A stretch of 64,000 bases of DNA, taken from positions 916,861 to 980,860 of the forward strand of contig OY970338.1 in assembly GCA_963717515.1 (NCBI GenBank), read 5' to 3'. The number at the start of each line of letters is the position of its first letter. Within the stretch, counting starts at the first letter, position 1. The translations under genes and the position numbers were made by a program. This DNA comes from an uncultured Candidatus Woesearchaeota archaeon. Its GTDB lineage: Archaea > Nanobdellota > Nanobdellia > Woesearchaeales > DSVV01. This document shows, in pieces, positions 1 through 64,000 of the stretch. A model generated the notes under the pieces. That model did no database searches. It had not been told where the DNA came from and worked only from the letters and a program-made list of their open reading frames with translations.

Positions 1-262
1 AATCCACGAAATTCCTGATGATCTTGTAGTCCCTGATATAGTTGAAACCTTTATCTGTAAGCTCAAAATATTTTCTGCCGTTCTTCTGGACCTTCTCGAG
101 CATAAATCCCTTGGATATGAGCTCTGCCAGGTAATCAGTCATCATCTGGTGGGACAGGTTCGACTTGTAAAGGATGTGCGTGGGGTTGACAGCACCTCTC
201 TTTTCCTGGATAGCCTTTAGTATGTCATAAATAATCTCGAGGCGGTCACGTTTCCTGTTCAT
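1..262 (-). CDS. small winged-helix DNA-binding protein (HTH_45/ArsR-like); C-terminus cut by window edge
   Basis: Own reverse-strand translation gives MNRKRDRLEIIYDILKAIQEKRGAVNPTHILYKSNLSHQMMTDYLAELISKGFMLEKVQKNGRKYFELTDKGFNYIRDYKIIRNFVD. It is a clear paralog of 49060-49341 and 45789-46064. Its ATG overlaps the stop of the upstream membrane gene (ATGA). Confidence 0.75.
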   Translation of the reverse strand, partial: MNRKRDRLEIIYDILKAIQEKRGAVNPTHILYKSNLSHQMMTDYLAELISKGFMLEKVQKNGRKYFELTDKGFNYIRDYKIIRNFVD

Positions 263-921
263 TTTCGGAGCACCATGTAAAGGTTTGCGAGGATGAATAC
301 ATACGCCAACAGTTCAAGGACATGTCCCAGAACATAGAACAGCTGGTGGTTGACAGATATAAGGAAATGTATGGTTCCGAACAGCAGGAATATGAATGCC
401 ACTGCCACGAGGAGGGTCTGCGACTGCCTGCTCTTCCTGTAATTGCTGATATAGTACCATGAGATGAATATGAGGTATATCGATGACGCCAGATAAAATG
501 CATAGACCGGGTTTGTGCTCAGGAAGACGAGCAGCAGTGATGTTATCAACAGAAGCAAGAGCAGCTTTTTGTTCTCTATCCTGAAAGTTAGATAGACCAG
601 AAGGACAAGCCCGACTGTCATGAAGAACATGTGGACATACGCTGCGAGGGCATTGAAAAGCTCGATGGACTCGATATTGACAGCCCTGCATATCGACTCA
701 TTTGCATTTGAGATTATCAGGTAATTCAGGATCGACTCGATGATGTAGGATATGCCTATGGACAGGAATGCTGCTGAAAAAAGCTTGATCTGCCTCTGGT
801 CGGTCTTCCTGTAAATCTTCAGCGCGAATGATGCAATCAATATCGATATGACTGCAAAGATCATCTCAAGGGCAATATCATAGCCGAAGAACCACGAAGG
901 CGACAGGCAGGCATAGCTCAT
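259..921 (-). CDS. polytopic membrane protein (about 6-7 TM), unknown family; paralog of 49338-50000
   Basis: 220-aa ORF that is hydrophobic throughout. It aligns over its full length with the 49338-50000 product (blocks LSP.WF.GYD, FAVIS, ES.LNY, HFLISVNHQLFYV.GHVLE). Confidence 0.75.
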   Translation of the reverse strand: MSYACLSPSWFFGYDIALEMIFAVISILIASFALKIYRKTDQRQIKLFSAAFLSIGISYIIESILNYLIISNANESICRAVNIESIELFNALAAYVHMFFMTVGLVLLVYLTFRIENKKLLLLLLITSLLLVFLSTNPVYAFYLASSIYLIFISWYYISNYRKSRQSQTLLVAVAFIFLLFGTIHFLISVNHQLFYVLGHVLELLAYVFILANLYMVLRK

Positions 922-1080
922 ATGACAGCAGTAATCACATGGATGTTTTTAAAGTTTCTGGAACTGCGCACAGTCTTTTTTGACAGGAACAGAGAATTTT
1001 TCAGAAGGGCTTTATGAACCAAGCCCTATTTTCCATTTTTAAATTTTTGGTATCTGCCCTACCTAAATGATTTATTTAAT

Positions 1081-1100
1081 ATATGTTTTACATAACATAT
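1081..1100. promoter_or_regulatory. inverted repeat ATATGTT-N6-AACATAT overlapping the ArsR start codon; candidate autoregulatory operator
   Basis: The 7-bp arms are perfectly complementary. A TATA-like TTTATTTAA lies at 1071-1079, about 27 nt upstream of the ATG at 1099. Confidence 0.35.
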
Positions 1101-1407
1101 GATACAGGATGCACATGATATTTTCCTGACGACACTGGCAAACATGAACAGGCTCAGGATAATCAATGCCCTGAGGGAGAGGGAACTCAACGTGACAGAG
1201 ATCTCGAAATCAGCAGGGATGAACCAGACGACTGCATCACATAATCTCAAGAGATTGCTGGAAAGCGGTTTCGTCAATGCAAGACAGCAGGGACAGCACA
1301 GGTATTATGCCCTGAACAACAAGACCATCAGACCCCTGATGGACCTCATAGACAGGCACATAAGGACCAATTGCCAGCATCTGATAACAAAGCCAGGAGG
1401 TGGTTGA
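1099..1407 (+). CDS. ArsR/SmtB-family metalloregulator
   Basis: Contains LANMNRLRIINALRERELNVTEISKSAGMNQTTASHNLKRLLESGFV, the typical ArsR wHTH with the recognition helix QxxxSHHLxxL pattern. Confidence 0.85.
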   Translation: MIQDAHDIFLTTLANMNRLRIINALRERELNVTEISKSAGMNQTTASHNLKRLLESGFVNARQQGQHRYYALNNKTIRPLMDLIDRHIRTNCQHLITKPGGG

Positions 1408-1408
1408 G

Positions 1409-1633
1409 ATGTATTACTTCGGACACATGGGAATGGGCTATCTTGGATTCTTCGGATGGATCTGGATAATCATATTCTGGGCAGCGGTCATATGGCTGAT
1501 AGTATGGCTTGCGACAAGGCACAGGATGCCTGAGACGAGAAGCAGCCACATGCAGATTCTCAAAGACAGGTATGCCAAAGGCGAGCTGACAAAGAAGCAG
1601 TATGACGAGATGAAGGAGGACCTGTCAAAATGA
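1409..1633 (+). CDS. small membrane protein with C-terminal SHOCT domain
   Basis: One Trp-rich TM segment followed by ILKDRYAKGELTKKQYDEMKEDL (SHOCT signature). GGAGGTGG lies 6 nt upstream of the ATG at 1409. The track start at 1400 (GTG) is less likely. Confidence 0.75.
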   Translation: MYYFGHMGMGYLGFFGWIWIIIFWAAVIWLIVWLATRHRMPETRSSHMQILKDRYAKGELTKKQYDEMKEDLSK

Positions 1634-1706
1634 GGCAGGGTTCCTGAATGAATTATCAGGATTATATGAAAATGCTACAGATGGAAAATACTACAGGGGG
1701 ATTGAA

Positions 1707-2294
1707 ATGGAAAACGAAAAGCTGAAGATAATAGGGATAGCAGGAAGCCTAAGGAAAGGCTCATTCAACAGGTCTTTACTCAATGCCGCAAAGGAGGCAT
1801 GTCCAGAGGAGGCAGAGGTTGAGATAATCGAGATAGATTCCCTTCCTCTGTTCAACCAGGACCTGGAGAAGAACATGCCTAAAAACGTGATGGAATTCAA
1901 GGAGAAGGTCAAGAAGTCGGATGCAGTGCTGTTTGCGACACCTGAATACAATTACTCGGTTCCGGGGGTGCTGAAGAATGCGATTGACTGGCTCTCAAGG
2001 CCTTACGGAAACAACAGCCTTGAAGGCAAACCCACAGGCATAATGAGCGCTGCAATCGGGATGCTCGGCGGGGCGAGGGCGCAGTATCATCTGAGGCAGT
2101 CGATGGTGTTTCTCAACATGAGGCCCATGAACCTTCCGGAATTCATGGTGTCGTATGCCAAGGAAAAGATAGGTGAGGATGGGAAGATTAAAGATGAGAC
2201 GACAAGAGAAATGCTGGATAGGTTCATGGCAGCATTCGTGGAATGGGTAAAAGAACACAGGCTTCTGGAAAATGACATAAAAATCATGAGGTGA
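1707..2294 (+). CDS. NADPH-dependent FMN reductase (ChrR/YieF-like flavoprotein)
   Basis: N-terminal KIIGIAGSLRKGSFNRSLL and ATPEYNYSVPGVLKNAIDWLSRP are family signatures. Confidence 0.85.
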   Translation: MENEKLKIIGIAGSLRKGSFNRSLLNAAKEACPEEAEVEIIEIDSLPLFNQDLEKNMPKNVMEFKEKVKKSDAVLFATPEYNYSVPGVLKNAIDWLSRPYGNNSLEGKPTGIMSAAIGMLGGARAQYHLRQSMVFLNMRPMNLPEFMVSYAKEKIGEDGKIKDETTREMLDRFMAAFVEWVKEHRLLENDIKIMR

Positions 2295-2692
2295 TAAGGT
2301 TGAGAAAATATCTGCTGATCATAGGGATTTTGGCTGTGTTGTTCATCGCCGGCTGTGCAAACCAGCAAACATCGACGACAACGCAGACACAGGCAACAGG
2401 AAACCAGGGTTCAGACCAACCGATGATACCGGCACCGGGAAGCAAGACTGCGAAAGTGGCAATCCAGAACTTCGCGTATTCCCCTGCAGACATCACTGTT
2501 CAGAAAGGCACGACCGTGACTTGGACAAACCTCGACTCGGTGCAGCACACTGTGACATCTGACACAGGACTGTTCGATTCAGGCAGATTGTCCCAGGACC
2601 AGGTATGGAGCTACACATTCAATGACGCAGGGACATTCTCGTATCATTGCACTGTACATCCCAACATGAAAGGGACTGTGACTGTACAATAA
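2291..2692 (+). CDS. secreted or lipoprotein cupredoxin (plastocyanin/amicyanin-like blue copper protein)
   Basis: Signal peptide with lipobox-like LFIAGC. The C-terminal Cu-ligand pattern is H..(T).. then YHCTVHPNMKGTVTV (C-x2-H-x2-M). The start may be TTG at 2300, after GAGGTGA. Confidence 0.8.
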   Translation: MIRLRKYLLIIGILAVLFIAGCANQQTSTTTQTQATGNQGSDQPMIPAPGSKTAKVAIQNFAYSPADITVQKGTTVTWTNLDSVQHTVTSDTGLFDSGRLSQDQVWSYTFNDAGTFSYHCTVHPNMKGTVTVQ

Positions 2693-2694
2693 GC

Positions 2695-2844
2695 AGCGGC
2701 AAGAAATACGGATGCAGCAAAGAGATTCCTCGGTCATACGATAAGGCTGTGGAAAAGGCAAAGCATGAGCTGAAGAAGGAAGGCTTCGGGGTCCTGACTT
2801 AGATAGATATATGTGAGATCTTTGGAAATGGTCAGAAAAATTGA
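2695..2844 (+). pseudogene. remnant of a DUF302-like gene (N-terminal fragment, in-frame TAG, no start codon)
   Basis: The frame reads ..KYGCSKEIPRSYDKAVEKAKHELKKEGFGVLT*IDICEIFGNGQKN*. The segment YDKAVEKAKHELKKEGFGVLT(E)IDI resembles the conserved N-terminus of DUF302 proteins. TAG sits where Glu is expected, and the reading frame ends shortly afterwards. Confidence 0.4.
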
Positions 2845-2983
2845 TAATGGAAAAAGACCGTATTACTCATGCGGTGAATGCGGGCTTGTTTATGATGAAG
2901 AGGAGCTTGCAGAGAGATGCGAAATCTCTTGCAGGACTCATCATGCATGCAGCCTGGAGATATCTGAACCTGGAGATATCTGA
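2828..2983 (+). CDS. small Cys-rich (putative zinc-binding) protein, 51 aa
   Basis: Own translation gives MVRKIDNGKRPYYSCGECGLVYDEEELAERCEISCRTHHACSLEISEPGDI, with a CxxC ... CxxxC..HxxC pattern. It is below the 60-aa cutoff of the ORF track. Its 3' end contains a 16-bp tandem duplication. Confidence 0.5.
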   Translation: MVRKIDNGKRPYYSCGECGLVYDEEELAERCEISCRTHHACSLEISEPGDI

Positions 2984-3084
2984 ACTTTCTTTAATGATAT
3001 GAATTGAATTCTGGATAAACAGGATCCTCAAGGAAAATTTTTAAATACTCCGACAGACAACCTTCTCTTACCTGAAAAGTCAAT

Positions 3085-4287
3085 ATGGCAGAAGCAAAGA
3101 GCAGTTTCATGAAAGGAATCACCCGGAACATTGTACTTCTCGGACTTGTGAGCTTGTTCACAGACCTCAGCAGCCAGATGGTCTTTCCGCTGATCCCGCT
3201 GTTCATGACAACAGTGCTCGGTGCTGGTGCGTTGGCAGTCGGAATTGTCGAGGGAGCTGCAGAATCAACTGCATCGCTTCTCAAGGTCGTATCAGGCTAC
3301 TGGTCAGACCGGATAAGGAAGAGGAAGCCGTTTGTCATGTTCGGATATTCGCTGTCGACAATAACAAAACCGCTGTTCTCTCTTGCATATGTATGGCCAT
3401 TCGTCCTGGTTATCAGGATAGTGGAGAGGATAGGCAAAGGCATACGGTCTGCTCCGAGAGATGCATTCGTCGCCGAATCCACTGATGAAAAGGTGATGGG
3501 GAAGGCATACGGATTTCATCGGGCGATGGACGGCCTGGGTTCGATACTCGGCGCTGTCATGGCTTTCATTCTCCTGCCTCTCCTCGGGTTCAGGAAGATA
3601 TTCCTCTTTGCCTTCATACCCGGGATCCTTGCAGTGCTCGTGATATTATTCGTCAGGGAAAGGAAAGCTCAAACAAGAACAGCCCCGGGGAAGAAACCTG
3701 TGAAGCTGAGTTTCAGCAGGCTTCCGTCCAACCTGAAGATGTTCATCATCGTAGCTTCAGTCTTCACGCTCGGCAATTTCGGGTATGCATTCCTGCTTCT
3801 CAAGGCGCAGAACATCGGGCTGTCCGACAATACTGCAATCCTTCTTTATGTGCTTTTCTATGTCGTCTATACCATATGCATAATACCTTCAGGCATACTG
3901 TCAGACAAGATAGGAAGGAAGCCGGTGCTTACGGTTGGCTACCTAATCTTCGCGATAGTCTCTGTGGGGCTTTTCTTCACGACAGGCCTATATACTTTGC
4001 TTGCATTCTTCATAATCTATGGGATATTCTTTGCCATGACAGACGGTGTGCAGAGGGCGTTTGTCGTCGACCTTGCGCCTAAGGACATGAAGGCGACTGC
4101 GCTTGGGACTTTCCATACAGCAGTAGGGTTGGTCGCATTGCCGGGCGGGCTGATAGCAGGGCTTCTTTGGGACAAGATAAGCCCACAGGCGACATTCATC
4201 TACGGCTTTGCCATGGCAGCAGTGTCACTTCTGATGTTCGGTTTTGTAAAAGTCGGGCCATTGGAAACAGAAGCACAGAAAAGCTGA
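3085..4287 (+). CDS. MFS transporter
   Basis: 400 aa with about 12 TM segments. The motif GYWSDRIRKRKP lies between TM2 and TM3 (MFS signature D-R-x-G-R-K type), and a second copy LSDKIGRKP lies in the second half. Confidence 0.85.
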   Translation: MAEAKSSFMKGITRNIVLLGLVSLFTDLSSQMVFPLIPLFMTTVLGAGALAVGIVEGAAESTASLLKVVSGYWSDRIRKRKPFVMFGYSLSTITKPLFSLAYVWPFVLVIRIVERIGKGIRSAPRDAFVAESTDEKVMGKAYGFHRAMDGLGSILGAVMAFILLPLLGFRKIFLFAFIPGILAVLVILFVRERKAQTRTAPGKKPVKLSFSRLPSNLKMFIIVASVFTLGNFGYAFLLLKAQNIGLSDNTAILLYVLFYVVYTICIIPSGILSDKIGRKPVLTVGYLIFAIVSVGLFFTTGLYTLLAFFIIYGIFFAMTDGVQRAFVVDLAPKDMKATALGTFHTAVGLVALPGGLIAGLLWDKISPQATFIYGFAMAAVSLLMFGFVKVGPLETEAQKS

Positions 4288-4329
4288 ATCTCTGTCGAAA
4301 TCCTGGTCAATCTTCTAGGAGGCACATCC

Positions 4330-5346
4330 CTACAGCCTGCCATACTCATGGAGCTTCCTTGCAATCAGCACGGCATTTAGGGCAGCACCCCTCAATAGCT
4401 GGTCACCGCAGACGAACATCCTGACACCCTTCCTATTGCCGTCAAGAGCCCTGATACGCCCGACTGCCACAGGATATACCCCTGTCGTGTTCGAGGGCAT
4501 TGGATATTCCAGGTTTTGGGGGTCATCCCTCAACTTTATCATGGGCTCTCTGCTTAACAGGGTCCTGTATTCGTCATAATCCACAGGATCCATTGTCTCC
4601 ACAGCGATGTCCAGAGCATGGGAACGCAGCACAGGCACCCTGACGCAGGTGCTGGATATCCCAACCCTGTCGTCCAGGCCGAGTATCTTTCTTGTCTCCC
4701 ATTTTATCTTCATCTCCTCTCTTGTGTAGCCGTTGTCCATGAACTTGTCGATATGCGGAATCACATTGAAAGGCAGTGGATGCTGGAATTTCCTGTTGCC
4801 CATTGGCCTGCCGTCCAGGTAGTTCCTGGTCTCTTGAAGAAGCTCCTCTCTCCCGCCGTCGCCTGCTCCGCTTGCAGACTGCCATGTCGAGACTGTTATG
4901 TATTCGATGCCTGCCATCTCATCAAGCTTGTGAAGAGGGAGTGCAGCTATCGCCGTGGTGCAGTTCGGGTTGGCTATAAGCCTGGAAGGATGGTCCCTAA
5001 GGATGTGCCCGTTTATCTCAGGAACTATGAGGGGGATATCAGGCTCTTGCCTGAAAGCCTGGGAATTGTCGATCACATAACAATGCGATTCCATGGCCTT
5101 TTCCCGGTTTTTCCTGGACCAGTCGGCATTGATAGACCAGAAAGCAAGGTCAAGGCCAGAATAATCCGCATCTTCAGTCTTTTTCACCTCGATGATGCCA
5201 GAGGGCGTATCCATGACCGTGCCTGCCGACCGGCCTGCATATAGGGACATTGCCCCGACAGGAAACCTGATGTCGTCAAGCAACTTGAGCAACTCCTTTC
5301 CGACCCCGCCGGTCGCCCCGAAGATGCCTATTTTTATTTTCTTCAT
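4330..5346 (-). CDS. asd: aspartate-semialdehyde dehydrogenase
   Basis: Rossmann fold IGIFGATGGVGKELLKLL, active-site IANPNCTT, and SASGAG motifs. Confidence 0.85.
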   Translation of the reverse strand: MKKIKIGIFGATGGVGKELLKLLDDIRFPVGAMSLYAGRSAGTVMDTPSGIIEVKKTEDADYSGLDLAFWSINADWSRKNREKAMESHCYVIDNSQAFRQEPDIPLIVPEINGHILRDHPSRLIANPNCTTAIAALPLHKLDEMAGIEYITVSTWQSASGAGDGGREELLQETRNYLDGRPMGNRKFQHPLPFNVIPHIDKFMDNGYTREEMKIKWETRKILGLDDRVGISSTCVRVPVLRSHALDIAVETMDPVDYDEYRTLLSREPMIKLRDDPQNLEYPMPSNTTGVYPVAVGRIRALDGNRKGVRMFVCGDQLLRGAALNAVLIARKLHEYGRL

Positions 5347-5520
5347 TTGTATACCAATAAGCTTTCAGAATATTTAAGGGTTATTGAACCAATTATGGAC
5401 ATCTATGTAATAATTATGGATATTTCTCCTCATAGTCATAAAAAAGGAATATTTAATAACTTCAACTGCTGTTGAATCCTTGGAAAATTATTAATATATG
5501 ATGCGGATAGCAGGAAAAGG

Positions 5521-6405
5521 GTGATAATCGTGGGAGTAAAAGACCAATTGATTAAGATCAAGGACAACTGGCTGCTCATCGCGGCAGTGCTGCTGTTATT
5601 CATCTTCCTGTATTCGGGCGGGGTCAGGAACATTTCATATTCAATGGATTCAGTCTCGCAGAAGATGGGAAGCGGAGCGATGTATGAATCAGCCGATTAT
5701 AATTTAGCACCAAGCTATGCATCCAATGGGGATTTCGCCCCTGATGTCGAGGAGAGGAAGATAACCAGATCTGTAAGCCTGTCCTCAGAAGTCGAAAGAG
5801 GGGCTTTCCAGGATGCTGAACAGAGCCTCAAGGCCATTGTCTCCTCATCAGATTCATTCATCCTGAGCGAGAATGTCAACAGGTATGGGACTGACAGAAA
5901 AGAATATTTCCAGGGGAGCTACCAGCTCAAGGTCGACACAGCAAAGTACGATTCAGTCCTGTCCCAGCTCAAGGGGATCGGCGAGGTGCAGTCATTCAAC
6001 GAGAACACCCAGGACGTCACAGGAACCTATACAAATACAGAGCTCAACCTGGAGACTGAAAAGTCAAGGCTTGCAAGATACCAGCAGATGTACGATGAGG
6101 CAAAGGATGTCGAAGACAAGATCAATATCAACGATCGCATCTTCGATGAGGAGAGACGGATAAAATACATGGAAGACTCCCTGAAGAACATAGACCAGCG
6201 CATCGATTACTCGACTGTATATTTCACAATGACAGAGAAGAGATCAGAATATGCTGACATCGCAATGGTCAAGCTCTCGTCCCTTGTCAAAGATTTTGTA
6301 GGCAGCTTCAATGCGCTCCTGACTTTCCTCTTCACAGTGTTTCCATGGGCAGTGGTAGTATTGATAGGGGCAGTCGCATGGAGATTCTTCAGGCGAAGAG
6401 CTTAG
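5521..6405 (+). CDS. DUF4349-like membrane-anchored coiled-coil protein
   Basis: N-terminal TM, then RKITRSVSLSSEVERGAFQDAEQSLKAIV, a central coiled coil and a C-terminal TM. This architecture is typical of DUF4349. The start codon (GTG at 5521) is uncertain. Confidence 0.65.
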   Translation: MIIVGVKDQLIKIKDNWLLIAAVLLLFIFLYSGGVRNISYSMDSVSQKMGSGAMYESADYNLAPSYASNGDFAPDVEERKITRSVSLSSEVERGAFQDAEQSLKAIVSSSDSFILSENVNRYGTDRKEYFQGSYQLKVDTAKYDSVLSQLKGIGEVQSFNENTQDVTGTYTNTELNLETEKSRLARYQQMYDEAKDVEDKININDRIFDEERRIKYMEDSLKNIDQRIDYSTVYFTMTEKRSEYADIAMVKLSSLVKDFVGSFNALLTFLFTVFPWAVVVLIGAVAWRFFRRRA

Positions 6406-6533
6406 GATAGAAGGCAGATATTTTTTTTTCTTTTTAATTTTATTACCGATTATCTTTGGCTGCTGTCACGGCATTGCTGCACTTTATGCACTTTTTCTCC
6501 TGCAATATTCCCGAAAGATGCCCCGCCTGATTT

Positions 6534-7283
6534 TCAGGGTGCCTGCCTGAGGTTCCCGGCAAAGAATTCCAGGGTCTTCTTCCAGGCATCGGCAGTCTCT
6601 TTCTCTGCATATGTGTTCCCTGTAGGATTGGCGAATGCATGGCCGACGCCATCATAGACATGGATGCTGTTCCTTATACCGAGGCTGTCCAAAATCTTCC
6701 TGAACTCTTCCACTGATGACACAGTGACATTTGTATCGGTGCTTCCGAAGATGCCGAGGACAGGGCCTTTGAATTTTTTCAGCATGTCCTTGTCAGATAC
6801 CAGATTGCCGTAATATATCACTGTAGCATCAATCTTCTCATTGAGGCTGAGCTGAAGCGATTGGCCGCCTCCGAAACACCATCCTATCGAGCCTATCTTT
6901 CCGACATCATCAAGCCCTCTCAGGTATTGCACAGCAGCCTTCATCTTCTTTACAGCTTCGTCAGGGTTGCTCCTGACCATTGTCGCCAGCTCCATGGCCT
7001 TTGAAGGCTCTGTTGCGACCTCGCCGCCAAACAGGTCAACTGCGAACACGACATACCCTTTGTCAGCAAGTATCCTGGCAGTCCTCTTTATATGGTCATT
7101 GAGCCCCCACCATTCGTGTATCATGACTATTCCTGGGTATTTCCCCCCATCTCCGGGTCTTGCTAGATACCCTGGTGCTTTTCCTTCAATATCTTCTGAT
7201 TCCACTGACTGGCCTGGATCAGGACCATACGGACTTTTATTTCCAGTATCCGATGTTTTTTCATCCATTTCAATTACCTCCAA
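6534..7283 (-). CDS. dienelactone hydrolase-family alpha/beta hydrolase
   Basis: Contains GIVMIHEWWGLNDHIKRTARILADKGYVVFAVDLF, a nucleophile elbow GWCFGG, and C-terminal HAF. The start may be the internal Met at 7268. Confidence 0.85.
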   Translation of the reverse strand: MEVIEMDEKTSDTGNKSPYGPDPGQSVESEDIEGKAPGYLARPGDGGKYPGIVMIHEWWGLNDHIKRTARILADKGYVVFAVDLFGGEVATEPSKAMELATMVRSNPDEAVKKMKAAVQYLRGLDDVGKIGSIGWCFGGGQSLQLSLNEKIDATVIYYGNLVSDKDMLKKFKGPVLGIFGSTDTNVTVSSVEEFRKILDSLGIRNSIHVYDGVGHAFANPTGNTYAEKETADAWKKTLEFFAGNLRQAP

Positions 7284-7351
7284 GATTCAAAAATGCTTTC
7301 ATTATAAGCAAGATAAATAAGAGCCTCGCTACATGCCCTGAATTCTGGCTC

Positions 7352-7810
7352 CTATTCGACAATGAAGGTTCCTTTCATGCCTTTCTGCCTATGGCTGTCT
7401 ACACTGCAGTAATACTCAAACGTGCCCTTCTTGTCGGCGACAAATTCGACAGAAGCAGACTGCCCTGTATTTACCCTGTCAGTATGGGCATTGAACTCAT
7501 CGAGAACCCAGTCGTGGAACCCACCGGCGCTTGTCAATGTTATCTTCACTGTGTCACCCTCCTTGACTGTAAGCACAGGCGCATCCTGGCCATCCATGGA
7601 GAACTTGAAATTCTCGCCAGTCAGGCCAAAGGACACTACATTGCCGCCCTGGCTTCCAGCTGCCTGGTCCTGGCCCGTCACTGCTGCCTGTACAGGCTGG
7701 CTGCCAGATGCAGGGACCTGGCCTGCCGTGGTCGTCTGGACCGTCTGACTGCAGCCATAAACCAAAAGCAATGCCAAAAGCAATTCCGATGCAATAATTA
7801 TTTTTTTCAT
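7352..7810 (-). CDS. secreted or lipoprotein cupredoxin (halocyanin/plastocyanin-like)
   Basis: Signal peptide with LLVYGC, the ligand-bearing GGFHDW, and C-terminal YYCSVDSHRQKGMKGTFIV (C..H....M). Confidence 0.8.
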   Translation of the reverse strand: MKKIIIASELLLALLLVYGCSQTVQTTTAGQVPASGSQPVQAAVTGQDQAAGSQGGNVVSFGLTGENFKFSMDGQDAPVLTVKEGDTVKITLTSAGGFHDWVLDEFNAHTDRVNTGQSASVEFVADKKGTFEYYCSVDSHRQKGMKGTFIVE

Positions 7811-7978
7811 GTTTCATCACTCCCCTATACTTGCAGAATATTATCGTTGCAACGGTACAACGATCAATAAGTTGTGTGAATAGCATTATTATAATAATTG
7901 ATGTAAAAGCCTTAAACAAATTGTTTAATATTCAAGCTGTGAGCCTGGCAGAGGCATCATCCAGCGGATGAATTTCAA

Positions 7979-9100
7979 CTAAGCCCTCTGTGCCGTGAAC
8001 CTTGAATATGCCGCATTGAGCGCTTTCTCAAGTCTTTCGGCGTCCCGGGTGCTCTTTATAAGTTCCATTGCAGCATCGTAGTATCTTTTCCTGCCGTCAT
8101 CTGATATATTCCTGCGGCCATCGACAGCTGCCCTCCCTATTGCCAAGATAAACTCTCTCAGGATGTAACCCTCGACATTCTTCTGGGTTGTGCTCTGCAC
8201 TGAAATGTCAATCGGCTCCATGCCGCAATAATATTTCGTCAGCCTACGCAAGGTCACGTCATTGATTTTCCTGTCAATCTCCCTGCACACCTCGCCATAT
8301 GTCAGGATATCATCCAAAGAATAAATCTTTTCATCACTCCTTCCAATATTGGCATATCTGACTTTGATCTCTGCAACCATATTTTCAAACTTGATGGGAT
8401 TTTTCTTTGCATAAGCTCTCATGTCCTTCCCAGGCAGCTTCCTTGCAAGAAAGAGAAAGGGCACGACCAGGTCTTTGATGATATCATTTGACCAGAATTT
8501 CTCTTGACTTACCCTGTATTCAATCCTGCGGAGAATCTCGCCCGGCGAAAGCCTGACCCCCATATTCCTGAGGTCATCACCGCCTGACTCAAATATCATC
8601 TGCCCTGATCTTCTGTCAAATATGTTGTGAGAGACCTTCAGGAATGCGTTTAGATTGTACTGGCTCTCTTCATCACCAGGATCCCAGGGCTTATCGGGAC
8701 TTGGCAGGGACTCTATCATCTTATCGACATCCAACAAATCGGATCTGCCAATCTGCCCCCTGTTTTTCAGATATGATTCAAGATATGGTTTTCCGTCCAT
8801 GAGGCCCTCAACCGTGGAAAACAGGAGATTCATGCCGTCCCCTGCTATCGCTTTCTCGATGGCATCAATCAATTCCCCGACCCCGAACCTTTTTTCTGTC
8901 CTGTACCTGACTTTTGGGTCAGGCGGACCCAGGATATATTTTATTGCTATCTTTCTGAGGGTGGATTCACTCACGCATCTGCCCATAATCTCGTGCGCTT
9001 CGGGGATGTTTACCTTCATTTCATCTGGATGGATTACGTCATCTATGGCCATTACCTGGTGGAAAATATCTGGATTTAAATATCTTAGTTTTAATACCAC
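7979..9100 (-). CDS. hypothetical protein, 373 aa, no recognisable family
   Basis: Long uninterrupted ORF with balanced composition. The motif IGRSD occurs twice (RGQIGRSDLLDVD and YANIGRSDEKIYS), which suggests an internal duplication. Confidence 0.6.
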   Translation of the reverse strand: MVLKLRYLNPDIFHQVMAIDDVIHPDEMKVNIPEAHEIMGRCVSESTLRKIAIKYILGPPDPKVRYRTEKRFGVGELIDAIEKAIAGDGMNLLFSTVEGLMDGKPYLESYLKNRGQIGRSDLLDVDKMIESLPSPDKPWDPGDEESQYNLNAFLKVSHNIFDRRSGQMIFESGGDDLRNMGVRLSPGEILRRIEYRVSQEKFWSNDIIKDLVVPFLFLARKLPGKDMRAYAKKNPIKFENMVAEIKVRYANIGRSDEKIYSLDDILTYGEVCREIDRKINDVTLRRLTKYYCGMEPIDISVQSTTQKNVEGYILREFILAIGRAAVDGRRNISDDGRKRYYDAAMELIKSTRDAERLEKALNAAYSRFTAQRA

Positions 9101-9223
9101 TACCGAAGAGCAACTTTTAAGTGGTGCCTGGTCAGAGTCTCGCAGAGAAATCCCTCATCAACACCCCGGACCAGACTCATTTCGAAACCCTTATAAAATC
9201 TCCATGCTTATTTAAGCACCAAC

Positions 9224-9508
9224 ATGAGAAACCTGATATGGTATCTAGTCGGTGGCACAAGAGGCGGGATGACAAGAGGGAGGATAATAAGCCTCCTGAA
9301 GGACAGGCCCTCCAACATGAACAGGATTGCAAAAGAGCTCAGCCTCGACTACAAGACAGTGCTCCACCATGTGAGGATACTTGAGAAGAACAACATCATT
9401 GAGGCGATAGAGAAAGGCAAATACGGCGCAGTGTATTTCCTGACTGACATAATGAAGCACCACAACAGCGATTTTCTGGAGATATGGGGCAGATTTGGGA
9501 AACAATAG
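9224..9508 (+). CDS. small wHTH transcriptional regulator (ArsR-like)
   Basis: LIWYLVGGTRGGMTRGRIISLLKDRPSNMNRIAKELSLDYKTVLHHVRILEKNNII is the wHTH pattern common in archaeal small regulators. Confidence 0.75.
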   Translation: MRNLIWYLVGGTRGGMTRGRIISLLKDRPSNMNRIAKELSLDYKTVLHHVRILEKNNIIEAIEKGKYGAVYFLTDIMKHHNSDFLEIWGRFGKQ

Positions 9509-9578
9509 GGCAGAATCCCGGAATACTCATATTAATGACCTTATCTGTACCATGATAAAATTCATGGAGGTCGAGGAT

Positions 9579-9869
9579 ATGAAAAAGATTGCATTCGGAC
9601 TTATTTTGGGATTGATGGTGATGTCCATCGGAGCACTCGCACTGCCTGTCCAGAAGACGGACGGCTTTGTATGTCCGGTGATAAAGACTGATGCAGTCCT
9701 GAATTCGCCAAAGGGAGCAGCAATCGGAGAAGGGCACTTCACCATAGGAGGGCCTGATGTCAATGTCCCGCTGCATGCCACCAATGGCGACGGGGCAGGC
9801 ACACCACCAGGACCCCACTCAGCCCCTGGTGACATCGGCTATACAGCAGTCTGGGCTAAGCAGGGTTGA
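9579..9869 (+). CDS. small secreted protein, unknown function
   Basis: An internal ATG at 9579 gives MKKIAFGLILGLMVMSIGALALP (signal peptide) plus a Gly/Pro-rich mature part. The track ORF 9495-9869 has an implausible N-terminus. Confidence 0.5.
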   Translation: MKKIAFGLILGLMVMSIGALALPVQKTDGFVCPVIKTDAVLNSPKGAAIGEGHFTIGGPDVNVPLHATNGDGAGTPPGPHSAPGDIGYTAVWAKQG

Positions 9870-9932
9870 TTTTTTTTATTTTTTCCAATTAAACCGAAAA
9901 TTTATTAAGGAAGGGATTCATAATGACTCAAA

Positions 9933-10217
9933 ATGGCAATGATAATGGTCATGACAACGATTGCTACAGCACTGTCAGCCCTGATGCTCGCCGTGCTCCT
10001 CTGGATATATGTGAAAAATTTCAGGCAGATAAAGTCAAAATTCACCGCAGGGCTGATGGTATTTGCAGGGCTCATGCTCCTTCAGAACATCGTGTCGCTG
10101 TATTATTACTTCACGATGATGGACCTGTATGTCGCCCAGGTGTCTGTACAGGTTTTGATATACAGCCTGCTCCAGATGGTTGCATACATAGTGCTGCTGT
10201 TCATAACCCTGGATTGA
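9933..10217 (+). CDS. small 3-TM membrane protein
   Basis: 94 aa with three hydrophobic helices. It lies downstream of the wHTH gene on the same strand. Confidence 0.55.
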   Translation: MAMIMVMTTIATALSALMLAVLLWIYVKNFRQIKSKFTAGLMVFAGLMLLQNIVSLYYYFTMMDLYVAQVSVQVLIYSLLQMVAYIVLLFITLD

Positions 10218-10266
10218 CAGGCAGGCAAAGTCATTTCCCATTTAGAAATTCTTGGAGGCGATTGAG

Positions 10267-11472
10267 ATGAAAAGGCTATTGATACTATTCGGTCTGCTCG
10301 CAATAGCAGGATGCGCGACCAGGATCACGGACTATTCACCGGGAAGGATGCCTGATGCAGGCGTGAAAGAAGCGATTTCACAGGCAGATGCCGGCATGAA
10401 ACCTGAACCTAAGCTTGATGTCGCGACATTCTCAGGAGGCTGTTTCTGGTGTGTCGAGTCCACGTTCGAGCATTATGACGGAGTAGATAGAGTCATCTCA
10501 GGGTATACCGGAGGTAATGAGACTGATCCGACATATGAGGATGTAGCTTCAGGGAAGACAGGGCACATGGAATCTGTCCAGGTGTTCTACGATCCGGAGA
10601 GGATATCCTACAATGACCTTCTCGAGATATACTGGAGGATGATAGACCCGACAGACCCGGGAGGCTCGTTTGCTGACAGAGGGACTCAGTACAGGTCGGC
10701 GATATTCTATTACACTGACGAACAGAAGAGGCTAGCCGAGGAATCGAAGCAGAACCTGGAAGCATCAGGCAGGTATGATAAGCCGATAGTCACTGAGATC
10801 AGGCCAGCGATGGAATTCTATCCAGCAGAGGCCTATCAGCAGGATTATTCTGACAAGCACCCTGTAAGCTATAACCTCTACAGGTTCGCCTCTGGCAGGG
10901 ACCAGTACTTCAAGCAGATCTGGGGGGCAGACAAGGACTACGTCCCTGAAGATGCTGCCGCATCCTCCGACAGCATGGACAATTCAGATAAGGAAACTAA
11001 TGATGATGAGATGAGCAGGGCCAGCCCCTGGCAGGAGTATGTCAAGCCGGGTGATGATGAGCTGCAGAAGGTCTTGACTCCCCTTCAATACATGGTCACC
11101 CAGAATGACGGGACAGAGACGCCGTTCGACAATGAGTACTGGAACAACCATGAGGATGGAATATACGTCGACATCCTGTCTGGCGAGCCCCTCTTCTCAT
11201 CAACAGACAAGTTCGAGTCAGGAACAGGCTGGCCGAGCTTCACAAAGCCGCTCGAGCCGGACGATATCGTCGAGAAGACAGACAAATCCCTGTTCATTAC
11301 GAGGACAGAGGTAAGAAGCAGGTTCAGCGATGATCACCTGGGCCATGTCTTCGATGACGGGCCAAAGCCTACAGGCCTCCGATACTGCATGAACTCTGCT
11401 GCGCTCAGGTTCATACCGAAAGATGAGATGGAAAAGGAGGGATATGGGAGATACCTGTTCCTTTTTTCATAG
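10267..11472 (+). CDS. msrAB: bifunctional methionine sulfoxide reductase MsrA-MsrB, secreted or lipoprotein form
   Basis: Signal peptide with lipobox LAIAGC. The MsrA active site is GGCFWCVE and the MsrB C-terminus is [13 protein letters not shown]. The start is taken at MKRLL (10267). Confidence 0.9.
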
Positions 11473-11583
11473 GGCTTTTTGCTTTTCCCCCATTTTTTAA
11501 TATCGTTCAATCCTAATTTCTGAGCAACTTACTTAATTTATGGCTTAATATATATCATGCTAAATATTTTTGGTGCGTAATTT

Positions 11584-12162
11584 TCATGATATCTTGCTTG
11601 CAAGTTTGATAATTTCAGAGAATAAATTGCTGACCTGTCCTTTAAACGAGAAGAGGATAATAGCAACTATCAACGATACTGCTAAGCTGCCTGCAATGTC
11701 CAGGGGAAAGTGCAATCCGCAGTAAATCCTGGCAAACCCTACAGCCAATGCCATAATGGCAAAGCATAACCCCTGCCAATATCTTCTCAGAAAGAACAGT
11801 GTAAACATTACAGAGAACAGTATCAGCGCATGATCGCTGGGAAATGAGCTGTCTGGAGCATACTGTATCAGTAGGGTTCCAAGCCCAAGCATGAACGGGC
11901 GCGGGTGGAAATAAAAAAATCCGATGATCCAGCCGACAAGCAAAGACACCACTGTGGCAGAAAATATGAACAACGCCTGCATCCTGCCATCAATCCCGGC
12001 CTTACCAGCCACCTTGTCTCTGAACCATAAATATATTAGATAAAATGGCACAAGATAAACCAAATACTTTGCAAGAAAGACCATGGTACCATCCAACAAT
12101 CCGGACTTTCCAGCTAGGCCATTTATCAAACCATACAAGGCAATGTTAGGATCATATACCAT
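11584..12162 (-). CDS. PAP2-family lipid phosphatase (undecaprenyl/polyprenyl-diphosphatase-like)
   Basis: PAP2 motifs PSDHA and (R)IYCGLHFPLDI are present in a multi-TM protein. Confidence 0.8.
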   Translation of the reverse strand: MVYDPNIALYGLINGLAGKSGLLDGTMVFLAKYLVYLVPFYLIYLWFRDKVAGKAGIDGRMQALFIFSATVVSLLVGWIIGFFYFHPRPFMLGLGTLLIQYAPDSSFPSDHALILFSVMFTLFFLRRYWQGLCFAIMALAVGFARIYCGLHFPLDIAGSLAVSLIVAIILFSFKGQVSNLFSEIIKLASKIS

Positions 12163-12360
12163 AGCAAATGAGCTTGCACATCCGCTCGTTTAATAATGTT
12201 TTGGTATATTATTCAAGAATTATGCTCAACTCTTCTTGATTCTCCCTGTCCAGCAGGCAGATATTTCCCAGGGACAGCGCTTCAATGGAAGTTCATGGGG
12301 TCAATGGGCTGACCAATATCTTTAAATATTACAATGCCCCGGCATGTCCCGGGTGATAAC

Positions 12361-12933
12361 ATGACAGTAGAAGATACTATCAACAGCACGATAAAAGACG
12401 GCTTTCTTGAATTCAGGAAACAGTATGTCGCATTGATTATAGGGACTATTGTCGCAGTCCTCATGATGCTCCTCATAATAACCATCCCGCCGATGATATT
12501 CGGGATCTTCTTCATGGGCATGCAGGTGATGAAGGGCAAGAGGGTGAAGATAACCGACGTGTTCAAGGGGTTTGATTATTTCTTCCTCAGCTGGGGTATC
12601 ATCATCCTTGCTGCGATTGCGATATGCATCGGGCTTGTCCTGCTGGTGATACCGGGGATCCTGCTCATGATATTGTTGCAGTACACAATAGCAATTGCCC
12701 TGCTAGAGAACAAGGGAGTCATCGCATCCCTCAAAAGGAGCTATGAGATTGGGAAGAGGAATTTCACATTCTCGATAGTGTTCTTCATATTCATGGCTGT
12801 GATAAACACAGTGGCCGGCTATACATACGTCGGGCTGCTTGCTGCTATCCCTTTCACGTCCCTATGCACCATAGCTGCAGCAGGGAAGCTCTCAGAAAAA
12901 GAGAAATCAATAAAGAAAGAAACAAATGCCTAA
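12361..12933 (+). CDS. integral membrane protein, unknown family
   Basis: Several TM helices. GGGTGA lies upstream of the ATG at 12361. Confidence 0.6.
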   Translation: MTVEDTINSTIKDGFLEFRKQYVALIIGTIVAVLMMLLIITIPPMIFGIFFMGMQVMKGKRVKITDVFKGFDYFFLSWGIIILAAIAICIGLVLLVIPGILLMILLQYTIAIALLENKGVIASLKRSYEIGKRNFTFSIVFFIFMAVINTVAGYTYVGLLAAIPFTSLCTIAAAGKLSEKEKSIKKETNA

Positions 12934-12940
12934 GACAGGC

Positions 12941-13135
12941 TTATGCATCAAGCGAGACATTGGTCGCTTTCGGGCCCCTGTCGCCTTCGGTGACATCGAA
13001 TGTGACGGGGTCGTTTTCCCTTATTGACACGCCTTCATTCAGGCCGGAAATGTGCACAAAGTACTCTTTTCCGTCGTCTGCAGCAATAAAGCCAAAGCCC
13101 TTGCCCTCGTTAAAAAACTTCACTGTACCTTTCAT
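12941..13135 (-). CDS. csp: cold-shock domain protein (CspA family)
   Basis: MKGTVKFFNEGKGFGFIAADDGKEYFVHISGL carries the RNP1 (KGFGFI) and RNP2 (VFVH-like) motifs. Confidence 0.9.
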   Translation of the reverse strand: MKGTVKFFNEGKGFGFIAADDGKEYFVHISGLNEGVSIRENDPVTFDVTEGDRGPKATNVSLDA

Positions 13136-13356
13136 TTTGTTTTACCTCATAGCTTTTTAATCAGAATTAATAATCAATAGCAGAAAATTGTTGATTTTCT
13201 TTTTGAATGATTAATCTGTTCTGATATGCTGCCGAGAATCATTCTCAGTATTTAAATTCTTTCATTTTGAGCAGACATTATGGCCCATAATGGGAAAATA
13301 ACCCCTTATCCCTGCCTGGGAAACATTTTAATATTTCCGCCTTTCCCCTCCCATAT

Positions 13357-13656
13357 ATGAGGAAACTTGCAGCTGTTGTGATAATACTGTCAGCTTATTA
13401 TGTTTTCCAGCCAGGACAATTGAAAATATCTGACACGGGAACTGCCTATAAGTCCTCGCCGGTTCAGGTTAACAGCTGCCAGAATGCGTATGATGAATTC
13501 AGCAAGGGAATAGGTTCTGAGCTGGATTCAAGACTGGACATCGCTCTTCTGCATTACAGAAAAGCCCATGAATTATGCCCGGACTACCAGATGTTTACTG
13601 ATACCTACAACAGGCTTGAAAAAAGACTGGAGAACCGGATCTGGTTCAAGACCTGA
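13357..13656 (+). CDS. small secreted or anchored hypothetical protein
   Basis: 99-aa ORF with an N-terminal hydrophobic segment. Confidence 0.45.
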   Translation: MRKLAAVVIILSAYYVFQPGQLKISDTGTAYKSSPVQVNSCQNAYDEFSKGIGSELDSRLDIALLHYRKAHELCPDYQMFTDTYNRLEKRLENRIWFKT

Positions 13657-13692
13657 AATATCCGGGATCCATGTATGATGAGGTGATTTGGA

Positions 13693-13944
13693 ATGGAAAA
13701 ACTGAGCATAAAGGCTGCGGGTGTATCCATAGGTGGGACATGGTCGCTCTGCATGCTTCTCGCCGGGCTGTCCACAGCATACCTGGGTTGGGGGAACAGC
13801 ATCGTCGGGCTCATGTCATCATTGTACATCGGCTACAGCCCTACACTTGGAGGAAGCCTGATAGGGGCTGTCTGGTGATTCTTTGATGGTGCCCTCGGCG
13901 GTCTGTTGATTGCACTGATATATAATGCTGTGATAGGGAAATGA
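13693..13944 (+). CDS. two-helix small membrane protein interrupted by an in-frame TGA at 13876-13878
   Basis: The frame reads ...YSPTLGGSLIGAVW*FFDGALGGLLIALIYNAVIGK*. The second hydrophobic helix continues across the TGA. The extended stop overlaps the ATG of the downstream methyltransferase (ATGA at 13941-13944). Confidence 0.55.
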
Positions 13945-14498
13945 AAATGCCGCATGACAATGACAGGGTTTTCGACATACGGAGAGCTGGTAAGCTTGAA
14001 GGCAATTTCAGGAAGATAGTCCATAACCCAAAAAGGCTTCTTGGCAGTTACATAAAGCAAGGCATGACTGTCCTTGATTTCGGATGCGGTCCGGGGTTCT
14101 TCACAATCCCGATGGCAGAGATGGCCGGGGATTCAGGGAAGGTCATCGCAGCCGACCTCCAGCAGGGGATGCTGGACAGGCTAAGGGAGAAGATTGCGGG
14201 GAAAAAAATCGGGAAGAGGATCATCCTGCACAAGGTGCAGGAGGACAGCATAAATATCAGGGAGAAGTTCGACTTTGCCCTGGCATTCTACGTAGTGCAC
14301 GAGGTCCCGAGCCAGGAGAGGTTCTTCGAGGAGATGAAATCATTGCTGAAACCGGGCGGGAAGATGCTTGTCGTCGAGCCGAAATTCAAGGTCTCGAAAA
14401 AAGGATTTGATAAGACATTATCGATTGCAAAAAAAGCCGGCTACAGCCTGAAAAAAAGGCCCTCGGTACTATTGAGCAGAGCAGCAGTCCTGTGCTGA
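13941..14498 (+). CDS. class I SAM-dependent methyltransferase
   Basis: Motif I VLDFGCGPGFFT, acidic post-I residue (AADL), and LKPGGKMLVVE. Confidence 0.85.
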   Translation: MKMPHDNDRVFDIRRAGKLEGNFRKIVHNPKRLLGSYIKQGMTVLDFGCGPGFFTIPMAEMAGDSGKVIAADLQQGMLDRLREKIAGKKIGKRIILHKVQEDSINIREKFDFALAFYVVHEVPSQERFFEEMKSLLKPGGKMLVVEPKFKVSKKGFDKTLSIAKKAGYSLKKRPSVLLSRAAVLC

Positions 14499-15071
14499 CC
14501 TCATATATTTCATAAGTCCCTGATTCTCCAAATCTCTGTCAAAATTTTGCTGGGACCTGACTGCCATATCAGAAAGCAGCCATTCTGTCCTGATAACCTC
14601 GGAAAGGTCTGTCCCCATCTTGAAGCCAAACCTTGATATGTAATCAAGCCTGTACATTGAATACGTGCCGTTATCTCCAAGGATCTGCTCCATTACAATC
14701 ATGCACTTCGGCGCGTATCTGCCCTCCGCAAGCTTTAAGGAGCTATAAAGATTTATGCGCATAAATTCATAGAATATGTGAAAATCTGTAGGGGCTTTTT
14801 CGCCGGTCTCTACATATATATGCCCTCTTTTGCCATGTTTGTTAAAGGGATGCATGAATCCAAGACCATGGGGCTGCAGGATATCATAGGTCCCGATGGA
14901 TTGAACAGCATTGCCATCCAGGACACCCAGAGCAACCGTGATTTGGTTCTTTTTCAAATGTATAGTTTCCCTATATCCAGCAATTGCCAGCATTTCCTCT
15001 GAACAGTCCAATGATTTGTTCAGCCCCTTTGCAAACCTTTCCATGTCAAACAGCTGCAATTCGATGCCCAT
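14469..15071 (-). CDS. hypothetical protein, 200 aa
   Basis: Uninterrupted ORF with no recognisable motif. It is convergent with, and slightly overlaps, the methyltransferase 3' end. Confidence 0.5.
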   Translation of the reverse strand: MGIELQLFDMERFAKGLNKSLDCSEEMLAIAGYRETIHLKKNQITVALGVLDGNAVQSIGTYDILQPHGLGFMHPFNKHGKRGHIYVETGEKAPTDFHIFYEFMRINLYSSLKLAEGRYAPKCMIVMEQILGDNGTYSMYRLDYISRFGFKMGTDLSEVIRTEWLLSDMAVRSQQNFDRDLENQGLMKYMRSAQDCCSAQ

Positions 15072-15216
15072 TTTACCAGGTCATATTCAAAGTTTATAAA
15101 AAATTTTCTTATCTCTTCATCTGCAAATGGTAAAAATTCTGCCTGCATATACAGATGATACTAAATCAGGCAAAACAGCAAAATTTATAATTTCATGACC
15201 AATACCTTTTTTCATA

Positions 15217-16266
15217 ATGAGAAAGCTGATGATCCTGATTATGAGCATTCTTGCAATCTCTTCTGTTTTTGCCCTTTCGAACCCTATTACAAACAATGGC
15301 AAGACGTATTACAAGGTAAATTCTGCAGACCCGACTGAAGACACAGGGGCAGAGGTCTGCGCACAGGCAGGCATGAGCTGTGCGGGGTACACAGAGCCGA
15401 CAAGTGCTGTATGCAAGTTGTTCCACCCAAACGCTGCAGAGACTTCAGGAGGATCAGGAGACCTTGCAGGAGTGTACTGCGACGGGGCTCCGCAGTCAGG
15501 TGAATGCTCTCTTCTAACTGACTCATGCCTCACATGCCCGGCATGCACAAACACTGTCGACTGCAACACACCCATAGGAGGGCTCTACAGGGAGATGTAT
15601 GTCGAATGTGCTGCAGGCAGCTGCAAGCTCAGCATATCTGCTGCTGACCTCAATGATCTCCTCAACCAGGTGCAGGGGCTTAATGCACAGCTCCAGGCAT
15701 GCCCCCAGACCCTGCCGACAGGGACAGGGCTCGTGTTTGCAGACGGTAACACTGTCGTCGACATCGTAACCAACAGTGGAACGACAGAGACTCTTGCAGT
15801 GACTATCATGAATGGGCAGGTGACCGGAATTGCACGAGGAACGACCTCCACCTGCAAGCAGACGATAACAGTCGCTGAAAATGACGTAAACACCATACTG
15901 AAAAGCTCCAGCCCTGTACAAGCAATAGCATATATGGTAGGACAGAAGACGATAAAGGTCAGCGGCTGCACATTCATTAGCTCTATAAGGCTTGCTTTCA
16001 CCAATCCGATAACAGCGTTCATCGCAAGAAGAAAGGCCCCAACCCCTCCGCCTCCGAAACCCCAGCCTGACTGCGGCCAGGTAGGAGAGCAGTGCAACAA
16101 CAGGGCATGCTGGACAGGGATATGCGGCGCACCAAGAGAGAACATCAACGGCCAGTGGGGGTATTTCAATTACAGATGCATCGACCAGTCGGAATTCAAT
16201 GCAGATTGCGTGGGCCGCGGAAATGCCCCGCCGGCATGGAGCTGCTTAACAGGCCCCTGCAGATAG
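15217..16266 (+). CDS. secreted cysteine-rich protein
   Basis: Signal peptide MRKLMILIMSILAISSVFA. Cys-rich N- and C-terminal modules flank a Thr/Val-rich middle region, followed by a PTPPPPKPQP linker. Confidence 0.6.
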   Translation: MRKLMILIMSILAISSVFALSNPITNNGKTYYKVNSADPTEDTGAEVCAQAGMSCAGYTEPTSAVCKLFHPNAAETSGGSGDLAGVYCDGAPQSGECSLLTDSCLTCPACTNTVDCNTPIGGLYREMYVECAAGSCKLSISAADLNDLLNQVQGLNAQLQACPQTLPTGTGLVFADGNTVVDIVTNSGTTETLAVTIMNGQVTGIARGTTSTCKQTITVAENDVNTILKSSSPVQAIAYMVGQKTIKVSGCTFISSIRLAFTNPITAFIARRKAPTPPPPKPQPDCGQVGEQCNNRACWTGICGAPRENINGQWGYFNYRCIDQSEFNADCVGRGNAPPAWSCLTGPCR

Positions 16267-16351
16267 AGCATTATTTTTTTCTTTCCTAATCAATTATAAT
16301 CAATCATCAACACAATAAAATATTTAAACGATGAATGATTGCTCCTTTTCC

Positions 16352-16846
16352 ATGGATTACAAAAACATCTTCTCATCTGATTTAGAATGGAACTACAGGA
16401 CGACCGGGCTGTTCATAATCCTCATGGCCCTGCCGAACCTGCTAGGGATGATAAACATAAGCACTGCATCCGGGTTCAAGCTCCACCTGTTCCAGATAGC
16501 TATATTCTTTGCAGCCATGATATACGGGCCGGCAGGCGGGGCGTTGTCAGGGTTCTTCGGCTCAGTCTATTCAGCATTCATCATGCACAACCCTTACATA
16601 ATTATAGGCAATGTCATCCTCGGTCTCTTTGCAGGGCTCTTCGCCAGGAAGCTGAACATCATAATCGCTGTGATGCTTGCATATCTGATACAGCTGCCAT
16701 GGCTTGTGCTTTCAGACCACTATCTAGCAGGCCTGCCAGGGAGCTTCATACTGCCGCTGGTGATTGCCCTTGCAGTATCAAACCTTCTCTGGGCAACGCT
16801 TGTGCATCTCGCCAACAAACCTTTAAGGGATCTGATAAAATGCTGA
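16352..16846 (+). CDS. multi-TM membrane protein (ECF-transporter S-component-like)
   Basis: Five to six TM helices with Gly-rich helix faces. A TATA-like AAATATTTAAA lies about 27 nt upstream of the ATG at 16352 (leaderless geometry). Confidence 0.55.
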   Translation: MDYKNIFSSDLEWNYRTTGLFIILMALPNLLGMINISTASGFKLHLFQIAIFFAAMIYGPAGGALSGFFGSVYSAFIMHNPYIIIGNVILGLFAGLFARKLNIIIAVMLAYLIQLPWLVLSDHYLAGLPGSFILPLVIALAVSNLLWATLVHLANKPLRDLIKC

Positions 16847-17241
16847 AGCCTGATTTTTCCAGATATTCCCTTGCGCTATTCAGCGAGGGGCAGGTGGTCT
16901 TCTCATCTGACAAATCAGGTATCAGGCCGCTTGTCGACTGCATAAGGGAATGCAAGGACAAGTTCGGAGGCTGCCTTCTCCATGACAAGGTCACCGGCCT
17001 TGCAGCAGCAAAGCTCATCGTGTTCTCAGGGATGATATCAAATGTCATGACAGGGCTTATCTCAGCCCCGGCATTGGAACTCCTCAAGGAAGAGGGTGTA
17101 AAGGTTTTGGCTGAAAAGAAAGTCGATATGATAATGAACAGGGAGGGGACCGGCAGGTGCCCGATGGAAGAGAGGGCAGAGATAACCCTCGACAACGAAA
17201 GCTTCTTCTTTGAGCTCAACAATGTCCTCATGTATTCATGA
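16840..17241 (+). CDS. DUF1893 (TM1506-like) protein
   Basis: MLKPDFSRYSLALFSEGQVVFSSDKSGIRPL..LHDKVTGLAAAKLIV..GRCPMEE matches the DUF1893 pattern. The ATG overlaps the upstream stop. The track ORF 16387-17241 merges an out-of-frame N-terminal extension. Confidence 0.7.
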   Translation: MLKPDFSRYSLALFSEGQVVFSSDKSGIRPLVDCIRECKDKFGGCLLHDKVTGLAAAKLIVFSGMISNVMTGLISAPALELLKEEGVKVLAEKKVDMIMNREGTGRCPMEERAEITLDNESFFFELNNVLMYS

Positions 17242-17274
17242 AGATCAGATATTCCAGGTTGAGATATCCATTTC

Positions 17275-17580
17275 TTATCTCTTCTCTTCCAGCATGTCGA
17301 AGAAGATGGCCATGAATCTCTTTGTTGCGATGCCAAGCTCTTTTTTCCCTTCAGATGTTATCCGGTATTTTTTCTCCTTTCCAGAATCCTTGATCTCTTC
17401 AATGAGCCCGAATTCACCGAGGGTCTTGAGCACAGGATAGATTGTCCCAGGGCTCGGCCTTGAGCCTTTCCTTTTCTCAATCTCTGCAGCAATATCGCTT
17501 CCTGACATGTTGTTCTTGCTTATGAGCTTAAGGACTATGAAGCGCAGGTAACCCCTCATATCGCAGCATCCGGACCCCAT
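17275..17580 (-). CDS. PadR-family transcriptional regulator
   Basis: RGYLRFIVLKLISKNNMSGSDIAAEIEKRKGSRPSPGTIYPVLKTLGEFGLI is the canonical PadR wHTH. Confidence 0.85.
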   Translation of the reverse strand: MGSGCCDMRGYLRFIVLKLISKNNMSGSDIAAEIEKRKGSRPSPGTIYPVLKTLGEFGLIEEIKDSGKEKKYRITSEGKKELGIATKRFMAIFFDMLEEKR

Positions 17581-17659
17581 TTTATCATGGTATATCACCT
17601 GCATATATATTAGTTGCGTATACAAATATCATCATGGCATGCGGTATTAAAGAGCAGTT

Positions 17660-17717
17660 ATATCGGATAAACGATATATTTATATATGCAAGATGCATAC
17701 CTATCGTATAACCGATA
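17660..17717. promoter_or_regulatory. two related palindromes (ATATCG-N6-CGATAT and TATCG-N6-CGATA) flanking a TATA-like element; candidate PadR operators
   Basis: The palindromes lie at 17660-17677 and 17702-17717, about 41 bp centre to centre. TATATTTATATATG lies between them, in the divergent region between padR and the small ORF at 17795. Confidence 0.35.
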
Positions 17718-17794
17718 TCAAAATGAGGAGGCATCACGGATTCAAAAAAGGATTCCCTTGCGCTCCTCGTTAAAACAACACGGAGGTGGTTGTC

Positions 17795-17929
17795 ATGCAC
17801 GAATACTGTATGCCAAGGCGTTTCCTGACAAAGGAAGAGAAGATCGAGAGGCTCGAGGAATACAAGAAAGAGCTCGAGACTGAGACAAAGGCAGTAGACG
17901 AGAAGATAGAGTGGCTCAGGAAGAAATGA
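17795..17929 (+). CDS. small coiled-coil protein (DUF5320-like C-terminus), 44 aa
   Basis: Own translation gives MHEYCMPRRFLTKEEKIERLEEYKKELETETKAVDEKIEWLRKK. GGAGGTGG lies 5-6 nt upstream. It is divergent from padR. Confidence 0.5.
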   Translation: MHEYCMPRRFLTKEEKIERLEEYKKELETETKAVDEKIEWLRKK

Positions 17930-17993
17930 ATTTTTTCTTATTTTTTTTTTGTTGTTTGTGAAGTTATGATATCCAAGATTTCCGGGCGGGATT

Positions 17994-18491
17994 ATGGAAT
18001 ATGAGCAAAAGATAAGGGATGCAAGAACCATTGGGGACATATTTGATATAGTCAAAGCCTTGGTAAGAGAATTCCTGGGAAGGGACCAGGCAGGCCTCAT
18101 GGTGGGCCTGTCAGACCTGGGCTCCCACAGCAGTGGATTTATCGGGGCCTATTATTCCCCTAATGCGAACATCATAATCATCAACAAAAAGCCGCTCGAG
18201 AGGATCCTGCAGACAGACCCCGGCCTCTACAACTTCTATCTTTTCCACGTGATGCTCCATGAATACATGCATTCAATAGGGCTGTATGACGAGATGGGGA
18301 CAAGGCAGCTTGTCAACGAGATAAGCACCCATTATTTCGGCCGGAGCCATGAGATAACCCAGCTCGGGACGAATATCGAGAGATTCTTCCCAAATCTGAC
18401 TTTCCCCGGCTCAGGCTACCAGCCACCCGATGACTCGAGTGTCGAATTCATCTCCGGCATTGACAGGGGAAACACCGGCTATATCCTCTGA
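17994..18491 (+). CDS. putative zinc metallopeptidase (HExxH)
   Basis: The motif FHVMLHEYMHSIG sits in a 165-aa soluble protein. The family was not identified. Confidence 0.55.
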   Translation: MEYEQKIRDARTIGDIFDIVKALVREFLGRDQAGLMVGLSDLGSHSSGFIGAYYSPNANIIIINKKPLERILQTDPGLYNFYLFHVMLHEYMHSIGLYDEMGTRQLVNEISTHYFGRSHEITQLGTNIERFFPNLTFPGSGYQPPDDSSVEFISGIDRGNTGYIL

Positions 18492-18534
18492 AATTCAATT
18501 AACTTTATTTAGACTGCATGATTTCCTGCCCCAT

Positions 18535-19878
18535 ATGGTCACTACTGAAGAGAGAATAATACTTCAGACACTCAGGGGAAACCCTGGAAAAAGGAAAAGA
18601 TTCTGCAATGGAATCCATGCTGAGCTTGCAGGATTCCTCAAGGTAGATGTATCTGAGAAGCTTGTATCCGGACTTGAATACCTAATCGAGACGACTGACC
18701 CATACAATTTAGAGAGAAAAGGGGTGGTCATCAACTGCAAAGTAAGCAGAAAAGCCCGGAAAACAACAACCCAGGCAATGGAAGAAAGGTACAGGTTGAC
18801 GCTATTCTCAAAATCATATTACTTAAACGGATTTCCCCAGAGGAAGGGGATTGCCGAGGACCTAGACTGTGAAGCAACCATATCGTATGACCGTGCGGAT
18901 ATAAAATATTTGGTCAACGGCAGAGCCACCCAGGCCAGGCTAAAGCCGAAAGAAGGCGCATTCATATTCAGGACAAGAAGGCTCGCAGATTACAGGGACT
19001 TTTCCGGCGTCATGCTTACAGGCATGGTCTCATCGCGCAGGGTGAATTATGGCCGTAAGTGCGTAGTTATCTCGGGAGAGGACAGGGGAAGCCTGGTATT
19101 CCTGATTGAGCACAAGGGCAATATATTTAATTACAACCTCTATGGTGAGATGGTGCAGCCATGTTTCTCGAAAGAAGAGACAGCATCAAGAAAAGTGATG
19201 TTCAAGGCAGACAGGCTGTATGAAGAAGCGAAAAAGCAACATCCCAGCAAGCACCTGGAAATGGTCAAAAAGAACCTCAAGTCAAGATGGGGCAATGATT
19301 ATGAATCATTCAACAACATGGGTGTGACAGCAATACTGAGCGGGGAGGTGCATAATAATATAGGCCCAAAAGGAAATTTCAATTTCATGACAGGGACACC
19401 CAGCGGAGGCAGGAAGTCATTCTATGTCGGAAAAGAATATCACGAAGAGAGGTGCAGAGCTGAATTCAAGGGGCCGTACGTATTTTTTTATATCAATGAC
19501 TTCCTTGTAAACGGTTTCAGGTCCGCATCGGACACCTTTGAGGTAGTCACCCCGAAAACAACACATGAATATGATTATTTCAGGTTAAGGAACATCCCGG
19601 AATCATCGAACAAACCAATCGAGATTAACACACCCCTGGCAATATATGGATTCACACATAAAGGTCTCTCCAGGTATGCAGGGACAGACATAAAAAATGC
19701 GAGATGCGCACTCGCATGCCTTCATACAAAAGACTCAGGAGACCTGTTCACTCTGCTCGTCAAAGAGCACAGGATAGTCTATGAGCACGAGGTCCAGCCA
19801 TGCCATGTTAAGATGAGGGAGGAGAAATCAGAACCTTTGTCTGGGATCGGATTAAGAGTGATAGCAGCATCTCATTGA
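18535..19878 (+). CDS. hypothetical protein, about 447 aa, no recognisable family
   Basis: Long ORF. The start is taken at MVTTEERIILQ (18535), because the track start at 18430 overlaps the upstream gene. Confidence 0.55.
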   Translation: MVTTEERIILQTLRGNPGKRKRFCNGIHAELAGFLKVDVSEKLVSGLEYLIETTDPYNLERKGVVINCKVSRKARKTTTQAMEERYRLTLFSKSYYLNGFPQRKGIAEDLDCEATISYDRADIKYLVNGRATQARLKPKEGAFIFRTRRLADYRDFSGVMLTGMVSSRRVNYGRKCVVISGEDRGSLVFLIEHKGNIFNYNLYGEMVQPCFSKEETASRKVMFKADRLYEEAKKQHPSKHLEMVKKNLKSRWGNDYESFNNMGVTAILSGEVHNNIGPKGNFNFMTGTPSGGRKSFYVGKEYHEERCRAEFKGPYVFFYINDFLVNGFRSASDTFEVVTPKTTHEYDYFRLRNIPESSNKPIEINTPLAIYGFTHKGLSRYAGTDIKNARCALACLHTKDSGDLFTLLVKEHRIVYEHEVQPCHVKMREEKSEPLSGIGLRVIAASH

Positions 19879-19989
19879 CTTTCTCCAACTTGGCAACAAC
19901 TTCTGCAATGGCAATGCATGGGAAAACCACAATATGCACTGGCCATGCCCGGGCAAGCTTTATAACCTGATATCCATTCCCAGATAATC

Positions 19990-21918
19990 ATGATGTTCCA
20001 GCTGAAATCGGATTTCAAACCCAGGGGCTCGCAGCCCGAGGCCATAAAGAAGCTCGTCAGCGGCCTTTTGGCTGGCAACAGGTTCCAGACTCTTCTCGGG
20101 ATCACAGGCTCTGGAAAGACATTCACCATAGCAAATGTCATAAACCAGGTCCAGAGGCCGACGCTTGTCCTCGCCCACAACAAGACCCTTGCAGCGCAGC
20201 TCTACAATGAACTCAGGGATTTCTTCCCTGGTAACAGGGTCGAGTATTTTGTCTCGTACTATGACTACTACCAGCCGGAGTCATACATACCTCAGAAGGA
20301 CCAGTACATCGAGAAGGATACGCAGGTCAACCCGAAGATCGAGCAGATGCGCCTCTCTGCGACAGCATCGCTGATGTCAAGGAAGGATGTGATAATCGTA
20401 GCCTCTGTCTCATGCATATACAGCCTGGGAAAGCCTGAGAATTTCCGTGAGCTGGGATTCGAGCTCAAGAAAGGGCAGAAGGCAAAGAGAAACGACATCC
20501 TGCAGAAGCTCATAAATATCCAGTTCGAGAGAAACGACATGGAGCTCATGCCCGGAAGGTTCAGGGTCAAGGGCGACACCATCGACATGATTCCCGGCTA
20601 TCAGAACAACATTATACGGATCGAGCTCTTCGGCGACGAGATAGAGAAGATCCATGAGATCGAGAAGACCTCTGGAAAGGCAGTCGATTCGTTTGATTAT
20701 TTCTATGTGTATCCGGCAAGGCATTTCGTGATATCCGAGGATGAGAAGAGGAAGGCAATCGGCGAGATAAAAGCCGAGCTTGAGCTTCGGTTTGGGGAAC
20801 TTGACATGATAGAGCAGCACAGGCTAAGGCAGCGGACGCTCTACGATATCGAGATGATAGAAGAGACAGGTTTCTGCAAGGGCATAGAGAACTATTCCAG
20901 GCATTTCGACGGCAGGAAGCCAGGTGAGAAGCCCTATACCCTGCTTGATTATTTCCCTGACGACTTCATATTCATAATAGACGAGTCCCACCAGACAATA
21001 CCCCAGCTCCACGGCATGTACAACGGGGATTATTCAAGGAAAAAGACCCTTGTCGATTTCGGGTTCCGACTGCCGAGCGCCCTTGACAACAGGCCCCTGA
21101 AGTTCCATGAGACAGAGGAGTATTTCAGGAACACGATATTCGTCTCTGCGACACCAGCGGAATACGAGCTCGGAAAATCCAAGCAGGTGGTCGAGCAGAT
21201 AATCAGACCGACAGGACTTATCGACCCGGAGGTGGAGATAAGGAAGATAGAGGGACAGGTCGATGATCTCAAGAAGGAGATTAAAAAGACGATTGAAAAA
21301 GGCAACAGGGTGCTTGTGACAACGCTCACAAAGAAGCTTGCAGAAGAGCTTACAGAGTTCCTCGCTGAGGATAATTTCAGGACAAGGTACCTGCATTCTG
21401 AGATAGACACACTCGAGAGGACTGAGATAATAAGGGAGCTCAGGCTCGGGAAATTCGACGTGCTTGTAGGCATCAATCTCCTTAGAGAGGGCCTTGACAT
21501 CCCAGAGGTAGGGTTCATAGGAATACTTGATGCAGACAAGGAGGGGTTTCTGAGGGATGCAAGGAGCCTGATACAGATAATAGGCAGGGCAGCCAGGAAC
21601 ACTGACTCAAAAGTGATACTCTACGCCGACAACATGACAAAATCCATAAAAGAGGCTGTCGCAGAGACTTACAGGAGAAGGAGCCTTCAGATAGAATACA
21701 ACAGGAAGCACAATATAACGCCCAAGACCATCATCAAGCCTATCAAGGAGAAGGTAGTCGAGATAAAAGATGTCAAGTCAGTGCCAAAAAAAGAGATACC
21801 TAACATGATAATAGGTCTTGAGGCTGAGATGGCAGAGGCAGCTGACAGGCTTGACTTTGAGGAGGCGATCCAGCTCAGGGAGAGGATAAGGAAGCTCAGG
21901 GAGCGCATCTCAAAATGA
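19990..21918 (+). CDS. uvrB: excinuclease ABC subunit B
   Basis: Walker A GITGSGKT, YYDYYQPE (beta-hairpin region), DESH, helicase motifs, and a C-terminal UVR domain (LDFEEAIQLRERIRKL). Confidence 0.95.
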   Translation: MMFQLKSDFKPRGSQPEAIKKLVSGLLAGNRFQTLLGITGSGKTFTIANVINQVQRPTLVLAHNKTLAAQLYNELRDFFPGNRVEYFVSYYDYYQPESYIPQKDQYIEKDTQVNPKIEQMRLSATASLMSRKDVIIVASVSCIYSLGKPENFRELGFELKKGQKAKRNDILQKLINIQFERNDMELMPGRFRVKGDTIDMIPGYQNNIIRIELFGDEIEKIHEIEKTSGKAVDSFDYFYVYPARHFVISEDEKRKAIGEIKAELELRFGELDMIEQHRLRQRTLYDIEMIEETGFCKGIENYSRHFDGRKPGEKPYTLLDYFPDDFIFIIDESHQTIPQLHGMYNGDYSRKKTLVDFGFRLPSALDNRPLKFHETEEYFRNTIFVSATPAEYELGKSKQVVEQIIRPTGLIDPEVEIRKIEGQVDDLKKEIKKTIEKGNRVLVTTLTKKLAEELTEFLAEDNFRTRYLHSEIDTLERTEIIRELRLGKFDVLVGINLLREGLDIPEVGFIGILDADKEGFLRDARSLIQIIGRAARNTDSKVILYADNMTKSIKEAVAETYRRRSLQIEYNRKHNITPKTIIKPIKEKVVEIKDVKSVPKKEIPNMIIGLEAEMAEAADRLDFEEAIQLRERIRKLRERISK

Positions 21919-22031
21919 CTGGTCCGAATGCATATGCACCTTAGATTATGATATCTCTTCGATATCTCTTCATTCACGTATTGAATAAATTTAAATACTC
22001 AGCCCCAACCATGGTCCCGGGGGGTGATTGA

Positions 22032-22271
22032 ATGAAATCTGAAGTCGTTGAGAAACTGGCCGCTTTGATAACAGCTGCTTTCGGCCTTGTCGCAGCGCTT
22101 GCATGGAACAGTGCCATCACTGCAATGTTTGTGGGCCCGTGCGGAACAGAGGGTGCCGGAGTCCTATGCAGCCTTTCAGCAGGAGGCCCATGGGTCTATG
22201 CAGTCTTTGTCACCATCATTGCTGTGATTGCGACTATCTGGATAGGTAAAGTCGCTGAGAAAAAGAAGTGA
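22032..22271 (+). CDS. DUF5654-like small membrane protein
   Basis: Contains LITAAFGLVAALAWNSAITAMF and a C-terminal TM. GGGGGTGA lies upstream. Confidence 0.65.
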   Translation: MKSEVVEKLAALITAAFGLVAALAWNSAITAMFVGPCGTEGAGVLCSLSAGGPWVYAVFVTIIAVIATIWIGKVAEKKK

Positions 22272-22342
22272 TTCTTAATTTTTTCTTTTTTTTGTACCTC
22301 TAATATTGACCGAGACTTTCAAAATTTTGCATATTCAGATTT

Positions 22343-23413
22343 ATGAATAATTTTAAATATGAATTAAAAAATCAATTCCTGATGGGCCTGACGAAAAAGC
22401 AGTACAACCAGATAAGGGATGAGCTTGACACATGCACAAGGCCGCTCTTCTATTTCCATGACGATCCTGACGGGCTATGCTCGTTTCTACAGTTCTATAA
22501 TTACATACATGAAGGCTACGGGGTCGTTGTCAAGAGCAGGCCGCTAATCGACATGAAGTTCCTTGGGAAGGTCGAGACCTACAATCCTGACAAGATATTC
22601 GTCCTTGACATCGCCGGCATTGAGCAGGAATTCGTGGATTCTGCAAAAAGGCCCCTTATCTGGGTCGACCATCATCCGCGCCAGGAGATCGAAAGGGTCA
22701 GGTACTTCAACCCCATGCCAAAGGGCAATCCCTGCGTGTCATACCTAACCTACAAGACCGTAAAAGAGAGCCTCTGGATTGCAATGGTAGGATGCATCAG
22801 CGACATGTACTGGCCAAAGGACCTGCTGGGTGAATTCAGGAAAAGATATCCAGGCCTTCTGCCGAAGAAAATCAAGGATGTGCGCACCGCCCTGTATGAA
22901 AGCGACGCAGGGAAGCTTGCCAGGATATTCTCTGCAGTGCTGAAAGGTACGAGCAGCGATGCGATGAAATATGTAAAGGCTCTTACAAGGGTGAAGGAGC
23001 CTGGGGAGATACTGGACCAGGAGGATGCAAGGGGCAAATTCATATTCAAGAGATACAAGGAGATAGACAGGGAATACCAGAAGCTCCTCAGGGCCGCTAA
23101 AAAGAAGGTGACTGATGACAGCATAGCACTTTTCATATACAGGGAAAGCAAGTTCGCTTTTTCCGGCGACATTGCAAATGAGATGCTCTACAGGTTCCCG
23201 GAAAAGCTCGTCATCATAGGAAGGGAGAAGAGCGGCGAGGTCAAGTGCAGCCTGCGCTCAAACGACCTGGTGCTTCCGCCGATGATAGGGAAGGCCCTTG
23301 TGGGATGCGAGGGATACGGTGGAGGACATGACCATGCGTGCGGGGCCTGCATAAAGCAGGAGGATTTCGAGAGGTTCATGGAGAATCTCAGGGGTCAACT
23401 GGATACAAATTGA
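22343..23413 (+). CDS. DHH/DHHA1-family phosphoesterase (NrnA/RecJ-like)
   Basis: Motifs HDDPDGLCS, VLDIAG, VDHH, and GGGHDHACGA (DHHA1). Confidence 0.75.
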   Translation: MNNFKYELKNQFLMGLTKKQYNQIRDELDTCTRPLFYFHDDPDGLCSFLQFYNYIHEGYGVVVKSRPLIDMKFLGKVETYNPDKIFVLDIAGIEQEFVDSAKRPLIWVDHHPRQEIERVRYFNPMPKGNPCVSYLTYKTVKESLWIAMVGCISDMYWPKDLLGEFRKRYPGLLPKKIKDVRTALYESDAGKLARIFSAVLKGTSSDAMKYVKALTRVKEPGEILDQEDARGKFIFKRYKEIDREYQKLLRAAKKKVTDDSIALFIYRESKFAFSGDIANEMLYRFPEKLVIIGREKSGEVKCSLRSNDLVLPPMIGKALVGCEGYGGGHDHACGACIKQEDFERFMENLRGQLDTN

Positions 23414-24558
23414 TAAAGGATTTCCCTGACTTTGTACGACGCAGCCATTTTTTTCAGGTTTTTTTCTATAATCTGTTTGGCTCTCTGCTTTGCCCCCTTA
23501 TATTTGTATTTCTCTCCGATCTCTTTAAAAGTATGCTCCCTGTCATAACCAATGGCGTATTTCATCTTAATCATGTCTCTTGCCTTTCTATCCAGCCTAT
23601 CCAATTCAGCTGTCAACTTTTCTGATAGGTCATTTCCGCAGACAGCAGAAAAAGGCGAGGGCATCTTATCATCTGCAATAATATCAATTCTTGGAACATC
23701 ATAATTTTTATGTGTTTTCTCATCAAGTGAAAAGGTTTGATTCATGAGTATCATATATTCCGACACTTTTTTTTTTGGCAGATTGGACAAATCCGCAAGC
23801 TCTCTAATTGTTGCATCCTCTCCTGTCCGGCGATAGATCTCATCCTTATACCGCATGATGGCAAAATATTTTTTTGCTGCATCAAGGCCCAACTTATCAT
23901 TACTTCCTTTGATAATGGCCATCATCATGTAGCATTTTATCCAATAGGCTGCGTATGTGCTGAATCTGTTGGTTTTTCTATTTTCGGCATTTTCCGCTGC
24001 TGAAAACAGGCCCCAATTGCCTTCATTCACAAGATCTGAAAACTCAATATTTGGGTTCTCTGACATATGATAATTTAGATTACTATAGCTCTTTGCGATG
24101 ATTTTCACAAGATCCTGCTGCGAGTCCACCAGGATATTGACATCCATCATTTTTTTGTCGACATAACTCTTCAGGGATTGTGCAGTGCCATTGAATGATT
24201 TTTTTGCATTCATCTCATTGACAATGGAATGCCCATATTCATTGTCGACAAGCAAAGGAAAAAGCCTGCTATTGACAATCTTCCTGATATAGTCCCCATA
24301 TTTCCCGTTCGATGAGCCATTATTGTTTAATTCTGAAGCAGAATTAAGATTTGGCCTGAAGATATCGATATGCGTTTTCCAATGGGGCCTGGTTCCTTCT
24401 AAATATTCCAATGGAGGATAAATAAAATCAGGAAATCTGGGAATACCCATTGCAATATTGAATATCTTCTCTTTTTCGATATTTTTATGCCTGATTATCT
24501 GCCTCTCCTGTTCCCGGCTGAGCCTTCTGTCCCCATTTTGCCTATAGTTTATCATCAT
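23395..24558 (-). CDS. sigma-70-family RNA polymerase sigma factor homolog (regions 2-4) with a unique N-terminal extension of about 150 aa
   Basis: Region 2 is DLVNEGNWGLFSAAENAENRKTNRFSTYAAYWIK (compare bacterial [17 protein letters not shown]....[12 protein letters not shown]). A region 3-like segment is TIRELADLSNLPKKKVSEYM..FSLDE. A region 4-like segment is LDRKARDMIKMKY.....TFKEIGEKY...GAKQRAKQIIEKNLKKM. Confidence 0.75.
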   Translation of the reverse strand: MMINYRQNGDRRLSREQERQIIRHKNIEKEKIFNIAMGIPRFPDFIYPPLEYLEGTRPHWKTHIDIFRPNLNSASELNNNGSSNGKYGDYIRKIVNSRLFPLLVDNEYGHSIVNEMNAKKSFNGTAQSLKSYVDKKMMDVNILVDSQQDLVKIIAKSYSNLNYHMSENPNIEFSDLVNEGNWGLFSAAENAENRKTNRFSTYAAYWIKCYMMMAIIKGSNDKLGLDAAKKYFAIMRYKDEIYRRTGEDATIRELADLSNLPKKKVSEYMILMNQTFSLDEKTHKNYDVPRIDIIADDKMPSPFSAVCGNDLSEKLTAELDRLDRKARDMIKMKYAIGYDREHTFKEIGEKYKYKGAKQRAKQIIEKNLKKMAASYKVREILYQFVSS

Positions 24559-24625
24559 TATATTTTTTCACTACTTGTGAAAGAAGAATATTTCATGATT
24601 TTATATATTTTTGCATATAGGTAAA

Positions 24626-24640
24626 CTTTATATATAAAAT
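24626..24640 (+). promoter_or_regulatory. TATA-box promoter element CTTTATATATAAAAT upstream of tRNA-Gly
   Basis: Centred about 27 nt upstream of the tRNA 5' end. An identical 15-mer lies upstream of psmB at 33316-33330. Confidence 0.45.
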
Positions 24641-24660
24641 CCAAGTCCTATCGATAATAC

Positions 24661-24799
24661 GCGTCGGTGGTCTAATGGCTACAACCTTTTATGTAATGCA
24701 ATAATCGGTTGCTGTAAATGACTGCGGCCTTCCATAATCCTACAGCAACATGCGGATTGAAGCGAGCCGCCTATCCGGGTTCAAATCCCGGCCGACGCA
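24661..24799 (+). tRNA. tRNA-Gly(UCC) with two introns (37 nt in the D-loop at 24682-24718; 30 nt at the canonical 37/38 site, 24735-24764)
   Basis: Hand-folded. Acceptor GCGTCGG/CCGACGC; D-stem GUCU/UGAC; anticodon stem GCGGC/GCCGC; loop CUUCCA[intron]A; T-arm CCGGG-TTCAAAT-CCCGG; discriminator A. The mature length adds up to 72 nt. No CCA is encoded. Confidence 0.8.
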
Positions 24800-25037
24800 T
24801 ATATTTTCTTTGATTATCCTGAATGTTTCCGGGATTTGAACACACTGCGAAAACCTTACTATTTTCTTGTGCCTCTCGTTGACTTCGTCAACTTCAAGGA
24901 ATCCCGGCCGACGCATATATTTTCTTTGATTAACCTGAATGTTTCCGGGATTTGAACACACTGCGAAAACCTTACTGTTTTCTTGTGCCTCTCGTTGACT
25001 TCGTCAACTTCAAGGAATCCCGGCCGACGCATATATT
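24784..25037 (+). repeat. tandem direct repeat, 116-bp period, 2 full units plus a 22-bp third core; each unit begins with the tRNA-Gly 3' end (AATCCCGGCCGACGCATATATT)
   Basis: The units at 24784-24899 and 24900-25015 differ at 2 positions. The third core is at 25016-25037. Each unit contains the hairpin GTTGAC-TTC-GTCAAC and an inverted copy of the T-arm (CCGGGATTTGAAC). Confidence 0.9.
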
Positions 25038-25054
25038 CCATTCCATAGGAGAAT

Positions 25055-26365
25055 TCACTTTCCAAGAACCACCCGTTCTATCTCATAAACGCCCAGATTC
25101 GGCGCCCCGAGATATCCATCCCAGCAGAGATTCGCAAGCCTGCCGTCATTGAGCCAGTCAAACAGCCACTCGCATATGTAATCCGGATTATCCTGCTCAA
25201 TCCCGAAGTTATGACGCAACAGCCATTGCTTGTTATAGATCTCGTGCGCCCCGACTGGCGGTGAAATGATGATGGGGATTCCAAGAGCTGTATAAAAACT
25301 GATCTCACTTGGTTTTGACCATAACATATCGGTTGTTTTCAGAGCTTCGTTGAACCTTTCAAAATAGGCTCTTTTGTTCAACGCATTGATCTGGCTTATC
25401 CCAATTCCTGCTTCCTTTTCAAGACCATAATCAAGTATCATCTTGTCGACCTTCTGTGAAATCTCAAGCCTTGTGCCTGTCACTACAAACAGCCTTATCT
25501 TCTTCTTTAATATCTCATTCTTCAGGCTGCTGATTATCCTTTCGACAATCTCACTCTGAGCACCAGCTCCTCCGATAGCGCACATGAGCGTCAGGGGATG
25601 ATCGCTTCTTTTCGGTATGTCTTGTTCCAGGTGCTTTTTCATGTGGGACCTGTACTTGTCGATGAAGCATCTGCCTGGATCAAGGTTGGCCAGTCTGTTC
25701 GCAACTGTCTTCTTGAGGATATTTTTCTCCCTTCCGCCGATCAGCTCTTTGGGAAGCGGAAACCCTGTGTCAAAAATCCTTGTCCTGGGCACACCGTATT
25801 GCATAAGCCTTTTTGTCGTGTGCTTTGTGGGGGAGAGATATCTTACCTTGGATCTTTTCGGGTCCTTGGCGACCCAGACCCTGCTGATATCGCTGTCTGT
25901 TACAACACAGTATACATCCTCTTTCCCATTGTAATCCGCAGCCAAAGCAGGGATGAAATAAGTAGTGATGAACGGACGCCTGTCTTTTTTAGTGAATTCA
26001 GAGACACTCCTGCAAAGCCCCTTCCTGATAAGCCTATCTATATAATTGACTTCAAAATTTGATTTTGACAGGTCCCTGAAAGGATAATAAGGGGATATGT
26101 GCTGCAGCTTATCATACATCTTAAAGACTGCCTTCCCTATTACTGGAAACCCTGTCATCCTGGATATCCAGTCATAGAACTTATGGGTCTTGCGCCAAAG
26201 CCTTTTTTCATCATCCTGGATGATCTTGTCGCTGTTGGCAGTGATGATCCGGTCATAAGCGATATCTTTCAGAGGGTATGCTGCCCTTGCATGGCCATAT
26301 CCCATATCGACAGAGATTACCCATGCCTTATTGAATTTCTGATTCGGCCTTTGATCTGCCATCAA
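25055..26365 (-). CDS. putative GT-B glycosyltransferase (MGDG synthase/UgtP/MurG-like, GT28-type)
   Basis: N-terminal VISVDMGYGHARAAYPL (G-x-GH-x2-AA motif), a mid-protein GGAGAQ, and C-terminal SKPSEISFYTALGIPIII..PVGAHE. Confidence 0.5.
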   Translation of the reverse strand: MMADQRPNQKFNKAWVISVDMGYGHARAAYPLKDIAYDRIITANSDKIIQDDEKRLWRKTHKFYDWISRMTGFPVIGKAVFKMYDKLQHISPYYPFRDLSKSNFEVNYIDRLIRKGLCRSVSEFTKKDRRPFITTYFIPALAADYNGKEDVYCVVTDSDISRVWVAKDPKRSKVRYLSPTKHTTKRLMQYGVPRTRIFDTGFPLPKELIGGREKNILKKTVANRLANLDPGRCFIDKYRSHMKKHLEQDIPKRSDHPLTLMCAIGGAGAQSEIVERIISSLKNEILKKKIRLFVVTGTRLEISQKVDKMILDYGLEKEAGIGISQINALNKRAYFERFNEALKTTDMLWSKPSEISFYTALGIPIIISPPVGAHEIYNKQWLLRHNFGIEQDNPDYICEWLFDWLNDGRLANLCWDGYLGAPNLGVYEIERVVLGK

Positions 26366-26465
26366 TCTGTTTTTAGTATTCAGGTTTAAAAAGTTTATGA
26401 TGCTGCCTCATCATAATCAGCATATCTCACAACCTTTAAATAATACAAACAAAAATCATCTTCCA

Positions 26466-27110
26466 ATGAAAATCCTCGGAATAGACGAAGCTGGCAGGGG
26501 GCCTGTCATAGGTCCGATGGTCATGGCAGGGGTCCTGGTGGATGACAGGGACCAGGCAAGGCTTGAAAAGCTCAAGCTGAAGGACTCGAAGGCATATACA
26601 AAAAAAAGGCGCGAGGAGCTATTCGGTAGGATAATCACTGTAATAGACAAGTATGAGATCCTCATCATCAACCCACCTGAAATAGATGATGCCCTCAACA
26701 GCCCGTCATCGAACCTGAACTGGCTGGAAGCTGACAAGATGCTCGAGCTCATACATATCCTGAGGCCGGACAAGGTGATCGGAGACTGCCCGAGCACAAA
26801 CATCAGGAGGTTCACGGATTATGTCAGGAACAGGCTGGATAATTCTAAGATCAAGCTGGCATTCGAGCACAAGGCTGACGAGAATTATCCGGTCGTCTCT
26901 GCTGCATCGATTCTTGCAAAAGTGACAAGGGACAATTCTATAGAGACCCTGAAGAAGATATATGGGGACTTCGGCTCAGGCTACATGAGCGACCCGAAGA
27001 CTCAAGAGTTCATCAAGAGGGACCATTCGCTTCCCATCTACAGGAAGACATGGGTGACCTGGAAGCAGGTCTCAGGCATGAAGAGCCAGAGAAGCCTGGG
27101 CGATTTCTGA
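26466..27110 (+). CDS. rnhB: ribonuclease HII
   Basis: MKILGIDEAGRGPVIGPMVMAGV, with the DEDD catalytic pattern including DSK and SAASILAK. The start is taken at the internal Met (26466). Confidence 0.9.
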   Translation: MKILGIDEAGRGPVIGPMVMAGVLVDDRDQARLEKLKLKDSKAYTKKRREELFGRIITVIDKYEILIINPPEIDDALNSPSSNLNWLEADKMLELIHILRPDKVIGDCPSTNIRRFTDYVRNRLDNSKIKLAFEHKADENYPVVSAASILAKVTRDNSIETLKKIYGDFGSGYMSDPKTQEFIKRDHSLPIYRKTWVTWKQVSGMKSQRSLGDF

Positions 27111-27251
27111 GCATTTGATGAAGGATTTTCCCCATGACACATTCTGTTAACCTATTTAACAATAAAAGGTTTTCAGCAGGAAATTCCCTCTTAATCAAAA
27201 GCTTTAAATACTACAAAAAATTGAGTAAAATCAGTTTTCACGTGAAAAAGC

Positions 27252-30200
27252 ATGACAAAGATAAACAAGATAGTTATGAAGGGTTTCAAGTCGTTCGGCA
27301 ACAAGGTCGAGCTCCAATTCGACAGTGATTTCAACTGCGTTCTGGGACCGAACGGCGCAGGCAAGAGCAATATCATCGACGCCATCTGCTTTGTCTTAGG
27401 CAAAGGCTCAGCCAAAGGGCTCAGAGCTGAAAAGGCTGCAAACCTTGTCTACAACGGCGGCAAGAAAAAAGAGCCGGCAAAATACGGCGAGGTGAGCATA
27501 TACTTCGACAACAAGAACAAGGTCTTCCCGACAGAAGATGATTATGTCAAGATTACAAGGATAATAAAGCCGACAGGCATGAGCACGTACAAGATAAATG
27601 ACCAGAAGAGGACCAGGCAGCAGGTCCTTGACCTTCTAGCTATAGCTAACATCGACCCCGACGGGTACAACATAACCCTCCAAGGCGATATAATCAGGCT
27701 CGTCGAGATGAGCTCTGTCGAGAGGAGGCACATCATCGAGGAAATCGCAGGTATCTCAATCTACGAGGAGAAGAAGAACAAGGCACTCAAGGAGCTCGAG
27801 AAGGTGGAAAGCAAGCTCGCCGAGGCCGAGATAATCCTCACTGAGAGGCAGACTTACCTGAGGGAGCTCAAGAAAGACAGGGACCAGGCATTGAAGTACA
27901 AGGATGTCGCAGACAAGCTCAAGAGCAGCAAGGCGACATATGTCAATCTGCAGATCAATAGCAGGGAAGAGAAGAAGGAGAAGATAGAGAAGGACATCGG
28001 CAAGTTCGAATCAGAGATAAAGAAGTTCGAGGAGCAGATTGCTGGCCTTAAATCTGATATCGCGAAGAAGAGGCAGGCCATATCAGACATATCAAAAGAG
28101 ATTGAGGAAAAGGGTGAGAAGGAGCAGGTCAAGATAATGAAGGATATCGAGCAGCTCAAGATCGACATCGCCACCAACAAGACCAGGATGAGCTCCAATG
28201 CAAATGAGATAAACAGGGTCCATGACAGGAAGGACCAGCTCCAGGGCTCGCTATCGGAGATAGACGAGAAGATAAGCGGGCTCAACTCAGACAAGAACAG
28301 GTTTGAGAAGGACAAGGCCTCAGCTGAGAAGAACATCAGCCAGCTCAAGTCAAAGATTACAGCCTTCAGGCAGAAGCACAAGATAGAGGACTCCAATGCT
28401 CTCGAGCTTGACATGGACAACATGGACAAGGATGCAGACAAGATGCAGGCTGAGATCCAGGAGCTCCGAGAAGAGCAGCAGAACCTTCTCAGGGAAAAGG
28501 ACAAGGCCGAGCTATACATCAACAGCATCGATGAGAAGATAAGCAAGGTGCTCGAGGTAGAAAAAGAGCACAAGAATGACATCGAGAAGCTGAAGAACAG
28601 GAAGGCCGAGTTCAAGAAGACGACGCTTGAGCTCAATGAGATACTGAACAGGGACTCGTCGCATGCAGCTGAACTCGGAAACGCAAAGCAGAAGCTCATA
28701 TCAGCCAATGACGAGCTTGCGAAGCTAAGGAGCAGGGAGAGCACATTCAGGCAGAGCCAGGCTGATAACATAGCCACAAAGAGCATCCTTGAGTCAAAGA
28801 ACAGGTTCGGCAGGGTCTACGGGACAATCACTGACCTTGGCAAGGTCCCTTCACGATATTCGACAGCACTCCAGATTGCAGCAGGACTAAGGATAAGGAG
28901 CATTGTCGTCGACAATGAAAAGACGGCCGCAAACTGCATAAAGCACCTCAAGAATAACAGGCTGGGGACTGCGACATTCCTGCCATTGAACAAGATCAAG
29001 GGCAAGGACTCAAAAGTCGAGCAGTCAGTGCTGAAATCCGGCGGGGTTCTCGGAAGGGCGATCGACCTCATCGATTTCGATTCTCAATTCAAGAATGCAT
29101 TCTCATTCGTGTTCGGCAACACGATTGTCGTCGAGGACATCGACGTCGCAAGAAGGATAGGCGTGGGAACGGTCAGGATGGTGACCCTTGACGGCGACCT
29201 TGTCGAGCTTTCCGGCGCGATGCAGGGCGGATACCGCAAGAAGATTGCAGGCAGCGGGTTTGCAGAAAAAGAGGTCGCATCGGACATCAAGGCCAAAGAG
29301 AAGCTCGCAGCTGACATGGAGGCTGTGGTCTCCAGGCTTGAGAAGGCCAGAAGCTCAGATGAAGAGAAGATAGGAAGGTTCAGGGAATTGAAGGCAGGGC
29401 TTGAAGGCGAGATAATAAAGCTTGAGAAATCCCTGCATCTCGAGGAAGGCGACCTTTCCGCTTCCAAGAAGGAGAAGGAAGTGTTCAGGGAAAGGCTCAA
29501 GGGAATCGAGAAGAAATCCGCAGAACTCCAGGGAAGCATAAGCAGGCTCACCAAGGAGCTGACAGTCATCAAGGTCAAGAAGCAGAATCTCAGGTCAAAG
29601 ATAAACGAGATGCGCAGCCCGACCCTGCTTGCAGAGCTAAACACTTTCGAGCAGAAGCATTCAGAGGAGAAAGAAGAGCTCATCAGGATAGAGGCGAACA
29701 TCAAGAACGCAAATATGCAGACCACAAACATACTCCTACCTGAGAAAGAGAACATCATAAAGATCCTCTCCCAGCATGAGAAGGAGGAGAAAAAGTTCGG
29801 GGAGGAGAACAAGCAGTTGAAGGAGAAGATAAAGTCCCAGGAGACTGAGCTCGTGGACAAGGAGAAGAGGCAGAAGCAGTTCTACGGGAAATACAAAGAG
29901 CTCTTTGTCGAGAAGGACAGGCTCAATGAATCCATGCAGAAGGCGGAGAATGCCCTGGTGAGGCACGAGGAAGGCATCAGGAGGACGGAGCAGAGGAGCA
30001 ATGTCCTCTCCGTGGACAGCGCAAGCGTAAAGGCAGAGCTTGCAGGGCTCTATGAAGAGAAGAAGAGATACGAAGACATGCCGCTCCTGAAAGGCAAGAA
30101 TGAAGAGGAGCTGAAGAAGGAGATCTGGCAGATGGAGAGGCAGATGGACGCTGCGGGAAACGTCAATATGAGGGCCCTCGAAGTCTACGACTCTATTGAA

Positions 30201-30743
30201 AAAGAATACAATTCGCTTATCGATAAGAAGAAGAAGCTTAAGTCCGAGAAGGAAGAGGTCCTGGTCATGATGAATGAGATAGAGACCAAGAAAAAGGACC
30301 TATTCATGAATACTTTCGAGGTCATCGACAAGAATTTCCAGAAGATGTTCGAGAGCCTGACTACAAAAGGCCAGGCATTCCTCGAGCTTGAGAACCCCAA
30401 GGATCCGCTCGCTGAGGGACTGAGGATAAAAGTCAGGATAACAGGCAAGAAGTTCCTGGACATCAGGAGCCTTTCAGGCGGCGAGAAGACATTGACCGCG
30501 CTATCTTTCATTTTCGCAATCCAGGAGCATGAGCCGGCATCGTTCTATATCCTCGACGAGGTCGATGCAGCTCTTGACAGGAAGAACTCTGAGAAACTTG
30601 CGGAACTGATAGCCAATTATTCAAAAGGAGCTCAGTATGTCATGATATCTCACAATGACAATGTCATATCGTCCGCAAGCACGCTCTACGGCGTGTCGAT
30701 GAACGAGCACGGCATGAGCAAGGTCGTGAGCCTGAAGCTCTGA
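27252..30743 (+). CDS. smc: chromosome segregation protein SMC
   Basis: Walker A GPNGAGKSN, long Lys/Glu coiled coils, a hinge (GTITDLG...FLPLNKI), signature LSGGEKTL, and Walker B FYILDEVDAALD. Confidence 0.95.
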   Translation: MTKINKIVMKGFKSFGNKVELQFDSDFNCVLGPNGAGKSNIIDAICFVLGKGSAKGLRAEKAANLVYNGGKKKEPAKYGEVSIYFDNKNKVFPTEDDYVKITRIIKPTGMSTYKINDQKRTRQQVLDLLAIANIDPDGYNITLQGDIIRLVEMSSVERRHIIEEIAGISIYEEKKNKALKELEKVESKLAEAEIILTERQTYLRELKKDRDQALKYKDVADKLKSSKATYVNLQINSREEKKEKIEKDIGKFESEIKKFEEQIAGLKSDIAKKRQAISDISKEIEEKGEKEQVKIMKDIEQLKIDIATNKTRMSSNANEINRVHDRKDQLQGSLSEIDEKISGLNSDKNRFEKDKASAEKNISQLKSKITAFRQKHKIEDSNALELDMDNMDKDADKMQAEIQELREEQQNLLREKDKAELYINSIDEKISKVLEVEKEHKNDIEKLKNRKAEFKKTTLELNEILNRDSSHAAELGNAKQKLISANDELAKLRSRESTFRQSQADNIATKSILESKNRFGRVYGTITDLGKVPSRYSTALQIAAGLRIRSIVVDNEKTAANCIKHLKNNRLGTATFLPLNKIKGKDSKVEQSVLKSGGVLGRAIDLIDFDSQFKNAFSFVFGNTIVVEDIDVARRIGVGTVRMVTLDGDLVELSGAMQGGYRKKIAGSGFAEKEVASDIKAKEKLAADMEAVVSRLEKARSSDEEKIGRFRELKAGLEGEIIKLEKSLHLEEGDLSASKKEKEVFRERLKGIEKKSAELQGSISRLTKELTVIKVKKQNLRSKINEMRSPTLLAELNTFEQKHSEEKEELIRIEANIKNANMQTTNILLPEKENIIKILSQHEKEEKKFGEENKQLKEKIKSQETELVDKEKRQKQFYGKYKELFVEKDRLNESMQKAENALVRHEEGIRRTEQRSNVLSVDSASVKAELAGLYEEKKRYEDMPLLKGKNEEELKKEIWQMERQMDAAGNVNMRALEVYDSIEKEYNSLIDKKKKLKSEKEEVLVMMNEIETKKKDLFMNTFEVIDKNFQKMFESLTTKGQAFLELENPKDPLAEGLRIKVRITGKKFLDIRSLSGGEKTLTALSFIFAIQEHEPASFYILDEVDAALDRKNSEKLAELIANYSKGAQYVMISHNDNVISSASTLYGVSMNEHGMSKVVSLKL

Positions 30744-30791
30744 CTCATAAAAAAAGAAATATTATTATATTTATCGCAAATCCTTCCAGAC

Positions 30792-31298
30792 ATGGACAAC
30801 CTCTATTCAATCGTGCAGACGACCATCGATACAGGATTCCATGAGCTGAAATTCTTCAGGGATCATATCAATGCCTGCTTCACGGATCTCAAAGGCGATT
30901 TCAGCTCATACGAGACTGATGGCTATGATGCCAATATACTTCTTGACAACAGGCTCAGGCAGGCACCGATCCAGGCCCACAGGGGAGGGGTCGCCCTGCA
31001 GCTGAACATCATCAGGTTAGGGGAATACATGCCCTTGGCCCTTCTTTGCATCAGCAACATGCTTGAAGGGAGATCTGAAAAATATTCTGCATGGGTTGCC
31101 CGAATCAGTGATAAGATGCTGGTCAAAAAGGATCTAGGCAGGGAGCTCTTTGCATACAAAAGATTCCTGGCTGAAGAGCTCAAATACAGGATGATGCCGG
31201 CTGACGGCCTCAATCTCCTCCAGCTTGATTATGAGCTGCGCAAATATGAAGCAGGAAAAAAGACACATAAGAGTCTGTCCGAGATGCGGCGGGATTGA
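30792..31298 (+). CDS. hypothetical protein, 168 aa (occupies the position usually taken by ScpA downstream of smc; no ScpA motif recognised)
   Basis: Uninterrupted ORF 48 nt downstream of the smc stop. Confidence 0.5.
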   Translation: MDNLYSIVQTTIDTGFHELKFFRDHINACFTDLKGDFSSYETDGYDANILLDNRLRQAPIQAHRGGVALQLNIIRLGEYMPLALLCISNMLEGRSEKYSAWVARISDKMLVKKDLGRELFAYKRFLAEELKYRMMPADGLNLLQLDYELRKYEAGKKTHKSLSEMRRD

Positions 31299-31440
31299 TA
31301 TTGGCATACCACCTGCAGGGCTTGATCTCAGGATGACCATGCGAGATTACTGCCGGAACTGCAAAAATATCGGCAATTTCCCAGAAGTCGACATTGATGA
31401 CGTAAAGGAATTCATAGAAGAGATCAGGAAGCGCATATGA
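31246..31440 (+). CDS. small zinc-ribbon protein, 64 aa
   Basis: MKQEKRHIRVCPRCGG....CRNCKN contains two CxxC pairs. It overlaps the 3' end of 30792-31298 in another frame. Confidence 0.5.
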   Translation: MKQEKRHIRVCPRCGGIDIGIPPAGLDLRMTMRDYCRNCKNIGNFPEVDIDDVKEFIEEIRKRI

Positions 31441-31458
31441 AATCCATACATATTTGGA

Positions 31459-32580
31459 TCATGCATTTCCGAAATCTCGCAGGATCTCTCTTATACTGCC
31501 GATTGTCTGATCCCATCTGAAATTCTCGACTATGGTCTTTCTCGCCTTAGAACCTAGCTCTTTTCTCAGCTCAGGATTCTCAAGAAGCATCTCGAGCTTC
31601 ATCGAGAGGACGAGCGAATTCTTGAACGGGAAGAACATCCCGTTCCTCTTCTCTGCAATGTATTCCTTGACAAACCCGACCGGAGTCGTCACAACAGGCA
31701 GGCCGCAGGCCATAGCCTCCATGGTCGCAAGCGAAGACGTCTCTGTAAGCGATGGAAGGACAAAGACATCCATGGCCTGGAGATAATCCTGTATATTATT
31801 GACAGAGCCGGGCAGCATTATGCTCTTCATCGAGGAGAACATCTCCTCAAGCTCCCTAATACCCTTTCCGACGATGAGAAGCCGTGTGTTGAAATGCTTC
31901 TTCTCGACACGCCTGAAAGCCCTGTAGAGCGTTATCAGGTCCTTCTCCCTGCCTATCCTTCCGGAAAACCCGATTATGAAAAGGTAAGGGTTTATGCCAA
32001 GCCTCTTCTTCGCTTCCTCGATGTCGCCAGGCATGAACTTCTCAGTGTCAGTGCCCAGATGGACGACCTTTTTTTCAGTGTGTATCCGGTTCCTCTTGTA
32101 TTTCTCCTCGACCTCAATTGATGGGACTATCAGGAGGTCGCATCTGTTATAAAATCTGCGTGCAATCCATTTTGTCCCGATGTTCGTGAACCACCTGAAG
32201 CGCTTCACACTCCTGGTAGTAAGCTCCCATTCGATTGAATGTGCGAATGCAACGACCGGCTTCTTCAGCTTCCTTCCTGCTTTTATTGCCGACATGCCCA
32301 CCGGGCCTATGGTCTGGACAAAAACCAGGTCGCAATCGCTTACAAGCCTTTTTATCTTCCTGTAATTGCCCCATGTGAATTCGATGTCGCCGAAATTGAT
32401 GTTGATGACAGGGAACCTGACGACATTGATCCCTGAGAGTCCTGTGTACTCCCCGAAATCAGGAGCAGCAATTGTTATGTCATATTCCTCCTTGAGCCCG
32501 GGGATTATCTCGAGGAGAAACCTGACTATCCCGTCCCACCTGGGAAGGAAGCAGTCTGTGGCGATCAAGAGCTTTTTCAT
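31459..32580 (-). CDS. GT4-family glycosyltransferase (group 1)
   Basis: GT-B fold. The C-terminal half carries GRIGREKDL, LLIVGKG and PSLTETSSLATMEAMACGLPVV (the E-x7-E region). Confidence 0.85.
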   Translation of the reverse strand: MKKLLIATDCFLPRWDGIVRFLLEIIPGLKEEYDITIAAPDFGEYTGLSGINVVRFPVININFGDIEFTWGNYRKIKRLVSDCDLVFVQTIGPVGMSAIKAGRKLKKPVVAFAHSIEWELTTRSVKRFRWFTNIGTKWIARRFYNRCDLLIVPSIEVEEKYKRNRIHTEKKVVHLGTDTEKFMPGDIEEAKKRLGINPYLFIIGFSGRIGREKDLITLYRAFRRVEKKHFNTRLLIVGKGIRELEEMFSSMKSIMLPGSVNNIQDYLQAMDVFVLPSLTETSSLATMEAMACGLPVVTTPVGFVKEYIAEKRNGMFFPFKNSLVLSMKLEMLLENPELRKELGSKARKTIVENFRWDQTIGSIREILRDFGNA

Positions 32581-33242
32581 CTTAGCTTCACAAACACCTC
32601 AGCATATTTAACACCTTTGTCAAGGCCATTGAGCAGTCCCCTTATGTAAGTCGCTGGAAGCATCGTAAGGAGCGCCAGCCATTGGCTCTCATGGCGCTTT
32701 ATCGCCTTTATCTTGAGTCCGAATGTCTTTGTGACATCAACGACAAGCTTTGGCCTGTCCCTGTGCCTGATGTTGAGCGGATTCCAGATGTCAAATGAAT
32801 AGAGGTCGCATTTGTATTTCAACCTGTCCATTATCTCTGTCACCACATTATATACAGCCCTGTGGTCTGGATGAGGGTCATCAAGAGAATGAGTGAAGAT
32901 CTTAACAGGCCTGATTATGTTTATGAGCCGCCTGATCTTTGCTTTCCTCTTCTTCTGCCTGATCCCTTCAGGGAACTTTCCCTCCTTGAGCCCAAGATAA
33001 TAAAGCTTTCCCCCTCCTATGATTATGTCTGCCTTATGGGATTCGCCGACCCGCATCTTTATCGCCTCTTCCTGCCTCAGCCAGGGATGAGTTGACTCTC
33101 CATAAGAGAATATGACAGTGATGACCTCAATGCCCTCTTTGGCATATCTGGCAAGCGTCCCGCCTGCGCCGATGACATGGTCGTCATTATGCGCGCAGAA
33201 CACAAGCACAGTGTCAGCATTGTCCACCTTGTTTTCTGCCAT
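32577..33242 (-). CDS. PIG-L/LmbE-family N-acetylglucosaminyl deacetylase
   Basis: VLVFCAHNDDHVIGAGGTLA (the AHPDD-type metal motif) and a downstream HPDH. Its stop overlaps the GT4 start (ATGA). Confidence 0.85.
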   Translation of the reverse strand: MAENKVDNADTVLVFCAHNDDHVIGAGGTLARYAKEGIEVITVIFSYGESTHPWLRQEEAIKMRVGESHKADIIIGGGKLYYLGLKEGKFPEGIRQKKRKAKIRRLINIIRPVKIFTHSLDDPHPDHRAVYNVVTEIMDRLKYKCDLYSFDIWNPLNIRHRDRPKLVVDVTKTFGLKIKAIKRHESQWLALLTMLPATYIRGLLNGLDKGVKYAEVFVKLR

Positions 33243-33315
33243 TATGGGTTGAAGGAGTTAGCTGCAGTTAAATTATTTTTGGTTTTTGCAGGCTTCCCTT
33301 GACGATTACCGAAAC

Positions 33316-33341
33316 CTTTATATATAAAATATCACTCCATC
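33316..33341 (+). promoter_or_regulatory. TATA-box element plus conserved downstream block (CTTTATATATAAAATATCACTCCATC)
   Basis: It shares a 15-mer with the tRNA-Gly promoter, and a 19-mer (1 mismatch) with the promoter at 51142-51160. Confidence 0.4.
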
Positions 33342-33392
33342 ATTGATTAGAGTTAATTCTTAACATAATAGAAGATGAAGGTGTTAAGCTAA

Positions 33393-34034
33393 ATGGATAA
33401 GAATGAAAATATTTTGAAGGGAACTACAACTGTAGGCATAAAGTGCAAAGACGGGATAGTCCTTGCAGCTGACAAGAGGGCGACAGCAGGGAACCTGATA
33501 GTCAACAAGAAGACGGACAAGATATACCAGATAAACGACACCATGGCAATCACCATGGCAGGGACTGTGTCTGACGCCCAGCTCATCTCAAAGCTGATCA
33601 AGGCAGAGCTCAACCTGAAGAAGCTCAGGAGCGGAAGGGAATCTACTGTCAGGGAATCGGCAAACCTGCTTGCAGGTATGGTCTACTCAAACATCAGGAA
33701 GATGTCCATGATACCAGGCATCAGCCACTTTCTCCTAGGAGGCAGGGATGATACAGGATACTACCTCTTTGATGTATTTGCAGACGGCTCGCTCACTGAG
33801 GAGAATGAGTACATCACATCAGGCAGCGGCAGCGTCATGGCTTTCGGAGTGCTTGAGACGCTCTTCAAGCAGGACATGTCAATCGGCGAGGGAGTTGAGC
33901 TCGCAATCAAGTCTATAAATGCGGCCTTGCAGAGGGACAGCGCAACAGGAAACGGAATCAAGGTAATCACGATAACTGACAAAGGAATCCAGGAGACTTT
34001 CAACAAGGAAATTAACACAGGGATAAAAGAATAA
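33393..34034 (+). CDS. psmB: proteasome subunit beta
   Basis: A short propeptide followed by GTTTVGIKCKDGIVLAADKRATAG, with the catalytic Thr after the Gly. Confidence 0.9.
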   Translation: MDKNENILKGTTTVGIKCKDGIVLAADKRATAGNLIVNKKTDKIYQINDTMAITMAGTVSDAQLISKLIKAELNLKKLRSGRESTVRESANLLAGMVYSNIRKMSMIPGISHFLLGGRDDTGYYLFDVFADGSLTEENEYITSGSGSVMAFGVLETLFKQDMSIGEGVELAIKSINAALQRDSATGNGIKVITITDKGIQETFNKEINTGIKE

Positions 34035-34089
34035 ATTTTCTGGTCAAGGACGATAAAAATTCTTAAAAAACACATGTTTAGGTGACAAT

Positions 34090-35982
34090 ATGAGCACGAT
34101 AATAAAAGAAATAATGAAACACCTGCCTGAAGACAAGATAAGCGAGGCAGTATTCGAGGCGGCAAATATAGTTCTTTACACGAAGAGCAGGGATTTCTTC
34201 TTCAACAACAACGGCGTGATAAAAGATATCGTCAACAAGATAAAGAAAAGGATAGAGCTGAGACCTGACCCTAGCATAGTCATGGAGATTGAAAAAGCTG
34301 AGACAGAGATAAAAAAGATCCTTCCGGAAGAGGCAGGCATCAGCCAGATAATCTTTGATGCCCCGAGGTCACAGGTAGTCATCGAGGCTGAAAAGCCCGG
34401 CCTTGCGATAGGCAAACAAGGCTCGCTCCTGAGAGAGATAAAAGAAAAGACTCTCTGGATACCTCTCATCAGGAGAACTCCCGCAATAAGGTCACAGCTC
34501 ATAGAGAACATCAGGGCTGTGCTATACCAGAACAATGATTACAGGAGAAAGTTCCTCGACAAGATAGGGCACAGGATATACGACGGCTGGCTCAGGCAGA
34601 AGCAGCATGAATGGATAAGGGTCACGATGCTCGGCTCAGGAAGGCAGGTCGGAAGGAGCTGCTTGTTCCTCCAGACACCTGAATCCAGGATACTTATGGA
34701 CTGCGGCGTCGATGTCGCAAGCGAAAATGATTCCTACCCTTTCCTTGATGCGCCTGAATTCAGGATAAATGAGCTCGACGCTGTCATCATCTCTCACAGC
34801 CACCTAGACCATTGCGGGTTTGTCCCCTATCTTTTCAAGTATGGCTACAGGGGGCCGGTGTACTGCACAGAACCCACGAGAGATGTCATGAGCCTTCTTC
34901 TCCTTGACTATATCAAGATCATGAGGACAGAGGGCAAGGAGCCCATATTCACGAGCGATGATGTAAAGGAGATGGTGAAGCATACCATATGCCTTGAATA
35001 CGATGAGGTCTCCGATGTCACTCCTGATGTCAGGATAACAATGCATAATGCAGGGCATATATTAGGTAGCGCAATGGTTCACCTCAACATCGGAAACGGC
35101 CTGCATAACATGCTTTATTCAGCTGACCAGAAATTCGGAAGGACCCAGCTCCTTGAGCCTGCTGTGACAAGGTTCCAGAGGCTTGAGACCCTTGTCATAG
35201 AGAGCACCTACGGCGGGAAGGACAATGTGCTTCCACCGAAGAAGGAATGCGAGGATTTCCTCGGCGAGATAATCACAAAGACCATCGACCGGCGAGGCAA
35301 AGTCCTGATTCCTGTCCTTGGGAGCGGGAGGGCTCAGGAGGTCATGCTCATAGTCGAGAACCTCGTAAGGATGGGCCAGCTTGAGCCTGTGGACGTATAT
35401 ATAGACGGCATGGTCTGGGACATCACTGCAATCCATTCTGCATACCCAGAGTATCTTAACAACAATGTTAGAAAAAGGATATTCCACAAGAACCAGAACC
35501 CGTTCCTAAACGAGATATTCAAGAGGGTGGGCTCAGGCAAGGAGAGAAAACAGCTCATCGAAGAAGCAAAGCCATGCATCGTCCTTGCAACAAGCGGGAT
35601 GCTGGTAGGCGGGCCGAGCGTCGAATACCTAAAGGCATTTGCCGAGGGCAAGCGGAATTCGCTGGTATTTGTCGCATATCAGGGCGAAGGCTCGCTAGGA
35701 AGGCGGATACAGAGAGGCGAGAGAGAGCTGGCATTTGCAAACGGCAACAGGCAGGAGCAGATGCACTTGAACATGGAAGTATACACGATTGAGGGATTTA
35801 CCGGACATTCAGGAAGAAAGCAGCTGATGAGCTTCATCTATAAGCTAAATCCGAAGCCAAGGAAAGTCATAATAAACCACGGCGAGAATTCCAGATGCCT
35901 GGACCTTGCAAGCTCAATACACAAGATATACAGGATTGAGTCTATAGCACCGAAGAACCTCGAGGCTGTGAGGATTAAATAA
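34090..35982 (+). CDS. aCPSF1-type beta-CASP ribonuclease with N-terminal KH domains
   Basis: KH-like N-terminus (GLAIGKQGS), metallo-beta-lactamase HSHLDHCG, and beta-CASP motifs. The size of about 630 aa is typical of archaeal CPSF1. Confidence 0.9.
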   Translation: MSTIIKEIMKHLPEDKISEAVFEAANIVLYTKSRDFFFNNNGVIKDIVNKIKKRIELRPDPSIVMEIEKAETEIKKILPEEAGISQIIFDAPRSQVVIEAEKPGLAIGKQGSLLREIKEKTLWIPLIRRTPAIRSQLIENIRAVLYQNNDYRRKFLDKIGHRIYDGWLRQKQHEWIRVTMLGSGRQVGRSCLFLQTPESRILMDCGVDVASENDSYPFLDAPEFRINELDAVIISHSHLDHCGFVPYLFKYGYRGPVYCTEPTRDVMSLLLLDYIKIMRTEGKEPIFTSDDVKEMVKHTICLEYDEVSDVTPDVRITMHNAGHILGSAMVHLNIGNGLHNMLYSADQKFGRTQLLEPAVTRFQRLETLVIESTYGGKDNVLPPKKECEDFLGEIITKTIDRRGKVLIPVLGSGRAQEVMLIVENLVRMGQLEPVDVYIDGMVWDITAIHSAYPEYLNNNVRKRIFHKNQNPFLNEIFKRVGSGKERKQLIEEAKPCIVLATSGMLVGGPSVEYLKAFAEGKRNSLVFVAYQGEGSLGRRIQRGERELAFANGNRQEQMHLNMEVYTIEGFTGHSGRKQLMSFIYKLNPKPRKVIINHGENSRCLDLASSIHKIYRIESIAPKNLEAVRIK

Positions 35983-36073
35983 GAAAAACCAATATTTAAC
36001 CACTCTTAAGTAATTACAAAAACGAAAGATTTAAATACTAGTTCTGACATCATTACTCCTAGTTGGGGGTAAA

Positions 36074-36592
36074 ATGAGCAGATACATAATTAGCCTGGTA
36101 GTCCTGGTCTTCTTGCTGGGATGGGTTGCGAATAATGTATATAGTGACATCTATAAAGACAATTACCAGCTGGGCCTAGTACAGGACAAGGCTGATGATG
36201 TCAGCCTCAAGGTGACTGCCAAAGAGAGAGACAGCCCTGCTGACAGGATAAAAGAGAGCCAGATACACGTATACGACAACAGTGTCGTGATCCAGGTGGA
36301 CAACCCTGAATGGTCGACCTTCACTGATACGAATTCCATGGACCCGGTCATTGATAATGGAGCTAATGCCATACATGTTGTCCCTCAGTCAGAGGATGAT
36401 CTCCAGGTAGGCGATATAGTGGCCTATGAATCCCAGTATGCAAACGGGACCATAATCCACAGGATAATCGATAAAGGGATCGACGAGCAGGGCACTTATT
36501 TCATCATGAAAGGAGACAACAATCCAACGCAAGACCCTGGCAAAGTCAGGTTCTCACAGATAAAGAGAGTCCTTGTCGCAATCATCTATTAA
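36074..36592 (+). CDS. signal peptidase I (archaeal/ER S26B type)
   Basis: N-terminal TM, the catalytic Ser motif NSMDP, and a conserved KGDNN..D box near the C-terminus. Confidence 0.75.
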   Translation: MSRYIISLVVLVFLLGWVANNVYSDIYKDNYQLGLVQDKADDVSLKVTAKERDSPADRIKESQIHVYDNSVVIQVDNPEWSTFTDTNSMDPVIDNGANAIHVVPQSEDDLQVGDIVAYESQYANGTIIHRIIDKGIDEQGTYFIMKGDNNPTQDPGKVRFSQIKRVLVAIIY

Positions 36593-36637
36593 TCATCAAT
36601 CAGAAGAAGATATAAAAAAATTGAAAAAATATTCTAT

Positions 36638-37567
36638 TCAGGGATACAGGTAAACCCTTTCTGTGCTTATCACATCAGGTGTCACGAACTGTGTAAGCGT
36701 CGGCGTACCTATCTTCGGGATGAAGTTCAGCCTTACCTGCTCATCTTCTGTTATCTCTCCAGGTGCCTCATAGCATAGCCTGATTATGTCTCCTCTCTGC
36801 AGGTTGCCTTCAACCCAATTAGTTCCCTGTTGCTCGTAGACAACCGTGAAATACCCTTCTCCTAACCTGTACGGCGTCACAGTCACCGATACATTCTCGT
36901 CTATGGTGTCGTTTGTGCTGGCAAAGCCTGATACGTCCAGGTAAGCAAAAGTGTCTGTACCATTTGTAACCGTACCTGAGTAGGCGACATCGACAGGTGT
37001 CGTCGATGCATCAGATATGTCCTCGCCGCTGTTGAGACTGAAATTCCCAGCCGAGGACAGGACAAACATGTATGTCAGATCAGTCGTGTTTGAAAGGTAC
37101 AGGTAATCGTCTGCGCCATCATCATCAAGGTCTTCCTCCAATGTGATCACATTGGGTGTCGAGTCGATGAGTCCGATAGCCTCTGCGTTCCAGGTATTGT
37201 ACCCGTTTACATTGTTCTTCTCGCAGATTCCATCTACGCCCTTGTATTTCAGAGTAGATGTCTGGTCCTTAGTGTTGAATGTGAAGATAATCTGCTCGAT
37301 CTTTATCGGGTCTGAACCAGGGCTGAGCTTCATTATCTCCTGGAAATCAGTCAAATTCCCGTTTCTTCCGTCAGTACCGGATACCTCGATTACCCTTGCA
37401 TTCGTCGATATCTGGGCCCTCGCCTGCTGGCCTGTCGAGAGGCTCTTCTCCTGGAGTGAGCCAGCAGTCTGGATAAGGACACCGGCCGCGACGGCAGCAA
37501 CCAAGAGCATTGCTATAAAAACAATCAGGGTTCCAACACCCATCTCTGCTTTCTTTTTCATCATCAT
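36638..37567 (-). CDS. archaellin-domain protein (class III signal peptide; archaeal flagellin N-terminal domain)
   Basis: KKKAEMGVGTLIVFIAMLLVAAVAAGVLIQTAGSLQEKSLSTGQQA is the canonical archaellin N-terminus. Confidence 0.8.
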   Translation of the reverse strand: MMMKKKAEMGVGTLIVFIAMLLVAAVAAGVLIQTAGSLQEKSLSTGQQARAQISTNARVIEVSGTDGRNGNLTDFQEIMKLSPGSDPIKIEQIIFTFNTKDQTSTLKYKGVDGICEKNNVNGYNTWNAEAIGLIDSTPNVITLEEDLDDDGADDYLYLSNTTDLTYMFVLSSAGNFSLNSGEDISDASTTPVDVAYSGTVTNGTDTFAYLDVSGFASTNDTIDENVSVTVTPYRLGEGYFTVVYEQQGTNWVEGNLQRGDIIRLCYEAPGEITEDEQVRLNFIPKIGTPTLTQFVTPDVISTERVYLYP

Positions 37568-37781
37568 ATTTTACACCTCGGTGATTGAAGTTGTTTATAT
37601 ATTAGTATACATATTCATACATTTAGGTAGGCTAATATATAAATGTTTCGTTTTAAGGACGTGTTTTTCGCATATTCACCACTGCCATAAAACTTATATA
37701 CCAATAGTCCATTCTCAGAGGCAGACCACGCTCCAGGGCTGATACAAGCAATTTACCCTCATTGGGGCGGAACGAATCAAT

Positions 37782-37856
37782 GGCGACTGTAGTGTAGCCT
37801 GGTTAGCATAGGGGACTGTGGATCCCCTGGCCCGAGTTCAAATCTCGGCAGTCGCC
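37782..37856 (+). tRNA. tRNA-His(GUG) with genomically encoded G-1
   Basis: Hand-folded. G-1 plus acceptor GCGACTG/CAGTCGC; anticodon arm GGGGA-CTGTGGA-TCCCC; T-arm CCGAG-TTCAAAT-CTCGG; discriminator C. Confidence 0.9.
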
Positions 37857-38032
37857 CTTATTTTCCTCTTCTGATATTGACGAAACATGAACTCATTTAA
37901 TACTTAAATATAAATTATTAATAGCTAATAAACTTACCTATATCAGTTTTGTTGGAAAGATGGCCGCCAAGGCTTGTAGACATTTCTTTATTTGTGTGAT
38001 TATCAATCCAGAATGCCATGGAGGTGGAAACA

Positions 38033-38422
38033 ATGGATAAAGTGCAGCATTTTGAGATCCCTGCAGACGACCCGCAAAGGGCAGGGAGATTCTACAAGAA
38101 GATATTCGGGTGGAATGTCGTGGATGCATCAGAGCCAGGGATGGAATATCACGTGGTGCATACGGCAAAGACTGACAGCAAGGGCATGATCCAGGAGAAA
38201 AATGCCATAAATGGGGGCATATTCAGACGGGAACATGGAGAGGCGCCAAATATCGTAATTACAGTCAAGTCAATAGAAAAGGCTGTGAAGGAAGCGAAAA
38301 CCGCTGGCGGGAGAGTGTTATCAGAAAAATCCAAGGTTGGCAAGATGGGATATTATGCAAGAATCACTGATTCTGAAGGTAACACCATCGGTCTCTGGGA
38401 GGACCTTCCCAAAAGCAGCTGA
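38033..38422 (+). CDS. VOC-family (glyoxalase/bleomycin-resistance fold) protein
   Basis: Contains HFEIPADDPQRAGRFYKKIFGW and C-terminal DSEGNTIGLWE. GGAGGTGG lies upstream of the ATG at 38033. Confidence 0.8.
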   Translation: MDKVQHFEIPADDPQRAGRFYKKIFGWNVVDASEPGMEYHVVHTAKTDSKGMIQEKNAINGGIFRREHGEAPNIVITVKSIEKAVKEAKTAGGRVLSEKSKVGKMGYYARITDSEGNTIGLWEDLPKSS

Positions 38423-38491
38423 GCCATCTCTTTATTTTTCTTTCTTGTTGACAGATGGCCCTTGCCTGTCCTGTTCACAGATATGGGGGTT

Positions 38492-39730
38492 TTATTCATA
38501 CCTCAATGCGTCGACCGGCCTGAGCTTTGAGGCCTTGTAAGCCGGGATGAAGCCTGCCAGGATTCCAACAATAAGAGATATCGAAATTGCCATGACGACC
38601 GAACTAAGGGTGATGACACCTCCTGAGCGGAAGAACCCTACATTGCCAAGGAACATAGGAATCAGGCCTGAAAGGATAGTCCCGAACACTATTCCCAATA
38701 TGCCGCCGACAAGACCAATAAGGCAGGAATTGAAGAGAAATATCAATAGGATGTCCCTGTTCCTGGCGCCGATGGCCTTCATGATGCCTATTTCCTTTGT
38801 CTTCTCAAGGACTGATGTGAACATGGTGTTTGCAATCCCCACTGCACCGACAATAAGAGATACAGCAGCGATTGCAAGAAGGAACATGCTCATGGTCTGC
38901 ATAGTCTGCTGGCGCGAGCTGTTTACCTGCTGATTGGATTCGATTGAAAAATCCTTTGTGCTGTTTGTCACATGCCTGACAAGCATGAGCTTCTTATCGA
39001 TAGCTGCAATATCAGCATCAATATTATCAACATTACTGACCTTGACGATTATAGAGTCATAGACATTGACATCCTTGTCTGTGAGCAACTGATAGGCCAT
39101 CTGGATAGGCATGTATATGTTTGTTGAGGAATCGTCAAGGACTCCGACAATCCGAAACGGGCTGTTCTCTATTGTGATCATCTTATTGATGCCTAACGGC
39201 TGGTCAAAGTATGATGATGCGAGCCTTCCGCCTATAACCACAACATTCTGGTCTGCAGAGTCAAGCAGCCTTCCTTCTGAAACTGTTGAAGTGGTGACCT
39301 CGGCCCATGTCTTCTGGTCAACTCCAGTCAATGATACCGAGCCTGATTTTCCAAGATACGAGACATCCACGCTTCCTCTTATCTGCGGATTGATATACTT
39401 GATTCCAGGAACCCCTCTGAGGGCCTGGAGGTCTGACCTGTCAAGCACAATCTTATCAGTAGTTGCTGTGGCACTTCCACCTCCGCCGAACTCCCCCCTA
39501 CCGCCTCCGAAGAATCCTCCACCCCTTGAAAAACCTGCGGTTATGGTAAGCAGGTCACCACCGAGGCTTCCGAACTGGCTCTGCACTTCAGTCTGGAGGC
39601 CCTGGCCAAGGGAAACAATGGCTATGACAGCCCCTACACCAAGGACTATGCCAATTATGGTGAGCCAGCTCCTGAGCCTGCTGTGGACCACCATGTTGAA
39701 AGCCTGCCTGAGGCATTTCGAGAGTTTCAT
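38492..39730 (-). CDS. ABC transporter permease, MacB/FtsX type
   Basis: N-terminal TM, a large extracytoplasmic domain, and a C-terminal FtsX 3-TM bundle (IGIMKAIGARNRDIL). Confidence 0.85.
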   Translation of the reverse strand: MKLSKCLRQAFNMVVHSRLRSWLTIIGIVLGVGAVIAIVSLGQGLQTEVQSQFGSLGGDLLTITAGFSRGGGFFGGGRGEFGGGGSATATTDKIVLDRSDLQALRGVPGIKYINPQIRGSVDVSYLGKSGSVSLTGVDQKTWAEVTTSTVSEGRLLDSADQNVVVIGGRLASSYFDQPLGINKMITIENSPFRIVGVLDDSSTNIYMPIQMAYQLLTDKDVNVYDSIIVKVSNVDNIDADIAAIDKKLMLVRHVTNSTKDFSIESNQQVNSSRQQTMQTMSMFLLAIAAVSLIVGAVGIANTMFTSVLEKTKEIGIMKAIGARNRDILLIFLFNSCLIGLVGGILGIVFGTILSGLIPMFLGNVGFFRSGGVITLSSVVMAISISLIVGILAGFIPAYKASKLRPVDALRYE

Positions 39731-41157
39731 TTTTTGAAGATGTCTTTTACCTTAAACTCCGGGTCAAGCAACTTTTTCTTCTTGTACCATGAGCGCATCA
39801 CAAGGCCCAAGAGCAAGACCACTATCAGGATGACATACCACTTGTACTGAGACCAGAAGCTCTGCTGCTGGACCCTGGTCCTGCCCTGGAACCCTGAGTA
39901 GGCTGATGCTCCTGCGCTTGTCGAATTGGTTGAAAATCCTGCTGTCTGCGTGTTCATCTGGACATCTTTTGTAACTGTCATCCTGTCTCCCTTGGTATCT
40001 GTGTAGTCGACCTGGATCTTGATTGTCGAACCTCCTCCTGCCAGAAATCCGGACTGGCCTGGATTAGTTGGTGTGCTGCCGGATGAACCAGATGATGTGT
40101 CTAATGATGAACCTGCTGATCCAGAGGACGGGGCTCCTTGGGAAGAGCCGGTCGTCCTTGCCCTTGACCTTTCAAGGGTGAAGCTTGCGACAGTGTAGTC
40201 CCCCTTGTTCAGGTTCCCGATTATCATTGCATTCGACCCTGTTGTTGTCCATCCGTCCTGCTTGGGTATGCTCACTGATACAGAATATGCAGGATTGCTC
40301 CCGATGTTTGCGACCGTAAAGGACGTGTCTGAGCCAGAGCTCTCTGAGAAAGCAATATCAAAATCAGTGCCGCCTCCCACATAGACTCCTGCAGTCGTTT
40401 CAATCTCCTTTTGTGTCCCAGTCAGAGGGTCTGTGTATGTCAGCTTAAGATTTATAGGATACAGCCCAGGGTCGGCATTCGTGTCAGCGATGACATTATA
40501 GTCTAGCTCAGCACCGTCACCCACATCGATGTATTTGATGTACTTGGTGTTATCGCTTCCGACAGGAAGTATTATCTGGTCATCATTCTCCCAGGAGAAT
40601 GTCAGGTCTCTTAAGGGTGAGCTCCCGACATTATTTATCGTGAATGTGAGAGGGGTCTGCTCACCGGGGACCAGGACACTCTTGTCTATGTATATGACTT
40701 CAGCAGACTGCTGGCCCTGAACATCGATATTGAGGCTCTGCTGGGTCTTGACCCCTGATCCTTTCTCATAATAATTTATCTTAAGAGGGTATGTCCCAGC
40801 TGATGCATCCTTGTCGACCTGGACCTGGAACTTCACGATCCTCTGGTTGTCCCCGTCCTGGTATGCGCTTATCGCACCCATCTCTATGGTCTTGTTCTGG
40901 CCAGGTACAACAGTGAACGGGTATTCCTCGACAAGTTCTGCCACCATGTCGTTTGCCCCGGTCCCGCCAAGGTTCACAAATCCGACCCTGGCCTCAAATG
41001 TGTTCCCTGCAAGCGCAGGGTCGGGGTTCTGGTTCACAAGACTGACTGTAATCTCTTTGATATTTGTAAGGTCAGTGGTCGTGCTGATCGCAGCAAAACC
41101 TATGTTTGCAGCCAATATGCATATTATCAATGCAATCAATCCTATTTTTTTCATCAT
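39727..41157 (-). CDS. secreted surface protein with repeated beta-sandwich (CARDB/COG1361-like) modules and a C-terminal TM anchor
   Basis: Signal peptide, repeated V.N.G pattern segments, a Ser/Gly/Thr-rich linker, and a C-terminal TM plus KKKK. It is translationally coupled to both ABC genes. Confidence 0.65.
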   Translation of the reverse strand: MMKKIGLIALIICILAANIGFAAISTTTDLTNIKEITVSLVNQNPDPALAGNTFEARVGFVNLGGTGANDMVAELVEEYPFTVVPGQNKTIEMGAISAYQDGDNQRIVKFQVQVDKDASAGTYPLKINYYEKGSGVKTQQSLNIDVQGQQSAEVIYIDKSVLVPGEQTPLTFTINNVGSSPLRDLTFSWENDDQIILPVGSDNTKYIKYIDVGDGAELDYNVIADTNADPGLYPINLKLTYTDPLTGTQKEIETTAGVYVGGGTDFDIAFSESSGSDTSFTVANIGSNPAYSVSVSIPKQDGWTTTGSNAMIIGNLNKGDYTVASFTLERSRARTTGSSQGAPSSGSAGSSLDTSSGSSGSTPTNPGQSGFLAGGGSTIKIQVDYTDTKGDRMTVTKDVQMNTQTAGFSTNSTSAGASAYSGFQGRTRVQQQSFWSQYKWYVILIVVLLLGLVMRSWYKKKKLLDPEFKVKDIFKK

Positions 41158-41906
41158 AAATCACCTCCGATTTCATGAGGAGTTTCCAAGATATCCTTAT
41201 CTGCTTTCTTGATACCTCGAGAGCTTATTATCTCTCCGTCTTTCAACTCAATTATCCTGTGCGCATTCCGTGCGATATTGAGATCATGAGTGACCATTAT
41301 TATCGTCTTTCCCTGGTCTTTCCAGAGCTCCCTGAATATGTCCATTATGCCCTTCCCTGTAGAAGTATCAAGGTTTCCGGTGGGCTCGTCTGCCAGAATA
41401 ATCCCTGGGTCAGTGACCAGGCTCCTTGCGATTGAGACCCTCTGCTGCTGGCCTCCTGAAAGCTGGGTCGGCAGATGATGCATCTTGTCGCCAAGCCCCA
41501 CCCTCTCTAGGATCGCTTTTGATCTCTTATACGCCTCAGCCTCGTTGTATTCAAGAAACTCCAAGGGCAGCATGACATTATCAAATGCAGTCATCGTGGG
41601 AATGAGGTTGTACTGCTGGAAGATGAATCCGATGGACCTGCCCCTGAATGTCGCAAGGTCGGACTCGCTCATCATGGATATGTCCCTTGATTTCAGGAAT
41701 ATCTTCCCCTTGGTGGCAATATCGAGGCAACCTATCAGGTTCATCATCGTCGATTTCCCGCTTCCGGATGTTCCGATTATCGCGACAAAATCCCCAACCC
41801 TTATGCTCAGGTTTATGCCCTTCAGCGCAGGGACATCTACATTGCCCATCCTGTATATCTTCCAGACATTTTCCAGGTTCAGGAGTATTTGGTTCTGCTT
41901 TTTCAT
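41154..41906 (-). CDS. ABC transporter ATP-binding protein (MacB/LolD type)
   Basis: Walker [11 protein letters not shown]-loop, signature LSGGQQQR, and Walker [12 protein letters not shown]. The start is taken at MKKQNQ (41906). Confidence 0.9.
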
Positions 41907-42062
41907 TTCGATATCCGTGGTCCTCCGGATGAGATTTTTGTTTATAAAGAAGGTGGAGGATAAGTCCACAATTGCAAATGGAAACTTTTATAGGTTTATA
42001 AAATCTGATAAGCCTGGACATTAACTTTATATATTCAATATAATAACCTCTTGTCGGGGGTG

Positions 42063-42266
42063 ATGCATATGGCAGAAAAGAATGCCTTGGATTGGATAGC
42101 ATTGGTTCTGGTGATTGTCGGAGGGCTCAACTGGGGGCTTGTCGGATTGTTCAACTTCGACCTGGTCGAAGCGATTCTCGGCTCAATCCCAGTGCTGCAG
42201 AAGATTGTGTACATCCTGGTCGGGCTGGCTGCGATATACATGATCTATTTCGCAGTAAAGGAATGA
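42063..42266 (+). CDS. DUF378 small membrane protein
   Basis: LDWIALVLVIVGGLNWGLVGLFNFDLV is the hallmark. GGGGGTG lies directly upstream of the ATG at 42063. Confidence 0.75.
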   Translation: MHMAEKNALDWIALVLVIVGGLNWGLVGLFNFDLVEAILGSIPVLQKIVYILVGLAAIYMIYFAVKE

Positions 42267-42331
42267 TATTTTTTTATTTTTATTCTCATTTTAATAGGAT
42301 TATGGATATTTGAACTTATTCTTTAAACAAC

Positions 42332-42341
42332 ATTTAAATAA
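42332..42341 (+). promoter_or_regulatory. TATA box (ATTTAAATAA) for leaderless tspO
   Basis: Centred about 27 nt upstream of the ATG at 42363. Confidence 0.4.
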
Positions 42342-42362
42342 ACAATACATCTACCTTTTTAT

Positions 42363-42839
42363 ATGAGAATAAATTATATCAGGCTTGCTGTCTCCTTGGT
42401 TGTCTGCCTCGGTGCAGGTTTCATCGGCTCTTTCTTCACATCATCATCCATCCCGACATGGTATGCAGGAATCGACAAGCCTGCCTTCAACCCTCCCAAC
42501 TGGGTTTTCGCCCCTGTCTGGACAGCGCTGTTCATCCTGATGGGGATCTCTCTTTACCTCATATGGGACAAGGGTCTGCAGAGCAATAATGTGAAGATTG
42601 CGATGGCTGTATTCGCTATCCAGCTCATCCTCAATGTGCTCTGGTCTGTCCTTTTCTTCGGGATGAAATCGCCTTTCTATGCATTCATCGAGATAATTAT
42701 ATTATGGATTGCGATTCTTGCCACCATCATCCTGTTCTTCAGCATCTCAAGGCCGGCAGGATATCTCCTTGTCCCGTACATACTCTGGGTCAGCTTTGCA
42801 GCATTGCTCAATTTCTCGATATGGAGACTGAATGCATGA
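42363..42839 (+). CDS. tspO: TspO/MBR-family tryptophan-rich sensory protein
   Basis: Five TM helices with PSWVFAPVWT-type (PNWVFAPVWTALFILMG) and YLLVPYILWVSFAALLN motifs. Confidence 0.9.
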   Translation: MRINYIRLAVSLVVCLGAGFIGSFFTSSSIPTWYAGIDKPAFNPPNWVFAPVWTALFILMGISLYLIWDKGLQSNNVKIAMAVFAIQLILNVLWSVLFFGMKSPFYAFIEIIILWIAILATIILFFSISRPAGYLLVPYILWVSFAALLNFSIWRLNA

Positions 42840-42904
42840 TTGCGCGCTCATTTTGCAATTAAAACCAATCTTTAAATAAGCTGCCTGCTTTCCCTTAAAT
42901 TAGA

Positions 42905-43651
42905 ATGAAGTTCAAAGGCGATACGATTCTCGTGACAGGAGGCGGAACAGGAATAGGCCTTTCTTTAGCCGAGGCTTTCACAAAAGAAGGCAACACAGTG
43001 ATAATCTGCGGAAGAATGATGGACAGGCTGGAGAAGGCAAAGAAGAAGATTCCGGGCCTGCATATAAGGCAGTGCGACCTCCTGGACAAGAAAGACCGCG
43101 AAAAGCTGGTCAGCTGGGTCCTGAAGAATTTCCCTGACATCAATGTCCTCGTCAACAACGCTGGTATCCAGAGGATCATAGACCTGAAGGCAGGGATTGA
43201 TGAGATTACAGGCGGAGATGATGAGATAGAGGTGAACCTGAAGGCTCTCATCCACATGTCAGCAAACTTCATCCCGCATTTCATGAAGAAAAAATATTCT
43301 GCGATCATGAACATCTCTTCAGGCCTTGGATTTGTCCCCATGTCCATGGCACCCATCTACTGCGCTACAAAGGCAGCAGTGCACTCGTACAGTGTCTCGC
43401 TCCGTCACCAGCTAAAGGATACTACTGTCGAGGTGATTGAGATAATTCCACCTATGGTGGACACTGAGCTCGGCAAAGGCTCGAGGGACGAGAGAGGAGT
43501 GACCTTCAGGGGACTCTCGACTGATGAATTCACAAAAGAGGTCATGCAAAAGCTTTCGGCCAATCAGATGGAGATAGCTGTAGGCAGTGCAGAGGGGCTC
43601 AAGAATGCTTCTGGAAAGGGTTTTGACGAAGCATTCAGCAGGATGAATTAA
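42905..43651 (+). CDS. short-chain dehydrogenase/reductase (SDR)
   Basis: TGGGTGIG cofactor motif, NNAG, and the catalytic YCATKAA (YxxxK). Confidence 0.9.
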   Translation: MKFKGDTILVTGGGTGIGLSLAEAFTKEGNTVIICGRMMDRLEKAKKKIPGLHIRQCDLLDKKDREKLVSWVLKNFPDINVLVNNAGIQRIIDLKAGIDEITGGDDEIEVNLKALIHMSANFIPHFMKKKYSAIMNISSGLGFVPMSMAPIYCATKAAVHSYSVSLRHQLKDTTVEVIEIIPPMVDTELGKGSRDERGVTFRGLSTDEFTKEVMQKLSANQMEIAVGSAEGLKNASGKGFDEAFSRMN

Positions 43652-44241
43652 GCTGCATCTTTCATGAAATACTAATAGATTTTCATCAGGCAAGCAATGA
43701 TGGATGCTTTCTGAGGTAAAAATAAGCTAATCATGCAGAAAACCAACTGATAATTTGATTTTTTTTGTTTATATCAACCTAAATCAGATAAACTTCAAAA
43801 TATATTATAGGCAATAGGGAGATATAACCATGACTATTGATTTGGATTGAGACAATCTTCAATCAAATTGATATATATATGGGTGTTGGGGAAATTTTTT
43901 TTTGTAAGCATCGTTGAAATGACTTACAAACGAAGATTGGATTCATTCAGAACATACATGCTATCATCGAGTTTACCGGAATATGGTGACCATGTGAAAA
44001 CTGTAAAAAAAAGATGGCGGAAAAGATGAAAACAACCAATGTCAGAAAAAATGTGATTGAGGTGAAAGAATTTCTTGATAAAGATGCAGAAAAAGATCTT
44101 CTCAGCAAAACTTTGATATTTGACAGGAAATCTCTTAAATTGATATCTGCATCAAAGTGAACAGGCAGGATTTGACTTTATCTTATTCATTGTTGTAATG
44201 GGGAATCTTGTGAGACATCAAATATTTTCATAATATAAAAG

Positions 44242-44263
44242 AAAAAAAAAGGGTTTCCCCTTT
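44242..44263 (-). terminator. hairpin (AAAGGG-GAAA-CCCTTT) followed by a T-run on the minus strand, just after the stop of 44267-44893
   Basis: Minus-strand read: AAAGGGGAAACCCTTTTTTTTTC. Archaeal termination commonly uses oligo-T tracts. Confidence 0.4.
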
Positions 44264-44266
44264 CTT

Positions 44267-44893
44267 TCATCCTGCCCTTATGAAGCTGAACCTTCCTCTT
44301 TCATGGCCCATTGGCATCCCAGGACCTGCCTGGAAATGATTCAGCCCGAGTTCTGACTGAAGCTCTCTTGCTGCCTCCAGGTCATTGTCCTGCACAGCAT
44401 CATGGAGCTGCACATAAGTGTCGAAGTTGCCTTCGTCTATCACCTGGGTCAATCTGTCCGCCATGGGAGTGCCTTCTATCGCCGAAATCCATGCATCATA
44501 GTCGTGGTCCTCCAATGCCTGTTGAACTGCCTGGTACTGCATCTGATCCTGGACAAGCATGTTGAACCTGTCCTGAGTGAACCTGGCTGACTTCGCCTGT
44601 CTCCAAGCACCATAGTCCCCTGAATCGAGCGCTGCCTGCACCTTTTCCCTCTGCTGGGCCATCTCTTGGTACTGCTCTGAACGCTGTGAGAACTCTTCAT
44701 CTGTCAAGACCTGAGAATCAGGCCTGTTGCCATTGTCCACAGCTGCCAGATATGCATCATAGTCGCCTGATTCCAACGCTTCACTGATGCCATTGTTTCC
44801 CTGCATCCACCTGCCAAAAGGCATAGCATATGCCCCGGCAACAACAATCCCTCCCAGAATAAGGGCAAGGAATCCATAAATCACTGATTTCAT
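44267..44893 (-). CDS. secreted repeat protein (four (S/D)GDYDAW-type repeats)
   Basis: Signal or anchor peptide. The repeats are ALESGDYDAYLAAV, ALDSGDYGAWRQA, ALEDHDYDAWISAI, and IDEGNFDTYVQL. Confidence 0.6.
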   Translation of the reverse strand: MKSVIYGFLALILGGIVVAGAYAMPFGRWMQGNNGISEALESGDYDAYLAAVDNGNRPDSQVLTDEEFSQRSEQYQEMAQQREKVQAALDSGDYGAWRQAKSARFTQDRFNMLVQDQMQYQAVQQALEDHDYDAWISAIEGTPMADRLTQVIDEGNFDTYVQLHDAVQDNDLEAARELQSELGLNHFQAGPGMPMGHERGRFSFIRAG

Positions 44894-45105
44894 TCTTAAC
44901 CACCTCGTTATCGAATTGCTTCAGGAAAGAACCAGGGGATATAAAAGCCCAAAGAAGCTGAAATGTACACTTCAAGTCCATTCATTTTATATGTCAGGAA
45001 TATAATCTCCCTGATGTAGAGCAGATATCCGCACAGGGCCGCATGTCATGGACTTGCGGTTCTTGAGATATATTTATATATGACATTTCCCCTGGTGATA
45101 CCAAA

Positions 45106-45792
45106 ATGGCCATGCAGCCCATATCCCATATTCCTGGTCCGGGATTCCTTCATTCTCCCGGTTTCGGATTTGAATTCGAGCTCATCTATACACTTGTGAT
45201 AATATTCTTCTGTTTTCTTGTATACTTCAGGACCAGGGAGATATATGAGCTGACCAAGTACAAAGGCATACATTACTTCCGAAACGCATTCCTCTTCTTC
45301 GGGCTTGCCTATGCTGCTAGGCTTTTCTTCCACCTCTTCCAGCTCACGACGATAGCGTTTGATTTCTTCTTACCAAGGAGGTTGATGTTTCCCCTGAGCA
45401 TAATCCCAGTCGGTTATCTAAGCACAATGGCGATATTCTACCTCGCATACAGCACATCATGGAAGAGGATGAAGTACAGGAATTTCATCATCATCGCCAA
45501 TATCGTTGCGCTTGCCATCTCAGCTATCGCATTCATGACACGTTCCCCTGAGATACTTTCACTGATACAGCTCGGGCTTCTGATAGTGACAATAATCATC
45601 GGCATAAAAGAGCACAGAAAAAAATTTTCACAGGCCCGGGCACTGTACTGGCTCATAACCATCTTCTGGCTCATCAACCTCTTCGTGCTCAGCCCGGGAT
45701 TCCATCCTTTCGAGATCAAGGCAGTGTTCCAGATAGTGTCGATAGGGGTGTTTGTCGCAATCTATTACAAAGTCAGGAAATGGGTAAAATGA
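45106..45792 (+). CDS. polytopic membrane protein, distant paralog of 259-921 and 49338-50000
   Basis: About 6-7 TM with the same length class. It is followed by an ATGA-coupled wHTH gene, exactly as in the other two cassettes. The start codon is uncertain. Confidence 0.65.
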   Translation: MAMQPISHIPGPGFLHSPGFGFEFELIYTLVIIFFCFLVYFRTREIYELTKYKGIHYFRNAFLFFGLAYAARLFFHLFQLTTIAFDFFLPRRLMFPLSIIPVGYLSTMAIFYLAYSTSWKRMKYRNFIIIANIVALAISAIAFMTRSPEILSLIQLGLLIVTIIIGIKEHRKKFSQARALYWLITIFWLINLFVLSPGFHPFEIKAVFQIVSIGVFVAIYYKVRKWVK

Positions 45793-46064
45793 CAAGGAAA
45801 AGGGACAGGCTTGAAGTCATCTATGATTTCGTGAAGATTGTGCAGGACAACAACAATTCCATCAGGCCGACTCCACTTCTCAGGAAATCAAACCTGTCAT
45901 CCCAGAGCTTTGCCGAATACCTGGGGGAGCTGGTCGAGAAGGGGTTTGTCAAGGAAGTGCCTGACCGGAAAGGGAAGAAATACATCACGCTGACAGACAA
46001 GGGGTTCCGTCTCATCGAGAGATACAGCCTGATTAAGGGATTCATCGACGAGTTCGAGCTTTGA
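45789..46064 (+). CDS. small winged-helix DNA-binding protein (HTH_45/ArsR-like), paralog of 49060-49341
   Basis: Contains MTRKRDRLEVIYDFVKIVQDNNNSIRPTPLLRKSNLSSQSFAEYLGELVEKGFV. The ATG at 45789 overlaps the upstream stop (ATGA). Confidence 0.75.
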   Translation: MTRKRDRLEVIYDFVKIVQDNNNSIRPTPLLRKSNLSSQSFAEYLGELVEKGFVKEVPDRKGKKYITLTDKGFRLIERYSLIKGFIDEFEL

Positions 46065-46088
46065 TCCCCGCTGATGCAAAGCCCATTA

Positions 46089-46337
46089 TCAGAATATCCC
46101 GGCCCCTTTGATGAGATGAACCCGGTTCTTCGTCATCTTATATATTTCCTGCAGCTCCATCGGTGAGAAATCAATTATCCCGGACGAGTCTTTTCCCCTG
46201 AAGCAGACTGAAATGGACTCATTGCCCGGCTGGAGAAAATCCTCATTTATCAGTATCTCCTTTATCTCCCCTCCAGACTCGACCCTTATCGATCCATCCT
46301 TGTTTGATTTTCTTAATTTGATATGCATCATGAGCAC
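46089..46337 (-). CDS. hypothetical protein, 82 aa
   Basis: ORF only; no motif recognised. Confidence 0.4.
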   Translation of the reverse strand: MLMMHIKLRKSNKDGSIRVESGGEIKEILINEDFLQPGNESISVCFRGKDSSGIIDFSPMELQEIYKMTKNRVHLIKGAGIF

Positions 46338-46500
46338 CCCCTGGCAAACCAGTATCTATTATGTAATAGTTACATATGCTGAAGTTTTTAAATGTTTCTT
46401 TTAAGACTCCAGCATCGACGGGATATGCACGGGAAATACTCCATTTTAGGAATCGAGGCATTATGCAGAGGCACCTTGGCATGATGTCAATATCAAAGAC

Positions 46501-46510
46501 TTTTTAAATT
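46501..46510 (+). promoter_or_regulatory. TATA box (TTTTTAAATT) for the leaderless helicase gene
   Basis: Centred about 26 nt upstream of the ATG at 46531. Confidence 0.4.
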
Positions 46511-46530
46511 CTTGAACTTTTTTTGCACAA

Positions 46531-48420
46531 ATGGAATACAAAGGATTCACATTAGACAGGTTCCAGGAAGATTCGATAAAGGCTGTGGACAACGGCCATT
46601 CTGTTGTAGTCTCAGCACCGACAGGCTCAGGAAAGACCCTGATTGCCGACTACATAATCAACAAGTACCTCAAAGAGGGCATTAGGGTCATCTACACTGC
46701 GCCGATAAAGGCACTATCCAACCAGAAATACAAGGAATTCTCTACTGATTACGGCAAAGACAGCATAGGCCTCCTCACAGGCGACATCGTCATCAACCCA
46801 GGCGCTCCGGTGCTGATAATGACGACAGAAATCTACAGGAACATGGCCCTCATCAACGATCCGATGCTCGATACTGTGAAATATGTCGTGTTCGACGAGA
46901 TCCACTTCATCAACGACATCGAGAGGGGGTATGTCTGGGAAGAGTCCATCATTTTCTCAAAAGAGCACGTGAGGTTCCTCTGCCTCTCAGCGACAATCCC
47001 CAATGCAGATGAGTTTGCCAGGTGGATAAAGAAGACCAAGAAGCATCCTGTGGAGGTTGTCAGGTATGACAAGAGGCATGTGCCCCTGTTCAGGTATTTC
47101 TATGACACAGAGCTCGGCATATGCACGCTGGAGGACATAAAAGATGTCAACGACATCCCTGAGTACCACAGGGGGAAAACGAGGAGACAGAGGATAAAGC
47201 CCCCTGATCATGTTGAGCTTGTCAGGGAGATAAAGGATAAGCTGCCGTGTTTCTTCTTCTATTTCTCAAGGATGGGCTGCCAGGATTCGGCGATTGAGCT
47301 TGCAAGGGCAAGGCTTTTCAGGATAGACCCTGCAATAGGACCTATTGTCAGGAAGAAGCTGGAGAATTCGGCGCCTGAGATAAGGAACCTGAAATCCACA
47401 AGGCTCCTTCGGGAGACACTGCCGTACGGCATCGCATTCCATCATGCAGGGCTCATCCCGCTCATAAAGGAGCTTGTCGAGGACCTGTTTTCACAAGGGC
47501 TTATCAAGGTCCTCTACACTACAGAGACATTCGCAGTGGGAATCAACATGCCTGCAAAGACTGTCGCTTTCCGCTCGCTTCGCAAGTTTGATGGCGCGAA
47601 TTTCCGGTTCCTCAATTCAAAGGAATATTTCCAGATTGCAGGAAGGGCAGGCAGGCGGGGAATAGACAAGGAAGGTTTTGTATATTCGATGATAGACAGG
47701 CGGGATTTTGACTACGCAAAGCTCAAGAAGATGACTGACAAGGATGTCGAACCAATCAGGTCGCAGTTCAGGCTCTCTGTCAACACAGTGCTGAACATTA
47801 TAATGCAGCACAGCAGCGAAGAGATAGACAGGATACTGAGGATGAATTTTTTCACATTCCAGAAAGGCTCGTACAGCGCAGTCAAGAGATCCTTTGACAG
47901 CTCAAGAAAGAAGCTCATCAGGCTGGATTACATCAGGGACGGCAGGTTGACTGAGAAGGGTGAGTTCTCCTCGAGGATCTATGCTGATGAGATAATAATA
48001 GGGGAGGTCTTCGGGACAGATTTCTATACCAGCCTCAATGAGTACCAGATGCTTCTAATCATAGCATGCCTCGCATACGAGTCCAGGGAAAAGACAAGGT
48101 TCTACAGCAGGTATCCGTCTGAATCCCTGAGCGACCTCAAGAAGAAGATTCATGCATCACCCAATATCGGCAGGGAGACACGGTTTCGGAACCTTAACAA
48201 GATTACTGCTCTCGTAGACCCGGCCTATCACGGCAAGGACATATTCGAGCTGATGAAGAACACGAACCTTGTCGAAGGCGACATAATCAGGCTCTTCCGC
48301 CAGATTCTCGACAGGCTGGCGCAGATTAGGCACGCGACAGGGGACGAGAGGCTCAAGCAGATGGCAGCAAGCTGCCAGGAAGTGATGATCGCTTCGCTTG
48401 CAGACGTAGATACGATATGA
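46531..48420 (+). CDS. Ski2/HelY-like DExH-box RNA helicase with a DSHCT-like C-terminus
   Basis: Motif I APTGSGKT, motif II FDEIH, SAT, a QIAGRAGRRG-type motif VI, and a C-terminal LVEGDIIRLFRQILDRL (DSHCT-like). Confidence 0.85.
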   Translation: MEYKGFTLDRFQEDSIKAVDNGHSVVVSAPTGSGKTLIADYIINKYLKEGIRVIYTAPIKALSNQKYKEFSTDYGKDSIGLLTGDIVINPGAPVLIMTTEIYRNMALINDPMLDTVKYVVFDEIHFINDIERGYVWEESIIFSKEHVRFLCLSATIPNADEFARWIKKTKKHPVEVVRYDKRHVPLFRYFYDTELGICTLEDIKDVNDIPEYHRGKTRRQRIKPPDHVELVREIKDKLPCFFFYFSRMGCQDSAIELARARLFRIDPAIGPIVRKKLENSAPEIRNLKSTRLLRETLPYGIAFHHAGLIPLIKELVEDLFSQGLIKVLYTTETFAVGINMPAKTVAFRSLRKFDGANFRFLNSKEYFQIAGRAGRRGIDKEGFVYSMIDRRDFDYAKLKKMTDKDVEPIRSQFRLSVNTVLNIIMQHSSEEIDRILRMNFFTFQKGSYSAVKRSFDSSRKKLIRLDYIRDGRLTEKGEFSSRIYADEIIIGEVFGTDFYTSLNEYQMLLIIACLAYESREKTRFYSRYPSESLSDLKKKIHASPNIGRETRFRNLNKITALVDPAYHGKDIFELMKNTNLVEGDIIRLFRQILDRLAQIRHATGDERLKQMAASCQEVMIASLADVDTI

Positions 48421-48431
48421 GAACAAGACCC

Positions 48432-48992
48432 TTATTTCTTGCCTTTGACTGAATCCCTTATGCTCTTGATGATGTCCATTATCATCCCTCTGAACTCATC
48501 GCCAATGTCATGCCAGCCGGGATCAGCATGTTCCCTTCCAGCCTTCTCTTTCGGTCTTCTTGTCTTGCGATACCTTGGTGTGGGTATGAAGACCTTGACA
48601 AACCCGACAATGAGAACTATGAAGAACACGAGCACTGCAAAGAAATATCTCAGGCTGATGAGCGGGTAAAGGTCTGCCCCTGTGACGCCCTGTATCATGA
48701 GAAACAGCCTGAACAGGAATATCACCAACAGGAAACCCCCTACTGCATTGAACAGGGGGTAGGGAAGGTTGAACGGGAGGAACAGGACATAGAACAGCTC
48801 TGCTATGAAAAAAAAGATGGAAAACGCGATGATGAGCCCCAGATTGCTGTTCAGGAATGAAAGAACCGCAATCACAGACTTGTTAGAGGAATTGCCGAGG
48901 AAGATGTCTGCAAGGGCAAGCATTACCAGGAACAGCAGGAACCCGCCTATGTTCGAGAGAACCACCCACAGGACGCTTTTCTTCCTTCTCAT
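48432..48992 (-). CDS. integral membrane protein with a basic C-terminal tail
   Basis: 186 aa with about 5 TM helices. Confidence 0.6.
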   Translation of the reverse strand: MRRKKSVLWVVLSNIGGFLLFLVMLALADIFLGNSSNKSVIAVLSFLNSNLGLIIAFSIFFFIAELFYVLFLPFNLPYPLFNAVGGFLLVIFLFRLFLMIQGVTGADLYPLISLRYFFAVLVFFIVLIVGFVKVFIPTPRYRKTRRPKEKAGREHADPGWHDIGDEFRGMIMDIIKSIRDSVKGKK

Positions 48993-49059
48993 CTTCGAGT
49001 AAGAATGATTGGCATGACTTGTTTAAATAATTTTCTGAAAAGAATAAATAATATCGCCA

Positions 49060-49341
49060 TCACTCATCAAGGCCGTAGCTCTCGATGAATGACCTTATGA
49101 CATCGAAATCCTCCAGATAGCTGTGCCCTTTCACAGTCAATGCATATGACCTGTTGTCCTTCTTGTCCGTCTCCTCTTCGATGAAGCCCTTGTCGATGAG
49201 GTCTGAAAGATATTCCCTGAGCATCTGCGATGAGAGGTTCGACCTGTAGAGTATGTGTGTCGGCCTCGCATTTCCACGCCTGTCCTGGACTGCTTTCAGT
49301 ATATCATGGATTATCTCAATCCTCTCCCTTTTTCTGGTCAT
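49060..49341 (-). CDS. small winged-helix DNA-binding protein (HTH_45/ArsR-like)
   Basis: Contains MTRKRERIEIIHDILKAVQDRRGNARPTHILYRSNLSSQMLREYLSDLIDKGFI. The ATG overlaps the stop of 49338-50000 (ATGA). Confidence 0.8.
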   Translation of the reverse strand: MTRKRERIEIIHDILKAVQDRRGNARPTHILYRSNLSSQMLREYLSDLIDKGFIEEETDKKDNRSYALTVKGHSYLEDFDVIRSFIESYGLDE

Positions 49342-50000
49342 TGTCTTTGCACCAGGTAAAAATTGATCAGGATGAACGCATAAGCGACAAACTCAAGCAC
49401 ATGACCAATCACATAGAACAGCTGGTGATTGACAGATATCAGGAAATGAAAGTTCCCGATAAGCAGGAATATGAATGCCAGGGCAACCAGCAATGTCTTT
49501 GCCTGCTTGTTCCTGAGGTAATTGAGGATGAAATGCCAGGATATGAAGGCAAGAAATATTGTAGATACCATGTAGAACATGTACAATGTGTCCTCATTGA
49601 AAAGAATTGCAGCAAGAGAGATTATGATGAGGAACCAGAGAAGCCTGAGCCTCCTGTCCTTGAGCGTCGCATATAGAAGGATTGACAGGCCGATCGTCAT
49701 GAACACTATATGGGTCAGGATCCCGATGTATTCAAAACCTGCGACTGATGTAAGTTTCTCGACAACAGGCATCTGCCCGTTGAGATACGTCACTATGAAA
49801 TAATTCAGGACAGACTCGATAAAATACGAAAGCGATATCAGCAGGAATGAGAACCCGAAAAGCCTTACCAGCCTCTGAGATGTCTTCTTGTAAATCCTGA
49901 ATGCAAACAGTGAGACGACTAATGATATCACTGCGAATGCCAGCTCAAAACCGGCATCATACCCATAGAACCATTCAGGCGAAAGATAGGAATATATCAT
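49338..50000 (-). CDS. polytopic membrane protein, close paralog of 259-921
   Basis: 220 aa, the same length as the 259-921 product, and collinear with it. Confidence 0.75.
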   Translation of the reverse strand: MIYSYLSPEWFYGYDAGFELAFAVISLVVSLFAFRIYKKTSQRLVRLFGFSFLLISLSYFIESVLNYFIVTYLNGQMPVVEKLTSVAGFEYIGILTHIVFMTIGLSILLYATLKDRRLRLLWFLIIISLAAILFNEDTLYMFYMVSTIFLAFISWHFILNYLRNKQAKTLLVALAFIFLLIGNFHFLISVNHQLFYVIGHVLEFVAYAFILINFYLVQRQ

Positions 50001-50167
50001 GTGACAGGGGCTTGAAAATTGATTTTTAAATTTTATGGAAGACTAATCAGATTAATCCTTCTTTTAGTATATAAATGAGCAGGGCATTCCACAACCAAGC
50101 AAAGAAGGAAGTCGACGGAACCTTCAAAGGATTCCCGAAGATTTCCTAAAAACGGAGGTGCAAAAGA

Positions 50168-50281
50168 ATGGAAAATGTGGAAAAGATCAGGAGGATGCTC
50201 GGCCTGGACATGATAGCCCAGGTCTATCCCAGCGAGGGAGATCGGACCCTGATAATAAGGAGAGAGGAGGTGGGAATATGA
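50168..50281 (+). CDS. possible micro-ORF, 37 aa
   Basis: MENVEKIRRMLGLDMIAQVYPSEGDRTLIIRREEVGI is preceded by GGAGGTG. Its stop overlaps the next ATG (ATGA). The alternative is the 109-aa track ORF from 50158, which has a low-complexity N-terminus. Confidence 0.3.
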   Translation: MENVEKIRRMLGLDMIAQVYPSEGDRTLIIRREEVGI

Positions 50282-50487
50282 GCCCGATGGATAGCATGAA
50301 GAAGATGCTGATGCTCAAGGAGATGAGGGCATCTGTCTGGGAGCAGCACAGGGAAGTGGCTGAGCTCAAGGAGCTGGAAGAAGAGATGAAAGACAACGAA
50401 CATATCATGATAGGGGATATGTTCAGGTGGCAGAAAAGCAAGCAGGGCAATTTCCTTATAATGGAAAACCAGCCCGCATCAATGTGA
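50278..50487 (+). CDS. small Met/Glu-rich protein, 69 aa
   Basis: MSPMDSMKKMLMLKEMRASVWEQHREVAELKELEEEMKDNEH.. is preceded by GGAGGTGGG. Confidence 0.45.
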   Translation: MSPMDSMKKMLMLKEMRASVWEQHREVAELKELEEEMKDNEHIMIGDMFRWQKSKQGNFLIMENQPASM

Positions 50488-50498
50488 GGTGATGGAAG

Positions 50499-50714
50499 AT
50501 GAAAGAAAAGATGGCAATGATCGGAATCATGGCAGCGCTCATCATCAGCATGATCGGCGCAGTGTATGCGCACGGCACAAGTGATGAGGATTATGGATAC
50601 GGAATGATGGACACCTACGGGATGATGGGAAGCCAGGTATATAATGATATGGACGATATGCAGAACGACATGATGACAGTGCCTGTTCCAGGCACTTGTG
50701 ATAATTTCTTTTAA
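50499..50714 (+). CDS. small secreted Met/Asp/Tyr/Gly-rich peptide, 71 aa
   Basis: Signal-like MKEKMAMIGIMAALIISMIGAVYA, then HGTSDEDYGYGMMDTYGMMGSQVYNDMDDMQNDMM. GAGGTGATGG lies upstream. Confidence 0.5.
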   Translation: MKEKMAMIGIMAALIISMIGAVYAHGTSDEDYGYGMMDTYGMMGSQVYNDMDDMQNDMMTVPVPGTCDNFF

Positions 50715-50764
50715 TACATATCAATGCAATCAAGTAAGGACTATATCCATGGGGTGAGCTGCAA

Positions 50765-51136
50765 ATGAAAATCTCAAATGATGTTGACAAGACCATTGAA
50801 GATACCAAGAAAATTGAAGAGTATTCCAATCATTATGATTTCGACAGGGTTGATGTCGAGGCAATGAAGCTTATCAATTACAAGCTCAGAGCGCAGCCAG
50901 GGCAGACTATTGACGAATTCTTTGAAAATTCAGGAGATTATCCTGACGGGGTGATATTTTTTGACATGTCTCACCTGATTTTTGACCATATCCCGACCGA
51001 TAGCTTCAAGAATATCTTACATCTGAGGCCAGAGAGCTATCAAAGATTACACAATGACCCTGGCTACAGAAACAAGATGTACGAGAAACTGATCTTTGAA
51101 ATCGCTCCACAGGCAGGAATTGTATACGGTTCCTAA
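50765..51136 (+). CDS. hypothetical protein, 123 aa
   Basis: ORF only. Confidence 0.45.
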   Translation: MKISNDVDKTIEDTKKIEEYSNHYDFDRVDVEAMKLINYKLRAQPGQTIDEFFENSGDYPDGVIFFDMSHLIFDHIPTDSFKNILHLRPESYQRLHNDPGYRNKMYEKLIFEIAPQAGIVYGS

Positions 51137-51138
51137 AA

Positions 51139-51160
51139 TTTTATAAAATATCACTGCATC
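51139..51160 (+). promoter_or_regulatory. TATA box plus conserved block (TTTTATAAAATATCACTGCATC) for a leaderless DUF362 gene
   Basis: The TATA is centred about 26 nt upstream of the ATG at 51170. The 19-mer at 51142-51160 matches 33323-33341 with 1 mismatch. Confidence 0.4.
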
Positions 51161-51169
51161 CTGCATCAG

Positions 51170-52147
51170 ATGGAACTGATTCATACAAAGGACATACTGG
51201 ATAACGAGGACCTGCTTGCAGAAGAGTTCAGAAAGACATTCTCAGAAGGCGATTCTGTCGCTGTCAAGCTCCATTACGGCGAGCTCGGAAACCCGACAAG
51301 CCTGAAGCCGATATACGCAAGGACAGTCGTTTCAGCGCTGAAAAAGGCAGGTGCAAAACCATTCCTCTTCGACAGCTCGACGATGTATGACGGGCACAGG
51401 GGAAACCCTGACAAGCACAGGGACAATGCTGAGAAGCAGGGCTTCGCAGAAGAGACAGTAGGCTGCCCGCTCGTGTTCACCGATGATATTGTCACGGTAA
51501 AGACTGAAACCCTTGATGCAGAGGTCTGCAAGCCGCTGCTCGATGCTGACGGCATGGTGGTTCTTACGCATGTCAAAGGCCACCCGTGCACAGGATTCGG
51601 CGGCGCAATCAAGAACCTCGGCATGGGAGGGCTCTCCAGCAAGACCAAGAAGGAGATCCACATGCTCGCAGGTGTAGAATACATAGGCGGATGTTCCGCG
51701 TGCGGGCTCTGTGAGACGATATGCCCGGGCAACATCAAGGTGACAGACCACCCCGAGGTGAACATGTGCCTGGGGTGCAATGTCTGCTACATGCACTGCC
51801 CGCAGGAGGCTTTCAGGATAAAGGTAAAATCGTTCGATACCCTAATCTCAGAAGGCGCTTCTGCTGTGATAAGGAACATGGAGAAGGTCTACTACATAAA
51901 TGTCATGAAAGACATAACTGAGAAATGCGACTGCCTCTCAAATCCAGGGAAGATAATCGCGCCGGATGCTGGATCCCTCCTTGGAAAAGATATCGTGGCG
52001 ATCGACCGGGCATCCCATGACATCATCATGAAAAACACCGGGAAAGACATATTCAAGGCCACCCATCATAAGTCAGCGCTTGGCCATATCAAAGAGGCTG
52101 AAAGGCTCAGCATGGGCAGCCAGAAGTATTCTCTCCAGGAGGCATGA
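51170..52147 (+). CDS. DUF362-domain protein with a 2x[4Fe-4S] ferredoxin insert
   Basis: The DUF362 N-terminus is VAVKLHYGELGNPTSLKPIYARTVVSALKKAGAKPFLFDSSTMY. There are two Cys clusters, CSACGLCETICP and CLGCNVCYMHCP. Confidence 0.8.
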   Translation: MELIHTKDILDNEDLLAEEFRKTFSEGDSVAVKLHYGELGNPTSLKPIYARTVVSALKKAGAKPFLFDSSTMYDGHRGNPDKHRDNAEKQGFAEETVGCPLVFTDDIVTVKTETLDAEVCKPLLDADGMVVLTHVKGHPCTGFGGAIKNLGMGGLSSKTKKEIHMLAGVEYIGGCSACGLCETICPGNIKVTDHPEVNMCLGCNVCYMHCPQEAFRIKVKSFDTLISEGASAVIRNMEKVYYINVMKDITEKCDCLSNPGKIIAPDAGSLLGKDIVAIDRASHDIIMKNTGKDIFKATHHKSALGHIKEAERLSMGSQKYSLQEA

Positions 52148-52148
52148 C

Positions 52149-52901
52149 ATGTTCATCGACCTCCATGCTCACCTGGACCTCATAAAAGATATCGACAAGG
52201 CTCTCAGAGATGCAGAAAAGGCAGGGGTGAGCGTCATCCTTGCCTCAGGCATCCACCCCAAGTCAAACCGCATGACCCTGGAGCTTGCAAAGAAACATGA
52301 AATGGTCAGGGCAAGTGTCGGCCTCTATCCAATCGACGCCCTCAAGACTGAGATATCTCCTGAGAGATACAGTGTCGACGTGGATGCAGAGATCAGGTTC
52401 ATCAGGGAGAACAGGGACAACATCTCTGCAATCGGAGAGATAGGGCTTGATTACAAGACAGGGAAGGACAGGAATGAACAGGAAAAACTGTTTTGCAGGA
52501 TGCTCGACCTTGCAGCAGAGCTTGACAAGCCTGTGATAATCCATTCGAGAAAAGCTGAGGCTGATGCGCTCAGCATATTGAAGGGTTATGATCTGAAGGT
52601 CATCCTGCACTGCTTCTCAGGCAAGAAAAAGCTTGTCGAGAAGGCAATCATCAGGGGATATCTTTTCACGGTGCCGACAATCATCGTCAAAAGCGAGCAG
52701 TTCCAGCACCTCGCTCATACGGCCCCCCTGAACCAGCTCTTCTGCGAGACAGACTCGCCTTTCATGAGCCCGTTTGAAGGGAAGAAGAACGAGCCTGCAT
52801 TCGTCGTCGAATCATACAAAAAGATTGCTGATATCAGGGGCTTGGACCTGACTGAAGTGAAAAACATCATCTACAGCAACTGGCAGAGAGTCTTCTTATG
52901 A
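52149..52901 (+). CDS. tatD: TatD-family metal-dependent hydrolase/DNase
   Basis: MFIDLHAHLD, GEIGLDY, the HSR motif (IIHSRKA), LHCFSG, and ETDSPF. The start is taken at 52149. Confidence 0.9.
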   Translation: MFIDLHAHLDLIKDIDKALRDAEKAGVSVILASGIHPKSNRMTLELAKKHEMVRASVGLYPIDALKTEISPERYSVDVDAEIRFIRENRDNISAIGEIGLDYKTGKDRNEQEKLFCRMLDLAAELDKPVIIHSRKAEADALSILKGYDLKVILHCFSGKKKLVEKAIIRGYLFTVPTIIVKSEQFQHLAHTAPLNQLFCETDSPFMSPFEGKKNEPAFVVESYKKIADIRGLDLTEVKNIIYSNWQRVFL

Positions 52902-52948
52902 CTGGAAAATTAAGAAAAAAGTTTATAAATGGCTGAGTCCAAGGACCA

Positions 52949-53470
52949 GTGATGAGTTTTGAAAAAGAGATATTCAATGACATCTCTGAAGAAAAAAAAG
53001 AGATCCAGTTCATCGAGCAGCAGATAAGGATAATCGAGGAAAAGCTGCTTGACAGGGTACCGGACCACTTCTCCATGAGGGATGCAATCAATGCCTTTTT
53101 CGGCGCACTGACAATAGGCATCACATTCATCCTCAAGGGAGCGACAGTATCGACGGCTGTCGGACTTGACCTCCTTCATACAGAACTCATCATCGGCGCC
53201 ACGCTCGCTATCCTCTTTGTCGAGATATATTTCATCGGCTACAGCAGGGTGAAGAACAAGAGCCAGAGAAAGCTCGGCCAGTTCATGACAAAACGGCTGC
53301 TTAGCATGTATGCCATCACTGTTGTCATATCCTTTACACTTGTGTACCTTATGAACCTTGACCACAGCCCCTATGTCCATTCTTTCAGTGACGTGATGAA
53401 GATTGTCGTTGTCGTCGCATTCCCCTGCGCAATAGGTTCAGCGCTGCCGAGCCTCCTGAAGAAGTACTAA
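52949..53470 (+). CDS. integral membrane protein (possibly DUF2391-like)
   Basis: Acidic N-terminal segment followed by 4 TM helices. The family assignment is tentative. Confidence 0.55.
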   Translation: MMSFEKEIFNDISEEKKEIQFIEQQIRIIEEKLLDRVPDHFSMRDAINAFFGALTIGITFILKGATVSTAVGLDLLHTELIIGATLAILFVEIYFIGYSRVKNKSQRKLGQFMTKRLLSMYAITVVISFTLVYLMNLDHSPYVHSFSDVMKIVVVVAFPCAIGSALPSLLKKY

Positions 53471-53472
53471 GA

Positions 53473-53480
53473 TTTTTATA
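53473..53480 (+). promoter_or_regulatory. TATA box (TTTTTATA) for the leaderless archease gene
   Basis: Centred about 26 nt upstream of the ATG at 53503. Confidence 0.4.
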
Positions 53481-53502
53481 GACAATACATTTTCTTCAGT
53501 GC

Positions 53503-53913
53503 ATGAAGTACAGATTTTTCGAGCACACTGCTGATGCCAAGTTCCGGGCATACGGCAAAGACCATGAGGAGGCATTCTCGAATGCAGCGCTTGCATTGTC
53601 CTCTATCATGATTGGGCATGAGAAGGTAAAGCCTAAGGAAGAAGTAAAAATCAATGTCGAGGGCAGCGATAAGAAGTCGCTGCTTTACAATTTCCTAGAG
53701 GAGCTTCTTTTTTTGCTTGATACCAAAGGCTTCCTCCTGCACGATGTCAAGGAGCTCAGGATTGACGGGCTGAAGCTGAGTGCGGTGCTTTCTGGTGATA
53801 CTGATATTGGAAAGTATGCAGTCAATGGGGATGTCAAGGCTGTGACCTACAACCAGATGGAGATATCTGAACAGAAGGGGAAGTGCATGGTGCAGGTCGT
53901 AGTCGACATATGA
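53503..53913 (+). CDS. archease (RtcB activator)
   Basis: The hallmark N-terminus is MKYRFFEHTADAKFRAYG, with C-terminal VKAVTYNQMEI. Confidence 0.9.
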   Translation: MKYRFFEHTADAKFRAYGKDHEEAFSNAALALSSIMIGHEKVKPKEEVKINVEGSDKKSLLYNFLEELLFLLDTKGFLLHDVKELRIDGLKLSAVLSGDTDIGKYAVNGDVKAVTYNQMEISEQKGKCMVQVVVDI

Positions 53914-53962
53914 AGCAATCAAATGAAAGATATATAAATGAAGGAATTATTCTTCGAGCAAG

Positions 53963-55384
53963 ATGGAACTGAAGAAGATAGATGACAATACATGGGAGAT
54001 ACCCAAAAAGGGGGGTATGAGGGTGCCTGGAAGGGTGTTCGCCTCAGAAAGGCTTCTCGCTCTGATGAAGAAAGACATCACCCTCCAGCAGGTTGCGAAT
54101 GTCGCCCATCTCAAAGGCATAATCAGGCATTCCATCGCATGCCCTGACGCGCACCAGGGCTACGGGTTCAGCATAGGCGGAGTTGCAGCCTTCGATCTAG
54201 ACGAAGGCATAGTCAGCCCCGGCGGTGTCGGATACGACATCAACTGCGGGGTAAGGCTTCTGCGCACCGATTTCACAGAAAAAGAGGTCACGGGCAAAAG
54301 GAAAGAGCTTCTCGACGGGTTCTTCAAAGAAGTCCCTGCTGGTGTCGGAAAAGGCGGCCAGACAAGGGTCACGAGGGATATCCTGTCTGAGGTCATTGTA
54401 AAAGGGGCGGAATGGGCTTATAAGAACGGCTATGGTACCAAAGAGGATCTGCAGCGCACAGAGGAATACGGCAGGATGCCCAATGCAGACCCGAATGCTG
54501 TATCAGACAGGGCCATGAAAAGGGGCATGCCCCAGCTCGGCACGCTCGGCGCAGGCAATCATTTCCTGGAGATCCAGAAAGTCGACAGGATATATGATGA
54601 AAATACAGCAAAGAAGTTCGGCGTGACAAAGACAGGCCAGATAAATGTCATGATACACTGCGGAAGCAGGGGGCTTGGTCATCAGGTCGCCTCTGATTAT
54701 ATCCAGAGCATGGAGAGAAAATATGGTTTTGCTGGTTTGCCTGACCGGGAACTGGTCAATGCACCTATCCAGTCAGAGCTTGGACAAAATTACATGAAAG
54801 CAATGGCAGGAGCAATCAATTTCGCATTCGTGAACAGGCAGATGATTGCGCACTGGACCAGAGGTGTCTTTGAGAAGGTCATGGGTACGTCTGATGGCAT
54901 GGGGCAGGTCTATGATGTCTGCCACAATCTCGCGAAAATAGAGAAGCATGATATTGATGGCTCGCTTAAAAAAGTCTGCGTGCACAGGAAAGGCGCGACG
55001 AGGTCGTTCGGCCCGGGAAGAGATGAGATTCCTGAGGTCTACAGGGAAACCGGCCAGCCGGTGCTGATTCCCGGGAGCATGGGGACTGCATCATATGTGC
55101 TTGTGGGCACGAAAAAGGCTGAGGAGCTCACATTCGGCTCGACTGCGCACGGCGCAGGCAGGGTCATGTCAAGGCATGAGGCCATGAGGAACTACAGGGG
55201 CGAGCAGGTGACAAGTGACCTTGCAAAGAAGGGCATCATGATAAAGGGCGCATCCATGAAAGGGATTGCCGAGGAGACCTACCAGGCGTACAAGGATGTC
55301 GACGAGGTCGTCAGGGTCAGCCATGCGGCAGGCATCGGGAAACTGGTGTACAGGGTCGTGCCTATCGCTGTGATGAAGGGATAG
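53963..55384 (+). CDS. rtcB: RNA-splicing ligase RtcB
   Basis: Contains PDAHQGYGFSIGGV, GYDINCGVR, GAGNHFLE, HCGSRGLG, and the catalytic His region TAHGAGR. Confidence 0.95.
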   Translation: MELKKIDDNTWEIPKKGGMRVPGRVFASERLLALMKKDITLQQVANVAHLKGIIRHSIACPDAHQGYGFSIGGVAAFDLDEGIVSPGGVGYDINCGVRLLRTDFTEKEVTGKRKELLDGFFKEVPAGVGKGGQTRVTRDILSEVIVKGAEWAYKNGYGTKEDLQRTEEYGRMPNADPNAVSDRAMKRGMPQLGTLGAGNHFLEIQKVDRIYDENTAKKFGVTKTGQINVMIHCGSRGLGHQVASDYIQSMERKYGFAGLPDRELVNAPIQSELGQNYMKAMAGAINFAFVNRQMIAHWTRGVFEKVMGTSDGMGQVYDVCHNLAKIEKHDIDGSLKKVCVHRKGATRSFGPGRDEIPEVYRETGQPVLIPGSMGTASYVLVGTKKAEELTFGSTAHGAGRVMSRHEAMRNYRGEQVTSDLAKKGIMIKGASMKGIAEETYQAYKDVDEVVRVSHAAGIGKLVYRVVPIAVMKG

Positions 55385-55446
55385 TATCTACTTCAGGATA
55401 GTCTCATCCGGAAAGATTTATATATACAAGTTCTGAACTTTTCCTG

Positions 55447-56373
55447 ATGGAAGGAAGCAAGGTACTGAAAATATTACTGGCATTCCTAATTGCAGATGTA
55501 GCGGGTATGTTGTATATCACCAATAGGAAGCAGGAACATGAGCCAGAAAAAAGACCGGCCATCACAATGAAGGTCCCTGCTGATACATCGATAAATGATT
55601 ACATCGACAGGATGTATGCAGATAAGGAAGCGAAGACTATTGACCAGGACATCCTCGAGACTGTCAGGAGATTGCTCAAGCATGGAGAATCGTATAAGAC
55701 TCCCTGGTTCACCAGCAATATAGTGAATGACGGTCCGCTTTACGAGGCATGCAAGCTTCTTGTCGATTCAGGAAACTACAATACTGCGAGCGGGAATGCT
55801 TCGAGGCTGAAAGATGATTTTCTCAAGAGCAACATTGCAGACATGCTCATTAGCCATGGCCAACCAGACAATTCAATTGATGTCATCCTAAAAATTTCAG
55901 ACATGGAAATCAAATATGAAAAATTCAGGAAGACCATCCAGCACGGCAATATCGGCAACAGCGCATTCCTGCTGGGAAAACTGGACCCCGACTACCAGGC
56001 GATGGGCATCAATGAATATCTCGCGACAGGCAATTTCAGGAATGCAGCAAGATTCCAGAGAAAGCTCGAGGAAGAGGGCCTTGGATTTGTCGTCAGCTTC
56101 TACTCAGATGATGACATAAGGTGTGATGCTGCGATGAAGTCCATCGAGAAGAAGGATTATTTCAGGGGCAGAGACATCGCGAAGTACATCAAGACAAATT
56201 CGAGCCTCGTGCCTGTCATTGCAGAGCTTGCAAGGGAGAACAGCATCGATATCAGTTTCACCCTGTTAAAACATCTCAACAAGCCTGTCTCTGAAGAGGA
56301 ATTCAAGACACTCAATGAAATCTATTGCAGGAAAGGGCATTGCTATTGGGTACAGCTCCTTAACGAGTCATAA
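55447..56373 (+). CDS. hypothetical membrane-anchored protein, 308 aa
   Basis: N-terminal TM with the rest soluble; no motif recognised. TATA TTTATATATA lies about 26 nt upstream of the ATG. Confidence 0.55.
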   Translation: MEGSKVLKILLAFLIADVAGMLYITNRKQEHEPEKRPAITMKVPADTSINDYIDRMYADKEAKTIDQDILETVRRLLKHGESYKTPWFTSNIVNDGPLYEACKLLVDSGNYNTASGNASRLKDDFLKSNIADMLISHGQPDNSIDVILKISDMEIKYEKFRKTIQHGNIGNSAFLLGKLDPDYQAMGINEYLATGNFRNAARFQRKLEEEGLGFVVSFYSDDDIRCDAAMKSIEKKDYFRGRDIAKYIKTNSSLVPVIAELARENSIDISFTLLKHLNKPVSEEEFKTLNEIYCRKGHCYWVQLLNES

Positions 56374-56640
56374 CAGCTTGTCCACCTGCTCATAATCTAG
56401 CCTTTTCTCACCTGTTATATGCTGTTCATGCCTCTTGAAGAAATCCCTGTCTGCCGTATCTTCCAGCTCGCTCAGCTGGTAAACATCCATCACACCATCC
56501 AGCGACATCTGGTCGTTTTTGATGCTAGTATACCTCTTTATCTTATCGATGAATTCCTGAGGAACAACAGAATGGCGTATCTGATAAAGAGCGTAAATGA
56601 CTGCAGCACCATAAAATATGTCACCAATCGCAATCTTCAT
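56368..56640 (-). CDS. hypothetical protein, 90 aa
   Basis: ORF abutting the metallophosphoesterase gene on the same strand. Confidence 0.45.
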   Translation of the reverse strand: MKIAIGDIFYGAAVIYALYQIRHSVVPQEFIDKIKRYTSIKNDQMSLDGVMDVYQLSELEDTADRDFFKRHEQHITGEKRLDYEQVDKLL

Positions 56641-56642
56641 CC

Positions 56643-57245
56643 CTAGACCTCTATTATCTTGCCTTCCTTGCCCACGTTCAGGACCTTGGTGTTGCCTATC
56701 TTCTCCTCGAGACCCTCTGCCTCGTGCACATGGCTGCAGAGCATGATGTCAGGCTTGAATGACTCGACTGCCTTCCTGATGCTGTCGCTTCCCGGAAAGA
56801 AGCTCGTGAACTTCTCCATCTTGGTGCCCGAGGGATGGACATGCGTCACCATTATCTTCTTCTTGAGGTATTTGACCCTGTCGAAGCCTTTCTTGAGCAG
56901 GCTGTAAATCTCTTTTTCAGATAGCTGCTCAACACCGATGTTCGCCCCGCCTGCACCGAATATCCCCACATCCTTGTACCTGACCGAGTACCCGTGGATG
57001 TTCTTTATGGGGTACATCTCTGCAAGGAAGTCGGCAGTGGCAAAGCTGTCATGGTTTCCCGGGACGAACAATACCTTCTTATGCCTCTTGACAAAAGGCC
57101 CCATCAGCCCGGTCGTGTCCCTGTCGAAATTGGTTATGTCTCCGCAGATTATGACCAGGTCTACATCCTCCTTGTCAGCCTTCTTTGCGAGCTTCTCTGC
57201 CAGGCGGGAGTCTCCATGCAGGTCCCCGAATGCGAGTATCTTCAT
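56643..57245 (-). CDS. metallophosphoesterase (MJ0936/YfcE-like)
   Basis: MKILAFGDLHG, GDITN, the GNHD motif (VPGNHD), and HVH/GH motifs. Confidence 0.85.
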   Translation of the reverse strand: MKILAFGDLHGDSRLAEKLAKKADKEDVDLVIICGDITNFDRDTTGLMGPFVKRHKKVLFVPGNHDSFATADFLAEMYPIKNIHGYSVRYKDVGIFGAGGANIGVEQLSEKEIYSLLKKGFDRVKYLKKKIMVTHVHPSGTKMEKFTSFFPGSDSIRKAVESFKPDIMLCSHVHEAEGLEEKIGNTKVLNVGKEGKIIEV

Positions 57246-57334
57246 GGTTGAGAAGGAGAAAAATGGTTTATTTAAAGTTAATGTTGAAAAGAACTATAAT
57301 ATTTCAGGATTTTGCCAATCCAGAAAAGAAAAGA

Positions 57335-57407
57335 TAGCCCTGCACGGATTTGAACCGTGGTCTCCAGGCCCAGAACCTAGAATGCTTGGCCACTACACCA
57401 CAGGGCT
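57335..57407 (-). tRNA. tRNA-Gln(CUG)
   Basis: Hand-folded. Acceptor AGCCCUG/CAGGGCU; anticodon arm CUAGG-UUCUGGG-CCUGG; T-arm CACGG-UUCAAAU-CCGUG. 73 nt, no intron. Confidence 0.85.
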
Positions 57408-57470
57408 GTTATCTTTTTGCTGTCTTTTCTTTGTACTTTTTATGCCGGCCTCGGTCTTGCCTTGAAAAAA

Positions 57471-57686
57471 CAAACGCCGACGCCCGGATTTGTATCGGGA
57501 ATCTCCGATTCCCGGAACCCCTCGTTCGCTCAGAGCGAACTTCAGGGAACCGGGATACTGCAAATAACAAACGCCGACGCCCGGATTTGTATCGGGAATC
57601 TCCGATTCCCGGAACCCCTCGTTCGCTCAGAGCGAACTTCAGGGAACCGGGATACTGCAAATAACAAACGCCGACGCCCGGATTTG
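57471..57686 (-). repeat. tandem direct repeat, 97-bp period: two identical units plus a third core that is the genuine 3' end of tRNA-Ser
   Basis: The units at 57471-57567 and 57568-57664 are identical by eye. Each carries CAAATCCGGGCGTCGGCGTTTG (tRNA-sense), a degenerate T-arm, and two perfect hairpins (CGGGAATC-TCC-GATTCCCG; GTTCGCTC-A-GAGCGAAC). Confidence 0.9.
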
Positions 57687-57751
57687 AACCGGGATATCCA
57701 GAGGAAACCGGCTTTCGAGGCCAGCGCAGTACCAGATTGTGCCACGTCGGC
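57669..57751 (-). tRNA. tRNA-Ser(CGA), long variable arm, no intron
   Basis: Hand-folded. Acceptor GCCGACG/CGUCGGC; anticodon arm CUGGC-CUCGAAA-GCCGG; 14-nt variable arm; T-arm CCCGG-UUCAAAU-CCGGG; discriminator G. 83 nt. Confidence 0.8.
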
Positions 57752-57880
57752 AATTTTGCTTATTTCGTACCATTTGGCTTTGACAAATGGTACTTGGGTG
57801 AATTTTCCCAAGTTTTTAAGCCTGAGGTCTTTTCCGAAGGCGGCAAAAAGCTGGCATGTGCCAGATTGTGCCACGTCGGC
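57752..57880 (-). repeat. hairpin-rich 109-nt segment bounded by a 20-nt direct duplication of the tRNA-Ser 5' end (57732-57751 equals 57861-57880)
   Basis: The exact 20-mer CCAGATTGTGCCACGTCGGC occurs twice, 129 bp apart. The insert holds a 10-bp/7-nt-loop hairpin (57767-57793) and a 6-bp hairpin (57793-57812). In tRNA sense, the upstream copy is followed by a hairpin plus T5. Confidence 0.85.
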
Positions 57881-57936
57881 GTCGTCTGTTTTTAATTGTC
57901 CTTCTGCAAAAACCGGCTCCTGCACAGGTGATCCTA

Positions 57937-58057
57937 TGCCCCAAACGGGATTCGAACCCGTGTCCCGGCCTGTCTTCCTTCGGGAAGACGCCAGGGAAAA
58001 CCCTGTTTTCCCGCTGTCGAGAGGGCCGGATGATTGGCCGGACTACACTATTGGGGC
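57937..58057 (-). tRNA. tRNA-Glu(CUC) with a 46-nt intron at the canonical 37/38 site (57972-58017)
   Basis: Hand-folded. Acceptor GCCCCAA/UUGGGGC; D-arm GUGUAGUCCGGCCAAUCAU, typical of archaeal tRNA-Glu; anticodon stem CGGCC/GGCCG; loop CUCUCG[intron]A; T-arm ACGGG-UUCGAAU-CCCGU. Confidence 0.8.
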
Positions 58058-58083
58058 CTGTAATTCCTGGCGCATGAAAATGA

Positions 58084-58200
58084 TGGGCTCAGGGGGCTTC
58101 GAACCCCCGACCATCCGGTTACCAACAAGCAACGCCTTGGAGGTTCCAAGACGAAGTCTTGATAAGAGCCGGATGCTCTACCAGGCTGAGCTATGAGCCC
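58084..58200 (-). tRNA. tRNA-Lys(CUU) with a 43-nt intron at the canonical 37/38 site (58120-58162)
   Basis: Hand-folded. Acceptor GGGCUCA/UGAGCCC; D-arm GCUC-AGCCUGGUA-GAGC; anticodon stem UCCGG/CCGGA; loop CUCUUA[intron]A; T-arm GGGGG-UUCGAAG-CCCCC. Confidence 0.85.
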
Positions 58201-58307
58201 GTACATATGGCTTCCATGCTGAACCTGCAATATCATTCTTCTGCCATGCCTGTTGCACTTGATACAGAACCGAAAAATCGCTTGTTTTTTAAATCTATCG
58301 GCAAAGG

Positions 58308-58871
58308 CTATCTCTCAATCACCTGTGCCTCTGACATGTTCACTATGGTAGAAGGGGTCCCCCTTATCTCACCGACATCGATCATGAAATCAATATGACG
58401 CCTGATGTCATCATGCAGGGTCTCGAGCGATGTCATGAAAAGCCCTCCTGAAAGGTTCGCCGATGTCGTGATTATCGGAACCTCTGCAATCCTTGCAATC
58501 TCTGTGCACCAGTGGTCAGGGACCCGCACTCCAAGCGTCTCCCTGTCGCTCACGCTCGGAGCCACGCAGTGGGTGTTCTTCAGCGACAATATCAGGGTAT
58601 AGGGGCCAGGGAGCTTATTGAACCAGTCCTCCTCGCTGCTGTATATCTCGCAGTTCTCCCTAATCCAGCCCTTGTCAGGGACCATTACAGAGAAAGGCCT
58701 GTTGAAATTACCCTTTATCTTCCTTATCTTCCTCACAGCATCATCATCGAGCGCATTGCAGCCTATCCCGTATATGGTGTCTGTAGGATAGATGAATATC
58801 GCACCCCTGCGGATGTCTGATATCAGCCTCGCCTTCTTTATCCTGTACTCGTCTGTCGTATAAACCCTCAT
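58308..58871 (-). CDS. tsaC: L-threonylcarbamoyladenylate synthase, YrdC/TsaC-type (single domain)
   Basis: Contains IFIYPTDTIYGIGCNALDDDAVRKIRKIKGNFNRPFSVMV and TSANLSG. Confidence 0.85.
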   Translation of the reverse strand: MRVYTTDEYRIKKARLISDIRRGAIFIYPTDTIYGIGCNALDDDAVRKIRKIKGNFNRPFSVMVPDKGWIRENCEIYSSEEDWFNKLPGPYTLILSLKNTHCVAPSVSDRETLGVRVPDHWCTEIARIAEVPIITTSANLSGGLFMTSLETLHDDIRRHIDFMIDVGEIRGTPSTIVNMSEAQVIER

Positions 58872-58872
58872 C

Positions 58873-59952
58873 TTAATAGTCGGTGATCTTCTTTGTCCTG
58901 AGATAATTCACGATCGTCGTCGAGCCGTCGACGCCGCCTGTCAGCTTTGTCGTCGTGACGAACTTGTTGTCAGAGAGCTTCTGTATCCGTCTCTGGAAAG
59001 TCTTATAGGACGAACCGCCTCCCTCTTTCTGGAACAGCCTGAAGATATCGCCAATCTTCTGGCCTGAGTTATCCTTTACAATGTTGAGTATGAAGCGCGC
59101 CTCGTCATCAAGCTCATCAGAATTCTTGATGGATATCTCATCTATCTTGAGTATCGCCTGCTCAGCATGCTTGATAAGGATCTTCCTTGAGCTCTCTGCC
59201 TCGGCATTGTCGCCTGCTTCCTTCATAAGATGGAGCCCTGTCCTGATATCCTCCCTCTCAAATGTCTTCTCAATGATCTTTTCAAAGGCATCGTTCTCCC
59301 ATACCCCTGGATGGAATGCGAGCTCCTTTCTCTGCTCAAGGATGCCTCTTGTCTCACCCCTGCTGTAGGGGCGGAATTCCAGGATGTCCGGCGCGAGCCT
59401 CGACCTTATCCTGTCCTCGATGCCAAGCAGGAAATCCTTGTGGTTGGTTATGAGTATCATGCTCTTCCTGTAGATCTGTTCAAGTATGGTGTACATGAAG
59501 TCGAAATCCTCGACCTTGTCTATCTCGTCGAAGACAAAGACCCCTGATTTCCTGTTGATGATGTTTGCAATCACCTTGAAGAGCTCCTCTGTCTTCTTGT
59601 TCTGGGTGAATTTGTATCCGAGCAGGTCGCATAGCTCGACCATTATCTTGTATGTCGTATTCTTGTTCCAGCAATTGACGAACAATGTATAGGTCTCCTC
59701 ATCGCCCAGGTCTTCCTCATCCAATGCCTCGAGGAGCTTCTTCACTGCAATGGTCTTGCCTATCCCGGGCTTGCCGTAGAGGAAGACGTTCTTTCCGTTC
59801 CTGTTCTGGAGTAGCGGCGTGATGCAAGCTGCTATCTGCCTCTGCTCTTTTTCCCTGTATTTTAATACCTTCACCTGGTAGGAAAAATCCAGCGCGACAT
59901 CGTTCTTGAACAGGCTTTCGTCAGACTTGAGCATATCCTTGAATATCGACAT
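58873..59952 (-). CDS. cdc6: Orc1/Cdc6 replication initiator
   Basis: AAA+ Walker A LYGKPGIGKT, Walker B VFVFDEID, sensor regions, and a C-terminal winged helix (YKTFQRRIQKLSDNKFV). Confidence 0.9.
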   Translation of the reverse strand: MSIFKDMLKSDESLFKNDVALDFSYQVKVLKYREKEQRQIAACITPLLQNRNGKNVFLYGKPGIGKTIAVKKLLEALDEEDLGDEETYTLFVNCWNKNTTYKIMVELCDLLGYKFTQNKKTEELFKVIANIINRKSGVFVFDEIDKVEDFDFMYTILEQIYRKSMILITNHKDFLLGIEDRIRSRLAPDILEFRPYSRGETRGILEQRKELAFHPGVWENDAFEKIIEKTFEREDIRTGLHLMKEAGDNAEAESSRKILIKHAEQAILKIDEISIKNSDELDDEARFILNIVKDNSGQKIGDIFRLFQKEGGGSSYKTFQRRIQKLSDNKFVTTTKLTGGVDGSTTIVNYLRTKKITDY

Positions 59953-60020
59953 GATAATTTTTGGGAAGGAAAGAGAATTTATATAATTTTCCTATGGATA
60001 ATCAGAAAAACGTATATCTA

Positions 60021-61161
60021 CTATGGTTTTTTTCCGATTGTCCTTTTTTTCTGATACAGCCATAGCATGATGATTGCAGTCCCAAGCACCAGTATCAATA
60101 GCACAAGGACCAGCATGCTTGCAGATATTCCAGGATACTGCCTGGCTTCACTAATCTCAATATTGAAATCTTTAGATGTGATATCCTTTCCATATACCAG
60201 GTTCATCCTCCCGTCGTAAGCGCCAGGGCTCAATCCTTTGGTGTTCCAGTATGCAGAGACCTCTGATGTCCTGTCAATGTCGAATGTCTCGGTGGTCGTG
60301 GTGCTGATGACCTTGCCGTCTCTCATTATCAGCAGGTCGCCGACAACGCCCTTTATCGGCTCAGGCCATCGGTTGATCATGGACACCCTTATCCTCGCGA
60401 TGCCTCCAGGACTGAAGCTTCCTACACTGATATTTGTTATCTCTATGTGCCTCTCACCCGCCTGGAAAGTGCTGTTGAGCTCTATTGTCCCTCCATTGTA
60501 CAGGACATGCGCGACTGCAAGATAATCGCCCGGCGATAGCCTGGCACCTGCGACCAAGCTTTTTCTGCTCCATCGAGCTTATATCAGAGCTTCCTGCATC
60601 GACTGACTGCAAAAGCGTGTTTCCAGAATATATGTCGATGACTGCTGATGCCATAATATCAGATGCCCCGTAATTATAAACCTGGACCTCAAAATCTGCA
60701 CCATCCTGCCCTGGCGTGATAATCATCTTTGCCTGCGCATAATAACCCGGATAAGGGACCTGGACAATAAGCCTTGAGACCTGTGACTGCGCTGCAATGA
60801 CCGTGCCCTGGCCTCTGGCTGCCTCTGTCACGACAATATCCGCTGCATGTTGGCCGGGAGAGAGGTCCTGGGGCAGGCTAAGCATATAACCCACCCTGAG
60901 CGAGGCCTGGTCCTCTGCAAGCGAATACCTGTTATTCTCAAGGGCGATGTAATCGCTCAGCTCTCCTCTTGTGGAGATGTCGAATGTTATGTCCCGGTTG
61001 TCATTGTTGAAGACATACAACGACAGATTTTCAGACAGACCCGGCTCAAAAACAACATATTTCTGCACCGGGCCTATGCCGAGGCCGCTTGCAAAGCTCA
61101 TGGATAAGATTAATGCTAGAAAGACCATCCAAGGCCTGTTCACGATATGTTTGACCGGCAT
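60021..61161 (-). pseudogene. cell-surface protein gene (signal peptide ... C-terminal TM anchor) split into two overlapping ORFs by a 1-nt frame change at a homopolymer (T5 on the plus strand, 60560-60564)
   Basis: The upstream ORF reads sensibly up to ..DISSMEQKK and then turns into Arg/Cys-rich nonsense. The downstream frame continues LVAGARLSPGDYLAVAHV.. from the same point. Only the first ORF has a signal peptide and only the second has the TM anchor. Confidence 0.6.
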
Positions 61162-61223
61162 CTTATCAGGAATGATGACACATCATTATATAATTTACTG
61201 TTTAGATTGCATATTCCAGGTAT

Positions 61224-63569
61224 TCAGCACCCGACTTTCCACTCGGCAATTGCAATCATAAGCTCATGGATTCCCACATCGCCGGATTTCCAGCCTGAGA
61301 TATATTGGATAAGTTCATCAGTCGATACAACACCGTCGGCAGGATCAGAATCTGCATCTGAACTGCATGCCGGACCAGCCCCCTGATAGAACAGATCCGA
61401 TATCTCTGATGAGGAAAGTGCCCTGTTGTAGATACGGACATCGTCGATCCTGCCTTCAAACTCATGATGAGGTGAAAGCAGACCCCCTATGAATACATGT
61501 GATGTGGTGTCATCAATAAAAGTTCCCGCGCCGGTGTCATCTGTGTCATCTATCCCGTCCAGATAAAATCTTGTTGTCTGATCATCATAGACGAATACGA
61601 CATGATACCACTTCCCTGCAGCCAGGGCCGTGCTGCCATGGGCTTCGGACCACCCGTTCCCATTCTCCACGCATATCCTGTCATCAGTGCAGACTTCAAA
61701 GATAAACCCCTTGCCGTTCACTGTTTTCTGTACCGTCCCTTCATAGTGGCCCAGCGCCGAAGGCAATGTGTCAAGATTGACCCATGCCGCTATGGACATG
61801 CTTCCGCTGGCAATGAAGTCCAGAGAGGGATCATTCCCGGCATCGACATAATCATCGACACCATCAAAGCTTAATGCATGGGTCCCTGTTTTTCCTGTTG
61901 TCCAAGCAGGCCCGTTTTTCAGAATTCCATCATTGCCATTCCCTGATGAGTCATGAGCTAATGTTCCGCTGCCTTCATCCAGGTTCCAGTAGGATATCGG
62001 GTCTGCCTGTGACTGGACAGTACAGGAACTTCCATCCCATGTAAAACCGGCATTGCAGTGGTACTGGCATTTTGTCGTCGTATCTGTCGCTGAAAAAACC
62101 CAAGGTTTGTCCGTAGTCAGGTCAATGCTCTCTTCTGAATCATAAGCAACTGCATCCGATGGGACCTGCCCTGTGCATGAGTATGTCTGCGCAGGGGATG
62201 CCCTGTCCAGGTAGAGGACAGCATCACCTGAAAAAGGCGGGTTGAATGTATGGGAGCTCACTGTCATGGTACCTGATTCGATGATAGAGTTCGTCCTCGG
62301 GTTAAACCATTCGTAATCATAATCGCCGTATTCGACATCAGCTGTGAAGCTCCCTGAGCCGGGCTGGTATATCAGGTATTGCTCGCCGGAGTTTACCAGG
62401 CAGTATCTTGTCGAGCAGTCACTGGATCTTTCAGAAGGAAAAGTGCGGGCAAGGTCCAGTTTTATTGAATATTCCACCGTGCTCCCTAATGCATTCCTGA
62501 TAGGGTCAGTGACAGGATCAATCGACCCATAACATTCAAATGTTGGAACATTTGAATCATAGCAGTCCATGAGGATGGGATTGTTGCCCCTGACAAAAGT
62601 CTTCCATATCCATCGCCTGCCTTCATCAAAATTATCCCACAGCTCAAAATTTCCCCATAGATGGTCCACGTCATTTATTATCACTTTTCCGCTGTACGAT
62701 GCAGGACCCCCTTCTTTGTAGTCGTCTGTGCTTGTTGCTGGCTGTCCCCAGGTCGAAAGTGATGTGGGCGATACCCAATCAGCTGGGCTGTCCAGCACCC
62801 AGTCCAGGTACAGCTGGCCTGACCAGCCGTCTGATGTGATGCCTACCAGGTGTTGAAGCGGTTTGCCTGCCTCATAGGATTTGACATAATCGACCATATC
62901 ATACTGCCAGAAACGGCTCTCGGTGAATTCCGCCTCATTGCCTATCTCCCATATGATGTTGTCAAGGTCATTCAGGGAATCTATCATCTTGTTGACGAAC
63001 TGATGCTGGATTGCAAGCGCTCCAGGGTCGGTAGTATAAAAAGTGTTTCCGTCTGTCGTGCTGAAAGCGTCAGCAAGCTCTGGGTTGATATTGTTATTCG
63101 GGTTCCATGCCATGTTGCTCCAGCCTGATGTGCTCATAGCGATGAGAGAGCCGAAAAACATGACAGAGCAGTATATGCCTCTCTCCTGGAGCTTCTCTAT
63201 CCTTCCATGCAGCATGTCAAAATATGCCTGGTTGTATGATGTCATGTCGAATTTCCCGCCTACCTGGTTCCAGGGCTTCGGGTAATTGTTCGCCCATCCT
63301 GTCCACAGCCTTGTATAGGTATAATTATGCTCCTGCATCCAGTCGAGGAACTCGTCGAACTCCTCGTCAGTCATCTGGGGGTTGTTGTCATTGTAGTGGA
63401 TGTTATACCAGATATGGCTTCCTGCAAGATAAACTATGTTGCCCTGGCTGTCCTGGAAATACCTCGGGTTGTCAGGGCTGACTGTGAGCGGGCCGGATGT
63501 TGGCTCGGCAAATGCCATGGCTGACAAAATAATCAAAAATCCCAGAAAAAGGGCTGCACCTCTTATCAT
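61224..63569 (-). CDS. secreted multidomain glycoside hydrolase-like protein: clan GH-A (DUF4038/GH5-like) domain, collagen-binding-like beta domain, Cys-rich linker, LamG/concanavalin-like domain, and a C-terminal dockerin-like module
   Basis: Signal peptide; VSPDNPRYFQDSQGNIVYLAGSHIW and IWEIGNEAE (catalytic NE); YEWFNPRT...FNPPFSGDAVLYL; LamG WNLDEGSG..DSSGNGNDG...FDGVDDYV...FEGRIDDVRIYNRALS; C-terminal DSDPADGVVSTDELIQYISGWKSGDVGIHELMIAIAEWKVGC. Confidence 0.75.
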   Translation of the reverse strand: MIRGAALFLGFLIILSAMAFAEPTSGPLTVSPDNPRYFQDSQGNIVYLAGSHIWYNIHYNDNNPQMTDEEFDEFLDWMQEHNYTYTRLWTGWANNYPKPWNQVGGKFDMTSYNQAYFDMLHGRIEKLQERGIYCSVMFFGSLIAMSTSGWSNMAWNPNNNINPELADAFSTTDGNTFYTTDPGALAIQHQFVNKMIDSLNDLDNIIWEIGNEAEFTESRFWQYDMVDYVKSYEAGKPLQHLVGITSDGWSGQLYLDWVLDSPADWVSPTSLSTWGQPATSTDDYKEGGPASYSGKVIINDVDHLWGNFELWDNFDEGRRWIWKTFVRGNNPILMDCYDSNVPTFECYGSIDPVTDPIRNALGSTVEYSIKLDLARTFPSERSSDCSTRYCLVNSGEQYLIYQPGSGSFTADVEYGDYDYEWFNPRTNSIIESGTMTVSSHTFNPPFSGDAVLYLDRASPAQTYSCTGQVPSDAVAYDSEESIDLTTDKPWVFSATDTTTKCQYHCNAGFTWDGSSCTVQSQADPISYWNLDEGSGTLAHDSSGNGNDGILKNGPAWTTGKTGTHALSFDGVDDYVDAGNDPSLDFIASGSMSIAAWVNLDTLPSALGHYEGTVQKTVNGKGFIFEVCTDDRICVENGNGWSEAHGSTALAAGKWYHVVFVYDDQTTRFYLDGIDDTDDTGAGTFIDDTTSHVFIGGLLSPHHEFEGRIDDVRIYNRALSSSEISDLFYQGAGPACSSDADSDPADGVVSTDELIQYISGWKSGDVGIHELMIAIAEWKVGC

Positions 63570-63608
63570 ATCCTAATGAGTGGTACAGGTGATATTAATA
63601 ATTATTGC

Positions 63609-64000
63609 TCAGCATCCGCTCTTCCATTCGCCGATCGCCTGCATCAGATCAGATATTCCGACATTGCCTGTTTTCCATTCATTTATATAAGCAATAATTT
63701 CATCAATCTCAACATCCCCATCAGTATCTCTGTCTGCATTTCCACAATAGCTTCCAGAAAAACCTACCAGTTCCATTGTCCTGAATGCATTTGTGTCTGT
63801 GTTGAATTCTCCTGTGCCTTTCCAGAACAGGGAGATGTCAGGATTCCCTCCATCATCATCATTGAGCTGGTATGCAATTCCCATCTGATGATTGTTTGAT
63901 GGAGTGATACCTATAGTCGACCAGGGGATTGCAATTTCCAGAGTATATCCAGATGAAGTTGTCCTCTTCCCTATCTGTATTGTCGAATCCCATCCCTTTG
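63609..64000 (-). CDS. secreted carbohydrate-binding (CBM9-like) protein with a C-terminal dockerin-like module; N-terminus lies beyond the window
   Basis: The frame stays open to the window edge (own translation ..KGWDSTIQIGKRTTSSGYTLEIAIPWSTIGITPSNNHQMGIAYQLNDDD..). GYTLEIAIPW...IG.....NDDD resembles CBM9. The C-terminus is DRDTDGDVEIDEIIAYINEWKTGNVGISDLMQAIGEWKSGC. Confidence 0.65.
   Translation of the reverse strand, partial: KGWDSTIQIGKRTTSSGYTLEIAIPWSTIGITPSNNHQMGIAYQLNDDDGGNPDISLFWKGTGEFNTDTNAFRTMELVGFSGSYCGNADRDTDGDVEIDEIIAYINEWKTGNVGISDLMQAIGEWKSGC

Follow-up and report, generated by a model that had tools for sequence, protein, structure and literature searches.

The tRNA-Ser(CGA) Locus

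The window, the whole 64-kb stretch of DNA analysed here, encodes proteins with best matches in Woesearchaeota/Nanoarchaeota (DPANN archaeon). On its minus strand, a cluster of tRNA genes is bracketed by a Sua5/YrdC gene and a metallophosphoesterase gene (Table 1). The tRNA-Ser(CGA) gene of this cluster is intact, and its last 22 nt, with 4 nt of trailer included, are repeated downstream. The three copies of the 22-mer, CAAATCCGGGCGTCGGCGTTTG, show no mismatches and an exact 97-nt period, while the chance expectation obtained from 100 shuffles is zero matches. The two units between the copies begin with a T-rich linker, TTTGTTATTTGCAG, followed by TATCCCGGTTC, which duplicates the last part of the variable arm together with the T stem's 5′ strand, and by the hairpin GTTCGCTC-T-GAGCGAAC. 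The second hairpin, CGGGAATC-GGA-GATTCCCG, a degenerate T arm (CCCGA-TACAAAT-CCGGG) and the core copy complete the unit, and the repeat fades out in TTTGTTTTTTCAAGG; a T6 run follows the last core. The first-pass annotation had described the three copies, their period, the identical units, the hairpins and the degenerate T arm, and every coordinate and sequence that it gave proved right.

The 5′ end of the same gene is duplicated as well. A fragment covering the 5′ strand of the acceptor and the D arm as far as the D loop sits 129 nt upstream of tRNA-Ser(CGA), and the spacer between fragment and gene (B′) contains a terminator-like hairpin, CTGGCA-CA-TGCCAG followed by T5, a TATA-like element, TTAAAAA, and a second hairpin, GTACCATTTG...CAAATGGTAC. 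This 5′ fragment and the mirror-image 5′ arrays had escaped the first-pass annotation; they matter for the mechanism.

Table 1. Positions of the genes, repeats and palindromes at the two arrays of the window.
Feature	Position	Strand	Evidence or remark
tRNA-Gly(UCC), two introns	24661..24799	+	Rfam tRNA, 40.6 bits; anticodon read by hand
Gly array	24784-25037		Tandem Repeats Finder, period 116, 2.2 copies; fades out at 25037
Gly units, 116 nt each	24800-24915 and 24916-25031	+	98% identical
Inverted T-loop copy, Gly units	24829-24841 and 24945-24957		
Hairpin, Gly units	24878-24892 and 24994-25008		
Metallophosphoesterase gene	56643-57245		Brackets the tRNA cluster
tRNA cluster, host of the Ser array	57335..58200	-	Lys(CUU, intron), Glu(CUC, intron), Ser(CGA), Gln(CUG)
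tRNA-Gln(CUG)	57335-57407	-	
Ser array	57465-57694		Tandem Repeats Finder, period 97, 2.4 copies, score 439
End of the Ser repeat	57465-57474		Repeat fades out
Core copy 3	57471-57492	-	Closes the distal unit
Distal Ser 3′ unit	57475..57571	-	97/97 nt identical (100%) to the proximal unit
Perfect palindromes, distal unit	57496-57514 and 57524-57540 (span 57496..57540)		Inverted-repeat search
Core copy 2	57568-57589	-	Carried by the proximal unit
Proximal Ser 3′ unit, 97 nt	57572..57668	-	Folding z-score -3.5
Perfect palindromes, proximal unit	57593-57611 and 57621-57637		Copies 97 nt further on
Core copy 1	57665-57686	-	End of tRNA-Ser(CGA)
Intact tRNA-Ser(CGA) gene	57669..57751	-	Rfam tRNA, 53.9 bits; ARAGORN 57668-57752
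5′ spacer B′, 106 nt	57752..57857	-	Folding z-score -5.0
Second hairpin of B′	57767-57793		
TATA-like element of B′	57813-57819		
Terminator-like hairpin of B′ and T5	57845-57864		
5′ fragment	57858..57880	-	22/23 copy of tRNA-Ser positions 1-23; direct-repeat search
tRNA-Glu(CUC), 46-nt intron	57937-58057	-	
tRNA-Lys(CUU), intron-bearing	58084-58200	-	L001 orthologue; sequence read by hand
Sua5/YrdC gene	58308-58871		Brackets the tRNA cluster

A Second Locus and the Reality of the Repeats

A Gly-linked locus of the same design had been claimed for the window, and it is real. It lies behind tRNA-Gly(UCC), for which a lenient scan recovered a canonical bulge-helix-bulge (BHB) motif at the anticodon intron. 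The ARAGORN call of a "Cys" tRNA at this position was rejected as an intron artefact. Both Gly units contain an inverted copy of the T loop and T-stem 3′ strand of their own tRNA, CCGGGATTTGAAC, and the hairpin GTTGAC-TTC-GTCAAC; the core repeated at the ends is AATCCCGGCCGACGCA. As had been stated earlier, the Ser and Gly spacers of the window have no sequence in common. Among relatives, the sole close match to the Gly locus was the source genome itself, and in the next relative (60% identity) the position is without a tRNA.

Short-read contigs of run ERR11571143, an independent assembly, reproduced the junction of the distal 5′ fragment (contig L110) and the junction between the last Gly core and unit (contig L103, which breaks inside the last unit). 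The same architecture was found in the independent assemblies of relatives, comprising MAGs, SAGs and metagenomes. An assembly artefact is thus an unlikely source of the Ser and Gly arrays, and a falsely expanded repeat is scarcely credible as a rival explanation. What can be said for it is that both ERR11571143 contigs break exactly at these repeat junctions, so the copy number itself is without independent confirmation.

Comparison with the Closest Relatives

The closest genome, GCA_964469935.1 (locus L001), encodes a Sua5 protein 89% identical to that of the window and carries, at the corresponding tRNA-Ser, two 130-nt 5′ units and one 97-nt 3′ unit, i.e., two units upstream and one downstream as compared to one upstream and two downstream in the window. 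A second sample (L002), with a Sua5 protein identical to that of L001, has one 5′ unit only. Since L001 and L002 differ in the number of 5′ units, unit copy number is polymorphic between near-identical strains, both of which are represented by short-read assemblies. In the window, the tRNA has the T loop TTCAAAT and the unit TACAAAT, the counterparts in L001 being TTCGAAT and TACGA-T, respectively; the D loop reads AATCTGG in the window and AACCTGG in L001, alike in gene and fragments. This co-variation of the cores with their own tRNA (T loop A/G, D loop T/C) indicates that exchange between the copies is still going on. The Glu intron, present in the window, is absent in L001 and L002.

Constraint was assessed by aligning the whole Sua5-metallophosphoesterase intergenic region of the window with that of L001. 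Identity amounts to 94% in the 5′ spacer and 87% in the body of the 3′ unit, compared with 26-67% in the other, neighbouring spacers and 72% in the Lys intron. Within the 3′ unit, three of the 28 predicted pairs are changed on both sides and none is broken, the other differences being confined to loops or linker. The spacers have thus stayed closer to each other than neutral DNA, with paired changes maintaining their palindromes, and they are therefore under constraint. Selection is not the only possible source of compensatory changes in perfect palindromes, since one arm can serve as template for the correction of the other, as is known for quasipalindromes. Folding energies of sense and antisense strands revealed no strand bias (9 units favour sense, 8 antisense), and the signal therefore belongs to palindromic DNA or to structure as such and is not demonstrably one of RNA.

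A search for an empty site among close relatives found differences in copy number and no 0-unit allele. In more distant relatives (L006, L105-L108), the Sua5 and metallophosphoesterase genes are adjacent without any tRNA, and no 0-unit allele is found at the Ser locus because the tRNA cluster is absent there.

Shared Anatomy and Distribution of the Arrays

The arrays are always of the form (core-spacer)n-core, or (AB)nA, with n = 1 included. This was observed for both loci of the window, L001, L012, L075, L076, L077, L083, L101 and the tRNA-Glu of L091, as well as for the 5′ arrays, and the design proposed earlier, a tRNA 3′ core with palindromes and n units having n + 1 cores, holds. In nearly all families the 3′ core, as an identity block, begins in the T loop at positions 56-61, mostly at AATCC, and it ends 1-15 nt beyond the discriminator in a T run. 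The length of the duplicated block varies from 18 to 36 nt. The five 5′ blocks all start at -1/+1 and run into the D arm, where they stop at nt 13-23.

The spacers are 44-137 nt long, palindromic and free of genes or ORFs, and they are more structured than shuffled sequences on both strands. Between lineages their sequences are unrelated. Local alignment against shuffles revealed no similarity to the 5′ or middle part of the own tRNA in six of the eight families, the only significant match being TATCCCGGTTC in the window and L001, and no similarity was found to tRNA introns of the same genome. Dispersed copies were absent from the 64 kb and from ~300 kb of related loci; homologous units apart from tRNA ends, which according to the first-pass annotation would count against its idea, were likewise not found. 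One spacer family (GTTCATGCnCAGAAAT...ATTTCTGGCAC) is common to two tRNA-Ser genes of genome UBA9638 and to another genome. A degenerate 5′ half of the T stem usually adjoins each core, and an inverted copy of the cognate, isotype-matched T loop and T-stem 3′ strand occurs in Gly, Glu and several Ser units. These degenerate halves and inverted copies look like recombinase half-sites. Pseudo T stems are kept partly via G-T (G-U) pairs in L012, L083 and L101.

Where tRNA genes of these genomes stand alone, a TATA-like box lies at about -30 to -35. In L075, L098 and L102, such a box (about -32) precedes the distal fragment and not the live gene, which would be expected if the fragment marks the original start of the gene. 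In the window and L001, the Glu, Ser and Gln genes are without a TATA box of their own, and the units are therefore probably inside a precursor.

A scan of genomes with the 31-nt 3′ end of tRNA-Ser as query, in which no repeat was required, returned 28 loci with several isoacceptors, all from Woesearchaeota/Nanoarchaeota. Counting as pseudo-core any match of at least 13 of 16 positions at most 300 nt downstream, a pseudo-3′-end was found at 8 of the 28 loci, or 9 if L088 is included, where the core is interrupted by a 45-nt insert with two hairpins. With the window and L012 added, this makes 10 of 30 Ser loci versus 1 of 1,656 control windows. A metagenome scan for core-N70-100-core added two lineages whose spacers are unrelated, namely L012 with a single unit of 106 nt and L041 with three of 102 nt; the remaining 35 of its 37 matches were chance matches in high-GC bacteria. 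Among 56 tRNAs, the own 3′ 14-mer was found again downstream at 13 and the 5′ 14-mer upstream at 8, compared with one each in the wrong-direction controls. The cases other than Ser are the tRNA-Gly of the window and a tRNA-Glu in the relative L091. Two thirds of the tRNA-Ser genes with an identical 3′ end are without units. Tandem Ser genes exist in L090, and all Ser isoacceptors have the same 5′ and 3′ ends. Taken together, the arrays at about one third of the tRNA-Ser genes in related genomes look like miniature recombination products and not like chance duplications. The earlier argument for a recurring process in place of a random duplication finds support in the other tRNA loci of relatives that carry arrays.

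Searches for Mobile Elements and Known Classes

Housekeeping genes only, and no integrase or mobile-element gene, came out of a Pfam scan that covered the genes flanking both loci of the window and, in relatives, 10 genes downstream of tRNA-Ser. A free LAGLIDADG gene is situated beside the array of L096. For the window as a whole, the Pfam summary of all ORFs comprises the top 25 families, so that an integrase may still be encoded at another place in the 64 kb. No distant core copy or full-size integrated element was found in ~30 loci of up to 8 kb. Scans of IMG/VR with the 16-nt core and three spacer motifs gave no match or chance matches in high-GC phages, the viruses of this lineage being poorly sampled. 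In Rfam 15, the units match no family even at E-values up to 5, and the tRNAs alone are matched.

Compared with att duplications, a direct repeat of the tRNA terminus flanks the insert and an intact tRNA is regenerated (both Rfam and ARAGORN recognise the proximal copy as a full tRNA). The crossover lies at a dyad-symmetric stem-loop in nearly all families, namely the T loop on the 3′ side and the D loop or arm on the 5′ side. The insert (44-137 nt, no ORF) is neither an integrase-coding element nor a recognisable remnant of one, and the IMG/VR scans provided no free viral or plasmid attP counterpart.

Several other classes were considered and rejected. A slippage-type tandem repeat does not account for an array that is not an integral multiple of a native segment, that occurs as (AB)nA with n = 1 and that has a spacer unrelated to the tRNA. 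In a CRISPR array the spacers would not be identical, and the proteins of the window that were scanned yielded no cas domain. A MITE or transposon is not indicated, as there are no dispersed copies, the duplicated block varies between 18 and 36 nt and the sole inverted ends are a 5-bp stem, GTATC/GATAC. A relation of the spacers to tRNA introns was dismissed for lack of similarity within the same genome. Pieces of split or tri-split tRNAs were dismissed as well: an intact gene lies between the pieces, there is no leader partner and no productive BHB was found in a scan that was lenient and gave many false positives.

Origin of the Arrays

The explanation that we tentatively prefer is integrase-style conservative recombination at the stem-loops of tRNA genes, which would have made miniature cassettes that were then amplified by unequal exchange between the cores. 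A short, foreign, palindrome-rich segment would enter the tRNA-Ser gene at the T loop, carrying its own copy of the stretch from the T loop through a few bases past the 3′ end. Because the incoming segment would bring this copy, the gene would stay intact and the original 3′ end would be displaced downstream, giving core-spacer-core. In a mirror event at the D loop, a segment with positions 1-23, the terminator-like hairpin and the promoter-like box would be acquired, and the original 5′ end would remain upstream as a dead fragment. Recombination or slippage between identical cores, as the comparison of relatives shows, then alters the copy number and keeps the cores identical to the live tRNA. 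The constraint seen in the spacers may serve either the propagation of the cassette or its use by the host as promoter, terminator or trailer. The putative recombinase is not encoded beside the arrays.

Native sequence duplicated in tandem could not yield a single unit (n = 1) with an extra terminal core. The (AB)nA order, junctions fixed in loops, a restored gene and a promoter-bearing 5′ spacer are the outcome of conservative site-specific recombination at tRNA genes. Archaeal tyrosine recombinases are directed at the anticodon or T stem-loop of tRNA genes or at their 3′ end, cleavage at D and T loops has been proposed for them, pTN3-type enzymes use the 5′ half with the element then supplying the promoter, and the pT26-2 family targets tRNA-Ser and tRNA-Leu (PMC8371274). 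TRNA fragments derived from integration have also been documented (PMC9897764; PMC3293823), lying across elements of 9-23 kb. The strict direction of the terminal copies, the copy-number variation between near-identical strains, the co-variation of each core with its own tRNA and the occurrence of one spacer family at two tRNA-Ser genes within a genome and again in another genome speak for recombination. Against it stand the absence of an integrase or mobile-element gene beside any array, of a full-size element and of a viral attP, and an autonomous element would be far larger than spacers of 44-137 bp, which are also too short to circularise as dsDNA. Close relatives offered no empty allele, and the insertion of a whole unit is therefore inferred. 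At none of these arrays does the junction lie in the anticodon loop, which is the site that integrases use most often. Conservation and compensatory changes are not predicted for dead scars and could point to a host function. Among the three ideas of the first-pass annotation, that of mini integrative elements comes closest to the evidence in view of the T- and D-loop junctions, the (AB)nA order and the restored gene; the integrase, full-size element, viral attP and dispersed copies that would belong to such elements were not found. As regards the tRNA-3′-half-like RNAs also suggested there, folding energies gave no preference for the transcribed strand and Rfam no matching family.

A host function is the basis of an alternative that we regard as rather unlikely, in which the units are transcribed with the tRNA cluster and selected as modules of expression or processing, their first origin being secondary. 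They would be kept as promoter and terminator, as insulating hairpins or as pseudo-minihelices, each with a T-arm hairpin and the acceptor 3′ strand, that could base-pair with the 5′ fragment upstream and guide RNase P, RNase Z or other processing of the polycistronic precursor. The conservation of the units well above that of neighbouring spacers agrees with such a role, as do the stem substitutions (three of three compensatory, none of 28 pairs broken), the G-T pairs in the pseudo T stems, the Glu, Ser and Gln genes without a TATA box and the order of hairpin, T5 and TATA-like box in B′. Nevertheless, folding without strand bias gives no RNA-specific signal, Rfam gives no match, templated correction of arms could produce the compensatory changes without selection, copy number varies freely between strains, spacers are unrelated between lineages and two thirds of the tRNA-Ser genes with the same 3′ end do without units. 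As an account of maintenance, this alternative is partly compatible with recombination. A small chance is given to break repair with filler DNA and no dedicated recombinase. The tRNA genes would be prone to breaks because they are heavily transcribed and structured; if sister copies broke in the loop and immediately behind the gene, unequal end joining would lead to a duplicated terminal segment, and snap-back or templated filler, palindromic by construction, would be inserted at the joint, with slippage altering the copy number later. Perfect short palindromes, direct and inverted snippets of the T arm (TATCCCGGTTC in the window, CCGGGATTTGAAC at Gly), equal structure on both strands, locus-specific spacers and the lack of any recombinase or element found are consistent with this course. 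It requires, however, that breaks cluster precisely at +1 and in the T and D loops, and do so in many independent families, and it leaves unexplained the 87-94% conservation of spacers against 26-67% in their neighbours, the one spacer family at two tRNA-Ser loci and in two genomes, and the terminator- and promoter-like signals of the 5′ spacers.

Two further alternatives start from tRNA genes themselves. Decay of a whole-tRNA tandem, an ancestral Ser-Ser pair in which one copy lost its 5′ and middle parts and kept its 3′ end by gene conversion, is very improbable: units of 94-116 nt are near the length of a tRNA with a short spacer, tandem Ser genes exist (L090) and core and tRNA evolve in concert, whereas units of 73 and 150 nt do not fit, spacers are unlike the 5′ or middle part of the tRNA in six of eight families, no acceptor 5′ strand is present in the 3′ units, and 5′ fragments that start at +1 and stop in the D loop are left unexplained. 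Still less probable is that the pieces belong to split or tri-split tRNAs of the Nanoarchaeum or Caldivirga type, joined by the splicing endonuclease and RtcB to middle pieces elsewhere. The phylum of Nanoarchaeum is known for split tRNAs, the genome is rich in tRNA introns with RtcB and archease genes 2 kb from the array, and the common ends of all Ser isoacceptors would suit such pieces. Nevertheless, an intact gene lies between them, the fragments have no complementary leader or trailer of the kind by which split genes are defined, nothing but the units themselves matches the unit leader in reverse complement, the 5′ fragment runs directly into the hairpin and T5, and the lenient, noisy BHB scan that finds the Gly intron finds nothing that would splice a unit into a tRNA.

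Returning to recombination, a bolder form of it may be put forward, which we consider doubtful. Gene-less cassettes of ~100 nt would constitute an undescribed class in Woesearchaeota/Nanobdellota that homes to the T and D loops of tRNA genes via folded hairpin sites in the style of attC. Each would bring a replacement tRNA end sparing the host gene and persist under structural selection, and the class would generate the fragmented, split and intron-rich tRNA genes of the phylum.

Relation to Known Systems

One close likeness is to the duplications of tRNA ends as attL and attR by archaeal tyrosine recombinases (pT26-2 and SSV at 3′ parts, pTN3 at the 5′ half), in which a terminal direct repeat brackets the insert, the gene is regenerated, the junctions lie at dyad-symmetric stem-loops, insertions on the 5′ side have their own promoter and tRNA-Ser is a known target (PMC8371274; PMC9897764). 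Those systems bracket 9-23 kb or more including the integrase, whereas the inserts here are of 44-137 bp and without a gene, are tandemly amplified, occur on both sides of one gene and are present at about one third of the tRNA-Ser genes with no full-size element seen. A 5′ fragment upstream of an intact copy, as found here, also belongs to the model put forward for Caldiarchaeum subterraneum, where a mobile element disrupts a tRNA gene (Sugahara et al. 2012, PMC3293823), and in which introns are also gained and lost between close relatives, as is the Glu intron of the window relative to L001 and L002. The Caldiarchaeum fragment is 1.8 kb off across a recombinase gene; in the window there is no gene within the 129 nt.

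Integron cassettes with attC and Xer-exploiting elements (IMEX, pdif modules) are also arrays of short modules split by repeated recombination sites, which are palindromic and conserved better in structure than in sequence. In these systems, the recombinase can act in trans. The arrays described here differ in that the sites are tRNA ends and the modules are gene-less and identical within the array, and any link to IntI or Xer would be putative. Minisatellites or slippage repeats likewise have identical head-to-tail units and polymorphic copy number, but not the extra terminal core, single-unit states, boundaries at tRNA landmarks and foreign spacer. Split, tri-split and permuted tRNA genes (Nanoarchaeum, Caldivirga, Thermofilum) have free-standing 5′ and 3′ pieces in a related lineage; in contrast, the pieces here flank an intact gene and are without complementary splicing flanks.

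The literature searched holds no description of tandem, gene-less arrays of ~100-nt end duplications at archaeal tRNA genes, nor do they appear in a 2026 preprint that covers 208 complete Nanobdellota genomes. The duplication of tRNA ends by recombination is known; the tandem, tiny and gene-less form is new.

Implications

The fragmentation of archaeal tRNA genes, seen in split, tri-split and permuted genes and in the rapid gain and loss of introns, is an open question, and the usual answer, the integration of mobile elements into tRNA genes, rests on a few cases with large elements. In a lineage related to Nanoarchaeum, the arrays reveal frequent, recent and polymorphic duplication of both end-pieces of tRNA genes, cut at the D and T loops, at a scale of 100 bp and without a visible element, beside introns that come and go between close relatives. 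The system is tractable, as hundreds of complete Nanobdellota genomes can be scanned, and junctions, copy numbers and candidate recombinases can be scored and correlated. In practical terms, the units cause short-read assemblies to fragment at tRNA clusters, and they can lead the annotation of tRNAs astray. Should the arrays be neutral scars of break repair, they would be a curiosity; should they be active cassettes or processing modules, they would represent a new class of element.

Gain and loss in the tRNA genes

The complete cluster of four tRNA genes (Lys-Glu-Ser-Gln) between the Sua5/YrdC and metallophosphoesterase genes was found only in the window genome and its closest relative, L001, when compared with five other relatives (L006 and L105-L108). 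In these five, where Sua5 is 62-87% identical, the Sua5-metallophosphoesterase gap is 30-150 nt and holds no tRNA. The tRNA-Glu(CUC) gene of the window carries a 46-nt two-hairpin intron, while the otherwise near-identical tRNA-Glu of the relatives L001, L002, L003, L004 and L005 is devoid of it. The intron was gained or lost among very close relatives. The tRNA-Gly(UCC) gene has two introns: one, ~38 nt long, interrupts the D-loop region, and the other, 30 nt long, lies 3′ of position 37. The gene was missed by default ARAGORN and by the Rfam scan at gathering threshold, and was wrongly called Cys by ARAGORN with introns allowed.

Features of the window and of related loci
Feature	Location	Strand	Remarks
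Sigma-70-like ORF, 387 aa	window 23395-24558	-	Pfam match to bacterial sigma-70 regions 2, 3 and 4
tRNA-Gly(UCC)	window 24661-24799	+	two introns
Archease	window 53503-53913		immediately upstream of RtcB
RtcB	window 53963-55384		
Four-tRNA interval	window 57246-58307		
tRNA-Glu(CUC)	window 57937-58057	-	intron 57971-58017
Hairpin insert	L088 ~4637-4681		
Sigma-70-like ORF	L091 2150-2995		
LAGLIDADG-type endonuclease ORF	L096 4765-5508	+	free-standing; PF14528, E-value 6e-8
RtcB with intein	L106 6048-8357		intein contains LAGLIDADG domain

Stand-alone tRNA genes of the related loci L012 and L078-L101 have a TATA-like box (TTTATAAA or TTTAAAAA) upstream, at an almost constant -30 to -35 relative to the 5′ terminus of the mature tRNA. 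The box position suggests that the tRNA transcripts would be leaderless or carry a very short leader, as is likewise the case in Nanoarchaeum. Public records give the name 'uncultured Methanosarcinales archaeon' to several MAGs among L075-L102 that have a Woesearchaeota-type tRNA-Ser, probably a wrong taxonomic assignment.

Neighboring genes and inserted modules

The sigma-70-like ORF of the window adjoins the tRNA-Gly locus, and a comparable one lies immediately downstream of tRNA-Ser in L091; such ORFs are not expected in an archaeon. The RtcB of the window has no intein, unlike that of the relative L106. In L096, the LAGLIDADG-type ORF adjoins a tRNA cluster with a degenerate unit, and its product is a candidate break-maker for homing-like copying.

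In the relative L088, a two-hairpin insert splits the pseudo-3′-core (the downstream copy of the tRNA 3′ end) located 3′ of tRNA-Ser, AATCCGGGCG and CGTCGGCG being separated by 45 nt. Similar hairpin inserts lie in the T loop of the pseudo-copies of L093 and L096. In these three loci, tRNA-like sequence seems to be an insertion target of small palindromic modules.
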